Part shown: one piece after another, positions 1 through 64,000 of the stretch
How the letters are laid out: the number at the start of each line of letters is the position of its first letter
How positions within the stretch are numbered: position 1 is the first letter of the stretch
Origin: Sedimentisphaerales bacterium
GTDB taxonomy: Bacteria > Planctomycetota > Phycisphaerae > Sedimentisphaerales > SM23-30
Reading direction: 5' to 3' (one strand)
Assembly: GCA_963666285.1 (NCBI GenBank)
Contig: OY762711.1
DNA: 64,000 nucleotides
Position numbers and translations under genes: made by a program
Notes under the pieces: generated by a model
What the model saw: the letters and a program-made list of their open reading frames with translations, nothing else
The model's database searches: none
Told to the model about the DNA's origin: nothing

Positions 1-287
1 AAAAAGCGTCAAATTCCAATATATCAACACCTGGCGATGCGTTGTGGTGGAGCTTTGTGACAATAACAACGGTAGGCTATGGAGATTTTTACCCGGTTAC
101 AGATGAGGGGCGAGCGATAGCTGCGTTGCTTATGCTGACAGGAGTGGGGCTGTTTGGTACGTTTACCGGATTTGTCGCTACGTGGTTTATCGAAGACGAG
201 GAAAAGGAACAGACAGAGGAAATGGAAGAAATACGGCAGGAACTGGCAGAGATAAGGAAGATATTGGAGCGTAAAGAAAATGCATAA
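1..287 (+). CDS. Potassium channel protein, 3' part (starts before window)
   Basis: Open frame from the window edge: DALWWSFVTITTVGYGD (K+ selectivity filter), then a TM helix and a coiled-coil tail. Confidence 0.92.
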   Translation, partial: KASNSNISTPGDALWWSFVTITTVGYGDFYPVTDEGRAIAALLMLTGVGLFGTFTGFVATWFIEDEEKEQTEEMEEIRQELAEIRKILERKENA

Positions 288-514
288 GAAATATGGGGGG
301 AATGGGAACATATAAGATGGATGGGGAAAGCAGGTAAGAGGTAAGGATTAAGCATCGCAGATGTTTTGGAAGGATGGTTACAAGAGTTAGCGATGGGGAT
401 AGCGGGGCGATGGAGGATTTTTGAGTGGTTATGTCGTTGTTTCAGGTTTGTCGAGTTTGGTGGTTGAGTGTGTTAATGGTCAAAATAATGCAGTTATATG
501 CCGGGTAACAGCCT

Positions 515-567
515 GTTAGACGAATAAAACTTACATATGTCCATCATGTCGTAACGATAGTCCATTT
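515..567 (+). promoter_or_regulatory. Conserved upstream motif, copy 1 (GTCCAT direct repeats 21 bp apart)
   Basis: 531-567 matches 3569-3605 at 32/37 positions; TG-c-TACAAT -10-like element at 586-594. Confidence 0.55.
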
Positions 568-803
568 ATTTTAAATCTATCGATGTGCTACAATTGCCGA
601 TGGTATTTACGGACAGTTAAGTATTGTAAAGTTCAATTATATTTGTATAAAGATATTTGATGTATGCTTTAAGTTTTGCTTCTTGTTTAAGGCATAATTT
701 TAGAGTATGATATAATTTGTTTAGAGTCGGTAACAGGCCGATATATCTGAAAACAAATTGTGAAAGTTAATAATTAAGGTGTTTGAATATCGTCTAGAGC
801 ATT

Positions 804-912
804 TATACACATTGGGAGAGTATGATTTTGCCCGATTCTCGTAAGGTAGATAATGATAATGTGGATCATTTATGCCAGGTTCGAGTGGGTAATTTCAGCT
901 GTTATGGGGATA
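804..912 (+). repeat. Diverged ~105-bp repeat, copy 1 (copy 2 at 4764-4870)
   Basis: Collinear shared blocks tatacac, gtatgattttg, aaggta, taatgt, atttat, gggta, tttca, tgttatggg. Confidence 0.65.
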
Positions 913-1068
913 TATGCAAGAGGGGGGCCTTTATGGACGATATGTCGGTGCCACAATGGAGCGTTGTGCTCGTTGGATTTTTGATATTAAGATAAGCATG
1001 TGTTGTAGGCATGTAATCTGTTTTAAGGCCTCTATCGGCAGGACAATTTTTAAAAGGAGATTTTAGGG

Positions 1069-3123
1069 ATGAAGCAAAAATTTGCATGCCTAATAGCGTT
1101 AACGCTAATTTTCTCAAACTATCAATTCGCAAAGGGTAGTCTCGTAGCTGAATACAGTTTTGAAGAAGGTACCTATTCTGGAACAGAAGGTGCTTTAACG
1201 ATAAGCGATAGTTCAGGTAATGGCAATGACGGCACAATTAAAAAAACAGGAACAACTGTTGTAGTTGATGAAGATCGCGGCAGTGTTCTGAATATTTCAA
1301 GTGAGTCCAGTGGCGGAATGCATGTAGATATTGATCTGCCGGAAGGCGATAAGTCAGTAGCGTTCTGGTGTAAGACAGCAGACCGGGATGGATATGTATT
1401 TGATAACCAGAGCCCTCGCAGTACCCTGTCTATGGGAGGCTCTACCAGCGGCATGTATGGTTACAGTTATAATGGCAGCGGCTGGTGTGCCGGTACAATT
1501 GAATGTCTATCCGACGATCAGTGGCATCATTATGCCTTTACCTTGAATCATGCTGAGACTGTTATGACGGTATACCTGGACGGGTCCGAACTAGAGACTA
1601 TCAGTATTCCTACCGGAGCCGGTGCTATGGTGCCAGCCAGTACGACAGTATTCTTTTCGCGATATTCAGATAATATGGGTGTAAAAGTTGGAAGTTTTGA
1701 TGATCTGTCAGTTTACGATCATGTATTGTCAGCAGTAGAAGTAAGCGGCATGTATTTAGGCGGGTCAGCGGTTGCTCCGACTCCTGAAGATGGCGAAACA
1801 GGCGTCGATGTGGAGATTTCAGCATTGAGCTGGGGTGCACCAGGAGCCTATGAAAACGGGACATATGATGTATATTTTGGAACAGTTGAGCCAAATGAGC
1901 TTTTGGCTGATTATGGATTGACAAAATTGACAGCATCGCCGATAAGCGAAACAAGTATCGATCCAATGCCGGCAGGAGACCTGGAGTATAATACAAAATA
2001 TTACTGGATTGTGGATTCGTTTGAGCCGGGTAATTCCGAGGCATATCAAGGCAAAACATGGTCGTTTGTGACAGCGTTGGAAGACAGATTTCCAGTAGTA
2101 ACACCCGGCAGCAGCTATATAACCTGGCCTGATATTCTGCCTCAGACAGTATCAGCGACGGTAGATGATAATGCCGAAGGCGATATTGCGGATGTTACCT
2201 GGACGATTTCCGGTTATCCCGATCAGTCTGAACCTGCGGCTATGCAGCTGCTGGACCGCGGTATGACATCGGAAGCGGCAATAGCTCAGAAGGCAGCCGG
2301 TTTTGATCCTAATATGCTGTGTGATTTTATCGGGACAGATTCGCGTTCAAGCGACCCAATGACATTGACGCTGACAGGTCTGCCGGCGGGCAGCTATACC
2401 TGGACATCAGTTCACCACGACCTTGGAGACCAGACTGGTAAGTTTGATGTATATGTTGACGGTGTGCTGGTAGATGAGGCAGTAGATATTTCGGCATCAA
2501 CCGAGGAAGTTACAGTATATACAACAACTCTGACGTCAGACGGTACTAATCCGATTGCACTGACATTTGACACTCTGCCGGGCAGTAATGTAAGGGAGAT
2601 GTGGTTTGTGATGAATTGTTTTGAATTGACAAACGGTGTCGATACCATGAAGGTGGACTTTACCGCAACAGCAGACCCACAGGAAAAGATAGCTCCGGGT
2701 TACCAGGGTTACCTGGCAACACATGAAGCTGCCGATAGCTTTACCGCACAAGATTTCAGTTTTGGCTCTGCAACAGTGACAATAGCACCAGCGTGGGATC
2801 CGATGAATGCCGGATGGATAACAGCAAGCATTGAAAGCGTATCTGGCGATGTGCTGGCACTGGCGGCAACCTTTACAACAAACTATGCTGGTGATTATGA
2901 GTTGACGTGTACGGTAACAGATGCAAGTGGTCAGTCAGATTCAGCAACAGTGACAGTACAAGTTGTTGAAGATGCGTGCGTGGCAGCAAGTATGTCCAGT
3001 GACTGGAAAGGTTACAATTCATATGACATAGATGAAAATTGTGTTGTTGACCTTTCAGATTTTGCCTTGTTTGCGGCTGAATGGCTGGAAGATATGGCAA
3101 AGACAGAAGCAGTTGCCTACTAG
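1069..3123 (+). CDS. Secreted LamG (concanavalin-like) domain protein with Ig-like domains and C-terminal dockerin-like motif
   Basis: AGGAG RBS; signal peptide; DSSGNGNDG...WHHYAFT...FDDLSVYDHVLS LamG pattern; YYWIVD motif; terminal DIDENCVVDLSDFALFAAEWL. Confidence 0.85.
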   Translation: MKQKFACLIALTLIFSNYQFAKGSLVAEYSFEEGTYSGTEGALTISDSSGNGNDGTIKKTGTTVVVDEDRGSVLNISSESSGGMHVDIDLPEGDKSVAFWCKTADRDGYVFDNQSPRSTLSMGGSTSGMYGYSYNGSGWCAGTIECLSDDQWHHYAFTLNHAETVMTVYLDGSELETISIPTGAGAMVPASTTVFFSRYSDNMGVKVGSFDDLSVYDHVLSAVEVSGMYLGGSAVAPTPEDGETGVDVEISALSWGAPGAYENGTYDVYFGTVEPNELLADYGLTKLTASPISETSIDPMPAGDLEYNTKYYWIVDSFEPGNSEAYQGKTWSFVTALEDRFPVVTPGSSYITWPDILPQTVSATVDDNAEGDIADVTWTISGYPDQSEPAAMQLLDRGMTSEAAIAQKAAGFDPNMLCDFIGTDSRSSDPMTLTLTGLPAGSYTWTSVHHDLGDQTGKFDVYVDGVLVDEAVDISASTEEVTVYTTTLTSDGTNPIALTFDTLPGSNVREMWFVMNCFELTNGVDTMKVDFTATADPQEKIAPGYQGYLATHEAADSFTAQDFSFGSATVTIAPAWDPMNAGWITASIESVSGDVLALAATFTTNYAGDYELTCTVTDASGQSDSATVTVQVVEDACVAASMSSDWKGYNSYDIDENCVVDLSDFALFAAEWLEDMAKTEAVAY

Positions 3124-3153
3124 GTTTAGCATTATCTTTAGATAACTAATTTC

Positions 3154-3173
3154 GTAACCGTTCACACGGTTAC
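3154..3173 (+). terminator. Stem-loop downstream of LamG gene
   Basis: gtaaccgt-tcac-acggttac, perfect 8-bp stem; no clear U tract. Confidence 0.4.
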
Positions 3174-3552
3174 AGTAATAAGATATAAGTAAAAAGAAAT
3201 AAGCTAAGGTGTCGCTTATCGCGAACTATTAAAAAGCTTCGCAAACTCAGAATCTGACACAAATGACGCACCTGTGAATGCTTACCTAATTTCTATAATA
3301 TTTGATGAGCGTTTGGTAGAGTTAATCATACTCAATCATCGCTCATCATTTTTTTGCAATTTGCTTGAAAGAATTGATAATGCGTTTTTGGCAGGTGGCA
3401 ATTATGAGAGATGTGCTTTTGGATGTTCGACATTATCAGTCAAGGTCGGAAAAAGTTCGATAAAGAGAAAAGCCAATAATGAAAAGAATGGTTTTGGTGT
3501 TATCGATTTTCGCATTGTAATTGTTTAAGCAGTTAACCTGTTAAATTAGTGA

Positions 3553-3605
3553 GTTAGAAAACAAAAAGTTACATATGTCCATTATGTAATAACGTTAATC
3601 CATTT
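3553..3605 (+). promoter_or_regulatory. Conserved upstream motif, copy 2
   Basis: See copy 1; RTCCAT at 3577 and 3598; TATACT -10-like element at 3625-3630. Confidence 0.55.
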
Positions 3606-3756
3606 TACAAAACGATAATATTATTATACTAATTATTAGTGTAGTGTAAAAGCACAGCTTTGCGCTTTCGGTAATATATAGCTGAATTTTGCCTGTTGAT
3701 AAGATTGCAGGCAACATCTGAAAAGTGCAATAATACCTAATATCCAATAAACAGGA

Positions 3757-4641
3757 ATGAAGATGAGCCAGAGAAAAATTAAAACATTGAACCGGGCATT
3801 TACTTTGATAGAACTTCTTGTTGTTATTTCAATAATAGCATTACTGGTTAGTATTTTGATGCCGGCGTTGAATAAGGCGAAGATGCAGGCTACCAGTGCG
3901 GTATGCCTGACCAATATGAAACAATTGTCCACAGGCTGGTTTATGTATGCAATGGATAATGATGACAGTATTATCAGGGCAACAATGGGCGAGTCGTCTG
4001 AGATTAAAGGCAGTTGGATAGGCTGTCCCCGTGATGAAAATGGGAATTATATGACGCATGAGCAGGTTACTCCGCCAGTAGAAGATGAAGATGAGATACG
4101 AGGGATAGAAGAAGGAGCACTATATAAGTATGTCGATGTTCCTGAAACATATCATTGTCCCGGCGAGAGGTTGAGTAAGCGTAAAAGCAAATATGACGGG
4201 ACGACGGTTTTTGTTTCTTATGCAGTACCTGAATGTTTGAATGGAGTAAATAACCAATTTAAGCAAGTAATAAAATTAAATAAGATTAAGACGCCGTCTG
4301 AAAAATATAATTTTGTCGAATCGGCTGAGGAGCGGAATTATAACTATCGAGCTCATTTTGTGATTGGAACACCAGAGCTTTCCAGTGCAGGAGGAGTCTG
4401 GCATTGGTGGGGTCCGATGGCTATTAACCATGGGCGAAGCGGTAATCTTGGATATTGCGACGGTCATGCAGAGAATAAAGTGTGGGAGAATCAATTTACT
4501 ATTGATCGAGTAAAGAAGCTTAGTGCCCAGTCGGTTGCTCTCTATAATCTGGAACTTCCGGAAGGTGGAACCGAAGATCTTGAATTTATGGCACGAGGTT
4601 GGCCGGCAAGTCAGACATCATTTGTGTTTAAGAACAAATAA
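3757..4641 (+). CDS. Prepilin-type N-terminal methylation protein with H-X9-DG motif (DUF1559-like)
   Basis: AFTLIELLVVISIIALLVSILMPAL...C..N.KQ N-terminus; C-terminal NHGRSGNLGYCDGHA. Confidence 0.9.
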   Translation: MKMSQRKIKTLNRAFTLIELLVVISIIALLVSILMPALNKAKMQATSAVCLTNMKQLSTGWFMYAMDNDDSIIRATMGESSEIKGSWIGCPRDENGNYMTHEQVTPPVEDEDEIRGIEEGALYKYVDVPETYHCPGERLSKRKSKYDGTTVFVSYAVPECLNGVNNQFKQVIKLNKIKTPSEKYNFVESAEERNYNYRAHFVIGTPELSSAGGVWHWWGPMAINHGRSGNLGYCDGHAENKVWENQFTIDRVKKLSAQSVALYNLELPEGGTEDLEFMARGWPASQTSFVFKNK

Positions 4642-4763
4642 CTCAAACCGGTCTGAGGCCATTGAAAGAGATAAGGGATTGGGAAATAGGGGCAGGTAAG
4701 ACAGAGTAGCGGTTGTGTGAGTTCGGGGCATAGGGTGAGTCAGGACATGGGTATCGGTTTGTC

Positions 4764-4870
4764 TATACACAGGAGTGTATGATTTTGACTGGTTGTTTGG
4801 AAGGTAAATAATGGTAATGTAATTATTTATATTACGCTTGGACGGGTATTTTCAATTGTTATGGGTACAT
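4764..4870 (+). repeat. Diverged ~105-bp repeat, copy 2
   Basis: Aligns with 804-912. Confidence 0.65.
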
Positions 4871-5178
4871 CCTGGCTATATCTCAGCGTTCTGGAAAAGC
4901 AGAAAGTATTATATTGTGTTTTTGGAGGAGGGGTGTAAAAAAAATAGGGGTTATCCGTTATGAGTAAAGCAGGCTTTTTACTTATAAACTCTTTGCCGGG
5001 TAATATTTATGTAACATTTTACCGGTCGGGTGGTTTTTGTTTGTTTTTCATGTATTGTTATGATAAAATTATCAATTGTAGAGTGAATTTTTGAGTAATA
5101 TTGAGTACTAACTGTCCTGGAAAATTTGACGTGTAAGGTCATGTTTCCCGGATAGGATAACTGAGTGGAGAAACTTAA

Positions 5179-5766
5179 ATGAAGAAGAAGTTGTTTGTGC
5201 TTGCGGTTTTGGTATGTTTAATTTCACCTGCAGTAAATGCGGCGATAGATTCGGTTACATTTGATGTTTCAGATCCATTATCATTTTCGATGAATGCCGA
5301 GCAGTATTTTATCAGCTGTGATATTGATATAAGGGTAAGTGAAAATGATACAGCGTTAATAGCTGATATTTTTGACTGGGACAGTTTCGCATCGACCGAG
5401 ACATTTACCGGTTATATGTTTGGTGAAAGAGAGATCGAATGGCTGGTGCCGGCAGCAATCATTAATACATTAACACTGGATTCCGACAGTTATGCAAATG
5501 TAACTTGTACCGCAACATCGCCACAGTCAAGTGTGTATAAAAGTTCAGAGATGTTTAGTGTATCATTTGCGGAAGGCTGGGGCTATGCAGGTTTGGATGA
5601 GCCGGCGATAGCGACAATAGAGATTTATGCTAAAAGTATAGACTCATTCCAGACAGCGGGCGATTACTCAGATGTAGTAATTGGCAGTTTTACCGTCGTG
5701 CCTGAACCGTTTACTCTTGGCCTGTTGTCTGTCGGCGGGCTTGCGGTATTGCGAAGAAGAGGATAA
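5179..5766 (+). CDS. PEP-CTERM sorting domain protein
   Basis: GGAG RBS; signal peptide; C-terminal VPEPFTLGLLSVGGLAVLRRRG. Confidence 0.92.
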   Translation: MKKKLFVLAVLVCLISPAVNAAIDSVTFDVSDPLSFSMNAEQYFISCDIDIRVSENDTALIADIFDWDSFASTETFTGYMFGEREIEWLVPAAIINTLTLDSDSYANVTCTATSPQSSVYKSSEMFSVSFAEGWGYAGLDEPAIATIEIYAKSIDSFQTAGDYSDVVIGSFTVVPEPFTLGLLSVGGLAVLRRRG

Positions 5767-5940
5767 TACAGGCTGTTGGAAATCGGCAAGTGAGAATAGC
5801 GGCAGGAAAAGCTGGTTTGAAATTTACAATCGGATAAGATGCAGACTGCCTAGGGCAGTTACGCTGATGTGATAGTAGTTTAATGCCAGCGTGTAATGAG
5901 GTTTATTTATATAGGCCGGTTAAGTTGTATTGAGATAATA

Positions 5941-5976
5941 AAAAAAGGGCTGGAAGTAATATTCCAAGCCCTTTTC
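5941..5976. terminator. Bidirectional intrinsic terminator
   Basis: aaaaaagggc-tggaa...ttcca-agcccttttc between convergent genes. Confidence 0.8.
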
Positions 5977-6005
5977 ATTTTATATAATAATAACCTGCGG
6001 TAAGA

Positions 6006-7808
6006 CTAAAGTTTGAGTCCTAGCGGGTTGTCGCTGCCATCATGGCCGCCGATGCCGCCTTTGAGGTTCTTCTTGCGTTTTGGTTTGGCAGGAGCAGCGG
6101 TAGTATCTTCTGCGGTTTCCTGCGCGGTTTCGTCGGCAGGAGTTTCCATGAGAGCCTTGATGGAAAGAGCGATTCGCTTGCGTCTAGGATCAACTTCCAG
6201 TACCCTGACTTTAACCTCTTCGCCTTCAGAGACCGCGTCTCCGGCACGTTTGATGTGTTTGTCAGAAAGTTCTGAAATGTGAATAAGTCCGTCAACGCCA
6301 GGTTCGAGTTCGACAAAAGCGCCGAAGTCGCTGAGACGAACCACCTTGCCGGTGTAATCGTTTTCCGGAGCGTATTTCTCTTCGATATTTTCCCAAGGGT
6401 TGCCCTGAACGGCCTTGATACTCATGGATATCTGTTTGTCTTCCTTTGAGCATTTTAGAATCTCAACATCGACAACATCGCCTTCTGAGACCACTTCTTT
6501 TGGATGGTTAACTCTGCCAAGCCAGCTCATTTCGCTGACCGGTATAAGACCTTCTATGCCAGGTTCTAGTTGAGCGAAGGCCCCGAAGTTCATTAGTCGA
6601 ACGATTTTAGCCTGGCAATGCATGCCGACCGGGAATTTCTGGTCAACAGTTGCCCATGGGTCGCCTGAAACCAGCTTCATGCTGAGAGCGAGTCTTTTCT
6701 TTTCCCGGTTGACTTCTTTAATGAAAACATCTACCTGCTGGCCGACAACGAGGAATTCCGAAGGTTTATCGATGTGAGCCCAGCTGATTTCGCTGACATG
6801 AACAAGGCCGTCTATGCCACCGAGGTCGATAAACGCACCGTAGTCCATAATGCTGCGAACAGTACCTTTGCGAATCTGTCCCTGTTCGAGCTGGTCCCAG
6901 AGCTGTGCAGCGTTTGCCTTATGTTCTGCTTCGATAATTTTGCGGCGGCTGATAACGATATTACGGTCGTTACGGTCAGCCTGGGTAACAGCACAGATAA
7001 ATTTCTGGCCGACAAGTTTATCTTTATCTTCGTCTTCGATTCGATGAATGTCAATTTGAGAAATCGGCATGAAAGCCTTGATGCCGCCCTTGATCTTCAT
7101 ATCCAGTCCGCCCTTATTGGAACCGGTAACAGTTGCTTCGACATGGTCGCCGACCTTTAGGTTTTTGAGCATGATCTGCTGGGTAGCGGCGTTGCGGGAG
7201 AGAATGACGATGCCGTCTTTCGGGTCGCGTCCGACAATACATACATCAATCGGATCGCCTTCCTTTAAGACTTCGTCCGGCTCAAATTCGTCTTTTGGCA
7301 GAAAACCTTCCGATTTGCCGCCCAGCCCGGTAATAAAAGCACCGTCAGCTTCGACTTTATATATTGTGCCTCGCAGAATTCCCGGAATTGGTTTATCGTC
7401 GGTAATATCGGCAGCAGAATCAGCAGGTTGGTCTTTTGAAGGAGCCGGTCTGCTGAGATCAATATCCATAAGTGACACATCTCCAAGAGCTTGCGCGACT
7501 TCCGCTTCGATATCATCATCTTGCTCCGGCCCAGGAATAGCGACCTGGCCATAACTCTGAGCAGCAGGCGAGTCAGGCTGAGGCTGGAATGCCGGATGCT
7601 GGTCTTTTGGTAAAACGACCACGTGGTCAGGAGTTTTAATATCTTCTGAACCAGCGACAGGCTGCTGTTCTGTCTGATCAGCGTTTTCAGTGATATTAGC
7701 ATCAGCTTCTGAACTTTGAGTTTCAGGAGCAGGATTCTGGTTCTGGTTTTCAGCATTTTCAGCTGGAATTTCTACATTATCGTTGTTTTTTTCTGGGGTT
7801 TCATTCAT
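6006..7808 (-). CDS. Ribosomal protein S1-like protein (five S1 repeats, long acidic N-terminal extension)
   Basis: Repeated S1 motifs ([55 protein letters not shown]); ~140-aa E/Q/P/D-rich N-terminus. Confidence 0.88.
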
Positions 7809-8213
7809 TTTACTAAAGACCTTAGTTAATACAAAAGTATAAATATATATATGGCAAGTACTTATATTTTAATGGTGATAAGTGGAGCCAGTTTCTCATT
7901 TTTCTAACAGCAATAATCATATTGTAAGAAATTAGATCGACAAAAAACTACCATTGGATTATCAAAAAATCGAAAAGGAGGCTTAATGATGGCTAATTAT
8001 CTCATCTTAACTTGTAATTAGGCTTAACCCAAAGAGCAAAGCATTATAGCTGTCTTTTGGTGGTTTGTCCATAACTAATTGTCAGAATATAATCGTGTTT
8101 CGTCGTATTTTGGCAGTAAAATGTCAGCTGTGGGAAAAGATATAGTTCGGGGAGTTAAAAATATGATTATATGGCTTGATAAAGGCAGTATAAGTGGTTA
8201 ATATGTAAAATGT

Positions 8214-9611
8214 ATGGATACAAAAACAATTAATTACGTAGCGCTTGGATGCGCCAAAAATCAAATTGATGCCGAGAAAATGCTTGGCTCACTCACCTCA
8301 GCCGGATATGTCTTAGTAGGCCCGGATGATCATGCAGACGCAACGATAATCAACACCTGTGGATTTATAGAAGATGCTCGCACTGAAGCAGTCGCTCATA
8401 TCGAATGGGCATTGGAACAGAAGAGCAAGGGAAATGTAGGTTTTGTTATTGTTACCGGATGCCTGGCCCAGTTATGGGGTGAGGAATGTTTTGAAAAGAT
8501 CAGCAGTGATATTGATGCCATTGTTCGCCTTGATAAGCGAGACAAGCTGGTAGAGATCCTGGGAAGCCTGCTGAAAGGGGATAGTAAAGTCGGTCAGGTT
8601 CATGGAGTTGAGAAATGGAGCGGGGTGTCGAGCGATCACGAACGAATGAGGCTTACAGATCGGAGTTGGGCATATCTAAGGATAAGTGAAGGGTGTAACC
8701 GCTGGTGCAGTTATTGTACAATCCCATCGATCCGGGGCGAGTTTCGCAGTAAGAGTATGTCCGAGATAGTCTCAGAGGCAAAAGAGCTGATAGCGGATGG
8801 TGCGATTGAGATTAACCTGATCGGCCAGGAGACGAGTTTGTGGGGAAGCGACATTGAGGGCAGCGGCGGGCTGGCCGCTTTGTTGAGAGAGCTGAATAAA
8901 TTGGAAGGTTTGCTCTGGCTGAGGGTAATGTATACCCATCCGGCCAGTTTGAGTGATGAGATAATAGAAGCGATGGCGGAATGCGAGAGAGTGGTACCTT
9001 ATGTCGATTTACCACTGCAGCATATCAATGACAGGATTCTCAAATTAATGAATCGCCGTGTAGACCGCGATTATGTTGAAGATTTGATCCAGAAGCTGCG
9101 TGAGCGGATCCCCGGAGTGGTTGTCAGGACAACAATGATAGTAGGGTTTCCATCGGAGAGCGAAGCAGAGTTTCGCGAGATGGTTGATTTCGTAAAGGAA
9201 ACCGAGTTCGATATGCTCGGAGCGTTTGCGTATTCGGCGGAGCCGGGAACGGCAGCGGCGGAGATAGAAGGTCATATTGATGATGAGTTAAAAGAGAAAA
9301 GGCTTGAGGAACTTATGCTGGCACAACAGGATATAGCCTTTGAGAAAGCCGCTTCGCAGATTGGCAGTGAATATGATTGTTTGCTGGTGAACTATATATA
9401 TGAGGAAGACCTGGAAGAACTGGGGCTGGATAAAGAGCTGCAGTGGTTTGAGGGCCGGTCGGCAATGCAGGGGCCCGAAGTTGACAGTGCAACCTGGGTT
9501 GGGATAGATGACGCAGATGAGATAGTACCGGGAATGATAATCGAAGTTAAGGTAGTGGATGCCGTGGATTATGACCTGGTAGCGGTACCAACAGGAAGAT
9601 CCTTGTGTTAA
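8214..9611 (+). CDS. rimO: Ribosomal protein S12 methylthiotransferase
   Basis: LGCAKNQIDAE, NTCGFIEDA, AYLRISEGCNRWCSYCTIPSIRG, C-terminal TRAM domain with GRS...PEVD. Confidence 0.93.
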   Translation: MDTKTINYVALGCAKNQIDAEKMLGSLTSAGYVLVGPDDHADATIINTCGFIEDARTEAVAHIEWALEQKSKGNVGFVIVTGCLAQLWGEECFEKISSDIDAIVRLDKRDKLVEILGSLLKGDSKVGQVHGVEKWSGVSSDHERMRLTDRSWAYLRISEGCNRWCSYCTIPSIRGEFRSKSMSEIVSEAKELIADGAIEINLIGQETSLWGSDIEGSGGLAALLRELNKLEGLLWLRVMYTHPASLSDEIIEAMAECERVVPYVDLPLQHINDRILKLMNRRVDRDYVEDLIQKLRERIPGVVVRTTMIVGFPSESEAEFREMVDFVKETEFDMLGAFAYSAEPGTAAAEIEGHIDDELKEKRLEELMLAQQDIAFEKAASQIGSEYDCLLVNYIYEEDLEELGLDKELQWFEGRSAMQGPEVDSATWVGIDDADEIVPGMIIEVKVVDAVDYDLVAVPTGRSLC

Positions 9612-9633
9612 TGTAGTCTTGAAGTGTTTCAAC

Positions 9634-9661
9634 TTGCAGGCTTTAATCAAAATGATAGACT
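9634..9661 (+). promoter_or_regulatory. Candidate sigma70 promoter of the radical SAM cluster
   Basis: TTGCAG-N16-TAGACT with extended -10 TG, in the rimO/cluster spacer. Confidence 0.4.
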
Positions 9662-9704
9662 TAAGCAGTCCGATAGGCAGTAAAAGTGTAAAGTCGTATA
9701 AATA

Positions 9705-10781
9705 ATGACAAAAGATAAATATAATATTGACAGTCATAAGCTGATGTATCATCCCGATATACTGGGAAGGTGGTTGGCAGGAGAAAATATTTATCCTCTA
9801 TATATTGAGGTAAGCCCGGCCGGAGCATGTAATCACAGGTGCGTGTATTGTGCACTTGATTTCATGGGTTATCAGAATCGCAGGTTAGATACAACTAAAT
9901 TTAGGCAGCGTCTTGAGGAAATGGGCAATATGGGTGTAAAAAGCATAATGTATGCCGGGGAAGGTGAGCCGTTTTTGCATCCTGATATGGCTGAGATAAC
10001 AGAGGCGACCAAATCGGCGGGGATAGATGCGGCTTTTACGACAAATGCAGTATTATTCAAACCGGAGATTCACGATCGAGTCCTGGCTAATACAGAATGG
10101 CTAAAGGTAAGTATTAATGCCGGTACGGCGGAGACGTATGCCAGGATTCATCAGACAAAAGCGTCTGACTATGAGAAAGTGATGGCGAATCTGAGTAGTG
10201 CTAATGAACTACGTAAGTCCAAGGGGTATAGATGCATACTGGGTATGCAGATTCTGTTGTTGCCTGACAATGCCGGTGAAGTTGCGGGACTGGCAGAGCA
10301 GGCAAGATCGATTGGGATGGACTACCTGGTGGTAAAGCCGTATTCTCAGCATCCGCAGAGCGAAACCAAGATTTACGAAGATATCAAGTATAGTGATTTT
10401 ATGTACCTGGCAGATGAGCTGGAGCAGTATAATACAGACGAATTCAGCGTAATATTCCGGGCGAATGCCATGGAGAAATATGATGCAGCGGAAAAGGATT
10501 ATTGCCGATGTATGGCATTGCCATTCTGGAGTTATATAGATTCTGGTGGTAATGTCTGGGGTTGCAGTATGTATTTAGAACAGGACAGATTCAATCTGGG
10601 TAATATAAACGATACCAGTTTTGAAAATATCTGGACAGGTGAGAAAAGAAAAGATCTGATGCAATGGATTGCTCAAGGCGATTTTGATGTCAGCAGTTGC
10701 AGGTTGAACTGTCGAATGGATGAGGTTAACCGGTATCTATGGCAATTGAAAAATCCTCCCAGTCATGTGAATTTTATTTAG
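9705..10781 (+). CDS. Radical SAM protein with SPASM/twitch domain
   Basis: CNHRCVYC, GEGEP, C-terminal C...GC...CxxNC. Confidence 0.92.
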   Translation: MTKDKYNIDSHKLMYHPDILGRWLAGENIYPLYIEVSPAGACNHRCVYCALDFMGYQNRRLDTTKFRQRLEEMGNMGVKSIMYAGEGEPFLHPDMAEITEATKSAGIDAAFTTNAVLFKPEIHDRVLANTEWLKVSINAGTAETYARIHQTKASDYEKVMANLSSANELRKSKGYRCILGMQILLLPDNAGEVAGLAEQARSIGMDYLVVKPYSQHPQSETKIYEDIKYSDFMYLADELEQYNTDEFSVIFRANAMEKYDAAEKDYCRCMALPFWSYIDSGGNVWGCSMYLEQDRFNLGNINDTSFENIWTGEKRKDLMQWIAQGDFDVSSCRLNCRMDEVNRYLWQLKNPPSHVNFI

Positions 10782-10803
10782 TATTATTTCTATTATAATA
10801 AAA

Positions 10804-11607
10804 ATGGATTTGAAAAAAGAAATAGAAAAAAGAGCCTTGTCGATAAGGCGTAATATAATCGAGATTGCGGCGAAGAGTCGAACAGCTCATGTAGGATCAT
10901 CATTGTCCTGTACTGATATCCTGGCGACATGTTATTTTGGTTTGCTGGAGATAGAGAAAGACCAGTGGAAGAGCAGGGATATTTTTATATTAAGTAAAGG
11001 CCATGCCGCATTATGTCTGTATTGCAGTTTGTATGAGAAGGGGATGCTGAGCTATGAGAAGCTGGCAGGGTATATGCAGAATGATGGAACTTTGCCGGCT
11101 CACCTGGACAGGTTCAGTGCAGATGGAATAGAGGTTTCTGCAGGTTCACTGGGCCATGGATTCAATGTCGGCCTTGGAATGGCATATAATTACAAGCTTC
11201 AGGGTGACAGCCGCAAAGTAGTAGCAGTAATTGGCGACGGTGAAAGCCAGGAGGGCAGTATCTGGGAAGGTGCTATGTTTTCGTCGAGCTACGGGATAGA
11301 TAATTTTACGGTATTCATAGATCATAATAATTTGCAGGGCTATGGCAGGCCGCTGGAGATCTGCGGATATGAGCCGATTGTTGAAAAGTGGCAGAGCTTT
11401 GGTTGGGATACTGTTGCGGTGAACGGTCATGATGTTGGTGAGATGCTGGAAGCGTTTAACCGCAGGCGTGAAGGTCGACCGAGAGCTATAGTCTGTAATA
11501 CGGTAAAAGGCAAAGGAGTGTCATTTATGGAGGATGAGTTGAAATGGCATTATTATATCGTAACCGATGAGTTAAAGGAGCAGGCATTACAGGAGTTGTC
11601 TCTGTAA
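10804..11607 (+). CDS. Transketolase-like protein, N-terminal ThDP-binding subunit
   Basis: HVGSSLS, SKGHA, GSLGHG, GDGESQEG..WE ThDP motif. Confidence 0.93.
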   Translation: MDLKKEIEKRALSIRRNIIEIAAKSRTAHVGSSLSCTDILATCYFGLLEIEKDQWKSRDIFILSKGHAALCLYCSLYEKGMLSYEKLAGYMQNDGTLPAHLDRFSADGIEVSAGSLGHGFNVGLGMAYNYKLQGDSRKVVAVIGDGESQEGSIWEGAMFSSSYGIDNFTVFIDHNNLQGYGRPLEICGYEPIVEKWQSFGWDTVAVNGHDVGEMLEAFNRRREGRPRAIVCNTVKGKGVSFMEDELKWHYYIVTDELKEQALQELSL

Positions 11608-11628
11608 GAGATAAGCAGAAAACGTACT

Positions 11629-12528
11629 ATGAGAAACAGCACGATAAACCATTTAACAGAATATGCAGCGGCAGATGATAATATCTTTGTAATTGCCGGC
11701 GATGGAGGCTATGGTGTATTAGATAAATATCAGCAGGAGATGCCAAAGCAGTATTTGAATATGGGAGTCGCAGAGCAGAATGCGATAGGTTTTGCTGCCG
11801 GGCTTGCAATGACAGGTCGTAAGGTATTTGTCTATAATATAACCCCGTTTGTTTTGTATAGATGTTACGAGCAGGTTCGCAACGATATCTGCTATCAGAA
11901 GGTGCCGGTTGTACTGATAGGTATTGGCAGCGGACTGGCGTATGCGCCGGGCGGAATGACGCATTATTCGGTAGAAGATATAGCGTTGGCGAGGACTATG
12001 CCGGGTTTGGAGATAATATCACCGGCAGACCCGGTTGAGGCATGTGCGTCGGTAGATTATGTTATGCGAAGTGATAAGCCGGCATTTATACGGATAGCGC
12101 GTGGTGGTGAGCCTAAAATTCATAATGAAAGAATAGAAGATATAAGTAAGCCGATTCTGATGAATAAAGGTTCGCGGACTGCGGTATTGTTTCATGGCGC
12201 TGTGTCGGTTGAGGTGATGGAAATGTTGAAAATGGCCGTGGAGAAGCCGACAGTGATATCAATTCCAATGGTTTCGCCGCTGGATTTTGACTGCCTGGAA
12301 GATATGCTCGAAGGTGTAGATCGGATAGTGACTGTTGAAGAACATTATGTAGTAGGCGGTTTGGGGTCTATAGTTGGTGAGTGGATTCTGGATAATGATA
12401 AGCCGTATAAGCTAAAAAAACTTGGCGTGGATTATGAGTTTATCCATCAGGTAAAGAATAATAAAGGGATGCGTGAGTTGTTTGGTATAAGTAGTGATAA
12501 GATATTGAAGAGTATATATGGCAAATAA
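11629..12528 (+). CDS. Transketolase-like protein, C-terminal subunit
   Basis: NMGVAEQN, RCYEQVRNDI, GMTHYS.EDIA, TVEEH...GGLGS. Confidence 0.93.
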   Translation: MRNSTINHLTEYAAADDNIFVIAGDGGYGVLDKYQQEMPKQYLNMGVAEQNAIGFAAGLAMTGRKVFVYNITPFVLYRCYEQVRNDICYQKVPVVLIGIGSGLAYAPGGMTHYSVEDIALARTMPGLEIISPADPVEACASVDYVMRSDKPAFIRIARGGEPKIHNERIEDISKPILMNKGSRTAVLFHGAVSVEVMEMLKMAVEKPTVISIPMVSPLDFDCLEDMLEGVDRIVTVEEHYVVGGLGSIVGEWILDNDKPYKLKKLGVDYEFIHQVKNNKGMRELFGISSDKILKSIYGK

Positions 12529-13546
12529 GACAGTTGACAACAGGACATGGCTTGAACGTGATGAGCGTTTGCTGAGAAAGGGTCTGGCAGGAGAGGCAGG
12601 CCCTGTGTCAGTAGAGGTGGGCCCGGTTAACGGGTGTAATCATGAATGCCTGCATTGCGGCTATACGCAGCTGTTTGATGAAAGTCGTGCGAATCAGATT
12701 ATACCTCGTACAGAAGTTTTTTACCGGTTTCTGGATGATTTTAAGCAGCTGGGTGGAAAGGAAGTTTTTTTTGCCGGAAGCGGAGAGCCGACTTTGCATC
12801 CTGATTTGTTTGACTGGTCAGATTACGGTCATAAGCTCGGGTTGCTGATGCAGCTGAGTACAAATGGTATCGCGTTTACGGATAAGAAAAAAGAAATTGC
12901 CGTAAAAAGCATGCAGTGGATACGTTTTTCGGTTAATGGCGGTGATGCTGATACCTATGCCAGGGTTCATGTGACAGATATAAAAGATTTCGACCGGCTG
13001 AAGTCAAATCTGAAGGATATGGTTTCGATTCGAAACAGTACAGGTGCAGAGTGCAGGCTGATAATGCAGATAGCGTTGTTTGAAGCAAATTATAAATCTT
13101 TTGATGCACTGGTAGATTTATTTAATGAGAGCGGGGCCGACCAACTGGTAGTAAGAAGGGCCAGGTTCCAGGATAATGCTGATGAATGGATTCCGGATAG
13201 TAAGTTTGCGAGAAAATTGCGAGAATATGATACAGTTGAAAATATCCAGGTTCGCTGGGACTGTTTTAGCGAGAACGAGAGTATCAAGAAATGGGAAAGA
13301 TGCCTGGCGCCGAACTTTAAGACGCATATGGACTACAATGGGAAATTGATGGCCTGTGTCAACCCGGATTCATATAGCTATATCTACGGTAATATTTGTG
13401 AAGATCGTTTTAAGGATATCTGGTTTTCAGAGAGGAAGAAGGAGATATTTAAGGCAGTTGAAAGCCTGGGCGCAAAGTTAAATTGTTATAATCTTTGCGG
13501 AATAGCGAGGGATAACAGGTATATTAATAACACAATAAGCATGTGA
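12518..13546 (+). CDS. Radical SAM/SPASM-type protein
   Basis: CNHECLHC, GSGEPTLHP, C-terminal Cys cluster; paralogous to 9705 and 16119. Confidence 0.9.
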   Translation: MANKTVDNRTWLERDERLLRKGLAGEAGPVSVEVGPVNGCNHECLHCGYTQLFDESRANQIIPRTEVFYRFLDDFKQLGGKEVFFAGSGEPTLHPDLFDWSDYGHKLGLLMQLSTNGIAFTDKKKEIAVKSMQWIRFSVNGGDADTYARVHVTDIKDFDRLKSNLKDMVSIRNSTGAECRLIMQIALFEANYKSFDALVDLFNESGADQLVVRRARFQDNADEWIPDSKFARKLREYDTVENIQVRWDCFSENESIKKWERCLAPNFKTHMDYNGKLMACVNPDSYSYIYGNICEDRFKDIWFSERKKEIFKAVESLGAKLNCYNLCGIARDNRYINNTISM

Positions 13547-13598
13547 TTTATGCTTCGCATTATATGCCAAGTATAACACTTAAAAAAACAAGAAGTTA

Positions 13599-14711
13599 AT
13601 GGATAAAAGTATGGAAGATAAAATACACTGGTGGAACATCAATCTTTCAATTGAAGAGGTTGGTTCGGTTACATCGGCCATTAATGACCGGTGTGTCAGT
13701 ATGGGGCGGTTGACAAAGGAGTTTGAATCGCGGCTGGCTGACAGGCTTGGAGTGCAATATGCCGTATGTGTTCCAAATGGTACTATGGCGCTTATGGTGG
13801 CGTACCTGGCATGTGGTGTAGGACCTGGCACAGAGGTTATTGTGCCGGACAGGACGGCAATAGCAACAGCGCATGCGGCGATGCTGTTAGGTGCGGAAGT
13901 TGTATTTGTGGATGTGCAGAAAGATTTGCCGGTAGTAGACTGCGGTCAGATAGCAGAGAAGATATCAGATAGAACAAGGGTGATCGCCCCGGTTCATTTG
14001 AGCGGATTTCCGTGCGATATTTCGAGAATCCTTGATATTGGAAAGCAAAATAATATTGATATCGTAGAAGATACCTGCCAGGCGGTGTTTTCATCGGTAG
14101 ACGGCAAGAGCCTTGGCAGCTTTGGCCGGTTTGGCTGTTTTTCGCTGGGTATGGTGAAAATGATGACCACCGGTCAGGGAGGATTTTTGTGCTGTAACAG
14201 TACATCGGATTATGAACTGCTAGTGAGTATAAGAGATCAGTATATGATAGCGGATTATCCGGCAAGTTATGCGAGGCAGGTTTCGGGTAATTTTAAGTTT
14301 AATGATATCCTGGCGTCAATCGGTCTGGCCCAGTTTGACAAGGTAGATAGAAAGATAGAGTCTCAAAAGGCAATCCATAAGGCGTATAGTGAAGGTTTGT
14401 CAGAAGCAGGCTCAGTGAGGTTTCTGGAGGGAGATTTAGATAGCGGTATGCTGCCTTTGAATGCCCTGGCTGTAGTGACAGAGCGTGAGAAGTTTGTCAG
14501 GATGCTGGAAGCAGACGGAATCGGCTGTAAGCCGCATGTACGCAGCATGAGTGAGATTGCTCACCTTAAGGCATGTGGAGCGTTTCCCAATTCTATGTTT
14601 TTCAGCGAGCATGAGGTGTGCCTGCCTTGCGGGCCGGATCAGCCAATAGAGAATATAGCTAAAACAATAGAAGTAATAAAGAAAATAGATGTTGAACTTA
14701 GACCCTGGTAA
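13599..14711 (+). CDS. DegT/DnrJ/EryC1/StrS PLP-dependent sugar aminotransferase
   Basis: NGTMAL, EDTCQA, FSLGMVKMMTTGQGG (PLP lysine), GNFK. Confidence 0.92.
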   Translation: MDKSMEDKIHWWNINLSIEEVGSVTSAINDRCVSMGRLTKEFESRLADRLGVQYAVCVPNGTMALMVAYLACGVGPGTEVIVPDRTAIATAHAAMLLGAEVVFVDVQKDLPVVDCGQIAEKISDRTRVIAPVHLSGFPCDISRILDIGKQNNIDIVEDTCQAVFSSVDGKSLGSFGRFGCFSLGMVKMMTTGQGGFLCCNSTSDYELLVSIRDQYMIADYPASYARQVSGNFKFNDILASIGLAQFDKVDRKIESQKAIHKAYSEGLSEAGSVRFLEGDLDSGMLPLNALAVVTEREKFVRMLEADGIGCKPHVRSMSEIAHLKACGAFPNSMFFSEHEVCLPCGPDQPIENIAKTIEVIKKIDVELRPW

Positions 14712-14714
14712 GCA

Positions 14715-15443
14715 ATGGAACTGATACCTGACAATATAGAAGTCAAGCCAAACTCTGTGGCAATAGTCGGCTGGGAAGAGGGCGGTGCCGGTCAGATACA
14801 TGAATGGCTGCATAAGACAGGTGATTATGAAGTATGCTGTTTTGTGAATCCGTCTGATGATGTGCCGGATATTGATATAGCCTATGAGCGAAGCAGACGA
14901 GATTGTCAGTTGTTTTCATATCCAGAGAAGAACAAGTTTAAGGGGCTGCCGCTGATAACATCGTTAAGGTGGGATAATATCTTGTCAGAACTTGGGATAT
15001 CGATGGTAATAATAACCACCAGCGACAATCGGGTGAAGCTGGGGCATATTGAGCAGGCCCGTAAAGCTGGTTTTGAATTGATTAATGCGATACATCCAAC
15101 AGCGAATCTGCTGGAGAAGTCGGTTTTGGGCAAAAATGTAATAGTATTTGCCAGGGCGATAATCGGGTATAAAGCAGAACTTTGTGATGGAGTGCAGGTT
15201 GGTATTAATGCCCAGCTGGACCATCATTGTATTGCCCGGGAATGTTCAGTAATCGGTCCGGGGGTAGTTGCCGCCGGTAATGTGACAATAGGAAAATGTG
15301 CGACAGTATGGACCAATGCTACAATAATCAACCGTATACGTATAGGTGATGATGCGGTTGTCGGTGCTGGTTCGGTGGTACTAAAAGATATTGATGCCGG
15401 TGATGTAGCAGCAGGAGTTCCGGCACGAAGTATAAGGAAATAA
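14715..15443 (+). CDS. Hexapeptide-repeat sugar acetyltransferase (NeuD/PglD-like)
   Basis: NAIHPTA, left-handed beta-helix repeats, VVGAGSVV..D......GVPAR. Confidence 0.9.
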   Translation: MELIPDNIEVKPNSVAIVGWEEGGAGQIHEWLHKTGDYEVCCFVNPSDDVPDIDIAYERSRRDCQLFSYPEKNKFKGLPLITSLRWDNILSELGISMVIITTSDNRVKLGHIEQARKAGFELINAIHPTANLLEKSVLGKNVIVFARAIIGYKAELCDGVQVGINAQLDHHCIARECSVIGPGVVAAGNVTIGKCATVWTNATIINRIRIGDDAVVGAGSVVLKDIDAGDVAAGVPARSIRK

Positions 15444-15444
15444 A

Positions 15445-16107
15445 ATGGGCGAGTTATTAAATATAGTTAATCCCTTACATAAAAGAACCAAGCGTGATTA
15501 CGTGGCACGCATGGTGGATGAGAAGGTTCATTGTATGGGGGTTGCGAAGCAGTATGAAATGGACTATTGGGATGGCGACCGTCGATTTGGCTATGGCGGG
15601 TATAGTTATGATGGCAGATGGTCGGTCGTGGCAGAAGCGTTGATTGAGAGATACGGGCTGCAGGATGGATGCAGGATACTGGACTTTGGCTGTGGTAAAG
15701 GATTTTTGCTGTATGAGTTTGCCAGGCTGCTGCCGGACGCCGAGATTACCGGTTTTGATATTTCCCGTCATGCTATTGAGAATGCCAAGCCTGAGATCAA
15801 AGATAAGTTATATCTTGCAGATGGCCGGGAGAAGCTGAGCTTTGATGATGACAGTTTTGATCTTGTTGTTTCGCTGGGAGTCCTGCATAATTTTAAGAAT
15901 TACGAGCTGGCATCGGCTTTGAAGGAAATCGAGCGAGTCGGCAGGAACAAATATATGATGACCGAAAGCTTTCGCAGTGATCAGGAACTGTTTAATCTGC
16001 AGTGCTGGGCTTTGACCTGTGCGGCATTTATGATGCCAGAAGAATGGGAATGGTTTTTTCAGCAGTGCGGATATACCGGAGATTATGAGTTTATTTATTT
16101 TGAATAG
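15445..16107 (+). CDS. Class I SAM-dependent methyltransferase
   Basis: ILDFGCGKGFL motif I; YWDGDRRFGYGGY N-terminal block. Confidence 0.9.
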   Translation: MGELLNIVNPLHKRTKRDYVARMVDEKVHCMGVAKQYEMDYWDGDRRFGYGGYSYDGRWSVVAEALIERYGLQDGCRILDFGCGKGFLLYEFARLLPDAEITGFDISRHAIENAKPEIKDKLYLADGREKLSFDDDSFDLVVSLGVLHNFKNYELASALKEIERVGRNKYMMTESFRSDQELFNLQCWALTCAAFMMPEEWEWFFQQCGYTGDYEFIYFE

Positions 16108-16118
16108 CGAGCAATATT

Positions 16119-17192
16119 TTGAGCCAGAAATTATATACCAGGTATAAGATTTTTCATTATAAGGACAAGCTTGATTCGCTTCCAAGAGAAGCTGAAAATA
16201 TCAAGCCGCCGCTGCATATACGGATAAAACCTACTAATGTTTGTAATCATAGCTGCAGCTATTGTGCGTATCGGGTAGATCAGCTGCAGCTGGGATGTGA
16301 TATGGATGTTCGAGACAGTATCCCGCGTGAGAAGATGTCTGAGATAATCGATGATATAATTGATATGGGCGTAAAAGCGGTGACATTCAGCGGCGGGGGC
16401 GAGCCTTTTTGCTATCCGTATTTACTGGAGACTGTGAAGAAACTGGCAGACAGCCCGGTTAAATTTGCGTCCCTGACAAATGGGGGGCTGCTGAAGGGAG
16501 AGGCAGCGGAGGTATTTGCCCATAAAGGCACCTGGCTGAGGATCTCTATTGACGGTTATGACGGTCCGAGTTATGCCAGGTATCGCGGGGTTTCCGAAGA
16601 TGAATTTGCGAAAGTAATCACAAATCTGCGGAATTTCAGGGCTTTGGGTGGAAGCTGTTATACGGGTGCAAGTGTTATAATTGATGAGAATAATGCCGAG
16701 CATTTGTATAATCTCGTCAGCTTATTGAAGGATACCGGAATTAACAGTGTGAAGTTGTCTGGGTGTGTGATAGATAATGATGGAGCGAAGAATAATCAAT
16801 ATCATCAGAAGTTCTGGAATGTTGCTCGTAGCCAGATAGATATGATAATGAATATGCTGCCGGAAGAAGGGTTCGAGATATATGATACGTATCATCTGCT
16901 GTCTGATAAGTTTGTCAAGACATACAGATGGTGCCCTTATTTGCAGATATTGACGGTGATCGGGGCGGATCTAAATGTATACACATGTCAGGATAAGGCA
17001 TATAACCTGACTGACGGAGTTGTCGGCAGTATCAAAGATAAGAGATTCAGAGATTTCTGGATGGATGGTAAGGATAAGTTTTTCAGGGTTAATCCGCTGG
17101 TTAACTGTAATCATCATTGTGTCTCGAATGACAAAAACAGGATGGTTCTGGACTATCTTGAGGCAGATAAAGAGCATTTGGCGTTTGTGTAA
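16119..17192 (+). CDS. Radical SAM/SPASM-type protein
   Basis: CNHSCSYC, SGGGEP, CPY...YTC...CNHHC; TTG start. Confidence 0.9.
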   Translation: MSQKLYTRYKIFHYKDKLDSLPREAENIKPPLHIRIKPTNVCNHSCSYCAYRVDQLQLGCDMDVRDSIPREKMSEIIDDIIDMGVKAVTFSGGGEPFCYPYLLETVKKLADSPVKFASLTNGGLLKGEAAEVFAHKGTWLRISIDGYDGPSYARYRGVSEDEFAKVITNLRNFRALGGSCYTGASVIIDENNAEHLYNLVSLLKDTGINSVKLSGCVIDNDGAKNNQYHQKFWNVARSQIDMIMNMLPEEGFEIYDTYHLLSDKFVKTYRWCPYLQILTVIGADLNVYTCQDKAYNLTDGVVGSIKDKRFRDFWMDGKDKFFRVNPLVNCNHHCVSNDKNRMVLDYLEADKEHLAFV

Positions 17193-17212
17193 TTTGACGC
17201 TGACACAAAAAC

Positions 17213-19402
17213 ATGAAAAAAAGAAAAAGGATTTATGTTTTGAGTTCTGAATTATTAGAAGAGCAAAATTTGAAAATAATGCTGGCTCTGCTTTGCGAAG
17301 ATAAATATGATATGCTGGCAGAAGCAGCTGAGTTAATGGCAGCAAAGGCTGTGACGGATTTAGAGAACCGGCTGGCAGAGATATTTTCTGCATGGTCTGT
17401 CAAAGATAATTTGAAGGCTGTAGAACTGTTCTATTTACTAAGCCAGAATCAGTATTTATTTGAAGATAATGATTGCCGAAATTTACTTTTGCCGTTTTGG
17501 ATCAGGTCTCAGCTATTGATACCGCACCGTTCAAATCCGTCATATAAGCAGATATTTAAAAATTACAGGGCGAATCTTCGAGTTTTGAAGAAAATCGATC
17601 CGGACCTGACAAAAGAAATCGAAAGTTCAAAGATGCCGGAGAACCTGGTAATTATTTATACCTGGAATGGCCTGACCGCTTATGATTACAGAAAGAATGC
17701 CTTACTTGATTGTTCGGAAGCAGAGTTTTCGCAATTAGATGTGGTCTGCAACCAGATACAGAATATTGGTTTTGCCGGGGTTCAGAAGTGCAAGCATATA
17801 GCATATTGTCTGTCAAAACAATATAAAGGATTGTATGGCATGACCAGGCTCCATTATGTTTTTGAAGAGGATATTTCCCAGTTGAGGCTGTTTTTAAGTC
17901 TATATGATTTTTCTAGTTATTTGACAACGAATGAATTAAAAATATTTGGGGGCGCAGAATGGTATAACCATTTATATGAATTTGTGCGGGATGGATATTA
18001 TTTACTGCCCAATTCATTGGTGGCCGATGTAGACGGTAAATACGATTCGAAGGTAGGAGATATTCACGATAAGATATTTAATGAGTGTGAGTCAGTAAAA
18101 GAAGAGGTTTACTCGTATTATAAGTCAGAGGAATTTAAGTCTCGTCAGCAAAAAATAGCAAAAGGTGAGCTAATGCCGAGAATTCTGGTTATCACCTGCC
18201 GCTGGACAACATTTCTTAAATATGCGGCCAAAGATTTTCAGCTAGCGTTTGAAGATGTCGGCTGTGAGACAAAGTATCTGATAGAAAAAGATGATGTTCA
18301 GTCATTGTCCTTAATGGCTAATTTTAATGAGATATCCGGTTTTAAGCCTGATGTTTGTTTTTCAGTCAGCCATGCCAGGCCGTCATATTCATTTTTTCCG
18401 AAAGAGTTGCCGATAATTTCCAATATACAGGATAAATGCGGTAAGTTAAGTGAGATTATGGATATCTCAGAATATTACAGCGAGAAAGATCTTTATGTCT
18501 GTATTTCACCGGCCCATTCAGAATATGTTGCCCAGAAAAATGTGCCGTCCGCCCAGATCATAATCTGGCCTATGCCGGCAAATGAGAGGTTATTCTTTCC
18601 GTTAGGTGAAGAAGTCTCGGTTCCAGCCAGATATATTTCAGATATAAGTTTCGTTAAGCATTGTAACGGCTGGCATGAAGATGTAATGTCAGAATTTATC
18701 CAGAGTATCCAGAATGACATAAAAATTTCAGAAGATGGCCGCAATTATCTGAGCCGTTTTTTTAATGATGTTCATGAGATAGGTAAAAAGAACGGGACCA
18801 AACGGATATACGAAGATGAGATAATTAGACAGGCATGTCATGTTTTTGATGTAAATGTTGAAAAAGATAAAGAGAAACTTCACATTATCAACCAGTTTTG
18901 TCATCATTATTACGTTGGTCCATTTTCTGATTTATGGCGAGGATTATTTATCGAGGCTCTGGCAGAAAATGACTTTGACCTGGCTTTATATGGTAACGGC
19001 TGGGATAAATATCCAGCTGTAGCAAAGTATGCAAGGGGTGGTGCGAATAGAGATACAGAGCTGAATTATGTTTATAACAATACAAAGGTTAATCTGCTTA
19101 TCAGCCAGGCGGGGACGCTGCATGTAAGAATTGCCGAGTGTGGTATGGCTAATGCTTTTATTATGATAAGTGACCATGACCAGTCAAAAGACTGGGGCCC
19201 GGCGAGAGAATATTACGAAGAGGGCAAAGAAGTAGTCTTTTTTGATGATAGAAAAGATCTGATAGAAAAGACTAGATACTACCTGGAGCACGAAAACGAA
19301 CGAATCGAGATAGCGACAAACCTTCATAAAAAAGTAATGGCGACAATGTCATGCAAGTCGGTTGCAAAAATGATACTGGAAAAATGGCGGACGCTGTTAT
19401 AA
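17213..19402 (+). CDS. Glycosyltransferase with CgeB/YkvP-like C-terminal domain
   Basis: LYGNGW, VYNNTKVNL, HVRIAEC, YYEEGKEVVFF...DLIEKTRYYLEHENERIEIA. Confidence 0.75.
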   Translation: MKKRKRIYVLSSELLEEQNLKIMLALLCEDKYDMLAEAAELMAAKAVTDLENRLAEIFSAWSVKDNLKAVELFYLLSQNQYLFEDNDCRNLLLPFWIRSQLLIPHRSNPSYKQIFKNYRANLRVLKKIDPDLTKEIESSKMPENLVIIYTWNGLTAYDYRKNALLDCSEAEFSQLDVVCNQIQNIGFAGVQKCKHIAYCLSKQYKGLYGMTRLHYVFEEDISQLRLFLSLYDFSSYLTTNELKIFGGAEWYNHLYEFVRDGYYLLPNSLVADVDGKYDSKVGDIHDKIFNECESVKEEVYSYYKSEEFKSRQQKIAKGELMPRILVITCRWTTFLKYAAKDFQLAFEDVGCETKYLIEKDDVQSLSLMANFNEISGFKPDVCFSVSHARPSYSFFPKELPIISNIQDKCGKLSEIMDISEYYSEKDLYVCISPAHSEYVAQKNVPSAQIIIWPMPANERLFFPLGEEVSVPARYISDISFVKHCNGWHEDVMSEFIQSIQNDIKISEDGRNYLSRFFNDVHEIGKKNGTKRIYEDEIIRQACHVFDVNVEKDKEKLHIINQFCHHYYVGPFSDLWRGLFIEALAENDFDLALYGNGWDKYPAVAKYARGGANRDTELNYVYNNTKVNLLISQAGTLHVRIAECGMANAFIMISDHDQSKDWGPAREYYEEGKEVVFFDDRKDLIEKTRYYLEHENERIEIATNLHKKVMATMSCKSVAKMILEKWRTLL

Positions 19403-19414
19403 GGAGAATAGTGT

Positions 19415-20305
19415 ATGAATCAGGCAGAATTTCCGCCTTATATACAAATAGAAACATCATTTGCATGCAATGCCCGCTGTAATATGTGTGTTGTACACAA
19501 AGCAGAGAGGGCTGCATTTATGTCGGATGAGCTATACGATAAGATATTGGCTGAGCTGTCCGGTAAAGCTGCCGAGATCAGGAGAGTGACGATACAGTTT
19601 TGTGGAGAGCCTTTGTTGGATAAGAAGCTCGCGTATCGGATAAGAAGTCTTAAGGAGGCAGGTATACCAGCTGTATATTTCGGTACAAACGGTTCTTTAC
19701 TGGCACCAGAGAGGTGTGGAGCGATTTTAGAGTCCGGTGTTGACCAGATAGATATTTCAGTTGACGGAGCGACCGCCGAAGTATTTGAAAAGATCAGACT
19801 GGGCTTGAACTACGGTGAGGTTAGCGAGAATATAAAGACATTGATAAAAATGCGAGATGAAGGTCAATATCGAACAGCTATCAGGTTGAGGTATACAATT
19901 CAGAAGGAGAATGTACACGAGGTCGATGATTTTCTGGGTTACTGGGAGCCGTTACTGAAATCTGGAGACCGGGCGTATGCGAAATATATCCATACTTTTG
20001 GAGGAGATAAACAGCTGGAAGAACTTTTTCCGGATAAAAGGCCATCGGATGTTAATCTGGATGACAGACCATGCATTTCTCCCTGGCAATCTTTTGTAAT
20101 TTTAACTGACGGCAGAGTAGTACTTTGCTGCAATGACTATTCCGGTCAATATATAATGGGTGATTTGAATAGGGAAAGTATTGCGCAGGTCTGGAATGGC
20201 GAAGAGTTTAATAATATTCGCAGTAAGCATGCAGAGTCAGGTAGGAAGAGTATTGCTATATGTCGGGGATGTACAGTTTGGGACGATGTCTCGCAACTGC
20301 AGTAA
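19415..20305 (+). CDS. Radical SAM/SPASM domain protein
   Basis: CNARCNMC, GEPLLD, PCISPW...DGRVVLCC.D...CRGC. Confidence 0.92.
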   Translation: MNQAEFPPYIQIETSFACNARCNMCVVHKAERAAFMSDELYDKILAELSGKAAEIRRVTIQFCGEPLLDKKLAYRIRSLKEAGIPAVYFGTNGSLLAPERCGAILESGVDQIDISVDGATAEVFEKIRLGLNYGEVSENIKTLIKMRDEGQYRTAIRLRYTIQKENVHEVDDFLGYWEPLLKSGDRAYAKYIHTFGGDKQLEELFPDKRPSDVNLDDRPCISPWQSFVILTDGRVVLCCNDYSGQYIMGDLNRESIAQVWNGEEFNNIRSKHAESGRKSIAICRGCTVWDDVSQLQ

Positions 20306-20419
20306 GTTTCGGCAGGCAAGATCAAATATGAAATGACGTTGATTTTTGCTTTATAAAAGGATAATATGCTGTAGTTGAAGGCGTTAGTAGATGAAAGTTT
20401 ACGTTACGAAAGGTAATAT

Positions 20420-21148
20420 ATGGAATTAATACCACCGGATATTTCAGTTAAGCCGAATTCTGTTGCGATTGTAGGCTGGGAAGCGGCTGTAGCCGGTCAG
20501 GTTCATGATTGGCTTGAATCAACAGGCGATCACAGTATATGCTGTTTTGTTAATCCTGCGTTAGAGCCTCCTGATGTTGATATAGAGCTGGAAAAGACAA
20601 GACGCGATTGTCAGACATTTTCGTATCCGCATAAAGACAGTTTCAAGGGTTTGCCTTTGATTACGTCGCTAGACTGGTATAATGTGCTGGTTAAGTTAGG
20701 GATAAAAAAAGTGCTGGTAAGTACCAGTCAGCTGCATGATAAGGTTAAGCATATCCGGCAGGCAAGGGATGCCGGTTTGAAATTTGTCAATGCGATTCAT
20801 CCAACAGCAACCCTGCTGGAAAAAAGTGTCATTCATGAAAATGTGATTATATTTGCCAGGGCTGTTGTTGGTTATAAGGCTGAGATATGTACCGGAGCGG
20901 AATTGGGTGTGAATTCGCTGCTGGATCATCATAATATAGCCAGAGAATGCTGTTATATTGGTCCCGGTGTGACAGCGGCGGGTAATGTTACTGTTGGTGA
21001 ATGTGCATATGTATTTACTAATGCGACTTTGGCCCATAAGGTAAAAGTAGGGAAAAATGCAGTTGTAGGGGCTGGTGCAGTTGTAACTGAGAACGTTCCA
21101 GAGAACGATACAGTTGTTGGGGTTCCGGCTCGCAGTATAAGGAAATAG
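20420..21148 (+). CDS. Hexapeptide-repeat sugar acetyltransferase (paralog of 14715)
   Basis: Same length (242 aa) and collinear with 14715-15443. Confidence 0.9.
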   Translation: MELIPPDISVKPNSVAIVGWEAAVAGQVHDWLESTGDHSICCFVNPALEPPDVDIELEKTRRDCQTFSYPHKDSFKGLPLITSLDWYNVLVKLGIKKVLVSTSQLHDKVKHIRQARDAGLKFVNAIHPTATLLEKSVIHENVIIFARAVVGYKAEICTGAELGVNSLLDHHNIARECCYIGPGVTAAGNVTVGECAYVFTNATLAHKVKVGKNAVVGAGAVVTENVPENDTVVGVPARSIRK

Positions 21149-21188
21149 CGGATATTATCATTTATAATTGTCTGCATAATATTTTGAT

Positions 21189-22298
21189 TTGGCAGGAAGA
21201 AGCTTGAAAGTACCATTTTTAGATTTAAGAGTGACAGATAGCGAGGAGCGGGAGCGACTGCTCGCTTCGGTTGAGCGGGTGTTGGACCATGGTATCCTGA
21301 TTAATGGACCGCAGGTAGATGAGTTTGAGCAATTAGTAGCAAACAGCTGTAATCGTCAGTACGGGGTAGGTGTCAGTTCTGGTACAGATGCTTTGTACCT
21401 GGCTTTGCGGGCCCTGGATATTGGTCCGGGGGATGAAGTGATATGTCCATGCTGGAGTTGGATTGCGACGGCAAATGCAATAGCTCAGACGGGTGCATCG
21501 CCGGTTTTTGCTGATGTTGATGATCGGTTATGTATTGATCCTGTCAGTGTCGAGCGTTTGATTACTGAAAAGACAACAGCAATTATTCCCGTACATTTTG
21601 CCGGAAGTATCTGTCAGATAGATAATATCGTTGATATTGCCAGGGAGCGTGGGATATTTGTTATTGAAGATTGTGCGCAGGCATATTCTGCAACATATAG
21701 GGAGAGGCCAGCCGGTTCATTTGGTGATATAGGCTGTTTCAGTATGAATACGATGAAGGTATTTGCTTCACTGGGAGAGGCCGGAGCAATTGTAACTGAC
21801 AGTAGTGAAATATCAGAGAGAATAAAGATATTGCGTTATAATGGCATGATAGACCGCCATACGTGCAATCATTCCAGCCATAATGGTCGTCTAGATACTA
21901 TCCAGGCCTCGATTCTGCTGGAGCGTCATAAGACATTGCCGACTCTTATTTCTGCCCGTCGAAAAGCTGCTGATTTATATGATCGGCTGCTGACAGGGAT
22001 AGTGCTGACTCCGTACAGGTGCAGTTCGCGTTGCGATTCGTACTATACCTATACTATCCAGGCAGACTATCGCAATGAATTAAAAGCATACCTGGCGGAG
22101 CGTGAGATCGAGACTCAGATACAGCATCCTTTGCTGATGTCACAGCAGCCTGCATATCGGAATTGCAGAAAAGATTCTCTATCTAATGCGCTGCGGCTTC
22201 TGGATAGAGTTTTATGCTTGCCGGCAAATGAAAAGACAACAGATCGGCAGGTTGAGTTTGTAGCAAACAGGATTCGAGATTTTTATAAGGTGAAATAA
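21189..22298 (+). CDS. DegT/DnrJ/EryC1/StrS aminotransferase
   Basis: VPFLDL, SSGTDAL, EDCAQA, FSMNTMKVFASLGEAG, NGRLDTIQA; start uncertain (TTG). Confidence 0.92.
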   Translation: MAGRSLKVPFLDLRVTDSEERERLLASVERVLDHGILINGPQVDEFEQLVANSCNRQYGVGVSSGTDALYLALRALDIGPGDEVICPCWSWIATANAIAQTGASPVFADVDDRLCIDPVSVERLITEKTTAIIPVHFAGSICQIDNIVDIARERGIFVIEDCAQAYSATYRERPAGSFGDIGCFSMNTMKVFASLGEAGAIVTDSSEISERIKILRYNGMIDRHTCNHSSHNGRLDTIQASILLERHKTLPTLISARRKAADLYDRLLTGIVLTPYRCSSRCDSYYTYTIQADYRNELKAYLAEREIETQIQHPLLMSQQPAYRNCRKDSLSNALRLLDRVLCLPANEKTTDRQVEFVANRIRDFYKVK

Positions 22299-22787
22299 AT
22301 GGCTTCAGTACTAAAAATTGAAAATCCCGATGTGATATCGCTATGTCATAATGACATGGAAGAACTGAAAAAGAATGCGAAGAATGAACCGTTGCGACGC
22401 AGCAGGTATTGTTTGCATACAGATAATACCCAGTTGGTTCACGAGATGATCATAGCACAATGTTACGATACATATAATCCTCCACATCGGCATGTAGGTA
22501 AACCGAAATCATTTCATATGATTGAGGGTAGGATGAAGGTTGTACTTTTTGACGATGGTGGCAATGTTACAAATTCATTTGTTATGGCACCGCCCGGCAG
22601 TCGCGGTGTTACTATATTTCGACTGAATAAGCCTTGTTATTTTACCGTTGTACCGCTAGATGATATTGTGATAGTTCACGAAACGGTACAGGGGCCGTTT
22701 GATCCATCAAAAAAGGATAATGCGCCTTGGGCACCGCCCCAGGAAGATATAGCGGCTGGTTTGGAATATCTCAGCCGATTGCCTTAG
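22299..22787 (+). CDS. WbuC-family cupin-fold metalloprotein
   Basis: RRSRYCLH...VHEMII....TY.PPHRH..K..SFH.IEG...E...GPF...APWAP. Confidence 0.85.
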   Translation: MASVLKIENPDVISLCHNDMEELKKNAKNEPLRRSRYCLHTDNTQLVHEMIIAQCYDTYNPPHRHVGKPKSFHMIEGRMKVVLFDDGGNVTNSFVMAPPGSRGVTIFRLNKPCYFTVVPLDDIVIVHETVQGPFDPSKKDNAPWAPPQEDIAAGLEYLSRLP

Positions 22788-22814
22788 AACCTCGAAAGTG
22801 TGATCTGATAGCAT

Positions 22815-22846
22815 AAAAAAAGACCGCCTGTTTGTTGCAGGCGGTC
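22815..22846 (-). terminator. Intrinsic terminator of nrdJ
   Basis: gaccgcctg/caggcggtc 9-bp stem next to an A7 run (U tract on the minus strand). Confidence 0.85.
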
Positions 22847-22898
22847 CAACTGGGAGAATCAAGCCCGTGAGGGCCTGGAATTTGGGAGCATTCATATA

Positions 22899-25892
22899 TT
22901 AACTGCAGCCAAGTGAATTGCCGCAATTGAAGCACTTATAGCAGTTACCATTTCTAACGGTAATCGATCCGCAATTGTCGCATACCGGAGCGTCTGACTG
23001 GAAGTGTGAGAACTGCTTGTTGAATTTTTTCATCTGAGCTTCACCATCAGTGCCGACTGTAACTTTTTCGGAGGTTTTGTCAGCCATTTGCAGAATTTCG
23101 TCGATACGATTGCCTATCTGGGAAAGTTTTTCTTCCTGGCTGCGATTGCTAACATCACGATTTCCAGTTCCGGCCGGCCAGATTGGCTTATGCTCTTTGT
23201 CAGAGTCGCCTCTGTCAGGGGTGTTGGCTTTGCGATAACCATCAATGAAGGTTATGCCAAGCCATCTTGCTATATAATCGATGAGGCTTTTCGCCATTGG
23301 GATGTCCCGGTTGTTTGTCATGCCGGCCGGTTCGAAGCGGGCATGGCTGAATTTTGCAACCAAGGTACTTAGCGGCACACCATACTGGAGACTCATAGAG
23401 ATACATGTACCAAAAGCATCCATAAGACCTCCGACGGTGCTGCCCTCCTTGGCCATGGTGATAAATAGCTCACCGGGCGATCCGTCTTCATAAAGTCCCA
23501 CCGTCAGATATCCTTCGTGGCCGGCTACATCAAATTTGTGGGTTATGCTACGTCGAGTCTGAGGCAGACGCCATCTTTGCGGACGGCGTTCCATGATCTC
23601 TGCGGCATCGTTTTCTTTAGCCGACTGCTTTTTAATATCTTTAGTAGCTTCTTTGCTTTTACTTTCTTCAGAAGATGTATTAAGCGGTTGGGTGCGTTTT
23701 GACCCGTCCCGGTAAATTGCCAGTGCTTTAATGCCGAGCTTCCAGCCTTCCATGTAAGCATTTTCGATGTCTTCGATTGTGCTTTCGTTTGGCATATTAA
23801 CTGTTTTACTGATTGCACCACTGATGAACGGCTGGGCAGCAGCCATCATCCTGATATGACCCATGTAATTGATCGAGCGTTTGCCTTTTACAGCTTTGAA
23901 TGCACAGTCAAATACAGGAAGATGTTCCGGCTTGATAATTTCAGAAGTTTCGATAGTATCATCTTGTTCGATAGTCTTTTTGATGCTTTCGATTTCTTCG
24001 ATAGTGTATCCAAGCTGTTCCAATGCCATGTTAACTGTCTGGTTGACAATTTTGAGCATGCCGCCGCCTGCGAGCTGTTTGTATTTAACAAGAGCAATAT
24101 CAGGTTCGATACCGGTAGTATCACAATCCATCATAAAGCCGATAGTTCCGGTAGGGGCGAGGACGGTGGTTTGAGCGTTGCGGAAACCATTTTTTCTACC
24201 TTTGGCGATAGCATCGTCCCAGGCTTTGCGAGCTGCTTGTAAGAGGTTGTCAGGACAGTTGTTATCGATATTTTCTACTTCAGCGCGGTGCATTTCGATA
24301 ACGTGAAGCATTTCTTTGTGGTTTTCTTCAAAAAACTTGAAGCTTCCTCGTATACCGGCAAGTTCAGCACTAGTAGCATAAGCGGTACCAGTGAGGATAG
24401 CGGTAACGGCACCGGCAATACCACGTCCCTTGTTACTGTCATATGGCATGCCCAGGCTCATGAGCAGTGCACCCAGATTGGCATATCCGAGTCCGAGCGG
24501 ACGGAAGTCATGACTGTTTTGTGCGATTTCTCTGGTAGGATAGCTGCCGTGGTCAACGAGAACTTCCTGGGCAATAATCAATATACGAATAGCTTTCTGA
24601 TAGCTTTCGACATCAAAAGAGCCATCCGGCAGTCTGAATTTCATCAGGTTAAGACTTGCCAGGTTGCATGCAGAGTTGTCAACAAACATATACTCGCTGC
24701 AAGGGTTACTGGCATTGATTCTGCCACTGTTAGGGCATGTGTGCCAGCGGTTGATAGTAGTATCGTATTGTACGCCGGGGTCGCCACAAACATGTGTACC
24801 TTCAGCCATATCGTGCAGAATTTCCTTGGCGTCCAGCATTTCAACCTGCTCGCCGGTAGTAACCGCGATAGTATTGAAGCTAGTACCCTGCTCGGCAGCT
24901 TCCATAAACTCGTCAGTCACTCGTACAGACAGGTTTGCGTTCTGGAACATGACACTATTGTAAGCTTCACCGTTGAATTCGCCGCTGTAACCCTGTTCGA
25001 TAAGAGCCCATGCCTTCTTTTCTTCTTCGGTTTTACATCTAACGAATTCCCTGATATCAGGATGGTGAACTTTTAGAGACTGCATCTTGGCGGCACGCCT
25101 GGTCTTACCACCGCTTTTAACGACAGCCGCAATCTGGTCATAAACCCGCATAAAGCTTAGAGGTCCGGAAGGTTTGCCGCCGCCGCTGAGTTTTTCACGG
25201 CTGGACCGCAAAGTGGATAGGTCGGTACCAGTTCCGCTGCCATGTTTGAACAGCATAGCTTCGCTGACAGCGAGATCCATGATATCTTCCATGGTATCAT
25301 CCACGCTCTGGATGAAACATGCGGAAGCCTGTGGATACTGGTAAGTGTTTGGGCAGTCCTCAATGGAATCAGTTTCCGGGTTCCAGAAATAATTATGTTT
25401 ACTGCCTTCAACGCCTTTGACATCGTAAAGTCCAACGTTGAACCATACCGGTGAGTTAAATGACGCATACTGGTTTAAGCATAGCCAAGTAAGTTCGTCA
25501 TAATAAAGTTCAGTCTGTTTTTTATCTTTTAAGATGCCATCCTGGTGAGCCCAGTCGGCGATAGTTCTAGTAACTCTGTGAATAAGTTCCTGTAGTGATT
25601 TTTCTCTTTCATTAGTGCCATTTTCGCCGTAGAAATACTTGCTGACTACCACCTTGGTAGCGAGCTGAGTATAAAATTCCGGCATTTTGACATCTTTTTG
25701 TTCGAATACAACATTACCTTTTTCATCTGCTATTTTCGCGATTCTATTAACCCATTTAACCTGCTCAAATGGAGAGATTTTTTCATCGCTGAAATACCTT
25801 TCGACATTCAATTGCTTTTTCATTCCTTTTGAAATATTCCTTCCGTTCGTGTTTTTTGTAATGGTCTGCCTGTCCTTGGCCGGCTCTGTCAT
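22899..25892 (-). CDS. nrdJ: Vitamin B12-dependent (class II) ribonucleotide reductase with TSCPD domain and C-terminal Cys-rich ribbon
   Basis: FNSPVWFN, SACFIQ, SNPCSEY (thiyl Cys), APTGTI, GAISKTVN, YRDGSK; terminal CDNC...CYKCFNC...GCS. Confidence 0.95.
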   Translation of the reverse strand: MTEPAKDRQTITKNTNGRNISKGMKKQLNVERYFSDEKISPFEQVKWVNRIAKIADEKGNVVFEQKDVKMPEFYTQLATKVVVSKYFYGENGTNEREKSLQELIHRVTRTIADWAHQDGILKDKKQTELYYDELTWLCLNQYASFNSPVWFNVGLYDVKGVEGSKHNYFWNPETDSIEDCPNTYQYPQASACFIQSVDDTMEDIMDLAVSEAMLFKHGSGTGTDLSTLRSSREKLSGGGKPSGPLSFMRVYDQIAAVVKSGGKTRRAAKMQSLKVHHPDIREFVRCKTEEEKKAWALIEQGYSGEFNGEAYNSVMFQNANLSVRVTDEFMEAAEQGTSFNTIAVTTGEQVEMLDAKEILHDMAEGTHVCGDPGVQYDTTINRWHTCPNSGRINASNPCSEYMFVDNSACNLASLNLMKFRLPDGSFDVESYQKAIRILIIAQEVLVDHGSYPTREIAQNSHDFRPLGLGYANLGALLMSLGMPYDSNKGRGIAGAVTAILTGTAYATSAELAGIRGSFKFFEENHKEMLHVIEMHRAEVENIDNNCPDNLLQAARKAWDDAIAKGRKNGFRNAQTTVLAPTGTIGFMMDCDTTGIEPDIALVKYKQLAGGGMLKIVNQTVNMALEQLGYTIEEIESIKKTIEQDDTIETSEIIKPEHLPVFDCAFKAVKGKRSINYMGHIRMMAAAQPFISGAISKTVNMPNESTIEDIENAYMEGWKLGIKALAIYRDGSKRTQPLNTSSEESKSKEATKDIKKQSAKENDAAEIMERRPQRWRLPQTRRSITHKFDVAGHEGYLTVGLYEDGSPGELFITMAKEGSTVGGLMDAFGTCISMSLQYGVPLSTLVAKFSHARFEPAGMTNNRDIPMAKSLIDYIARWLGITFIDGYRKANTPDRGDSDKEHKPIWPAGTGNRDVSNRSQEEKLSQIGNRIDEILQMADKTSEKVTVGTDGEAQMKKFNKQFSHFQSDAPVCDNCGSITVRNGNCYKCFNCGNSLGCS

Positions 25893-26166
25893 GGTAACAC
25901 TCCTTTATACGTATCCAGTTGTCAAGTAAAGGTACCGGTAGCACCTGTGTTTTTATTAAAACCAGCAAAATTTAGACTTAAAAATGAAGTCGCTGATTTG
26001 AAACCTATACCCGCAATGCAAAAGCATAAACCGGTATACCAAAGTATTTCTCTTTGATAGTCCCTTGCGTGCGAATTCAGCTATGGCGAGCGCCATACTT
26101 CGCTGTTTCTCCTTACGCAACAAGTCGCTAACTGTATTAACAAGTAACTCTTGTGACGATGAGCTT

Positions 26167-26194
26167 ATCCTACCACAAGATATTGTATTGTCAA
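26167..26194 (-). promoter_or_regulatory. sigma70 promoter of nrdJ with NrdR box in the spacer
   Basis: Minus strand TTGACA-N16-TAGGAT (TG-extended); ccacaagatattgtat at 26173-26188 matches the NrdR consensus acaCwAtATaTwGtgt at 13/16. Confidence 0.75.
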
Positions 26195-26553
26195 CGTGTT
26201 TTCATCTGGTTTTTTTTCTGCAATTCAATAACTCATTGAAAAATAAGCAGTTTGATTTTTATATTTTTTTTACTTTTAAAACTGGTACTGTAATTTTCTG
26301 ATGTTAGCAAAAGGTTAAAGTAAAATAATGACATAAATTCTTTTATACTAAAGTATATTATTAATACTGATAATAGGTATATTTGAAAAAAATAATTAAC
26401 AAATTGCCCGTTAGTAATATGTGTACAGAATGAATTTAGGCTAAAGATGAGAGGTATAAAGTACGAAAATGTAATATGTGGAACTATTTATCACTATAGA
26501 TCAATTAAAAGCGATTAAAGTAAACGCCGAATCAAGATAGAAAGAAGTTCAAA

Positions 26554-27789
26554 ATGAATAATTGGAGATGCCTGCTGATAACAAAAGAGGAAATTTGCGG
26601 AATAAGCAATACCATAGCAGCGGGTGAGATAATTGGAATTGAGCTTCAAGTGTCTACGCCGGATGAGGCGATGCAGTATTTGAAGGGTCGTGATCTAAAT
26701 GGTCGTGATGTTCGTTATGGGCTGGTGATGCTGGTAGGCGACTTGTCAAAGTGGTCGGATAAGGTTGAACATGAAATAGTACAATTATGTGAGAAGCAGC
26801 GAAGTAACATAATTGTAGTATCTGAATCCGAGCAGGATTTTATCCGGGTGAATGCCAAGATTACCTCGTCCGAGCCTCGGTTGTGTGTAGTGTATGCCAA
26901 TATAAAAGAGCAGGGCGAGATGTTAGCCGGTCGAATAAGTACTATGCTGGAGATGAACCACTGGCATATTCAGAACCGGATCGAGATTGAGCGTTTAAAA
27001 ATGGTAGGCCAACCGTTGAGTGACCATTTTAACGAGGTTACAGAAGAGATGCATCTTGCTAGTCGATTGCAGCGAGATTTTTTGCCGAGAGAGCTGCCGA
27101 AATTGCCGGGAATCAAGTTTGGAACAGTGTATCGTCCTGCGACCTGGGTGAGCGGCGATATCTACGACGTAATGAGGCTGGATGAGAACCATTTTGCGTT
27201 TTATCTGGCAGATGCAGTTGGACATGGTATGCCCGCCGCGTTGCTAACGATGTTCATCAAGAGGGCGATTGTGCCTAAGCGGATTAAGGGTAAGAGCTAT
27301 GAATTGGTACCACCAGGAGAGATCCTGGCATCTCTGAATGTGGATATGTGTCAGCAGGGTCTGAGCGATCAGCAGTTTGCGACCTGTTGTTATGGCATAA
27401 TGAATTTCCAGAATTATACGATTCAGTTGGCAAATGCCGGTCATCCTTACCCGCTGCTGATGAAGTCAGACAAGCAAACTATTGAGGAATATAGAGTTAA
27501 GGGCGCCTTGCTGGGAGTAATAGAAGATGCAGATTATGAAACGAAAGAGTTTCAGATGGAGCCTGGCGATAAGCTGCTGGTTTATAGTGATGGGGTAGAG
27601 GCAGCGTTTGATATGACAAGTGTTGATTTGGATGGCCCACCGAAGTTCCGTAACGAGTTTGAAGGGCTGGTTGATCTGCCGATAAGCGACCTGGTAGAGA
27701 AGCTGCTTTATCAGATTGATGCCGAGATCGGTTCGCTGCATCCTCGAGATGATGTGACAGTGGTGGGTATAGAAGCGGTAGCTGAGTGA
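26554..27789 (+). CDS. PP2C/SpoIIE-family (RsbU-like) Ser/Thr phosphatase
   Basis: A..LQ..FLP, VSGDIYD, ADAVGHG.PAA, NAGHP.P, YSDGV, DDVT. Confidence 0.92.
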   Translation: MNNWRCLLITKEEICGISNTIAAGEIIGIELQVSTPDEAMQYLKGRDLNGRDVRYGLVMLVGDLSKWSDKVEHEIVQLCEKQRSNIIVVSESEQDFIRVNAKITSSEPRLCVVYANIKEQGEMLAGRISTMLEMNHWHIQNRIEIERLKMVGQPLSDHFNEVTEEMHLASRLQRDFLPRELPKLPGIKFGTVYRPATWVSGDIYDVMRLDENHFAFYLADAVGHGMPAALLTMFIKRAIVPKRIKGKSYELVPPGEILASLNVDMCQQGLSDQQFATCCYGIMNFQNYTIQLANAGHPYPLLMKSDKQTIEEYRVKGALLGVIEDADYETKEFQMEPGDKLLVYSDGVEAAFDMTSVDLDGPPKFRNEFEGLVDLPISDLVEKLLYQIDAEIGSLHPRDDVTVVGIEAVAE

Positions 27790-28370
27790 AGAATTGAGGA
27801 TTTTTCCGATGTTTCTCGATGAATCTGGATTTTGCTAGACTAAGTATTTTGTTTCACAATATATTATGAGTTAGGGATTTATAAAAAGTTTAAGGGTTTA
27901 AGCCGTTGCTTTATACTTTGCACAATGGGCTATGGAGGATATATTGTGACGGTAAAGTTTGATGCGGCTCGATATTGATCGGGCTATTTTTTTTTGCTGA
28001 AATATGGCAGGGGCGACGGGTCGATTATTATATTGTTTTTTGAGGTTCGGTTACATTGCCTGGAAGTTTGGGTTAAAATAACTTTAGAGATTATAATTCA
28101 GGGGAGATGATGTATAGAAAATGGAGTGGAAAGAAACGGGCGAGCGGCGTGGTATGTTGGAAGGTGTACGGATGGAAACGGGGGTAGCGCGGGGGAGCAG
28201 CGGCGAAAGGTCGGGCAGCTTCGGGGAATGTCGGCGAACGGCGGGGAATTGAGCCCTTACGGCGGGCGATAAACGAGAACGGCGGCGAACGGAGGGGGCG
28301 CGGCGGGCAGGGGATTGGACTGAAATTTGGTGAAATCGGGAGATTTTGGCGTTGGGCGGACCAGATAATA

Positions 28371-28467
28371 AGTGATGAGTGATGAGTGATGAGTGAAGAA
28401 TTGAGGTGTTCGCCTAACGGCTCATGACTTGTTTTAAAGCTGACGCCGAACGACCGAAGGTCGTTAG
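28371..28467 (+). repeat. Heptamer-led REP-like element (other copies 761-800, 40498-40580, 42785-42871)
   Basis: (agtgatg)x3, then aattgaggtgttc-gcc-taac-ggc-tca...ttgttttaaagctgacgc. Confidence 0.65.
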
Positions 28468-28775
28468 AGATTAGAGCAGGTGAACAGTAGAACAGGCAAT
28501 CAGCTACGAGCGGCCAGCGGTCAGTGAAGAAGAAATACGTGCTTCGCACTCTAGGAATTAGAATCTCGATGTGCATCTGGATTTCGCTATGCTCAACAAT
28601 CGGTACGGCTAAGTTGTCTGCTTGCGGCGATGTTGGTTTGGTTGGAAATATGAAAGTTGAAGCGATTTTGAAATGATTTATCTCTGGCAAAGACCGCAAA
28701 GATCGCAAAGGAATTGAGTAACGAATAGGAATTGGTATTACCGTCTGGCTAAAACGGATGTAATTGGTACTAAGG

Positions 28776-28812
28776 AAAAAAGCCGCAAGGGAGGTATTAC
28801 CGATGCGGCTTT
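28776..28812 (-). terminator. Intrinsic terminator of the GLUG/PASTA gene
   Basis: aaaaaagccgca...tgcggcttt. Confidence 0.7.
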
Positions 28813-28848
28813 GTTATGTTTAATGTATATTAACAGCAAATTTTAGGA

Positions 28849-31800
28849 TTATTCCGGAATGGTGGCGAGGTCTGTGATTTCTGATGCCGATAAGGCAGAG
28901 TTATAAATTTTGACTTCGTCAATGAGTCCGTCAAAAGGAAATGTGTATGAAGGGTGAATTCCAATTGTCATTACACCCTGTTCGCCGTTATAAATTGTTC
29001 CAGCATGTTGAACCTGCCCAGACAGTTGTCCGTTAATGTAAATGTTCAAATACTGACCGTCATAGGTTTCAGCGATATGGGTCCACTGGCCGACTGTTAC
29101 CGACTCTGTAGAATATGCCGAAACGCTTTGGTCAGGATCATTGTCAAACCTAAGCTGTGCCCGCCATTTATTGGTTACATAATCTGCAGTTAATGTCCAG
29201 GTGCCAGGCTGGTCACCTATTTGGCGATTGATTATAAACATTTTTTCGGAAAAAGATTCAGGTTTGACCCAGGCAGTTATAGTTATTTGCTTCTGAATAT
29301 TTAATGAACTGTTAGGCTCCTCAACTATAAGATAATTGCCATTATCCAATTCAAAATCCAGGCAACTACCGAAATAACTGTCATTTGTGTTCCATTGAGG
29401 AAGATCAGCTCCAGGTGCAGCAGTTCCCATAATGCAATTATTACCAAATCCGGTGGAGTCGGGTGCAACAGTACCAGAGGATTCATTCATTGGCCAGCAA
29501 CCAACAAGCGGCATGCCGGCAAGGGCCTGAATTTTACCGTCGGATAAAGCATAATTGCAGATTCTGACATCATCGATAGAGCCATTGAAGAAGCCTGTAG
29601 CACTATAATCTTCCGAATCAATTTTTGGATAATAGGCACCAATCAGAACATTTCCTATCAATTCGGTATTGATAACAGCATCCAGTTCGGAACTGTTGGT
29701 GGATACCTCAACGCCATCGACATAAAATATTACCTGGTTGATATTGTCAGCATCCTCCGGCAGTACAACTGCAACATGATGCCAGAGACCGTCTTCGAGG
29801 TCAGGACCACCGATTAGACGAGCCCCCCAGATGGCCAGGGCAAGCTGACCTGTAGTTTCGTTGATCATAACAACCCACTTTTTGCAAAGGTCATTTTCGT
29901 CTCCTTTTCCCCATGATGTAATGATATAAGTATTCTGGTCAGAATTTGTAAGATCTTCATCCAGCTTAATCCAGGCAGCAACAGAGCGAGAATAACTGCC
30001 GGGGATGCCCTGATAGCCTTCGATTTCGACATAGTCATCAATGCCGTCGAAATTGAGACAATTATTGATTATGCCAGGGACCCAATTGGGCTCGCCGTGG
30101 ATAGTGCCATTGATCTGGTATTCAGAAGAATCGTATGCTATTGAGCCAGAGTCTTCATCGAAAGGCCAGTAAAGCTCATCAATATCTGAAGGCGGTATAT
30201 AGCCGCCCAGCCACTGATCGACGAAAATCAACATATCTGAGATGTCTATACTGCCAGAGCCATCAAAATCAGCAAATGTTGAATAAGATGAATCATTTTT
30301 ACCTGAAAGCCAGGCAGGAGCAAACATAGAGAAGTCAGTCAGGTTAACAATAGAGTCACTGTTCATATCGGGTACGCCAGACTGCCAGGCGAGTATTGGA
30401 TAGCTATTAGCAGACATTTGCCAGATGTCATCAGTGCCGTTGGCGGTTTCGCCGACGAAGTCCCATCCTGCATCGAGGAAGGTGTTGATGTCGAATGTGC
30501 CGTCAATGATAGCAGGTAAGCTAAAGAGTTCATGAGAAATAATTCTATCATTATAATGGCTAAAACCATCATTTGAAATAAAATAAGAATTTATCAACGT
30601 ACCATAATAAAAGTTAGCAGTACAAGCAGATCTACGACCTACTTTCGAAATAGGGACAGGGCAGGAAGTGTAGCAATTTATAATAGTGGCCTTAGGTTCA
30701 GGATCCAAATTGAAATTATACCCCAGGTAGCCACAAATGCCGCCACCGGTGACATTACCAGTTACATAACATTGGCTGATGGTGCAGATGTTATTTGCAT
30801 TATCGGCAGAACCGCAAATACCGCCAGTATATACAGAATCTGATGAAGAAATAGAAGCATTTTCCAACCCAATTTTCATAACGATCGCATCCGGCCCTAA
30901 CCTGCCAAATAAGCCGCAATGAGAAATACCATTAATAGTTAAATTATATATAATATGTTCGTTGCCATCAAAAATACCGTTGTATACAGGGCCATCAAAA
31001 ATATTTGAAAGATTTGTATCATCCGTATCAGGTGCTATTGGCGCTCCGGAGTATTGAATGCCAGTGAGGTCTATATTGCACATTAGTTTGGTATGGATAC
31101 CTTCGGCCCAATAATCAACATCGTGATAATTGGGATCAGAGAAGGTAAGAAAGTTAGCCATATTCTGAATCAGGAATGGGTCGGATTCTGTGCCAGTTCC
31201 TTCGAGTGGTACTATCACCCCCAAAGAAACGATAAAGTTAACTTGAGTGCCTGAAGCAACAGCAGAATCTGCCTCCGGTATCTGTGAGATGATAAAGTTT
31301 TTTGTTATAATCGTATCGCAGGCATAAGATATGTTACCGACAGTCAGTCCTGCGTTTGTGATAGCTATCTGGGCTTCAGCTTGAGTAAGTCCGGACAAAT
31401 CAGGAACTGTTAGCCAAGGACCGAGTGAAACGACCAAATCAACAGATGTGTCGGCAGCTACTTTGGAAAGAGCAGTTGGAGATTGGTTTACAACGTGGCC
31501 AACAGCTATAGTATCACTATTTATATAAGAAATGCCACCGACAGTCAAATCAGTATCAATAATCATTTGACTGGCATTTTCAATGGTTAAGTCAACAACG
31601 TCAGGAACAATCGACCATGGGCCAAGTGAAATAACCAGGTTAACAGCGGATAATGGCGGAGCTAACTTTTCAGCAGCAGGAAAAGAGCCGCTAATAAAGC
31701 CTTCCGGTATGACATCATCAGATTGATAAGATATAACACCTACACTAAAACCAGAACCGGTAATCAACGCCTCTGCCTGTATTAGAGATAAACCCGTGAT

Positions 31801-33132
31801 ATCAGGTACTGTCACCCAGTTAGATTTGTCCTGCCATGATAAAGCTGGATAACCGTTCATGAACCATATTTGCTCGGTTCCATTGGCGGTTTCGCCGAAG
31901 AAGTCCCATCCTGCAGAGAGGAATGTGTTTGTATCTTGCATATCGGATGTGGTAAGACCCTGAACGTTGGTAATTGTTCCACTATTTAGATTGTATCCAA
32001 CAGATAATCCTGAAGTTTGTGTATCCCAGAAAGAGTTTGAAATATTGGCATAGATTCCATATTGATATCCACAGAGTCCGCCGAGATAAACATCGCCGGA
32101 AACGGAGCCAGTGGCATAGCAGTTGCTTATAGTGCCAAAATAATTACGCCCGCATAGTCCGCCGAGATAAACATCGCCGGAAACGGAGCCGGTGGCATAG
32201 CAGTTAGAGATGGAGCCAGAATTATTTTTTCCACATAGACTGCCGAGATAATCATCGCCGGAAATCGAGCCGGTGGCATAGCTGTTAGAGATGGAGCCAG
32301 AATTATTATATCCGCATAGTCCGCCGAGATAATCACCGCCGGAAATCGAGCCGGTGGCAAAGCTGTTAGAGATGGAGCCAGAATTATTATACCCGCATAA
32401 TCCGCCGAGATAATAAAATCCATCTACAAAAGCTTCAGAAAAACAGTTGTTGATGTATGAGTTGTTGGCATAACCGCATACACCGCCAAAATGTTGCGTA
32501 TAAGAATAATCCTTCTGAGGATATATAAAGCCGGTTGAGCTGCAATTGTCTATAGAAATACCATTGGCATAACCGCAAATACCACCTATATATTTTTCAC
32601 CGTAAACTGTTGCGTTGACATTGCAGTTAGTAATATTGCCTTGAGAATATCCACATAGTCCGGCACAATAACTGGAAAAGCTTGTTCCTCCGGTTATTTG
32701 GAAATTATCGATGTATAGATTTGATATTGAAGCATTACTATCGATATACCCAAATAGTGCCAGATAGTCATGGCCGGAATTTGGTACATTGATTGCAAGA
32801 TTAGATATGGTTTTATCATTGCCGTCGAAATGGCCTGAATAGGGAGTGCCGTCAAAATCTTCATATAGGGCACAGTATAAATCAGGGGCAATTGGAGCCC
32901 TGTAGCATTGTCGAGAAGAAAGGTCGAGGTCGACCGTAAGTTTGGTATAAACGCCTGCGGCCCAATGATCGATGGTGGTATTGGGATCGGCGAAAGCATT
33001 GAAATCGTCAATATCTTCGATGAGGTATGGGTTGGATGCAGTACCGGAGCCGGGCAATATGCCTCCGGCGGCGAAGATAAGGTTAGTAAACAAACAAATA
33101 ATTACCAGAGACAGCTTCAATTTAGCACTCAT
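28849..33132 (-). CDS. Secreted GLUG-repeat / 3x PASTA / dockerin-like / 2x LamG surface protein
   Basis: Signal peptide; GSGT..NPYLI; tandem GGLCGYN..GSISN.YATG repeats; VPD..GL PASTA units; D.N.D..V..DF..F...WL; two LamG domains. Confidence 0.88.
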   Translation of the reverse strand: MSAKLKLSLVIICLFTNLIFAAGGILPGSGTASNPYLIEDIDDFNAFADPNTTIDHWAAGVYTKLTVDLDLSSRQCYRAPIAPDLYCALYEDFDGTPYSGHFDGNDKTISNLAINVPNSGHDYLALFGYIDSNASISNLYIDNFQITGGTSFSSYCAGLCGYSQGNITNCNVNATVYGEKYIGGICGYANGISIDNCSSTGFIYPQKDYSYTQHFGGVCGYANNSYINNCFSEAFVDGFYYLGGLCGYNNSGSISNSFATGSISGGDYLGGLCGYNNSGSISNSYATGSISGDDYLGSLCGKNNSGSISNCYATGSVSGDVYLGGLCGRNYFGTISNCYATGSVSGDVYLGGLCGYQYGIYANISNSFWDTQTSGLSVGYNLNSGTITNVQGLTTSDMQDTNTFLSAGWDFFGETANGTEQIWFMNGYPALSWQDKSNWVTVPDITGLSLIQAEALITGSGFSVGVISYQSDDVIPEGFISGSFPAAEKLAPPLSAVNLVISLGPWSIVPDVVDLTIENASQMIIDTDLTVGGISYINSDTIAVGHVVNQSPTALSKVAADTSVDLVVSLGPWLTVPDLSGLTQAEAQIAITNAGLTVGNISYACDTIITKNFIISQIPEADSAVASGTQVNFIVSLGVIVPLEGTGTESDPFLIQNMANFLTFSDPNYHDVDYWAEGIHTKLMCNIDLTGIQYSGAPIAPDTDDTNLSNIFDGPVYNGIFDGNEHIIYNLTINGISHCGLFGRLGPDAIVMKIGLENASISSSDSVYTGGICGSADNANNICTISQCYVTGNVTGGGICGYLGYNFNLDPEPKATIINCYTSCPVPISKVGRRSACTANFYYGTLINSYFISNDGFSHYNDRIISHELFSLPAIIDGTFDINTFLDAGWDFVGETANGTDDIWQMSANSYPILAWQSGVPDMNSDSIVNLTDFSMFAPAWLSGKNDSSYSTFADFDGSGSIDISDMLIFVDQWLGGYIPPSDIDELYWPFDEDSGSIAYDSSEYQINGTIHGEPNWVPGIINNCLNFDGIDDYVEIEGYQGIPGSYSRSVAAWIKLDEDLTNSDQNTYIITSWGKGDENDLCKKWVVMINETTGQLALAIWGARLIGGPDLEDGLWHHVAVVLPEDADNINQVIFYVDGVEVSTNSSELDAVINTELIGNVLIGAYYPKIDSEDYSATGFFNGSIDDVRICNYALSDGKIQALAGMPLVGCWPMNESSGTVAPDSTGFGNNCIMGTAAPGADLPQWNTNDSYFGSCLDFELDNGNYLIVEEPNSSLNIQKQITITAWVKPESFSEKMFIINRQIGDQPGTWTLTADYVTNKWRAQLRFDNDPDQSVSAYSTESVTVGQWTHIAETYDGQYLNIYINGQLSGQVQHAGTIYNGEQGVMTIGIHPSYTFPFDGLIDEVKIYNSALSASEITDLATIPE
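32075..32410 (-). repeat. Intragenic 78-bp (26-aa) GLUG tandem repeats
   Basis: Recurrent ccgccgagataa...gagccggtggca units. Confidence 0.85.
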
Positions 33133-33721
33133 GTTACACTCCTTCAGTTAGACACAGAATTTCATAAAGACAATAAATAATAATCTACTGTGAAGTACGG
33201 CTATGGTGTTTGTGCCGGAAGGCAAGTTGAACAGACAAAAATAACGATACAACACGAGCAAACTATCAAAATCCACATAAATATAGAGTTTCTATATGAT
33301 TACAATTATAACAAACAGGATATCGGTAAGTAAATAAAAAAAGTTGCAAGGGAGAAAATATTAAGAACTTATTCTCTGAACTTTTGTGTTACAAACCTTT
33401 TGTCAAGATATATGTCCATCGTTGTTGTATTCTTCTAGTTCTTTTTCATCAAATAAGTAAACAATGTATCTTGTATTTGGCGGTATTAGGACGTGATCTT
33501 CCATAGTAACACCAGGGGGCGATTGTGGGCCAGAAACGGCCATTGTTGGGCGAGGTTGTTTGATTCGGAATTGTTTATGAGGCAGTCACCATTTATATCT
33601 GGCGAGGGCTGTTTGTATTTGATTGTGATAGCTCATAGAAAAGCTTTTTGGATGTTATTGCTGCTATTGGTTGTCAAGTGAATAAATTTAACACATTGTT
33701 AATTACTTTAAATATTTACTC

Positions 33722-33750
33722 TTGAACGATGGGTGCGAAAATGCTACTAT
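33722..33750 (+). promoter_or_regulatory. Candidate sigma70 promoter of the C25 peptidase gene
   Basis: TTGAAC-N17-TACTAT with extended -10 TG. Confidence 0.5.
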
Positions 33751-34123
33751 AGTACTTATAAGAGAAATTCAGGAGAAAAAAAGATATAAATGGCCTTCCT
33801 CAAATAACTTACCTATTTATTACCCATGTATGAAAAATAGAGCTAATGAATAATTAATCAGCCCCCGAACAGCATTTTTTCATGATTTTGAGGTTGTAAT
33901 CATCCGATAACACAAAGTATACAGTCTCACCGGCAATGGTGTTGTCTTAGATAGAAACAATAGAAGAGAGATATTCCCAAAATAATTCAAATGGTATTTC
34001 AGCCGGAAAGCTGGAGTAGATTGCTAATTATTGGGGGATGTAGTTGGAATAAACGTGCAAATTTGGAAAAAAGTATAAAATTCAGAGCCTACATTAAAAT
34101 ACAGATTTGAAAGGAAGTGATAT

Positions 34124-37100
34124 ATGGTCTTTATGTCCAGAATTATGAGATATGTCGCAATATTAGCTATTGCAACTAGTTTATTAAGTAATTATGCAAT
34201 GGGTCAAAATAGCGGCAGTTTTGAGGACAGTACATCAGTAATCAATGTCTGGCTCAACGGCAAGGAGATTCAATATGAAGCTCAAATGAGTGTTGGATTT
34301 GTCGGTGACGAAGCGATATTTATGCTGAACAAAGATCAGAGTTATGTTTCTCAGTCTGGTCAGCCCAAGCTGCCATTTCAAAAGATTCGCCTGTTACTGC
34401 CTGCAAATGCAGTTATGAGCAGCATTGATATGCATCTGGAAGCCGAATATAGCGAAGTTGAAGGTGAGTGGGATGTGTCCCCGATGCCTCCGGCTTCAAT
34501 TGTAGACAGTAATGGAGAAGAACTGATATGGCCAGAGTCAGCAACAATAATTGATGGTTATGATGCAGATATATATGGAGCTGACAGTTTCTGGCCTGAG
34601 TCAAAGGCTGTAGAAACGAGTTCCGGAAGTTTGAGAAGCTATAAATTGCTGGAACTGGCAATACCATTATTCAGGTATAATCCATCAAGCGGTAATCTGC
34701 AAAAACTGGTTGAGGGAGATTTGACAGTATTGGCCCCGGAGAAAAAAAGTACGACTACAAAGAGCCAGGTTGTCGGTAATGCAGAAATTAACGATCGAGT
34801 TAGCAGTCTTGTATCGAATTATGATCAGTTTAGTGAAGAATATTCAGAGAGTGTTGTTAGCAAGTCTCCAAATCTGAATGACAAAGGGTATGTGATTATT
34901 ACAACCAATACGATTGTGAATGCATCGAGTAAACTGGCAGATTTTGTGGCTCATAAATCAGCAAATTATACAGTCAGTGTAATTACAGAAAGTCAGTATG
35001 GTTCTGGAAGCGGCGATACCGCTTCAAATAACATCAGGGCATGGCTGCAGTCAAACTATGCAAATGAGAGTTACGGTTCGGGCGGAATATTGTATGTCTT
35101 ACTGATAGGTGACCCGCGGACAGACAGCAGTAGTGTTCCTATGAAGTTGTGTCGAGATGACCTCCCGACAGATTATTATTATGCCGAATTGACTGGCGAC
35201 TGGGATAGTAATAATGACGGAGTTTACGGTACAGATGATGACAGTCCGGAAAAATATTTTGAAGTATATACCGGTCGAATTCCATATTACGGCACTATAA
35301 GTGATACCGATAATATCCTGCAGAAGTTTATTGACTATGAGAATTCCACAGATACAGATTGGCGTCGAAATGCATTGCTTCCAATGGTTCCGCTTGATGA
35401 CAGCACGCAGGCTTATCAAATGGGCGAGCAGATTAAGTATAATTGCCTGGAGTCCAGGTTTATAACATCAACTCGAATATATGAAGAGAGCTATGGTTTG
35501 ACTCCTCCGGCAGAATATTTACTTGACGACAGGTTTCCAGCGACTGAATGGAGTGAAAATGCATACGGTATGGTTATCTGGCAGACCCACGGCTGGAGTC
35601 AGGGAGGATCCGGAGTTATTAGCAGCAGTAATACCGGCAGTCTAAACGATGATTATCCAAGTGCGGTATACCAGGGTTCCTGTATGACAGGTAATCCGGA
35701 TGCGACAGACAACCTGGGTTATATGCTATTGAAAAACGGAGCAATTGGTACAATAGCTGCCAGTAGGAATGGTTTATACTGGGTAGGCCAAACGAATTTT
35801 ACAAATACCAACAGTGTGGGCGGTATAGGATATCAATATGCCAAGCGTCTGGCAGAGAAAAAGACACTCGGTCAGGCTATTTTTGACAGTAAGGAATCAC
35901 TTGGTTTCTGGCTGCAGAATTACTATGTATATAATCTATATGGTGACCCGTCTATGGTTATAATGCCAGAAGAACCGGATTTTGGAATAGTACCAACACA
36001 TAGCCTAACGTTTAATACTGTATATGGCGGGATAAGTGATGACTCATTGAGTATTTCACTAGTGAATAATTCATCATCCGGTATGAGTTGGACAGCGAGC
36101 AGGGGTAATGCTACATGGTATGATCTTTCCAGTTTAAGCGGCAGCATAAGTGGAAACAGGACAGCTAACCTAGTTGTAAAATTGAATAGTAATGTTGAGT
36201 CTATGCCGGTTGGTACACATACTGATGTTATCACAGTTAAGAATAATTCAACCGGTCAGACAGAAAGCCGCACAGTTACATTGACAGTGTCGCCAGTGAG
36301 AAAACTGGTACACTGGACGTTTGATGAGACAAGCGGCGAAACGGCTGAAGATGTGTCGGGTAATGGATATACCGGTACACTTGTGAATACAGATTTTAGT
36401 ACGGCGTCAATTGCTGGTAAGTATTCCACAGCAATGCTGTTTGACGGGACAGATGATTATGTTGAGGTTTCAGGTTTCAATGAAGATATGTGCGGTATGA
36501 CTATATCTGTGTGGCTGTATCCTGATGACTGGAATGGTAATCGTCGAATAATCCAGAAGGGCGGCGACGGCAGCGAGTTTCGGTTGTTGCGGGAGCGAGG
36601 ATATTTTGTATTTGAGATAGGCAGTGCCAGGCTGGAATTATCGTCATTGCCTGCAATAGGCAGCTGGACACATGTTGCAGCAGTATATGACGGAAATGAA
36701 ATGAGAGTCTATTATAATAAGGAATTAAAGGGCCGTTTCGTCCGCAGTGGAAAAGTACCAATCAGCAGCAGTACGATGTACATAGGGGCAAAGAATGATA
36801 GTTCAGCAGCTTCTGACTTATTCAAGGGCGGCATGGACGAATTGCAGATATTTAATTATGCCAAGGATGAGTCAGGAATAGAAGCGTTGTATAACGGCAT
36901 TAATCAGCCGGAAGCATTATGTCCGTATCATGGCGCAGGTAATGTGACTCTTATAACTGACTTGGAATGGCGGATGGGAATATCTGCGGTTAACAATGAT
37001 GTCTATTTCGGCAGTAACTATGATTCTGTTTTGAATGCAACAACTAGCTCAGATGAATATAAAGGCAGGCAGACCGGTGAGAGCTATTCGCCAGGAACCC

Positions 37101-39379
37101 TTGTGATGAATTCTGATTATTACTGGAGAATAGACCAGATTGACACAAGCGGCGCAGTTACTAGCGGTCCGGTCTGGAAATTTACAACAGGAAATGGAAC
37201 CGGTGGTATTACCTGGGATGTATGGTATAACATTTCCGGAAATTATGTAACCAATTTGACGGGCAATAGTCGTTATCCAGACAGTCCGGATGATACAGAA
37301 ATTATGCCAACTTTTGAAGGTCCGAGAGATTTTGCAGAGAACTATGGTTCAAAGATGTATGGATTCCTGATACCGCCTGAGACAGGTAATTATACTTTCT
37401 GGATAGCCAGTGATGACTATTCAGAGTTGTGGCTGAGTAGTGATACAGATCCTTCAAATGTTTCCAGGATAGCGTATGTTTCAGGATACAGTGGCTACCA
37501 GGAATGGGAGAAGTATACTTCGCAGAAATCAGCAGCAGTGTATTTGGAAGCCGGAGTGCCATATTATGTAATGGTATTACATAAGGAAGGAGGAGGAGGA
37601 GACTGTGCCTCTGTAGCCTTTGAAAGCCCAAGTTTTGGCAGGAAGCTGATTACAGGCGAGTATATTATGCCATACGCGGAAGATTATAACTGGGGGCCAG
37701 TATTTGAGTCAGGTCGAATAAAAGGTGAGACAGCCTATGAAGGTGATGCCGGATATGCCGGGAGTCTGTCTGAATATGTGTGGAGTGCATCGAGCAGTGA
37801 CTTGACGTTCAGCAAGATTGCCGGCCCTGAGTGGCTGACAGTTGAATCAGATGGAAGTTACCATGGTACAGCATGGGACAAGCATACCGGATTTAATCTA
37901 TTTGAAGTAAAGGCAACCGATTCTAATGGTTTGTCAAGTACTGCGATTTTAGAGATTAAAGTTGTAGATATGTTTACCGGTGAGAATGGCATGCAGGACT
38001 TTTCTCCGTTCAGTGAAGGGTGGATGAGTCAGACACAAGGATATCATGGCTCTGATCTGGATGGAAATAATTCTGTAGATATTGGAGATATGGCAGAATT
38101 TGCCAATAACTGGCTGATAGAAATATCATATGGTATAGAGCGATTCTACTGGCCGTTTGATTATGATGCAGACGAAGTGTTAAATGATTATGAAGGTATA
38201 TTTAATGGAGGAGCTTCTATAACTTATGAAGGTATTACTAAATTGCCAAATGGTGATGGAGCTTTATTATTAGATGGAGTAGATGATGATCTGGCAGTAA
38301 AAGATTTTGTCGGAGTATGTGGTACTTCCAGTCGCACTTGTATGGCTTGGATTAAGACATCTTCAACTGTTGGAGGGACTATTGCTTCTTGGGGGGAAAA
38401 TAATAATGGCGAAAAATGGATGTTTAGGGTTAATGTAGATGGAAGTATTGGTGTAGGTGTATGGGGTGGGTATACACACTCTCATGTGATAGTTAATGAT
38501 GGTGAATGGCACCATGTTGCTGCAGTACTATTTGATGACGGCACACCTGATGTAAATGAGTTGACTCTATATGTTGATGGTAGAAAAGCTGAAAGTTATT
38601 CAAGTGGTAGTAGGGCAATAGATACCGCAAAAGCTGATTTTATTAGGATAGGTTCTTATGTTAATGAGAGCGCCATTGGTTTCTTTGACGGCTATATTGA
38701 TGAATTTAGGCTTTTCAATGAAGCATTAACTTCAGATGACATTAATTCATATGCAGGCTTTGACTTGGATTTGTATTTTCCATTAAATGAGAGTTCAGGC
38801 TCTATTGCTAATGATTATTCATTGTATGGCAGAAATGGAGGATTGGTTAATGGACCAGTTTGGCAGAGTGGCAAAGCATTATTATTTGACGGTGTAGATG
38901 ATTATGTTCTTGTAGATGATTATGTTGGAATTGTTGGTCAGGCAAGCCGTACAAGCATGGCATGGATAAAAACAGATTCAACTCAGTCAGGTGTAGTACT
39001 AAGTTGGGGGCAGAATGACGCTGGTAGAAAATGGATGTTTAGAGTTAATTCAGACGGTAGTTTTGGTGTAGGTGTATGGGATGGATATGTGCATTCAAAT
39101 GCTGTTGTTAATGACGGAAACTGGCATCATATAGCCGCAGTTTTGCAAAATTATGGAGAATCTGATCTAAGTGATATTGTTCTGTATCTTGATGGAAAAG
39201 AAGTATTATCTTATTATTCTAGTGAAGTTACAATTAATACTGCGATTACCCCGGGTGTGCTTATTGGTACGTATGACCACACTTTGAGTTTGGGCTGTTT
39301 TTCGGGGCAATTAACCGATGTTAGGATATATAATAGAGCTCTATCACAAGACGAGGTTGAAGCGGTTGTTACAAATTAG
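34124..39379 (+). CDS. Gingipain-like C25 cysteine peptidase with propeptide, LamG x3, PA14 and dockerin-like domains
   Basis: GQPKLP propeptide, YVLLIGD, TDYYYA, GRIP, catalytic THG...GSC, YNLYGDP; PA14 YTFWIASDD...HKEGGGGD. Confidence 0.88.
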   Translation: MVFMSRIMRYVAILAIATSLLSNYAMGQNSGSFEDSTSVINVWLNGKEIQYEAQMSVGFVGDEAIFMLNKDQSYVSQSGQPKLPFQKIRLLLPANAVMSSIDMHLEAEYSEVEGEWDVSPMPPASIVDSNGEELIWPESATIIDGYDADIYGADSFWPESKAVETSSGSLRSYKLLELAIPLFRYNPSSGNLQKLVEGDLTVLAPEKKSTTTKSQVVGNAEINDRVSSLVSNYDQFSEEYSESVVSKSPNLNDKGYVIITTNTIVNASSKLADFVAHKSANYTVSVITESQYGSGSGDTASNNIRAWLQSNYANESYGSGGILYVLLIGDPRTDSSSVPMKLCRDDLPTDYYYAELTGDWDSNNDGVYGTDDDSPEKYFEVYTGRIPYYGTISDTDNILQKFIDYENSTDTDWRRNALLPMVPLDDSTQAYQMGEQIKYNCLESRFITSTRIYEESYGLTPPAEYLLDDRFPATEWSENAYGMVIWQTHGWSQGGSGVISSSNTGSLNDDYPSAVYQGSCMTGNPDATDNLGYMLLKNGAIGTIAASRNGLYWVGQTNFTNTNSVGGIGYQYAKRLAEKKTLGQAIFDSKESLGFWLQNYYVYNLYGDPSMVIMPEEPDFGIVPTHSLTFNTVYGGISDDSLSISLVNNSSSGMSWTASRGNATWYDLSSLSGSISGNRTANLVVKLNSNVESMPVGTHTDVITVKNNSTGQTESRTVTLTVSPVRKLVHWTFDETSGETAEDVSGNGYTGTLVNTDFSTASIAGKYSTAMLFDGTDDYVEVSGFNEDMCGMTISVWLYPDDWNGNRRIIQKGGDGSEFRLLRERGYFVFEIGSARLELSSLPAIGSWTHVAAVYDGNEMRVYYNKELKGRFVRSGKVPISSSTMYIGAKNDSSAASDLFKGGMDELQIFNYAKDESGIEALYNGINQPEALCPYHGAGNVTLITDLEWRMGISAVNNDVYFGSNYDSVLNATTSSDEYKGRQTGESYSPGTLVMNSDYYWRIDQIDTSGAVTSGPVWKFTTGNGTGGITWDVWYNISGNYVTNLTGNSRYPDSPDDTEIMPTFEGPRDFAENYGSKMYGFLIPPETGNYTFWIASDDYSELWLSSDTDPSNVSRIAYVSGYSGYQEWEKYTSQKSAAVYLEAGVPYYVMVLHKEGGGGDCASVAFESPSFGRKLITGEYIMPYAEDYNWGPVFESGRIKGETAYEGDAGYAGSLSEYVWSASSSDLTFSKIAGPEWLTVESDGSYHGTAWDKHTGFNLFEVKATDSNGLSSTAILEIKVVDMFTGENGMQDFSPFSEGWMSQTQGYHGSDLDGNNSVDIGDMAEFANNWLIEISYGIERFYWPFDYDADEVLNDYEGIFNGGASITYEGITKLPNGDGALLLDGVDDDLAVKDFVGVCGTSSRTCMAWIKTSSTVGGTIASWGENNNGEKWMFRVNVDGSIGVGVWGGYTHSHVIVNDGEWHHVAAVLFDDGTPDVNELTLYVDGRKAESYSSGSRAIDTAKADFIRIGSYVNESAIGFFDGYIDEFRLFNEALTSDDINSYAGFDLDLYFPLNESSGSIANDYSLYGRNGGLVNGPVWQSGKALLFDGVDDYVLVDDYVGIVGQASRTSMAWIKTDSTQSGVVLSWGQNDAGRKWMFRVNSDGSFGVGVWDGYVHSNAVVNDGNWHHIAAVLQNYGESDLSDIVLYLDGKEVLSYYSSEVTINTAITPGVLIGTYDHTLSLGCFSGQLTDVRIYNRALSQDEVEAVVTN

Positions 39380-39401
39380 CAAATCCACAGTATCAATAAT
39401 T

Positions 39402-39434
39402 AAAAAAAGCTCTGCTGATATGGCAGAGCTTTTT
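39402..39434. terminator. Bidirectional intrinsic terminator
   Basis: aaaaaaagctctgct-gata-tggcagagcttttt between convergent genes. Confidence 0.85.
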
Positions 39435-39464
39435 ATGTTTATATGTCGGATTTTGTCGGTTTGA

Positions 39465-40310
39465 TTATTTTAGTAATATATCGCCGAAACTGGTGGCGGC
39501 TACGATATTACCAGAACCGTTACCGATTTTCCCTTTCATGTTTTCTTTATTGATAGAACCAGATATGGTAACGGGTTTGTCGCATGTGACTTTGCCGAAA
39601 GAAGTTGACAGTTTTACATTTCCGGCATAATTATCCAGATTGCATATCTTGATATTGCCGTAAGATGTATTCAAATTGCAGTTGAAGTCTTCCGGGAGGT
39701 CGGATCCTGAGAAGTTGATACCGCCAAAAGATGTATTTACTTTTGCTGTCTTGCAGTGATGGTTTTCAACATTGACAGTACCGTATGAGGTGTTCAGGTC
39801 AGGGTTACCTTTACAGTTTTTGACTGATATGTCACCGAAACTTGTATCAGCTTTAACAGGTTTATTGATATTTTCAATAGAAACTTTACCAAAAGAAGTG
39901 TTAAGGTCGAGAGTAGTGCCAGTAGCGAGAGTTACAATGAAGCCGGCTCCGATAGTTTCATTATGTTCTTTTGAGATATTGCATTTTGGTTTAGCGATGA
40001 TTTTGTCACCGCTGATTTCTATGATAATCTCGGTATTATCTGCCAGTTCCCGGGCTCTTTCCTTAGTTTTTGCCCTTGCGATGATTTTGCCGGAGATTTC
40101 GCACTTATCAGTATCGCTACCGGTGATTTTAATATCTCCGAACTGGGTGTCGCAGGCAAATGTTTTGCCGGAGGTGTTTTCAGCGGTCATTTCAAACGGT
40201 TTTTTTACCTCTTCTTTACATGAATCGCTGCATCCGTTGATATAAATGCAGCCGCCCATTGATATAGAGACGAGAATAAGCAACAGGGAAATCTTAATAA
40301 GTTTGAACAT
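39465..40310 (-). CDS. DUF4097-like beta-strand-repeat lipoprotein
   Basis: AGGAG RBS; lipobox MGG-C21; repeated T(S/Q)(F/Y)G.(I/V) motifs. Confidence 0.85.
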   Translation of the reverse strand: MFKLIKISLLLILVSISMGGCIYINGCSDSCKEEVKKPFEMTAENTSGKTFACDTQFGDIKITGSDTDKCEISGKIIARAKTKERARELADNTEIIIEISGDKIIAKPKCNISKEHNETIGAGFIVTLATGTTLDLNTSFGKVSIENINKPVKADTSFGDISVKNCKGNPDLNTSYGTVNVENHHCKTAKVNTSFGGINFSGSDLPEDFNCNLNTSYGNIKICNLDNYAGNVKLSTSFGKVTCDKPVTISGSINKENMKGKIGNGSGNIVAATSFGDILLK

Positions 40311-40367
40311 GGTTTGACTCCTATTCCAAAAAAGTTTTATAAACTATATATTCCACACAACAATACA

Positions 40368-40393
40368 GTCGAACAGATAGAAAAAAAATATCA
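40368..40393 (-). promoter_or_regulatory. ECF-sigma-type promoter motif upstream of the DUF4097-like gene
   Basis: Minus strand TGATAT-N16-CGAC. Confidence 0.55.
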
Positions 40394-40497
40394 TAATATT
40401 TTGGTAATTTATCTGGTACGATTTATGCTTCGCATCTTATACAAGGCGTACTTTTGACTGTTCAGCGTTAACCGCAAAGGTCAGAACAGGGCCAACT

Positions 40498-40580
40498 AAG
40501 TGAAAAACGAATAATGAAAAGTGAAAAATTAACATTAAGGTGTTCAACTATCGTCTCACGCTTTGTTTAAAACATAAGCG
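40498..40580 (+). repeat. Heptamer-led REP-like element
   Basis: aagtgaa/aaacgaa/taatgaa/aagtgaa, then attaaggtgttc-aac-tatc-gtc-tca...tttgtttaaaac. Confidence 0.6.
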
Positions 40581-40652
40581 TGGCAGGAAGGCCCTTTTAG
40601 GCGTTTATTGCAACTTGAAAAGTGCGAAAGTAAACTATCTGATATATTGAAT

Positions 40653-40736
40653 CTATCCAATATAAATGCAACCGCCCATAGCAAGAAGGGTAGTTACTGC
40701 AGCAATCGCGAGGAAAAGCAATTTTGATAATTTCAT
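40653..40736 (-). CDS. 27-aa micro-lipoprotein MKLSKLLFLAIAAVTTLLAMGG-CIYIG
   Basis: AGGAG RBS 6 nt before ATG; basic n-region, hydrophobic h-region, lipobox Cys23, TAG stop; below the ORF-track cutoff. Confidence 0.7.
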   Translation of the reverse strand: MKLSKLLFLAIAAVTTLLAMGGCIYIG

Positions 40737-40780
40737 AATAAGCTCCTGATAAAAAAAGGTTAAATGATTCTTAAGGTTCA

Positions 40781-40823
40781 TAATACCTCTCAAACTGACC
40801 GATGGCCAGTTTGAGAGGTATTA
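40781..40823. other. Perfect 17-bp stem-loop between the two small ORFs
   Basis: taatacctctcaaactg-accgatggc-cagtttgagaggtatta. Confidence 0.8.
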
Positions 40824-40955
40824 GGTATTAGTTATTTGGTATTAGGTAAGGTTTGCCGCAAAGCGGCAGGCTAATTAAATCATTAATGTAACAATTTGCA
40901 TTGAATTATGTTACCACAATAAAAAATGTAAAATCGGTCACTTTGAGTAATTAAT

Positions 40956-41039
40956 TTAACTGATATGAATACATCCACTTGAAGCGAGCGATAAAACAAC
41001 AAACAGTAATGCCAGGAAAAGTTTTTTAATTGTATTCAT
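40956..41039 (-). CDS. 27-aa micro-lipoprotein MNTIKKLFLALLFVVLSLASSG-CIHIS
   Basis: GGAG RBS 7 nt before ATG; lipoprotein signal with Cys23, TAA stop. Confidence 0.7.
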   Translation of the reverse strand: MNTIKKLFLALLFVVLSLASSGCIHIS

Positions 41040-41102
41040 GGTAAATCTCCATAAGTAAATAACATACATAATTACACGTCAAGGGTAGATTATAATATAT
41101 TT

Positions 41103-41128
41103 GACGTGTTTGATAGGAAAAAGTTACA
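41103..41128 (-). promoter_or_regulatory. ECF-sigma-type promoter
   Basis: Minus strand TGTAAC-N16-CGTC, 63 nt upstream of the ATG at 41039. Confidence 0.7.
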
Positions 41129-41418
41129 AAAATAATTATTTTTTTGCAAAAAAGTGATGATTACTTAGGTTTTTAGTTCAAATAAGAAACTAAGTAATAT
41201 GCGAATTCTGTTTGGGTATACTTTATTTTTCAATTATTTGTAAATTGGAACTCTGGTGAGATTATGTAGAAAAACAATTGTTTCCCGTACTTTATTGCGT
41301 TGCAGAAAGAATGTTATTCCTTATAATGTAAAGTGTTAAATCTAATGGCAATTTCAGAGGTAATCAAAAGTTTTTGATCATTGATAAAAGTAATAATTTG
41401 TGAAAGAGTTGATTCCTA

Positions 41419-42786
41419 ATGAAAAAGATAACAATTTCTTTACTATTGTTTGTGATTGGTACGGTTTTGAATGCAGCCGGAGGTTCCAAGCCGAATGTTA
41501 TATATATCCTGGCTGATGATCTGGGCTATGGCGATTTGAGCTGCTATGGCCAGACCAAGCTTCAGACGCCTAATATCGACCGCCTGGCTGATGAAGGTAT
41601 GAAGTTTACCGCCCATTATTCCGGTAATACAGTATGTTCGCCGTCACGTGCGGTGTTAATGACAGGTATGCATGCCGGACATTGCCATGTTCGCGGGAAT
41701 ATTGGAGAGGCGGGATGTGCCCTTGACCCTGATATGGCGGTGCTGGCAGAGTTGTATAAGCAGGCGGGCTATGCGACCGGAGCATACGGCAAATGGGGGC
41801 TGGGCGTAACCTGTGCCGGCGGCAATCAAAGTCCGTTGAAGCATGGTTTTGATGAGTATGCCGGGTGGAAGAGCCAGAGTATTGCACATACCTACTATCC
41901 GTCAAGTATAATAGTAAACGATCAGGAGATACCATTAGCTGAGGGGACATATATTCACGATATACTAATGAATATGGTTTATAATTTTATCGAGAGAAAT
42001 GCCAAGGCAGAAAAGCCGTTTTTCTGTTATGTGCCGACGGCGATACCTCATGCGGCGATGCATGCCCCTAAAGAATTGCATGAGAAATGGCGAAAGGTGT
42101 TTCCGCAGTTTGATAATAGGATAGGTCGGTATGGAACAGGCAGAAATGATGAGAAATGTGCTGATGTTGTTAATCCGATAGCGGGTTTTGCGGCGATGAT
42201 AGAGCATCTGGATGATAATGTCGGTCATATACTGAACATGCTAGAGGAGCTGGGAATCGATGATAATACAATTGTGATGTTTGCCAGTGATAACGGAGCG
42301 CATGCCGAGGGCGGTCATGATATGCGGTTCTGGAACTCAACCGGCGGCCTGCGTGGTATGAAGCGTGATATGCATGAAGGCGGTATCAGGAGCCCGTTTT
42401 TGGCACGCTGGCCGGGAGTTGTTGCCGAGGGCAGTATTAGCGATCATATAAGTGCGTTCTGGGATGTAATGGCAACCTCGGCTGATCTGCTGGGAGTGGC
42501 GGTTCCTGGGCAATGTGATGGGATATCGTTTCTACCTACTCTGACGGGGCATCCAGAAAAGCAGAAGCAGCATGAATACCTGTACTGGGAGTTTCATAAG
42601 GGCCGGAATCTGTTTTCGCGTGCATTGCGGATGGGAAAATGGAAGGTGTACCTGGAAGAAGGCAAACCGATAGAGCTGTTTGACCTGGAGAATGATCCCT
42701 ATGAAAAGAATGATATTGCTGCCGATAATCCTGAAGTGGTGAAAAAGGCTGAGAAGTATATGAAAGAGGCGAGTAAACCAATTTAA
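41419..42786 (+). CDS. Arylsulfatase (formylglycine-dependent S1 sulfatase)
   Basis: Signal peptide, KPNVIYILADDLGYGD, CSPSRAVLMTG, GKWGLG, SDNG. Confidence 0.95.
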   Translation: MKKITISLLLFVIGTVLNAAGGSKPNVIYILADDLGYGDLSCYGQTKLQTPNIDRLADEGMKFTAHYSGNTVCSPSRAVLMTGMHAGHCHVRGNIGEAGCALDPDMAVLAELYKQAGYATGAYGKWGLGVTCAGGNQSPLKHGFDEYAGWKSQSIAHTYYPSSIIVNDQEIPLAEGTYIHDILMNMVYNFIERNAKAEKPFFCYVPTAIPHAAMHAPKELHEKWRKVFPQFDNRIGRYGTGRNDEKCADVVNPIAGFAAMIEHLDDNVGHILNMLEELGIDDNTIVMFASDNGAHAEGGHDMRFWNSTGGLRGMKRDMHEGGIRSPFLARWPGVVAEGSISDHISAFWDVMATSADLLGVAVPGQCDGISFLPTLTGHPEKQKQHEYLYWEFHKGRNLFSRALRMGKWKVYLEEGKPIELFDLENDPYEKNDIAADNPEVVKKAEKYMKEASKPI

Positions 42787-42871
42787 GTGAAAAACTTAAA
42801 ATTAAAAGTTAAAAATTCCGGCGTTCGGCTATCGCCTCACAATTTTGTTTAAAGCTAACGCAGATCGTTAG
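42785..42871 (+). repeat. Heptamer-led REP-like element
   Basis: aagtgaa/aaactta/aaattaa/aagttaa, then aattccggcgttc-ggc-tatc-gcc-tca...ttgtttaaagctaacgc. Confidence 0.6.
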
Positions 42872-42917
42872 TTCTTTTTTGGTTGATTGTATTTGTAGTT
42901 TTAGAAAAGACTCGTTA

Positions 42918-43979
42918 ATGGACGTATTGATATTTAATATAGTATTTTTGGCGGTAGTTGCAGGTGGAGTGCGGTTCTGGTGGGTAAGTCAGAAGGAGCA
43001 GCATAACTTTCATCATACGCTGGGAATAGCGATGCTGATCTTTATGCTGGGTTTTTTCCTGGCGATGGCGGCTCCGGTCGGGCTGTTTTATAAGATGCAG
43101 CTGCTGACATGGGTGATGTTTCTGCATATTCCGTTGTTTTTTGCGGTGGTGTCGCTGTCGCTAATCAGGCGAAAGTGCAAGTGGACGCTGGTTGTGCTGG
43201 GTATTTCGCTGGTGATAATAGCGGTTGGCGTTGATGCGGTATTGGTCGAGCCGAACTGGCTGGAGGTAACGCATTATGAGATCCGTTCGGATAAGATAAC
43301 CGAGCCGGTGCGGGTGGTGGTAATTGCCGATATCCAGACTGATACGGTTGGAGATTTTGAAGAGAATATCTTGCGGCTGGTAAAGGAGGCGGAGCCGGAT
43401 CTGATACTGTTTGCCGGAGATTATCTGCAATTAGAAGACCTGGATCTGTACCGGCAGGAGAGTGAAAAGTTCCGGGAGCAGCTTTTGCAGGCAGGTTTGA
43501 AGCCAAAGCTGGGTATGTATGCGGTGCAGGGAAATCACGAGCATGGCAGGCCGTGGAAAGGTATGTTTGAGGGTACCGGCGTAGAGCTGCGGGCGTATAC
43601 GGATACGATAGATCTGGGAGAGGTTAGTCTGACGTGTCTGAAATTTGAGGATTCCTTTCACCGGGACCTGGAAGTAGAGAGTCAGCGTGATTTTCATATT
43701 GTGCTTGGCCATTCGCCGGATTTCAGCATGGGCGGTATTGGCGCCGATCTGCTGGTTGCCGGGCATACACACGGCGGGCAGGTGCAGCTGCCGTTTGTGG
43801 GGCCGCTGGTGACGTTTTCGCAGGTTCCGAGGGGTTGGGCATCCGGATTTACCGAGATTATGCCGGGAAAATACCTGCTGGTCTCACGCGGGCTGGGTGT
43901 GGAGCATAACGGGGCGCCCAAGATACGCTTTTTCTGTCGGCCGGAACTGGCAATTATTGACCTAGCTTGCGCTAGATAG
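42918..43979 (+). CDS. Membrane-anchored metallophosphoesterase (YkuE-like)
   Basis: N-terminal TM helices; ADIQ, GDY, GNHE, HSPD, GHTHGGQ motifs; ATG at 42918 preferred over TTG at 42879. Confidence 0.9.
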   Translation: MDVLIFNIVFLAVVAGGVRFWWVSQKEQHNFHHTLGIAMLIFMLGFFLAMAAPVGLFYKMQLLTWVMFLHIPLFFAVVSLSLIRRKCKWTLVVLGISLVIIAVGVDAVLVEPNWLEVTHYEIRSDKITEPVRVVVIADIQTDTVGDFEENILRLVKEAEPDLILFAGDYLQLEDLDLYRQESEKFREQLLQAGLKPKLGMYAVQGNHEHGRPWKGMFEGTGVELRAYTDTIDLGEVSLTCLKFEDSFHRDLEVESQRDFHIVLGHSPDFSMGGIGADLLVAGHTHGGQVQLPFVGPLVTFSQVPRGWASGFTEIMPGKYLLVSRGLGVEHNGAPKIRFFCRPELAIIDLACAR

Positions 43980-44112
43980 TAGAACAGGAGATCAGTAGAG
44001 CAGAAGAAAAACATGGAAATATTTCTTGAGAGAATGTTTAAGTTTTGTTAGAATTGTAAGTGCTGTTAGAGGCTAATCTTAAATTAGTCATTTTCGGCAA
44101 ATTGCAGTGAAT

Positions 44113-44186
44113 CGGGGCGTAGCTCAGCTTGGTAGAGCGCTGCGTTCGGGACGTAGAGGCCGCTGGTTCAAATCCAGTCGCCCCGA
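44113..44186 (+). tRNA. tRNA-Pro (anticodon CGG); CCA not encoded
   Basis: cggggcg/cgccccg acceptor stem, D-loop agcttggta, anticodon arm ctgcg-ttCGGga-cgtag, T-loop ggttcaaatcc. Confidence 0.97.
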
Positions 44187-44406
44187 GTTTGGGCTGTTCG
44201 ACATGCTTCTGTTGGACAGCTTTCTTTTTATGGTACAAAAACTCACATAACTAACTATTCTGTTTGGTTTTGGGTTAAACCGAGTCAGAAATATGACCGA
44301 TAAACCGAATAGAACGCTTATTCCGTTTTTGTTGGGATTAAATTCTGTTCGTAAAAGGGATGAGTGAGGAAAAGAAACGTTAATATGTAAAAAAGGAAAA
44401 AGGTTG

Positions 44407-46092
44407 ATGTACAAATTGTATGTTTTGATTTGTTTATTATTAGCAAGCGTATGTTTTGGAAGTGAAATCAATGTGCCGGGGGATTATTCGACCATTCAGG
44501 CGGCGATTGACGCAGCCGGCTCGGGTGATACCGTGAGCGTTGCCGCCGGGAGGTATGTCGAAAATATCACGATTATGGAAGGCATTGCCGTGATCGGGGC
44601 GGGGTCGGATGTCTGCACCATTGACGGCGGCGCTGCCGGTTCGGTTGTGGTCTGTTCAGATTGTTCGAGCGAAACGCGGCTTGTAGGCTTTACGATCACG
44701 AATGGCACTGTAAAAAATGGCGGCGGCATGTACAACAGCAATTCCACGGTTGCGGTTGCCGACTGCGTTTTCGAATCTAATACCGGCACCTACGGCGGCA
44801 TAGTACTGAATGACAGTTCCACGATCACCTTCACCGGCTGTACCTTCAGCGGCAATACTGCTACCACCGGCGGGATGTTAAATCGAAACGCCTCTGACGT
44901 GACTCTTTTAAATTGTACCTTTACCGAAAACACGTCAGAAAATAACGGCGGCGCGATGCGCAACACGAGCAGCTCAACGGTGACCATCACCGGGTGCAGT
45001 TTTACTGACAACACCGCGACCAACACGAATGCCGGCGGCATCTATTGCGAAAGCGGAACCACGGTTACCGTCACGGATTGCACGCTATCTCGAAATTTCC
45101 CGCAACACATCACCGGTGATTACACCGACGGCGGGGGTAATTCCGTCGATTACTGTGTTGATAGCGATACTGACAATTCAGCTCATTATAGAATTATCCA
45201 GGCCGCCATCGATGCGGCGGAGGACGGCGATATCGTGACGGTCATGCCGGGTACGTATGTCGAGAATCTCGATATGTCCGGCAAGGCGATTACCCTGCAA
45301 AGCAGCGACCCGACCGATGCGGAGGTGATTACGACAACGATTCTTGACGGCAACGCTTCCGGTTCGGTGATCAAATGCATTTCGGTTGAAGGTGCCGATA
45401 CCGTTATTACCGGTTTTGTGATCACCAATGGGACAGGAACAGTTGGGGATCGTGATTGTACCTACGGCGGCGGGATCTTCAATCGCTACGGTTCTTCACC
45501 AACGATCAGCAACTGTACCTTCAGCGGCAATATATCCGACTACGGCGGCGGGATCTTCAATCGGAATTCTTCTCTGACCTTGACGAACTGCACCTTCAGC
45601 GGCAATATATCCGACTACGGCGGCGGGATGTGTAATTTCGAATCTTCACCGACGGTCAGCAACTGTACGTTCTGGGACAATACCGCAACCGAAGGCGGCG
45701 GGATGTGTAACCTGGACTGTTCGTCTGTGAAGGTCAGCAACTGTACTTTCAGCGGCAATACCGCAACCGGTGGCGGCGGGATGTATAACCTGGACTGTTC
45801 GTCTGTGAAGGTCAGCAACTGTACTTTCAGCGGCAATACGGCAGATGGGACCGGCGGCGGGGTCTATAATACGTCGGGGTCTTCCCTGCAGATGACAGAC
45901 AACTCTTTCTGTCTTAATTCACCGAATGGGATTTCTGGCAACTACACTGATAACGGCGGAAATGGTTTCGGTTTCTGTGTGAGCCCGGCGATTTCTACGA
46001 TGACCATTACCGGCGACCTCGACGGTGACGGCGATGTGGACCTGATCGACTTTGCGGCGTTTGCGGAGAATTGGCTGATGGTTTCAGAATAG
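44407..46092 (+). CDS. Secreted right-handed beta-helix (pectin-lyase-like/Pmp-type repeat) protein with C-terminal dockerin-like motif
   Basis: VPGDYSTIQAAIDAA (twice), GGG.x.N...NCTF.GN repeats, GDLDGDGDVDLIDFAAFAENWL. Confidence 0.88.
   Translation: MYKLYVLICLLLASVCFGSEINVPGDYSTIQAAIDAAGSGDTVSVAAGRYVENITIMEGIAVIGAGSDVCTIDGGAAGSVVVCSDCSSETRLVGFTITNGTVKNGGGMYNSNSTVAVADCVFESNTGTYGGIVLNDSSTITFTGCTFSGNTATTGGMLNRNASDVTLLNCTFTENTSENNGGAMRNTSSSTVTITGCSFTDNTATNTNAGGIYCESGTTVTVTDCTLSRNFPQHITGDYTDGGGNSVDYCVDSDTDNSAHYRIIQAAIDAAEDGDIVTVMPGTYVENLDMSGKAITLQSSDPTDAEVITTTILDGNASGSVIKCISVEGADTVITGFVITNGTGTVGDRDCTYGGGIFNRYGSSPTISNCTFSGNISDYGGGIFNRNSSLTLTNCTFSGNISDYGGGMCNFESSPTVSNCTFWDNTATEGGGMCNLDCSSVKVSNCTFSGNTATGGGGMYNLDCSSVKVSNCTFSGNTADGTGGGVYNTSGSSLQMTDNSFCLNSPNGISGNYTDNGGNGFGFCVSPAISTMTITGDLDGDGDVDLIDFAAFAENWLMVSE
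45460..45840 (+). repeat. Intragenic 69-72-bp tandem repeats
   Basis: ggcggcgggat...aactgtac.ttcagcggcaata units; the last two are nearly identical. Confidence 0.85.
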
Positions 46093-46301
46093 ACCGGCAG
46101 CGAGAATTATCCGACTATTTTTATAAATTCTTGCAATGAATGGAGTTGAAAGTTATGCCGAAGGCCCATTTTCAGGAAAGCATCAAGCAATGGTTCAAAC
46201 GAAGGACATTTGCCACGAAATTTTCAGCTAAGCTGAAAATTTAGAGCAGTTGGGTAGCAGGACAAATAGTTTTGAGTTTTCTAGATACCCTTTATCATTT
46301 C

Positions 46302-46330
46302 TTGACAATTTTCAAACATTGTAGTATAAA
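46302..46330 (+). promoter_or_regulatory. sigma70 promoter of the HZS-like gene pair
   Basis: TTGACA-N17-TATAAA. Confidence 0.65.
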
Positions 46331-46443
46331 ATATATACACAATTTGAAAGAAAGTATTTCCCAATACCACACTTGTAATATTCATATTTTTCATGTTTTT
46401 TAATATTGTTCTAAGTCTGGTATTTATAGAAGGTTAAGGTTAA

Positions 46444-48954
46444 ATGAGAGTACAGAAAGTAATTCTACCGGCCTGTCAGACACTAATTTTTTGTGTAATT
46501 CTTTTACAGGTATTGTCTGTATCAATCACAGCAGCTGAAATTCATTGCAGGCATTTCAATACATGGCCAAAAGCAATGATAGAACTTAAAGCTGAACTTA
46601 TTAAGCATAGTGATTCCGGAAACCTCAATAAAGACGGGTATCGCCTGCTTAAAGAGCATCAGGACATGTTTCCAATTGAAATCGATTGGTTCATACAGGC
46701 GTTAGGTAATGATTTGTCAAAATGGTTAAACCGGGAAGATAATAGTTTGTTACCTGAATTGGTTTCATCTGCACTAACAAATTTGAAAGATATAGTCGGT
46801 GAACATAATCCTGAATTTAAGATATTACAGGAAACTCAAGCAAATGAAGTTTCCGATCAATATAAATTATTTCTGAAGATATGTGAATTTCGACGAAAAT
46901 ATCGAATAGCCGATAATAATGCATTGTCAGCGGAAATAGTATATACGAAACACTACAATCTTGGCGGTTCTCATTATGCTTATACAGAAGGACAGTCAGA
47001 TGCCCAGTCAGAGTCGCATTTTCACGGCGGCTCATCGTTGTGTATTATGAAGATTAAGGATAGTTCGGTGTCATTTAGAACAATTCTTGAAGATCCCAAG
47101 GGAGTTATTCGTGACCCGGACGTATCGTTTGATGGAGAACGGATATTATTTGCCTGGAAGAAAAGTCATAAAAACGATGATTATCATTTGTATGAAATTG
47201 GTAAAGACGGGAAGGATTTGCGGCAGTTAACATATGGAGAAGGGGTGGCAGATTATGAAGGTATATATCTGCCTGATGGTGATATTATTTTCAACTCGAC
47301 GAGATGTATACAGACTGTAGATTGTTTTTGGACAGAAGTGTCGAATCTATACAGGTGTGATGGTGAAGGAAGATATCTGCGCAGACTTTCGTATGACCAG
47401 GTCCATACCAACTATCCCCAGTTATTGCAGGATGGCAGAATAGTATATACCCGCTGGGACTATAATGACCGAGGCCAGATATTTCCTCAGGCTTTGTTCC
47501 AAATGAATACTGACGGTACATTGCAAACAGAGTTTTACGGCAATAATTCGTGGTTCCCAACAACAATTATGCATGCCAGGGGGGTGCCCGGTAAGAATAA
47601 AATAATTGCAGTTTTGTCAGGTCATCATACAATACAGCAAGGAAAGCTGGCGTATATTGATCCAACGCCGGGACGCCAGGAAAATGAGGGTGTACAGTTA
47701 ATCTCGCCCAAGCGTATTACGCCGGCTGACAGGATTGACCAGTATGGCCAGGATGGCGAACTTTTTCAGTATCCATATTCTATAAATGAAAATGAATTTA
47801 TTGTAACATACAGTCCCTTTGAAGGAGATAGAAATCTTCACTCCCGTCATTATGCGATTTACTGGATGGATGTTGACGGAAACAGGGAATTATTGGCATA
47901 TGACCCGGATGTTTCATGCAGTCAGCCAATGGCATTATCTGAGCGTCAAGGATATCATCAGCGTCCGGAGATGGTAGATTATTCGAAAGATTATGGGATA
48001 TATTATGTTAAAGATGTATACGAAGGGCCAGGGCTAGCCGGTATAGAAAGAGGGGCGGCCAAATCTATCAGAGTTGTTGCCCTTGACTTTCGAGCGGCCG
48101 GAATTGGCATGAATGGCAGTCATGGAGTAGCAGGAGGAGCTTTGAGCAGCACGCCGCCGGCTGCCCGGAATGCCAGCTGGGATGTGAAAATCGTATTGGG
48201 TACCAGCCCAATTTATAGTGACGGGTCAGCAATGTTCAAGGTGCCTGACAGGACCCCGGTATATTTCCAGGTTTTAGATGAAAAGAATCATGTGATTCAA
48301 ACGATGCGGTCCTGGTCTACACTTCAGCCGGGAGAGATATTCTCCTGTATTGGATGTCACGAAAGCAAGAATTATGTTCCTCCTGCATCCAGTCATACGA
48401 CAATAGCGATGCAGGAAGGAGTCAAAGAGCTGGATGAGTTTTATGGATCGGCTAGAGGATTTAGCTATTTGAAAGAGATACAGCCTATTTTCGATCGCAG
48501 TTGTGCTGCCTGTCATAATGGAGACAAGATATTCAGTTTGTCGGCCAAGGAAGTAGTTGATGAGCAGGCAAAACGTAAATGGACCGAATCATATCAGAAT
48601 CTAACCAGTATAAAAGGTTCTTTTTATGATGCTAAGGATAAAAATATGCTGGTTAACTGGATCCCGGTTCAGTCTGAACCATCGATGCTGCCGCCGTATT
48701 ATGCGGGTGCGGCCAAAAGTAAGCTGGTTAGAATGCTTGAGAAGGGGCATAAGGATGTAAAGCTGTCGCAGGAGGATATGGACAAAATTGCCTGCTGGAT
48801 TGATTTATTAGTGCCATTTTGCGGGGATTATATGGAAGCAAACGCCTGGACAGATGAAGAGATTCGTAAATATCTTCATTTTCTTGATAAGCGAGAGAAA
48901 TATGCTGAGATTGACAGGGAAAATATTGAGGAATACATGAAAAGTAAGAAATAG
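46444..48954 (+). CDS. Hydrazine synthase alpha-subunit-like protein (TolB-like propeller, HZS-alpha middle-like domain, two heme c motifs)
   Basis: Signal peptide; DPDVSFDG.RILF, YTRWDY; DGSA.FKVP...PVYFQVLD....IQTMRSW..LQPGE..SCIGCHE; CAACH. Confidence 0.8.
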   Translation: MRVQKVILPACQTLIFCVILLQVLSVSITAAEIHCRHFNTWPKAMIELKAELIKHSDSGNLNKDGYRLLKEHQDMFPIEIDWFIQALGNDLSKWLNREDNSLLPELVSSALTNLKDIVGEHNPEFKILQETQANEVSDQYKLFLKICEFRRKYRIADNNALSAEIVYTKHYNLGGSHYAYTEGQSDAQSESHFHGGSSLCIMKIKDSSVSFRTILEDPKGVIRDPDVSFDGERILFAWKKSHKNDDYHLYEIGKDGKDLRQLTYGEGVADYEGIYLPDGDIIFNSTRCIQTVDCFWTEVSNLYRCDGEGRYLRRLSYDQVHTNYPQLLQDGRIVYTRWDYNDRGQIFPQALFQMNTDGTLQTEFYGNNSWFPTTIMHARGVPGKNKIIAVLSGHHTIQQGKLAYIDPTPGRQENEGVQLISPKRITPADRIDQYGQDGELFQYPYSINENEFIVTYSPFEGDRNLHSRHYAIYWMDVDGNRELLAYDPDVSCSQPMALSERQGYHQRPEMVDYSKDYGIYYVKDVYEGPGLAGIERGAAKSIRVVALDFRAAGIGMNGSHGVAGGALSSTPPAARNASWDVKIVLGTSPIYSDGSAMFKVPDRTPVYFQVLDEKNHVIQTMRSWSTLQPGEIFSCIGCHESKNYVPPASSHTTIAMQEGVKELDEFYGSARGFSYLKEIQPIFDRSCAACHNGDKIFSLSAKEVVDEQAKRKWTESYQNLTSIKGSFYDAKDKNMLVNWIPVQSEPSMLPPYYAGAAKSKLVRMLEKGHKDVKLSQEDMDKIACWIDLLVPFCGDYMEANAWTDEEIRKYLHFLDKREKYAEIDRENIEEYMKSKK

Positions 48955-49014
48955 AAACTACTTGATAAGTGTGATATTTAACAAATAATTGTTTGCTGTA
49001 AATTGGAGTCTGAA

Positions 49015-50862
49015 ATGAAAAAATATCCTGTTTGGCTGATAATGACAATCTTGATATTAGTATCTTCTGTAACATTAGCTCAAAAGAATTCTGAAGATAC
49101 CAAGGAATTGTGTCCAAACTTTATTGCCGTCAGCCCGGATGGAGAGCAACTTTATGTTGCTTGCGAAGGAGAAAATGCTATTGCAGTATTGTCAGGAGAT
49201 AATAAAGAGCATATCCGCTTAATTAATCTCCCTGCCAGTCCTAATGGTATTGTAGTTTCAAAGGATGGGAAATATCTTATTGTGGCATGCGGTACAGAGA
49301 GCGGTGTATTATGTATGATAGATAGCCAGAGCGGTGAAATCAAAGTCACTGTTCCTGCCGGTCATACGCCTATGTCACCAGTAATGACTCCGGATGGGAA
49401 CAGTTTATATGTATGCAGCAGGTATACTAATAGCGTTATGAAGTATACTGTTTCGCCGGATTCTCTGGCAAAAAGCGAGAATAATATTCCAGTATTGAGA
49501 GAACCGGTATCGGCAGTTGTAACCCCGGATGGCAAAAATGTGCTGGTTGCCAATAATTTGCCAAAAGGCTCTGCCCTGGATGTTTTGATAGCAGCAGAAG
49601 TTACAATAATTAGCACAGATAACGATTCTGTTGCCGCCAATATTAAGCTGCCGATTGGTACTACCTCGATTATGGATGTTGCGGTATCGCCTGATGGCAA
49701 ATATGCATATGCCAGCCATGTTCTGGCTCGGTTTGCGTTGCCTACTACCCAACTAGATCGAGGTTGGATGAATACGAATGCCTTATCCATTATAGATATT
49801 GCCAATAATGGGTTGTTGAATACTGTATTGCTGGATGAGCCGGATCTTGGGGCCGCCAACCCTTGGGGTGTCAGCGTATCACCGGATGGTAAAATAATTT
49901 GCGTGGTCCATGCCGGTACCCATGAGGTGAATCTGATTGATGCAGCCGGGCTGCATGCAAGGTTAAATGAAGCTGCATCGGGAAAACAGGTAACACCGGT
50001 GACTGCAAGCAGTGAAGATGTGCCAAATGATCTTAGCTTTATGACAGGTATTCGCAAAAGAGTATCATTAAATGGAAATGGTCCGCGAGAAGTCTGCTAT
50101 GCCAAAGACAGGTTTTATGTCGTAGAATATTTTTCCGATACGGTTTCTTCCATTGCCATAGATGGTAAAACATCTCAAATTCGCCTGAATGACAATTTGC
50201 AGTATTCGCAGGTTCGCAAAGGAAAAATGTATTTTCATGATGCCAGGTTCTGTTTTCAGCAGTGGCAAAGTTGTGCCAGCTGCCATCCGGGTAATGCCCG
50301 TGTTGACGGTTTGAATTGGGATCTGTTAAATGACGGGATAGGCAATCCTAAAAATACGAGCAGTCTTTTATATTCTCATCAGACGCCGCCTGCAATGGTT
50401 ACCGGTGTTCGGGCAGATGCTGAGACAGCCGTTCGTGCCGGTATGAAATATATCCAGTTTGTAACACGTTCAGAAGAAGAATTGAAGGCAATTGATGAAT
50501 ATTTACGAGATCTCAAACCAGTTCCAAGTCCGTATTTAGTAGAAGGCACATTAAGTAAATCTGCGGTGCGCGGCAAAGTTGTTTTTGATAAGGCAGGGTG
50601 CGGTCATTGTCATTCAGGGGCACTTGGAACTAATATGAAGCAGTATGATGTCGGGACAGGAACAGGGAAAGACAAAGGCATAAAGTTTGACACCCCGTCT
50701 TTGAATGAGTTGTGGCGAACTGCCCCATATCTTAATAATGGATGTGCGGCAACGGTCAAAGATGTGCTTACCAGGTATAATATTGATGATAAGCATGGCA
50801 GAACATCTCAATTATCACAACAGGAAATAGATGATCTTGCTGAATTTCTCTTGTCTTTTTAA
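49015..50862 (+). CDS. YncE/YVTN beta-propeller fused to a diheme cytochrome c peroxidase/MauG-like domain
   Basis: Signal peptide; repeated SPDG/TPDG blades; SCASCHP...DGL.WD, KNTSSL, CGHCH, FDTPSL.ELW.TAPY. Confidence 0.82.
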   Translation: MKKYPVWLIMTILILVSSVTLAQKNSEDTKELCPNFIAVSPDGEQLYVACEGENAIAVLSGDNKEHIRLINLPASPNGIVVSKDGKYLIVACGTESGVLCMIDSQSGEIKVTVPAGHTPMSPVMTPDGNSLYVCSRYTNSVMKYTVSPDSLAKSENNIPVLREPVSAVVTPDGKNVLVANNLPKGSALDVLIAAEVTIISTDNDSVAANIKLPIGTTSIMDVAVSPDGKYAYASHVLARFALPTTQLDRGWMNTNALSIIDIANNGLLNTVLLDEPDLGAANPWGVSVSPDGKIICVVHAGTHEVNLIDAAGLHARLNEAASGKQVTPVTASSEDVPNDLSFMTGIRKRVSLNGNGPREVCYAKDRFYVVEYFSDTVSSIAIDGKTSQIRLNDNLQYSQVRKGKMYFHDARFCFQQWQSCASCHPGNARVDGLNWDLLNDGIGNPKNTSSLLYSHQTPPAMVTGVRADAETAVRAGMKYIQFVTRSEEELKAIDEYLRDLKPVPSPYLVEGTLSKSAVRGKVVFDKAGCGHCHSGALGTNMKQYDVGTGTGKDKGIKFDTPSLNELWRTAPYLNNGCAATVKDVLTRYNIDDKHGRTSQLSQQEIDDLAEFLLSF

Positions 50863-50979
50863 GAGGATGATGTAGGCGGCAGCTTAGGTAGAGGGTAAAA
50901 TATATTTGCCTGAAATTATTTTTGCCTGTATCTTATATAATGTTAGTGGATTTATCTGGAAAACATTAAGGAGTTACTT

Positions 50980-52008
50980 ATGGTAAAAACAAAAATAATA
51001 GCCACTTTGGGTCCTGCCAGCAGCAGCGAAACAATTTTACGTAAAATGTATAATGCCGGACTTGATATTGTCAGGCTTAACTTTTCTCACGGACTTCATA
51101 GCGAACATATAGAAAAGATAAATACAGTTCGTGGTCTGAATAACAAAATGAGACGTTCCATCAAGGTTTTACAGGATTTGGCGGGATATCGTATACGCGT
51201 AGGGTATCTGCCGGAATCGATAAAATTAAAAAAGAAGAAATGCTATTATTTTACGCAAACGGAGATACAGGGCGAGGCGGATCAGATACCATTTGATTAC
51301 CATGGCGATCTTGGCAGGATTAAGCCCGGTCATCACATTTTTGTAGATGATGGAAAGCTTGTTTTTGAAGTTCTTGAAATTCAGAGTGGTCAGTTGAAAG
51401 TTTTGTGTCGGACAAGCGGAGTCCTTAAACAGCGTAAAGGGATAAATATACCGGAAGCAGAATTGGATTTTGAATCTTTGACAGAAAAAGATAAAGAAGA
51501 TATTGCCGCGTTGGCAGATTTTAAGGTTGATATAGTTGCTCAGTCATTTGTCAGGAATGCTGAAGATATATGTGCTGTTAAAGATCTGGTATTGCCCGGA
51601 AATCCCGAAGCTAAAGTTTATGCAAAAGTAGAAAGTCGCGAAGCGATAGAAAACATTGATGAGATTATTGAAGAAGCAGATGGAATTATGGTGGCACGGG
51701 GAGATATGGGAATTTGTCTGCCGTATTATGAAGTACCGTTCTGGCAAAAGCAGATCATTGCCCGATGTAATCAAAGAAATAAGCCTGTTATTGTGGCTAC
51801 CCAGATGCTGGACAGTATGACTGAAGAGGTTATACCTACAAGGGCTGAGGTAAGTGATGTTGCCAATGCTATTATAGATGGCGCCACCCACCTTATGCTC
51901 TCAGCTGAATCAGCAGTAGGAAAACATCCTGACCGGGTTGTTGATACAATGAATCAGATAATCAAGCGATACGAGCAGTATCTAAGAGAAATTGGCCGGG
52001 GCGAGTAA
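50980..52008 (+). CDS. pyk: Pyruvate kinase lacking the C-terminal domain
   Basis: KTKIIATLGPAS, RLNFSHG, DGIMVARGDMG, ATQMLDSM...PTRAEVSDVANA; only 342 aa. Confidence 0.9.
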   Translation: MVKTKIIATLGPASSSETILRKMYNAGLDIVRLNFSHGLHSEHIEKINTVRGLNNKMRRSIKVLQDLAGYRIRVGYLPESIKLKKKKCYYFTQTEIQGEADQIPFDYHGDLGRIKPGHHIFVDDGKLVFEVLEIQSGQLKVLCRTSGVLKQRKGINIPEAELDFESLTEKDKEDIAALADFKVDIVAQSFVRNAEDICAVKDLVLPGNPEAKVYAKVESREAIENIDEIIEEADGIMVARGDMGICLPYYEVPFWQKQIIARCNQRNKPVIVATQMLDSMTEEVIPTRAEVSDVANAIIDGATHLMLSAESAVGKHPDRVVDTMNQIIKRYEQYLREIGRGE

Positions 52009-52023
52009 ACGGGCATATAAAAT

Positions 52024-52059
52024 AAAAAAACAGCTCTCAGCAAAGTCGCTAAGAGCTGT
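52024..52059 (-). terminator. Intrinsic terminator between convergent pyk and GH38 genes
   Basis: acagctct.agc/gct.agagctgt stem with A7 run; the C/A mismatch is a G-U pair on the minus strand. Confidence 0.8.
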
Positions 52060-52098
52060 GTGAGTTGTTGTGTAATTTTTGACATTAGCTTGCCAGGG

Positions 52099-55000
52099 CT
52101 ATTTGCCGTAAACTTCAAATTCATATATCCTGACAGCAGTGTTGTCGTCCTGGGCCGGTTTGGTAATATAAAGTCTTAGGTATCTAACTTTGACAGGATC
52201 AACTATATGCCTGGAAACGCTTTTAGAGTTGCCTTTAACATCAACCAGGTTTGACCAGTTATCATTTCCATTTGGGCTGGTCTGTATACAAAAATCGCAG
52301 GTATTCCAATGTAACGGCTCACTGCCATTACCGGCATGACGTATTACAAAAGTGTCAACTGTATATTCCTTTTCCAGGTCTAAGACGAGCCAGTGTGCAT
52401 TATTTGTTTTATCGTTCACACACCATTTACTGTTGTTACCTCTTTCGCCGTCAACGATATTTTCTGGTTCTTCATTGGGATTGAAGCTGTCTGCATGTAC
52501 CGGTTTGTTCCAAGCCAGGTTGTTTCTGGTCTCCGGTTTTGAAGCCAGTTCAGGCAGGTAAGGCAGTTTGTCAATTTTTTCACTGGCAGGTGTAGTGCTG
52601 TTGGCCGGTACATTTGCCAGGGTCATGGCGAATATTACAATATCTTCATTGTCAGGTAATGTAATTGACTTTGCTCCCTTTGGGAGTTCTATTTTGTACT
52701 GGAACAAATAACAGAATTCATATGCCTGGTTGCCTTCAGGGCTGTGGCGGTGTGTGCCTACCCAGGCAACGGTATCATTTTTGATATAAGGAGCATCTTC
52801 TTCACGGCCCCAGTCGGCGATATTTTTATGATAGTCCTGTATTTTAATGGAACAGGTATTGCCGGAGATATTGAACTCACCGTTAATATCACCATTTTTA
52901 GAAGCTGCCAGTATGTAAAGTGATTCATAATCCTGGGAGCCAAGATTGATAGTCTGCCCTGAACAGGAAAGTGCATTCATGTTATTATCCAGACGTGTAC
53001 CGATTTTGTAGTTAATATTGGCAAAATCGAGTGAGTCTGAAATCAATTCAGCAGGGTATGTAAATCCATTTACAAAGTCGCCATTGGCTTTGTCGCTATC
53101 GAAGCTGAAAGCGTCGATATTAAATGGCAGATTTACGCGTGCGGTACTGACAGAATCTGTAATAATCGATGGCTTTTCTAATATTAGAGCAAAAGTTTTT
53201 GGCTGATATTTAGTCATGCTGAACTTGAGTTTACCATTGACGACTGATGCAGGAGCAATATCTCGTTCACATCCGTTAACTTCTCTGGCTGATTTAATGC
53301 CATTTCCTACATTGACTAGTACGTTTGATGCAGTAGAGCCGATTTGTTCCTGGAAGCGAATAACCAGTTCATCAGTACGTTGAGCTTTCTTGACAGCTTT
53401 AACAAAAACGTTTGGATTGTCAACTTGCAGGAATGAATATTGTTTTCCAAGCTTACCACTATGTTTATCTGACTGGTATGTAATAAGAGGCTGGTTCAAG
53501 CGAGCAGCTCGATTAGGTATATCTCCGTCTATCCAGTTGCCGGTATGCGGGGCAATTGCATAAGTTAAGATATGCTGACCGTGATCCAGGGTGGTCTGGT
53601 CGGTATAGCTTTTATCAACCGAGGGTGTATGCAAAAGCGTAAGTCTTAAAATATTGTCAGCCGGTTTGTCCCAGCCATATCGACTATCATTTAAAATAGA
53701 AGTACCAAATGAATTATCATTATTGGTGATATCAGCCCATTGCTGTGCAGGCACCTCGTATATGTTTTCTTTATTATTACCTCGCTCAATTGTGCCCATG
53801 CCAAGATCGTATGCAGCATTGGGGTTCTTGGCTGTTAGAGGAAATGAAGCTTTTAGTAAAGTACCTTTTGCCCGCCAGTCGATTTTACTGGTAACGTTAA
53901 CCTGTCCGCCGGCATTGCCAGAAGCAAGTGAAAAGGTCTGAATGAAAGTAGATTTTTCTTTATCCCCGTAGGTGCGGGTGATTTGTAAACTTACCCGGGC
54001 AGGGCCGTTATCAATGATTTTTACATCGGTTGGTCCAGAAACGTATGCCATTGGCTGCTTCTGTAGATCTTCATAGCGAATTTCCCAGGCCGGCCATTCG
54101 GGTGAATAATTCGGCAGCAGTTCAAGTCTGCTTGGAGCAGCAAGTATTTCTTTTTTGGCTTGTTTGTCCCAGATTGAGGCTATATCGCCATTTTGGTCGA
54201 TTTTAACCAGGAATTGTTTATTTTCCAGAGTTGAAGTAGTAACTTTGAGACCTGTCTTTATCTTACAGGGTGTTTTAGAAGACCTTACATCGAAAACATT
54301 GAAGCCGACAGACGGGGCATCTGCAATAAATGCAATAGAAATTGAATTGTTATTGCGTGATATTATTTGCGAAGGTACTTCTTTTGATCCGTTATATACT
54401 TTGATATATTCTGGTGCTGTGGTTTCGTATGAAATTGTAGCTTCGGTAATATCCTGCCGAGAAATTCCCAGCGGGTTGAATACTATAACGGGCTTTCCTT
54501 TTACAGCGGTGTCAAGAGCCTGGGCTATGCTTCCCACGCCATAATCCAGAATTGATGAAAACTGGTTAAGAGAAAGAATTTCATCGTTCCATGAAATATT
54601 ATATGCTTCAGGAATACTGGTTCCAGTCAGGTCGTCATGAAAACTATGCCAGAGGAAACGGATCCATGCATCATCAAGATTTTTTTGCGGATATTTGGCA
54701 GCCCCAAACCAGTCAGCAATGACGGAAGCTCTTTCGGCAGAGTCGGCAAGCAATTCGTTCTGGCGGTTCCATCGCTTCATAGCGGCCTGTGCGGTATAAC
54801 ACCCGGTGCCATGGATACGCATCAATAGTTCCCCGTCATAAACTGGCAGCTTAGCTTTTTGTTCCGGGGTGATATCATTATAGAGGTCATCTGACCCGGC
54901 GCTGAGTACTTTTACAGGACCGTTACCGGAAATACTTTTTTCCAGCCATTCACAAGATTCGGCAGCAGGGGCACCGCCGGTGTCGCCGGTTCCAAAGTAA

Positions 55001-55752
55001 TGGTAGTCAGCAAACAGTCCATAGTTTTCACCATTCTGGTTTATTCTTTCCAGCCATTTACTGTCATTACTTAGATCTGTTTCTATTTTACCGCCATAAG
55101 AGCCAGGTTTTAGTGCGGCAATAATTGAAGAACCGTCTGGACCTTTCCATACGCCCACACTAAATGGAGCTGGGATAATTCCTCCCCAGGATAGTTTTTG
55201 AGAAGAAAATCCGTTTATGCCGCAATGAGATGCCCATGTAGGCATAGTGTATGAAAAGCCAAAGCAGTCCGGCAGGAATATATCCGTGCTGCGTTTGCCG
55301 AATTCATCTTCAAAATAATTGTTGCCTATTAGTGCCTGACGGATAAGAGATTCCGGAGAAACCACGTTCATATCACCGTTTTCCAGGGTGGTGCCGCCAA
55401 CATTCCATCTTCCATTGGCAATGTATTTTGACATGATATCATAGCGTTCAGGATAGTATTCTTTGATAAGCATATATCTGAACGGACCTTCAAAGCTGAA
55501 ATTATAGTCCGGGTATGATTCAAAATAAGAAAAGTTTGTATCAAGAGTCTTTGTCAAGTATTCGTTGATAGTGGTTTTTACTGTCCATCGCCATTGGGTG
55601 TCAAGGTGGGCAGTAGCAACGGTATAAAGTGTTTTAACTTTTGAAAGATCAGTATGTTCTGCTTTTGAGATGTGAGAAAAGGTGAGTATAATAACAAATA
55701 GTGTAATAATCTTTGCTGCCTGTTTGGATCCAATACTTAATTTATGCTGCAT
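52099..55752 (-). CDS. GH38 alpha-mannosidase with C-terminal F5/8 (discoidin) domain
   Basis: AHLDTQWRW, LPDCFGF, FHDDLTGTS, EVPAQQWAD; C-terminal W..LDL...RYLRL...IYEFEVYG. Confidence 0.92.
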   Translation of the reverse strand: MQHKLSIGSKQAAKIITLFVIILTFSHISKAEHTDLSKVKTLYTVATAHLDTQWRWTVKTTINEYLTKTLDTNFSYFESYPDYNFSFEGPFRYMLIKEYYPERYDIMSKYIANGRWNVGGTTLENGDMNVVSPESLIRQALIGNNYFEDEFGKRSTDIFLPDCFGFSYTMPTWASHCGINGFSSQKLSWGGIIPAPFSVGVWKGPDGSSIIAALKPGSYGGKIETDLSNDSKWLERINQNGENYGLFADYHYFGTGDTGGAPAAESCEWLEKSISGNGPVKVLSAGSDDLYNDITPEQKAKLPVYDGELLMRIHGTGCYTAQAAMKRWNRQNELLADSAERASVIADWFGAAKYPQKNLDDAWIRFLWHSFHDDLTGTSIPEAYNISWNDEILSLNQFSSILDYGVGSIAQALDTAVKGKPVIVFNPLGISRQDITEATISYETTAPEYIKVYNGSKEVPSQIISRNNNSISIAFIADAPSVGFNVFDVRSSKTPCKIKTGLKVTTSTLENKQFLVKIDQNGDIASIWDKQAKKEILAAPSRLELLPNYSPEWPAWEIRYEDLQKQPMAYVSGPTDVKIIDNGPARVSLQITRTYGDKEKSTFIQTFSLASGNAGGQVNVTSKIDWRAKGTLLKASFPLTAKNPNAAYDLGMGTIERGNNKENIYEVPAQQWADITNNDNSFGTSILNDSRYGWDKPADNILRLTLLHTPSVDKSYTDQTTLDHGQHILTYAIAPHTGNWIDGDIPNRAARLNQPLITYQSDKHSGKLGKQYSFLQVDNPNVFVKAVKKAQRTDELVIRFQEQIGSTASNVLVNVGNGIKSAREVNGCERDIAPASVVNGKLKFSMTKYQPKTFALILEKPSIITDSVSTARVNLPFNIDAFSFDSDKANGDFVNGFTYPAELISDSLDFANINYKIGTRLDNNMNALSCSGQTINLGSQDYESLYILAASKNGDINGEFNISGNTCSIKIQDYHKNIADWGREEDAPYIKNDTVAWVGTHRHSPEGNQAYEFCYLFQYKIELPKGAKSITLPDNEDIVIFAMTLANVPANSTTPASEKIDKLPYLPELASKPETRNNLAWNKPVHADSFNPNEEPENIVDGERGNNSKWCVNDKTNNAHWLVLDLEKEYTVDTFVIRHAGNGSEPLHWNTCDFCIQTSPNGNDNWSNLVDVKGNSKSVSRHIVDPVKVRYLRLYITKPAQDDNTAVRIYEFEVYGK

Positions 55753-56112
55753 AATTGTGCCTTTAAATACTTGTAAATAATGATTTAGTGTTATCTTGTC
55801 TAAATTGTATTAGTAAATAGTCATATTTTCCTTTTTCTAAATCTAAGAAGAATTATAAGTGGTGAAAAATAAGGCTTGATAAAAATTTTTAAGACTAAAA
55901 TAATATCAAATTTGGAAGATAATATCAAGAAATATCCACACCTGAGGTGTTATGAGTAAATTTATAGATTCTTTTCAGTTTTGCTGCAAATTTGATTCAC
56001 ATTAGAAAAATAGGTAAAGTTTATTAGCAGCAAATTTGCCATTAAATAATGTAAGCCTATCTACTAGAATATCTTGCAATAATTTCAAAGCTGCATTATA
56101 CTTGCCAGACAT

Positions 56113-57035
56113 ATGAGCGAACAAATGTATTTAATTATGGGCTGTACTGCCGGCGGAAAGAGCCGTCTAGCTTTTGAATTAGCCAGGAAAATTGGCGGCG
56201 AAATCATAAGTATCGATTCTATGAAGGTTTACCGAAGAATGGATATCGGCACAGCAAAGCCCTCAAAAGACAATCTTGATGCTGTTGTCCATCATATGAT
56301 TGATGTAGTTGAGCCTTGGGATTATTTTGTATCGGCGTGTATATGGAAATGGTAGAACCAGTTATTGAACGCCTGCGTAGAGAAGGAAAGCCAGTCATAG
56401 CTGCCGGAGGCACAGCGATGTATATTCGCGGTTTGATGGAAGGGATATTTGACGGGCCGCCAACAAATCCGGAAATTCGTACAAAATTGGAGGAAGAAGC
56501 AGACCAAAATGGCACAGCTTTTTTGCATGAAAAACTTAAAAATGCTGATCCGGAAGCAGCAGAACGGATACATTCAAATGACCTCAAGCGATTGGTAAGG
56601 GCTTTGGAGGTGTTTGAACTGACCGGTAAGCCGATTTCTTCATTTCAGAATCAGTTCCGAAGTGGCAATTTGAAATATCCATGGAAGATGATAGGGCTTG
56701 CCAGGGAAAAAGAAGCAGGCAACAGGCGTATTAATGCCAGGGTTAAGAAAATGGTTAATGATGGTTTAGTAGATGAGGTTCGAGCTTTGGTTGATGACCC
56801 GCGTGGATTAAGTGACCAGGCTTCGCAGGCAGTTGGTTATGCAGAAATAATAAAATATTTTAATGGTGACTGGCCGCTTGATCATGCTATAGAGCGGATA
56901 AAGATAAATACCAGAAGGTTTGCCAAGCATCAACGCACCTGGTACAGGGGATTTCAAGGAGTCAACTGGATACATCTTACCAAGGATGATACAGCCAAAG
57001 GTGTTGCAGAAAAGGTCTTAAAAGAGTTTGGATAA
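56113..57035 (+). pseudogene. miaA: tRNA dimethylallyltransferase split by a 1-bp frameshift (pseudogene or sequencing error)
   Basis: GCTAGGKS, IISIDSMKVYRRMDIGTAKP in one frame; GGTAMY, RLVRALEV, QAVGY, TRRFAKHQRTWY in another; shift at T4 run 56325-56328. Confidence 0.85.
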
Positions 57036-57039
57036 TATT

Positions 57040-58680
57040 ATGTCTGGCCAGGTAAAAAAAGCAATATGGATATATGCTGATCTTGAGGTAAGTCCTATAG
57101 GAACTCGCAGTCGCTTGTCGGATGAGCTGGCCGGGAAACCGGTATTGAAGCGTACTATAGATCAGTTATGTAAGACAACTGAATTTGATGTTATTACTGT
57201 ATTCTGTCAGAACGCATCTAAAGATGAAGTAATTACTTTAATTAATACAACAGATGAAAAGGTGGAAGTAGTCGGCATTAACTCGCCGGTGAAAAGCAAA
57301 TACATCAAATATCGTAAATGGTCAATTGAATGTTGGCGTGGCGGAGTCGGTGAATATACACAATTTGATGAAGATGCCGTTTCTCCTGAGATGGTTAACT
57401 ATGGCATAGACAGTAAGCATAATGTTGTCATGATTTGTCCCGCGGCTTCGGTTTTAATTGATCCGGAACTGCTGGACGGCATGGCAAGGCATTATGATGA
57501 GCATCGGGACGAAATGAGGTTTATATTCTCACAGTCTCCGCCGGGTTTATGCGGTTGTATGTATAGGCTTGATTTACTGCACAATATAGTACAAAGTGGG
57601 CTAAGTATTGGTAATGTTATTGCCTATGACCCGGAGTCTCCTCATTCAGACCATATAGCACATGAATGCACCTACAAAGTAGGGGAAAACATATATTCAT
57701 GTTTTTCCAGGTTTATCGCTGATAATTGGCGAAGTACTGTACTGCTTAATGAAATTCTTGATACATATGAAAATGTGCCTGGAGCGGTAGAGCTGGTGTC
57801 GTTTGCCAATAAGAAAACCCAATCAGGTGTGTACGAGTTTCCTCGTGAAATTGAAGTAGAGATTACCAGTAATCCATCGCTAAGATATTCAGGTTATCCG
57901 CATACAGTTAAAGATAGAAGCAGCTGGAAATGTTCCAGGTCGGATATGCAGTTTGATATATTTAAAAGTATAGTCGATCAATGCCGGGACTATGATGATT
58001 TGTGCCTGACAATAGGAGGTTTTGGTGAGCCATTGCTGCATTCGCAGTTAGTTGAGTTTTCATCTTATGCCAAACAGTCAGGTATCTTTGGTGTTAATAT
58101 AGAGACCGACGGTATGAATTTGACACCTGAATTATGCGGTCAGTTAATAGCAGCCGGTGTTGATATTATTACGATCCATATTGATGCCTGGGAGGAAGCA
58201 ACCTGGTCCAATGCTAAAAATCAGCATGGAGGTTTTGGCCAGGTAATCTCGCATGCCAAAAGTGCTGTAGAGATGGCCAAAGGTTCTGATACAATAATTG
58301 TATGCTCAATGGTAAAGACTCGAGAAACACTTGCAGATATGGAGCCTTTTTATAATGAGTGGCGAAAACTTAAGGGTGTTTCAATCATCAAAGGCTTTAA
58401 TGACTATTGTGGTTTTATTGAAGATGAAAATGTTATGAATATGTGCCCTCCAGCCAGATTTCCATGCAATTCATTGCTGAGGCAGTTGATGATATTGGCT
58501 GATGGTACGATTTCGGCCTGTCCACAGGATTTCGAAGGAATAAATGTTTGCGGCAATGTATCTGAAGACAGTCTAAAATCTGTATGGGTGGGTGGGAAGT
58601 GTGCAGCAATGCGGCAAAATCATTTTGGAGGAATTTTCACTGACGAATTATGTAAAAATTGCAAAGAATGGTTCAGATAG
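57040..58680 (+). CDS. SpsF/cytidylyltransferase-like domain + degenerate radical SAM + SPASM (spiro-SPASM-like)
   Basis: L.GKPVL N-domain; EIEVEITS...GGFGEPLLH without CxxxCxxC; RFPC..L..Q..I.ADG...AC..D...CKNC.EW. Confidence 0.75.
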   Translation: MSGQVKKAIWIYADLEVSPIGTRSRLSDELAGKPVLKRTIDQLCKTTEFDVITVFCQNASKDEVITLINTTDEKVEVVGINSPVKSKYIKYRKWSIECWRGGVGEYTQFDEDAVSPEMVNYGIDSKHNVVMICPAASVLIDPELLDGMARHYDEHRDEMRFIFSQSPPGLCGCMYRLDLLHNIVQSGLSIGNVIAYDPESPHSDHIAHECTYKVGENIYSCFSRFIADNWRSTVLLNEILDTYENVPGAVELVSFANKKTQSGVYEFPREIEVEITSNPSLRYSGYPHTVKDRSSWKCSRSDMQFDIFKSIVDQCRDYDDLCLTIGGFGEPLLHSQLVEFSSYAKQSGIFGVNIETDGMNLTPELCGQLIAAGVDIITIHIDAWEEATWSNAKNQHGGFGQVISHAKSAVEMAKGSDTIIVCSMVKTRETLADMEPFYNEWRKLKGVSIIKGFNDYCGFIEDENVMNMCPPARFPCNSLLRQLMILADGTISACPQDFEGINVCGNVSEDSLKSVWVGGKCAAMRQNHFGGIFTDELCKNCKEWFR

Positions 58681-58742
58681 TAATGTACTTTGCCGATAAT
58701 TGTAAATATATGTAAAAGAACTGCTATTTTGGAGATAAAAAA

Positions 58743-59669
58743 ATGAAAAATGCAAAAATATACATAATTTATATTGTAGTTGTGCTGGTATTGAGTTATG
58801 CCTTTACTTATGCAATGAGAATATGGCAGTATAAGGGTGGATTTGATAATGCCAGACCATTTCTTGAAATACAGTATGATGTTGAAAGCTGGAAAGCGGC
58901 AGAAGGTTTGACTTTGCATGATTTCGGCACATTTAGCATGGGGCTGCCAGACGAAGATATGCAGATGATTTCTATCCCAGTAGCTCCAAATGGTACAGTA
59001 ATTGAACCTTTTTTCTTAATAAGTGCTAATAGCGGTTCATTTAAATTTTCTCAGCCCACTTCTGTTGATATCCAGAAACAGGACATGGAGAAGTTGAAAA
59101 GCCTGAAGCCTGATGATGAGAATGTTCAGTCTTCAGTAGTCAAGGATTATGATTATTATAAATCTATGCTTGACGTAAAAGAGTTAGGATATTTTGAGTA
59201 TCTAAAGCTTGATGAAAATGCAGTTAAGGCATATATAGAAAAAGTAAATGAAAAGGTAAATTTTATTCAAAAAGCAAAAGATATAGTGCTGTTTGAAACC
59301 GAAGATCTGAATGGGGTTTTGATCCAAATAGAGGGAGTTGTTAAGCATAAGGACGAAGCTGTTGATGAAGGTAAATCATTTGCAAATGCTGAAGTAACTG
59401 TTTGGAGTAAAACTGGTGATATAACACAAAAGTTCTTTGTCACTGGTAAACCCGGTGAGCTTGGAGCCTCAATTGAATTGATTAAAAAGGTAATTCCTTC
59501 AATCAATTATGCCGGCAGAGAAATACAGACTTTAGATAAACAGATGCCTGCTTGTTTGAATGCAATTAAGAACCTGGAATGGTTTAAATATCTCAAATTG
59601 AAGATGCCTGAAGTAGAGGGTCCCGCTGTGCCGGCTAATCCGGTTGGTGAAAATGAAGTAACAAATTAG
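58743..59669 (+). CDS. Hypothetical protein with N-terminal membrane anchor
   Basis: GGAG RBS, 308-aa ORF, hydrophobic N-terminus; no recognised motif. Confidence 0.75.
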   Translation: MKNAKIYIIYIVVVLVLSYAFTYAMRIWQYKGGFDNARPFLEIQYDVESWKAAEGLTLHDFGTFSMGLPDEDMQMISIPVAPNGTVIEPFFLISANSGSFKFSQPTSVDIQKQDMEKLKSLKPDDENVQSSVVKDYDYYKSMLDVKELGYFEYLKLDENAVKAYIEKVNEKVNFIQKAKDIVLFETEDLNGVLIQIEGVVKHKDEAVDEGKSFANAEVTVWSKTGDITQKFFVTGKPGELGASIELIKKVIPSINYAGREIQTLDKQMPACLNAIKNLEWFKYLKLKMPEVEGPAVPANPVGENEVTN

Positions 59670-59690
59670 TAATATTAAAGAGAAGCAATA

Positions 59691-60404
59691 TTGAATATAT
59701 TAGGATTTATACCAGCTCGAGCAGGCAGTGTAGGCGTGCCAGGTAAAAATATACGCATGTTATGCGGCAGGCCGGTAATAGCATATACAATTGATATAGC
59801 TCTGAAATCCAGTTCCCTTACAAATATAGTTGTCAGCAGTGATGATCAAGAAATCAAAAAATACTGTGCTGAGCAGAATATTAATTTTATCGATCGTCCG
59901 TTAGAGTTAGCCGGTTCGGATTCTCGCATAGATGATGCCATTCGTCATGGGATTTCTGTAGTGGAACCAGCTATTGGTAAAGTCGATTTCATTGTCTTGT
60001 TATATGCCAATATACCGGTTCGACCGGCAAATGTAGTAGATGATGCCGTTGATATGATGATAAAAACAGGAGCTGATTCAGTTCATTCCATATCTGATAT
60101 TGGCAAATTTCACCCATACTGGCTTTTACAGAAAGGCAATGAAGGACGGGTTAGCAAATATATTCCTAATAATATTTATCGCAGGCAGGAATTACCGGAA
60201 TTGTTTGCTATTGACGGTGCTGTTTGTGTGTTAAAAAGAGATATCGTTATGGCTGCTGAGGGAAGTGAGAACCCTCATGCATTTTGGGGCAAGGATATTC
60301 GCGGGCTCCCGCTGGCACCTCATGACACTATAGATATTGATTCCGTTCGTGATTTTTTATTAGCGGAATCTGTCATTAGGCATAAAAATGGCGAAACCAG
60401 TTAA
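59691..60404 (+). CDS. Acylneuraminate (NeuA/PseF-type) cytidylyltransferase
   Basis: IPARAGS.GVPGKNIR...GRP.I, SSDD, RRQELP, IDID...DF; TTG start. Confidence 0.9.
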   Translation: MNILGFIPARAGSVGVPGKNIRMLCGRPVIAYTIDIALKSSSLTNIVVSSDDQEIKKYCAEQNINFIDRPLELAGSDSRIDDAIRHGISVVEPAIGKVDFIVLLYANIPVRPANVVDDAVDMMIKTGADSVHSISDIGKFHPYWLLQKGNEGRVSKYIPNNIYRRQELPELFAIDGAVCVLKRDIVMAAEGSENPHAFWGKDIRGLPLAPHDTIDIDSVRDFLLAESVIRHKNGETS

Positions 60405-60608
60405 GGCGACATGGCATAACCACTTGTCATTTATATGTTTACCATTATTTACTACTGGTGTCGTATCAAATTATCTAATCTAAATCAATCTTTATATATA
60501 GTACCATTTTGTCTGGACAGTGTATAGAGTATCTGATATACTGTATCTTTTGTATGTAAATGTAATTGTTTGTGATATAATAGTTTATGATCTGATTGGA
60601 GAAGCAGA

Positions 60609-62822
60609 ATGTTAAAAATAAAATTATTTGCGATGGCTCTTCTGCTATTGTTTGTTTTTAATGCCGTTTTATATTCTGAAAACAATGAAGCAGCTGACAA
60701 TAAAGATGATTCAGCAGCTAGCGTAGATTTAGGAGCAGTTGCTGTTAAAGTCAACGACTTTGCAATTACTGAAGGGGATATTGAAGCAGCAATTGTCCAA
60801 CAATTGTCCAGCAGGCCTGATATTATGAAAAATGAAGAGCTTTTTGCTCGCTACAAGCAGTCATTGCGTCGAAGAGTCTTAAGTAGTCTTATAAACTCAG
60901 CTTTACTCAACCAGGCGGCAGAAAGTGAAGGACTTGCTTTAACAGAAGAAGAAATAAATGAAAAACTTGATGAAATTGTTAAGCTTGGGATGCAGCAGAC
61001 CGGGATGACCAGGGAAGAGCTTGCGGCTGATATACTGAAAAATAAAAAAATGACGATTGAAGAGTCATTAAATCTGTATAAGAAAAACAAGCAGTTTTTG
61101 GATGTCATTTTGTTTGAAAAAATAGTATCAGCAAAATTCCCGAAGGAAGCGTTTGTTTCAGAAAATGAAATCAAAGAATATTATAATAAGAATTTAGATG
61201 CCAGGTACAAACAGAAGGCTACTGTTACCGCCAGTCATATTCTAGTTACTACCCTTGATGAAAAACGCCAGCCACTAAGCGAAGAAAAGAAACTAGAGGC
61301 TAAAGCGAAAATTGAAAAAATCAAAAAAGAATTATCTGAGCCTAAGGCCGATTTTGGCGAACTGGCAGAGAAGTATTCTGATTGTCCCAGCGGAAAGCGA
61401 GCTAAGGGATCTCTCGGAGCGTTTCCAAGACATGGTGCAATGGTTGAACCGTTTGCAGAAGCTGCATTTGAGTTGGAGCCGGGTGAGATTAGCGATATAG
61501 TTGAGACTCAGTTTGGTTATCATATTATTAAAGTAACAGATAAAGCTGAAGAAAAAGTTACTGCTTTTGATGAGGTTAAAGACGGTATAGCTAATCAGCT
61601 TGCCAAGGCAAAGAAACAACAGGTTTTGAGTGAATATGTTCAAAAGCTTCGCGAAAAAGCACAAATTATTTATACGAATACAAATGACGACCCTGTAGAA
61701 ATTATGAAACAACAGGAAGAGTTAAAGAAACAAATTGAAAGTAAGCAGCAAGAAGAAGAAAACAAGAAAGTAGCTTCTGATGACAATAATATTAAAATGA
61801 TAGAAAAAAAGCTTAATTCCATTAAATCTAATGAAAAGCGGAATAGTAATGCTTTAGAATCTTCAAGGCAATTAAATTTAGATAATTTATCATTAAATCA
61901 GAAGATAGAGTATTATGTGTCTACTAATCAGCCATCAAGTGCTGCTGCGATTGGGAAACCAGCAGTGAAGCCATTGATAGCTTTTCTTGATAATACTAAT
62001 CGTGAATTTTGTGTTACTGCTGCAAAAGCATTGTGCGAAATTGGAGATTTAGAAGCAGTTGATTCTTTAGATAAATTTTTTAATTCGTCAAGTTTATTTA
62101 ACAAATCTCCAGCATTAAATTTTACTGCTTACCATGGTTATGCAAAAATATTTAATGCATTGATTGGTAAAAATCAATATAAAAATGCACTTGAATCTTA
62201 TGGTCCTAATGCGTTATTATGTGCTGCTGATCAGGGTCATGGTGATATAGTAAATGAATTGTTATTGAAAAATATCGATGTTAATAGTATTGCCCCTTAT
62301 AGTGAATATGAATTTGCTTATATTGTTCATGACTTGTCAGAGAACGGTATAACTTTGATTGGTAGCCAAGGTAAACGATTGCCAATAATGAATGCTGCAG
62401 ATAAAGGTTATAATAAAATTGTTCAACTTTTGATAAATAATGGAGCAAATGTTAATGTGAAAGACGAGAACGGAATTACACCGTTAATGTTTGCTTCGGC
62501 TAATGGGCATACTGACGTTGTAAAGCTTTTGATAGAAAATGACGCTGACCTAGAAGCAAAAGCAACATGGGTTATAACAGAGTATGAAAAGTTGAAGTTT
62601 ATTAATGATGTTACACGGGTAAAAACTAAAACTATTGAAGGTGTTACCTCTTTAATCTTAGCTGTTAAAAATGCCCATACGGATGTAGTTAACCTTTTAC
62701 TTTCAAAAGGTGCAGACGTTAATGCCAAAGATGCCAATGGAAAAATGGTGCTTGATTATGCAATAGAAAGTTGCAATAAAGATATAATCAAACTTCTAAA
62801 ACAGTTTGGTGTTCAAGAATAA
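60609..62822 (+). CDS. PrsA/PpiC-type peptidylprolyl isomerase fused to HEAT-like and ankyrin repeats
   Basis: ASHILV, FGELAEKYSDCPS, GSLG.F....MV.PF..AAF, ETQFGYHII; C-terminal G.TPL..A...GH..VV.LL ankyrins. Confidence 0.85.
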   Translation: MLKIKLFAMALLLLFVFNAVLYSENNEAADNKDDSAASVDLGAVAVKVNDFAITEGDIEAAIVQQLSSRPDIMKNEELFARYKQSLRRRVLSSLINSALLNQAAESEGLALTEEEINEKLDEIVKLGMQQTGMTREELAADILKNKKMTIEESLNLYKKNKQFLDVILFEKIVSAKFPKEAFVSENEIKEYYNKNLDARYKQKATVTASHILVTTLDEKRQPLSEEKKLEAKAKIEKIKKELSEPKADFGELAEKYSDCPSGKRAKGSLGAFPRHGAMVEPFAEAAFELEPGEISDIVETQFGYHIIKVTDKAEEKVTAFDEVKDGIANQLAKAKKQQVLSEYVQKLREKAQIIYTNTNDDPVEIMKQQEELKKQIESKQQEEENKKVASDDNNIKMIEKKLNSIKSNEKRNSNALESSRQLNLDNLSLNQKIEYYVSTNQPSSAAAIGKPAVKPLIAFLDNTNREFCVTAAKALCEIGDLEAVDSLDKFFNSSSLFNKSPALNFTAYHGYAKIFNALIGKNQYKNALESYGPNALLCAADQGHGDIVNELLLKNIDVNSIAPYSEYEFAYIVHDLSENGITLIGSQGKRLPIMNAADKGYNKIVQLLINNGANVNVKDENGITPLMFASANGHTDVVKLLIENDADLEAKATWVITEYEKLKFINDVTRVKTKTIEGVTSLILAVKNAHTDVVNLLLSKGADVNAKDANGKMVLDYAIESCNKDIIKLLKQFGVQE

Positions 62823-62900
62823 ATATATGTTAATTCTTTGCCTAGCAAATTGATGATTCTGTTAAACTAAAATATAATAAACAAGTGAGGATAATATATC

Positions 62901-63773
62901 ATGTTTACCGGTTCACTGGTAGCTTTAGTAACGCCATTTAATAATGGCCAGGTTGACTATGACAGTTTGTCAAAGTTGATTGAATTTCATGTAGATAACG
63001 GCACAAACGGTCTTGTTCCATGCGGCACAACCGGAGAGTCTCCAACATTGTCTACTCAAGAGCACAAGGATGTGATTAAGTTTGTAGTTGATAAAGCTGC
63101 AGGGCGTTTACCTGTGATTGCCGGTACCGGTTCTAACAGTACTGAGGAAGCAATAGATCTTACTCGTTATGCCAAGGAAGTCGGTGCAGACGCGACCTTG
63201 CAGGTTTCTCCGTATTATAACAAGCCTAGCCAGGAAGGGCTTTATCAGCATTTTGCCGCTATCGCAAAATCTGTTGACCTGCCTATAGTACTATATAATA
63301 TTCCCGGACGCTGTGTTGTGAATATGGAACCTGAAACAATTATCAGGTTAGCCGAATTAAAGAATATAGTTGCCATAAAAGAAGCAACTGGAAAAATGGA
63401 TCAGGCATCTTCTATCTCAGTCAGCAATTGTGGATTGACAATTCTATCTGGTGATGACAGTTTAACCTTGCCTTTGGGCTCTGTTGGCGGCCGTGGTGTA
63501 GTTTCTGTTGTAGCTAACATTGTTCCTGTGGATGTTCGTAAGCTTACTGATGCGATTTTGGCCTCAGATTTTGTAGAAGCACGCAAATTGCATGATAAGC
63601 TATATGGCTTGGGTAGTGCTCTATTGGGTTTGTCAACAAATCCTGTCCCAATTAAGGCTGCAATGGCCATGCTGGGAATGTGCAGCGAAGAACTTCGTTT
63701 GCCTATGGTACCTCTTGACGATTCATCAAGAGCTAAACTTAAGAATATACTAACAAACTACGGCCTGCTTTAG
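62901..63773 (+). CDS. dapA: 4-hydroxy-tetrahydrodipicolinate synthase
   Basis: [45 protein letters not shown]. Confidence 0.97.
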
Positions 63774-63828
63774 TTTTGAGAAAGACTACCTGAAAATCAA
63801 ACTGTAGTAATGACAGTTTGTATATATT

Positions 63829-64000
63829 ATGCTATTACCTCTAGGTACCGACAACAGATTACGCAAAACACCAATAGTCAATTATGCTATCATTGCGCTA
63901 AATTTGATAGTATTTGTTCTGGCTCTTGCAAGTAAGCATGCCCATTCAAGCGAGGATGAGGTATTTGCTCCATATTTGCTATATCCTTCAGTTCCGGCAC
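63829..64000 (+). CDS. Probable rhomboid-family intramembrane protease, 5' part (runs off window)
   Basis: MLLPLGTDNRLRKTPIVNYAIIALNLIVF resembles a typical rhomboid N-terminus; catalytic motifs are not in the window. Confidence 0.6.
   Translation, partial: MLLPLGTDNRLRKTPIVNYAIIALNLIVFVLALASKHAHSSEDEVFAPYLLYPSVPA

Follow-up and report, generated by a model that had tools for sequence, protein, structure and literature searches.

The two very short open reading frames (sORFs) described here belong to a family of extremely short predicted lipoprotein genes. By sequence comparison, this family is real, selected and lineage-restricted, and its members mostly head ECF-type operons. The window, which is the whole 64,000-nucleotide stretch of DNA that was analysed, carries the two sORFs on its minus strand, and we consider it very probable that they are translated and functional. 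In the minus-strand order, a promoter is followed by sORF1, sORF2, the gene of a 281-aa Toastrack lipoprotein and a terminator. The features of this region are:

41102..41128, minus strand: ECF-sigma-type promoter, TGTAAC-N16-CGTCA, assigned from its conserved pattern and intergenic enrichment
41046..41051, minus strand: SD-like site of sORF1
40956..41039, minus strand: sORF1, micro-lipoprotein 1, with a 22-aa type II signal peptide and the predicted mature peptide CIHIS
40789..40947, no strand given: MITE of 159 bp with 15-bp terminal inverted repeats, between sORF1 and sORF2 and outside the system; 43 BLAST matches of at least 80 bp in the genome
40743..40747, minus strand: SD site (AGGAG) of sORF2
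40653..40736, minus strand: sORF2, micro-lipoprotein 2, with a 22-aa type II signal peptide and the predicted mature peptide CIYIG
40416..40637, no strand given: second multi-copy intergenic repeat of about 220 bp, between sORF2 and the Toastrack gene and outside the system; 117 BLAST matches of at least 80 bp and a depth spike
39465..40310, minus strand: Toastrack (DUF4097) lipoprotein of 281 aa with the mature N-terminus CIYING, assigned from Pfam, AF2 and Foldseek
39404..39434, minus strand: intrinsic, bidirectional terminator, which ends the operon

The sequence-only reading of this DNA had claimed two 84-nt minus-strand ORFs, each with its own ribosome-binding site and a cysteine at position 23, and both were found with these coordinates and with SD-like sites. 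Each sORF starts with ATG and has 27 codons, and the stop codons (TAA and TAG) stand five residues past the cysteine. In a rule-based scan, both display the features of a Sec/SPII substrate, namely a basic n-region, a hydrophobic h-region and a lipobox ending in G/A/S-Cys. Lgt, LspA and Lnt are encoded in the genome, each above its curated cut-off, and BamA is present as well. The same reading had pointed to a match between positions 40660-40679 in sORF2 and 40240-40259 in the Toastrack gene, which is real and identical at 19 of 20 nucleotides.

We asked how often such ORFs arise. Scanned strictly, the 6.35-Mb genome contains ten short lipobox ORFs, with an SD site in sORF1 and sORF2 only. Under looser rules, contig C1 yielded six short lipobox ORFs with ATG and SD, against one or two per shuffle in five shuffles, and two C[IV]x[IV] ORFs against none in all five. 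These shuffle counts indicate that a lone short lipobox ORF may be a chance product, whereas an adjacent motif-bearing pair is not. The sORF peptides of the window had no Pfam match and no NCBIfam match over the cut-off. Read depth over the contigs of two DNA runs showed spikes at repeats only, and a hole over sORF2 carries no weight. No tailoring enzymes of a RiPP lipopeptide cluster adjoin the sORFs, the neighbours being a sulfatase, a C25 peptidase and the Toastrack gene. Near the operon we notice two large secreted multi-domain proteins (28849-33132, minus strand; 34124-39379, plus strand). The latter contains C25 peptidase, LamG and PA14 domains, and its gene shares the terminator at 39404-39434 with the operon.

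The spacers of the window operon are long because genomic repeats have inserted into them. The gaps from sORF1 to sORF2 and from sORF2 to the Toastrack gene measure 219 and 342 nt, or approximately 60 and 120 nt when the repeats are subtracted, close to the distance of 12-91 nt by which most relatives space the sORF and its following gene. The ends of the MITE are common to three elements of about 1.8 kb in the genome, and the ~220-bp repeat at 40416-40637 has no clear terminal repeats. The product of the parent element of the MITE (L329:407-1921) resembles a transposase, has 504 aa and does not match any Pfam family over the cut-off. An attenuator or RNA switch was considered for the 15-bp pairing of 40789-40803 with 40933-40947 together with a 20-bp hairpin. 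These strong hairpins are the ends of the multi-copy MITE, and the attenuator was therefore rejected; an Rfam search gave 11 matches, none at the gathering score. As a separate observation, the MITE flank at 40781-40823 extends the 20-bp hairpin, so that it covers a GAGAGG resembling an SD site, together with an ATG at 40781 that is in frame with sORF2. A start at this ATG would lengthen sORF2 by 15 residues. This flank is missing at other MITE copies.

The same spacing bears on the idea of a cis-acting leader peptide, in which the act of translating or exporting the sORF product would adjust how strongly, or where, the downstream lipoprotein is expressed. The position of the sORF at the head of the operon and the short distance to the next gene in most relatives agree with it. 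However, the window gaps have been widened by repeats, the sORF stands alone in three genomes, and the sole alternative pairing is the terminal repeat of the MITE. To our knowledge, five residues past the cysteine are also too few for any known arrest peptide. We regard the cis-acting leader as very unlikely.

Some family members were found at Toastrack loci, and profile searches with the sORF peptides, followed by retrieval of short-frame matches, added others. Together they make at least 18 intact copies in 16 of the 201 genomes of the order, spread over six genera and three families. This count is a lower bound, because 154 weaker profile matches lie outside those listed. Named records that carry sORFs are deposited as Phycisphaerae, Phycisphaerales, Anaerohalosphaeraceae or Pirellulales; we take their order to be Sedimentisphaerales. 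The mature parts have 5-8 residues of the form C-[IV]-x-[IF]. The precursors span 23-28 aa, so that the fixed length of 27 aa, which had been proposed as a kept trait, does not hold in the relatives.

Four kinds of setting were found for the sORFs. In the other three genomes of the genus (G001-G003), one or two sORFs lie immediately 5' of the Toastrack gene, and in G017 one sORF lies two genes ahead of it; tandem copies occur in the window genome (G000) and in G001. In genus g44, four sORFs precede a lipoprotein of 128-136 aa, although in G166 the contig stops within this locus. Four more, in g52 and g81, precede a helical-repeat lipoprotein. Three genomes of g34 carry three stand-alone sORFs ending in CIVFSC, two of which are identical. 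Altogether, an sORF stands ahead of Toastrack at 5 of the 77 Toastrack loci of the order (the window, G001-G003 and G017), for most of which 1.5-2 kb upstream was inspected, and less for some. The partnership specific to DUF4097 that the sequence-only reading had assumed is thus not borne out, as elsewhere the sORFs accompany two unrelated lipoprotein families or stand alone. Frameshifted copies occur at two of the six g44 loci (G066 and G096), beside an intact promoter and partner. As these two relatives hold decayed copies, the sORF gene is dispensable and can be lost.

Other searches added no members. A DNA pattern applied to the genome collection, which misses forms such as CIHIS and CIYIG, gave five true sORFs among the 80 of 98 stretches listed, none new to the family, and none of 13 metagenome matches to a DNA pattern was real. 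A related-locus search with the Toastrack query had no match. In profile searches of 301 genomes of the class, 201 of the phylum and 151, 101 and 151 of three other groups, no pentapeptide gene appeared among the retrieved loci, from which two genomes flagged as unpublished were left out for the other groups; longer motif-bearing lipoproteins were returned. Since a profile of 24-25 positions is weak, the range outside the order is best given as not found in those searched. We also notice a second type of micro-lipoprotein, with mature CKKGG, in G057 (L168:1501, plus strand) and G167 (L180:1560, minus strand). Its mature part is identical in both genomes, the signal peptides have diverged, and no lipoprotein gene lies downstream. 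In another phylum, tandem small lipoproteins of about 40 residues start with CGSARTP (L452:1501 and 1704, L461:1501).

Comparison of the copies argues that the sORFs are genes. The positions G-1, C+1, [IV]+2 and I+4 are invariant in all 15 tabulated sORFs, and the signal peptide drifts yet stays hydrophobic. Over four non-overlapping sORF pairs, from genomes that are kin and with two pairs from one genus, pS is 0.32 and pN is 0.12 (Fisher p 2.8e-4). The pairwise pN/pS of 0.23-0.65 represents modest selection. In ungapped comparison of three sORF pairs, the coding part is 86-93% conserved and the 3' flank 30-42%. A stop codon follows 5-8 residues past the cysteine in 18 of 18 intact copies. A conserved frame and stop, with pN below pS, is the pattern of protein-coding sequence, and selection over decay, as proposed before from the window pair, is upheld by the conserved family and by these substitution rates.

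The sORFs could instead be non-functional relics of duplications that copied only the 5' part of the downstream gene. The 19/20-nt match of sORF2 to the Toastrack gene, the patchy distribution and the decayed copies in G066 and G096 are in line with such an origin. In an ungapped, Cys-anchored comparison, however, the own downstream gene was the nearest sequence for one of 14 sORFs (G156) and otherwise ranked 7th to 26th of 26. The other 13 sORFs are not closest to their own downstream gene and are therefore not fresh truncations; they lie closer to other sORFs than to their partner. The low pN, the contrast between coding part and flank, and stops that keep their place across three partner families also speak against relics, and true decay, as seen in G066 and G096, breaks the frame. 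We judge the relic explanation highly unlikely. On the other hand, one sORF of G001 ends in CIYINTCS, which resembles the N-terminus of the Toastrack protein of the window. Together with the 19/20-nt match and G156, this suggests that duplication or conversion from the partner gene may occasionally have taken place.

The pattern of conservation also bears on which part of the product would act. Enterococcal pheromones are released signal peptides, and the signal peptide forms most of the sORF. The invariant positions, however, are the lipobox and the mature residues, whereas the signal region drifts, and a released signal peptide as the active product is extremely improbable.

A promoter pattern precedes many of these genes. 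TG[AT]AA[CGT]-N16-CGTC[AT] was found approximately 70-150 nt 5' of the sORF in 10 of the 16 genomes (in G192 by eye), and an ECF-type pattern was not found upstream of the sORFs of G001-G003 or g34. The sORFs of G001-G003 follow a histidine kinase gene, either immediately or at a short distance, and an OmpR-type regulator is encoded downstream. The AAC and CGT elements are hallmarks of ECF promoters, according to PMC8103513. In the window genome, TGTAAC-N16-CGTC[AT] is intergenic at 10 of 12 sites, compared with 3 of 22 sites that have another spacing, in a genome with 24% non-coding DNA. These sites have AAC at -35, CGT at -10, a conserved spacing and a place upstream of genes, as sites of an ECF regulon have. 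The genes behind them include those of an efflux-type ABC system, lipoproteins, a sigma factor and a very large protein that appears BlaR1/M56-like from its sequence. An envelope-stress context, which the sequence-only reading had put forward, is likely in view of the ECF-type promoter. The window genome has 69 matches over the cut-off to the sigma-70 family. The candidate ECF regulon comprises about 10-12 operons (for example at G000:C1 305730, 1236936, 1354182, 4532823, 5758347 and 6114494), and its sigma factor carries a long extension.

The downstream gene at 39465-40310 encodes a protein that matches PF13349 (E 2.3e-10; 40.7 bits against a cut-off of 22.9). Its AF2 model has a pLDDT of 89.5, with residues 18-28 below 50, and shows a beta-helix fold whose best Foldseek match is 4qrk (E 1.8e-8). 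A lipobox is present in 104 of the 150 top relatives of this Toastrack protein. The post-Cys motif occurs in 31 of these 104, compared with 9 of the 162 lipobox proteins of the window genome, a contrast that is inflated by related sequences. In its strict form, the motif is found in 2 of 141 lipoproteins of the window genome, and in its loose form in 9 of 162. The only other lipoprotein with the strict motif (439 aa) lies in an operon behind GTAAC-N16-CGTCTA. At this locus (L330:516-2404), we observe that the 439-aa protein contains repeats and starts with CVIVHS, accompanied by a 148-aa lipoprotein that resembles the g44 partner by eye. Neither has a Pfam match over the cut-off, and an ECF-type promoter lies upstream.

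Wherever the partner is visible (12 genomes), it starts with the same Ile/Val/Leu-rich post-Cys stretch, whatever its fold. The motif-bearing partner is the next gene at 11 of 12 loci and one gene further in G017. The element common to the sORF loci is thus, at the level of sequence, the predicted post-Cys motif and not the beta-repeat domain. In helical-repeat lipoproteins, G-C-x-V is invariant in 12 of 12, followed by a variable linker and then the domain. In both AF2 monomer models (Toastrack and helical-repeat), the motif is unstructured and outside the fold. It is also present on the 128-136-aa lipoprotein family of g44, and it heads small lipoproteins with His/Pro/Arg tails in other planctomycetes, as well as some lipoproteins of two other groups. 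Found across these lengths, the motif thus forms a continuum from motif alone, through motif with tail, to motif with domain. Of 151 genomes of the order, 22 contain the helical-repeat family (L337:1465-1893 and relatives), whose AF2 model is all-alpha. Scans of two members gave neither a Pfam nor an NCBIfam match, and an ESM Atlas search with two partner proteins returned hypothetical matches below 0.9 only.

Such a motif might be a sorting or export signal, in which case the micro-lipoproteins would probe, titrate or decoy a trafficking route or its sensor kinase. Its position matches that of the Bacteroidetes export signal (PMC5080379), it is common to unrelated domains, LolA was not found in the window genome with PF03548, and the sORFs of G001-G003 sit behind the histidine kinase gene. 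However, 2 of 141 or 9 of 162 lipoproteins are few for a general route, and the kinase locus of the window genome is about 530 kb away and has no such sORF. A role in sorting is unlikely.

We favor a portable docking strand, which we hold to have about an even chance of being correct: the motif would act by beta-strand docking, with the sORF products as its trans-acting, cargo-free form, in an envelope-stress operon. On this mechanism, an ECF sigma factor would start transcription near 41095, at the promoter recognized from conservation, and each sORF would be translated from its own SD site, as selection implies. The Sec, Lgt, LspA and Lnt pathway of lipoprotein maturation is established, and with its enzymes present, the precursors would give rise to CIHIS and CIYIG in acylated form. 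Through its lipid anchor, a short strand rich in Ile/Val and prone to beta structure may be held at the periplasmic surface of the membrane. We speculate that this strand pairs by beta-sheet addition with its own kind, clustering lipoproteins, or alternatively with an envelope complex, in the manner of LptM and LptD. As a spacer, filler or competitor at the docking site, the strand would be provided in trans by the micro-lipoproteins. The stand-alone g34 copies and the tolerated repeat insertions would fit an action in trans. A more specific form of docking is possible but doubtful, in which lipidated C-I-x-I is an unrecognised self-associating module that tiles unrelated stress lipoproteins into a beta-sheet scaffold at the membrane surface. 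Dedicated ribosomal lipopentapeptides, which would need no more than the housekeeping lipoprotein pathway, would then set its spacing or stoichiometry.

No specific protein partner would be needed if the products acted in bulk, as a peptidolipid of ribosomal origin that patches the stressed membrane or makes it stiffer. An acylated pentapeptide would be mostly lipid by mass, the promoter is of ECF type, G000 and G001 have a raised dosage through their tandem copies, the CKKGG type exists in two genomes, and the outer membrane of H. pylori owes stability to a small lipoprotein (PMC11768039). This explanation leaves the motif on the next gene at 11 of 12 loci unaccounted for, and we consider it quite unlikely.

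The sORF families are kept in relatives and mostly lie behind a stress-type promoter, suggesting a putative overlooked class of minimal lipoproteins. If the scaffold form of docking is right, the CKKGG type may point to further lipid-like gene products that have stayed hidden because they fall below the limits of gene calling. The length of such micro-lipoprotein genes is less than most gene callers and standard proteomics can handle. The sORFs reveal a portable post-Cys motif common to unrelated lipoproteins, and they link a defined ECF regulon to an exported Toastrack protein. Their peptides offer a minimal reagent for the binding target of the motif, the shortest substrate for Lgt, LspA and Lnt, and a probe of lipoprotein sorting in a lineage in which LolA is not detectable.

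The literature searched, with subscription journals outside its coverage, contained no description of this sORF family. Among known tiny lipoproteins, the entericidins EcnA and EcnB form a tandem pair. Like HP0135 of H. pylori, which has 28 mature residues (PMC11768039), they are Sec/SPII lipoproteins tied to envelope stability. In contrast, the mature part of the sORF products is several times shorter, rich in Ile/Val and not an amphipathic helix, and the sORFs had no Pfam or NCBIfam match over the cut-off to EcnA/B or other curated small-lipoprotein families. The Toastrack domain has been linked to envelope stress and argued to be mostly intracellular in 10.1101/2020.09.24.301986. Toastrack modules of the PSP/Lia type (DUF4097/DUF2807/DUF2154), as described there, share the fold, with a two-component system or a sigma factor nearby in relatives. 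They differ in that the protein is here an exported lipoprotein with micro-lipoprotein genes ahead, and the accessible part of that source mentions no upstream sORFs. The Bacteroidetes LES, K-(D/E)2 or Q-A-(D/E)2 (PMC5080379), is likewise short, portable and close to the lipidated cysteine. It is acidic, however, whereas the sORF motif is hydrophobic and is also a gene by itself; HP0135 and the LES are analogies only.

The closest in working to the mode proposed here is LptM (YifL), a small outer-membrane lipoprotein whose function lies in a short conserved stretch right past the lipidated cysteine, and which is still active when truncated to nine mature residues (10.1101/2025.01.03.631273). 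The window peptides did not match NF047847 (LptM), and one relative scored 15.1 against a cut-off of 27.7, through the signal peptide only. The sORF peptides differ from LptM in that they do not contain CGxKGPLY, their natural mature length is 5-8 residues, and their motif is common to the neighboring large lipoproteins. If translated and acylated, they would be natural lipoproteins with five mature residues, below both the engineered nine-residue LptM and the 28-residue HP0135.
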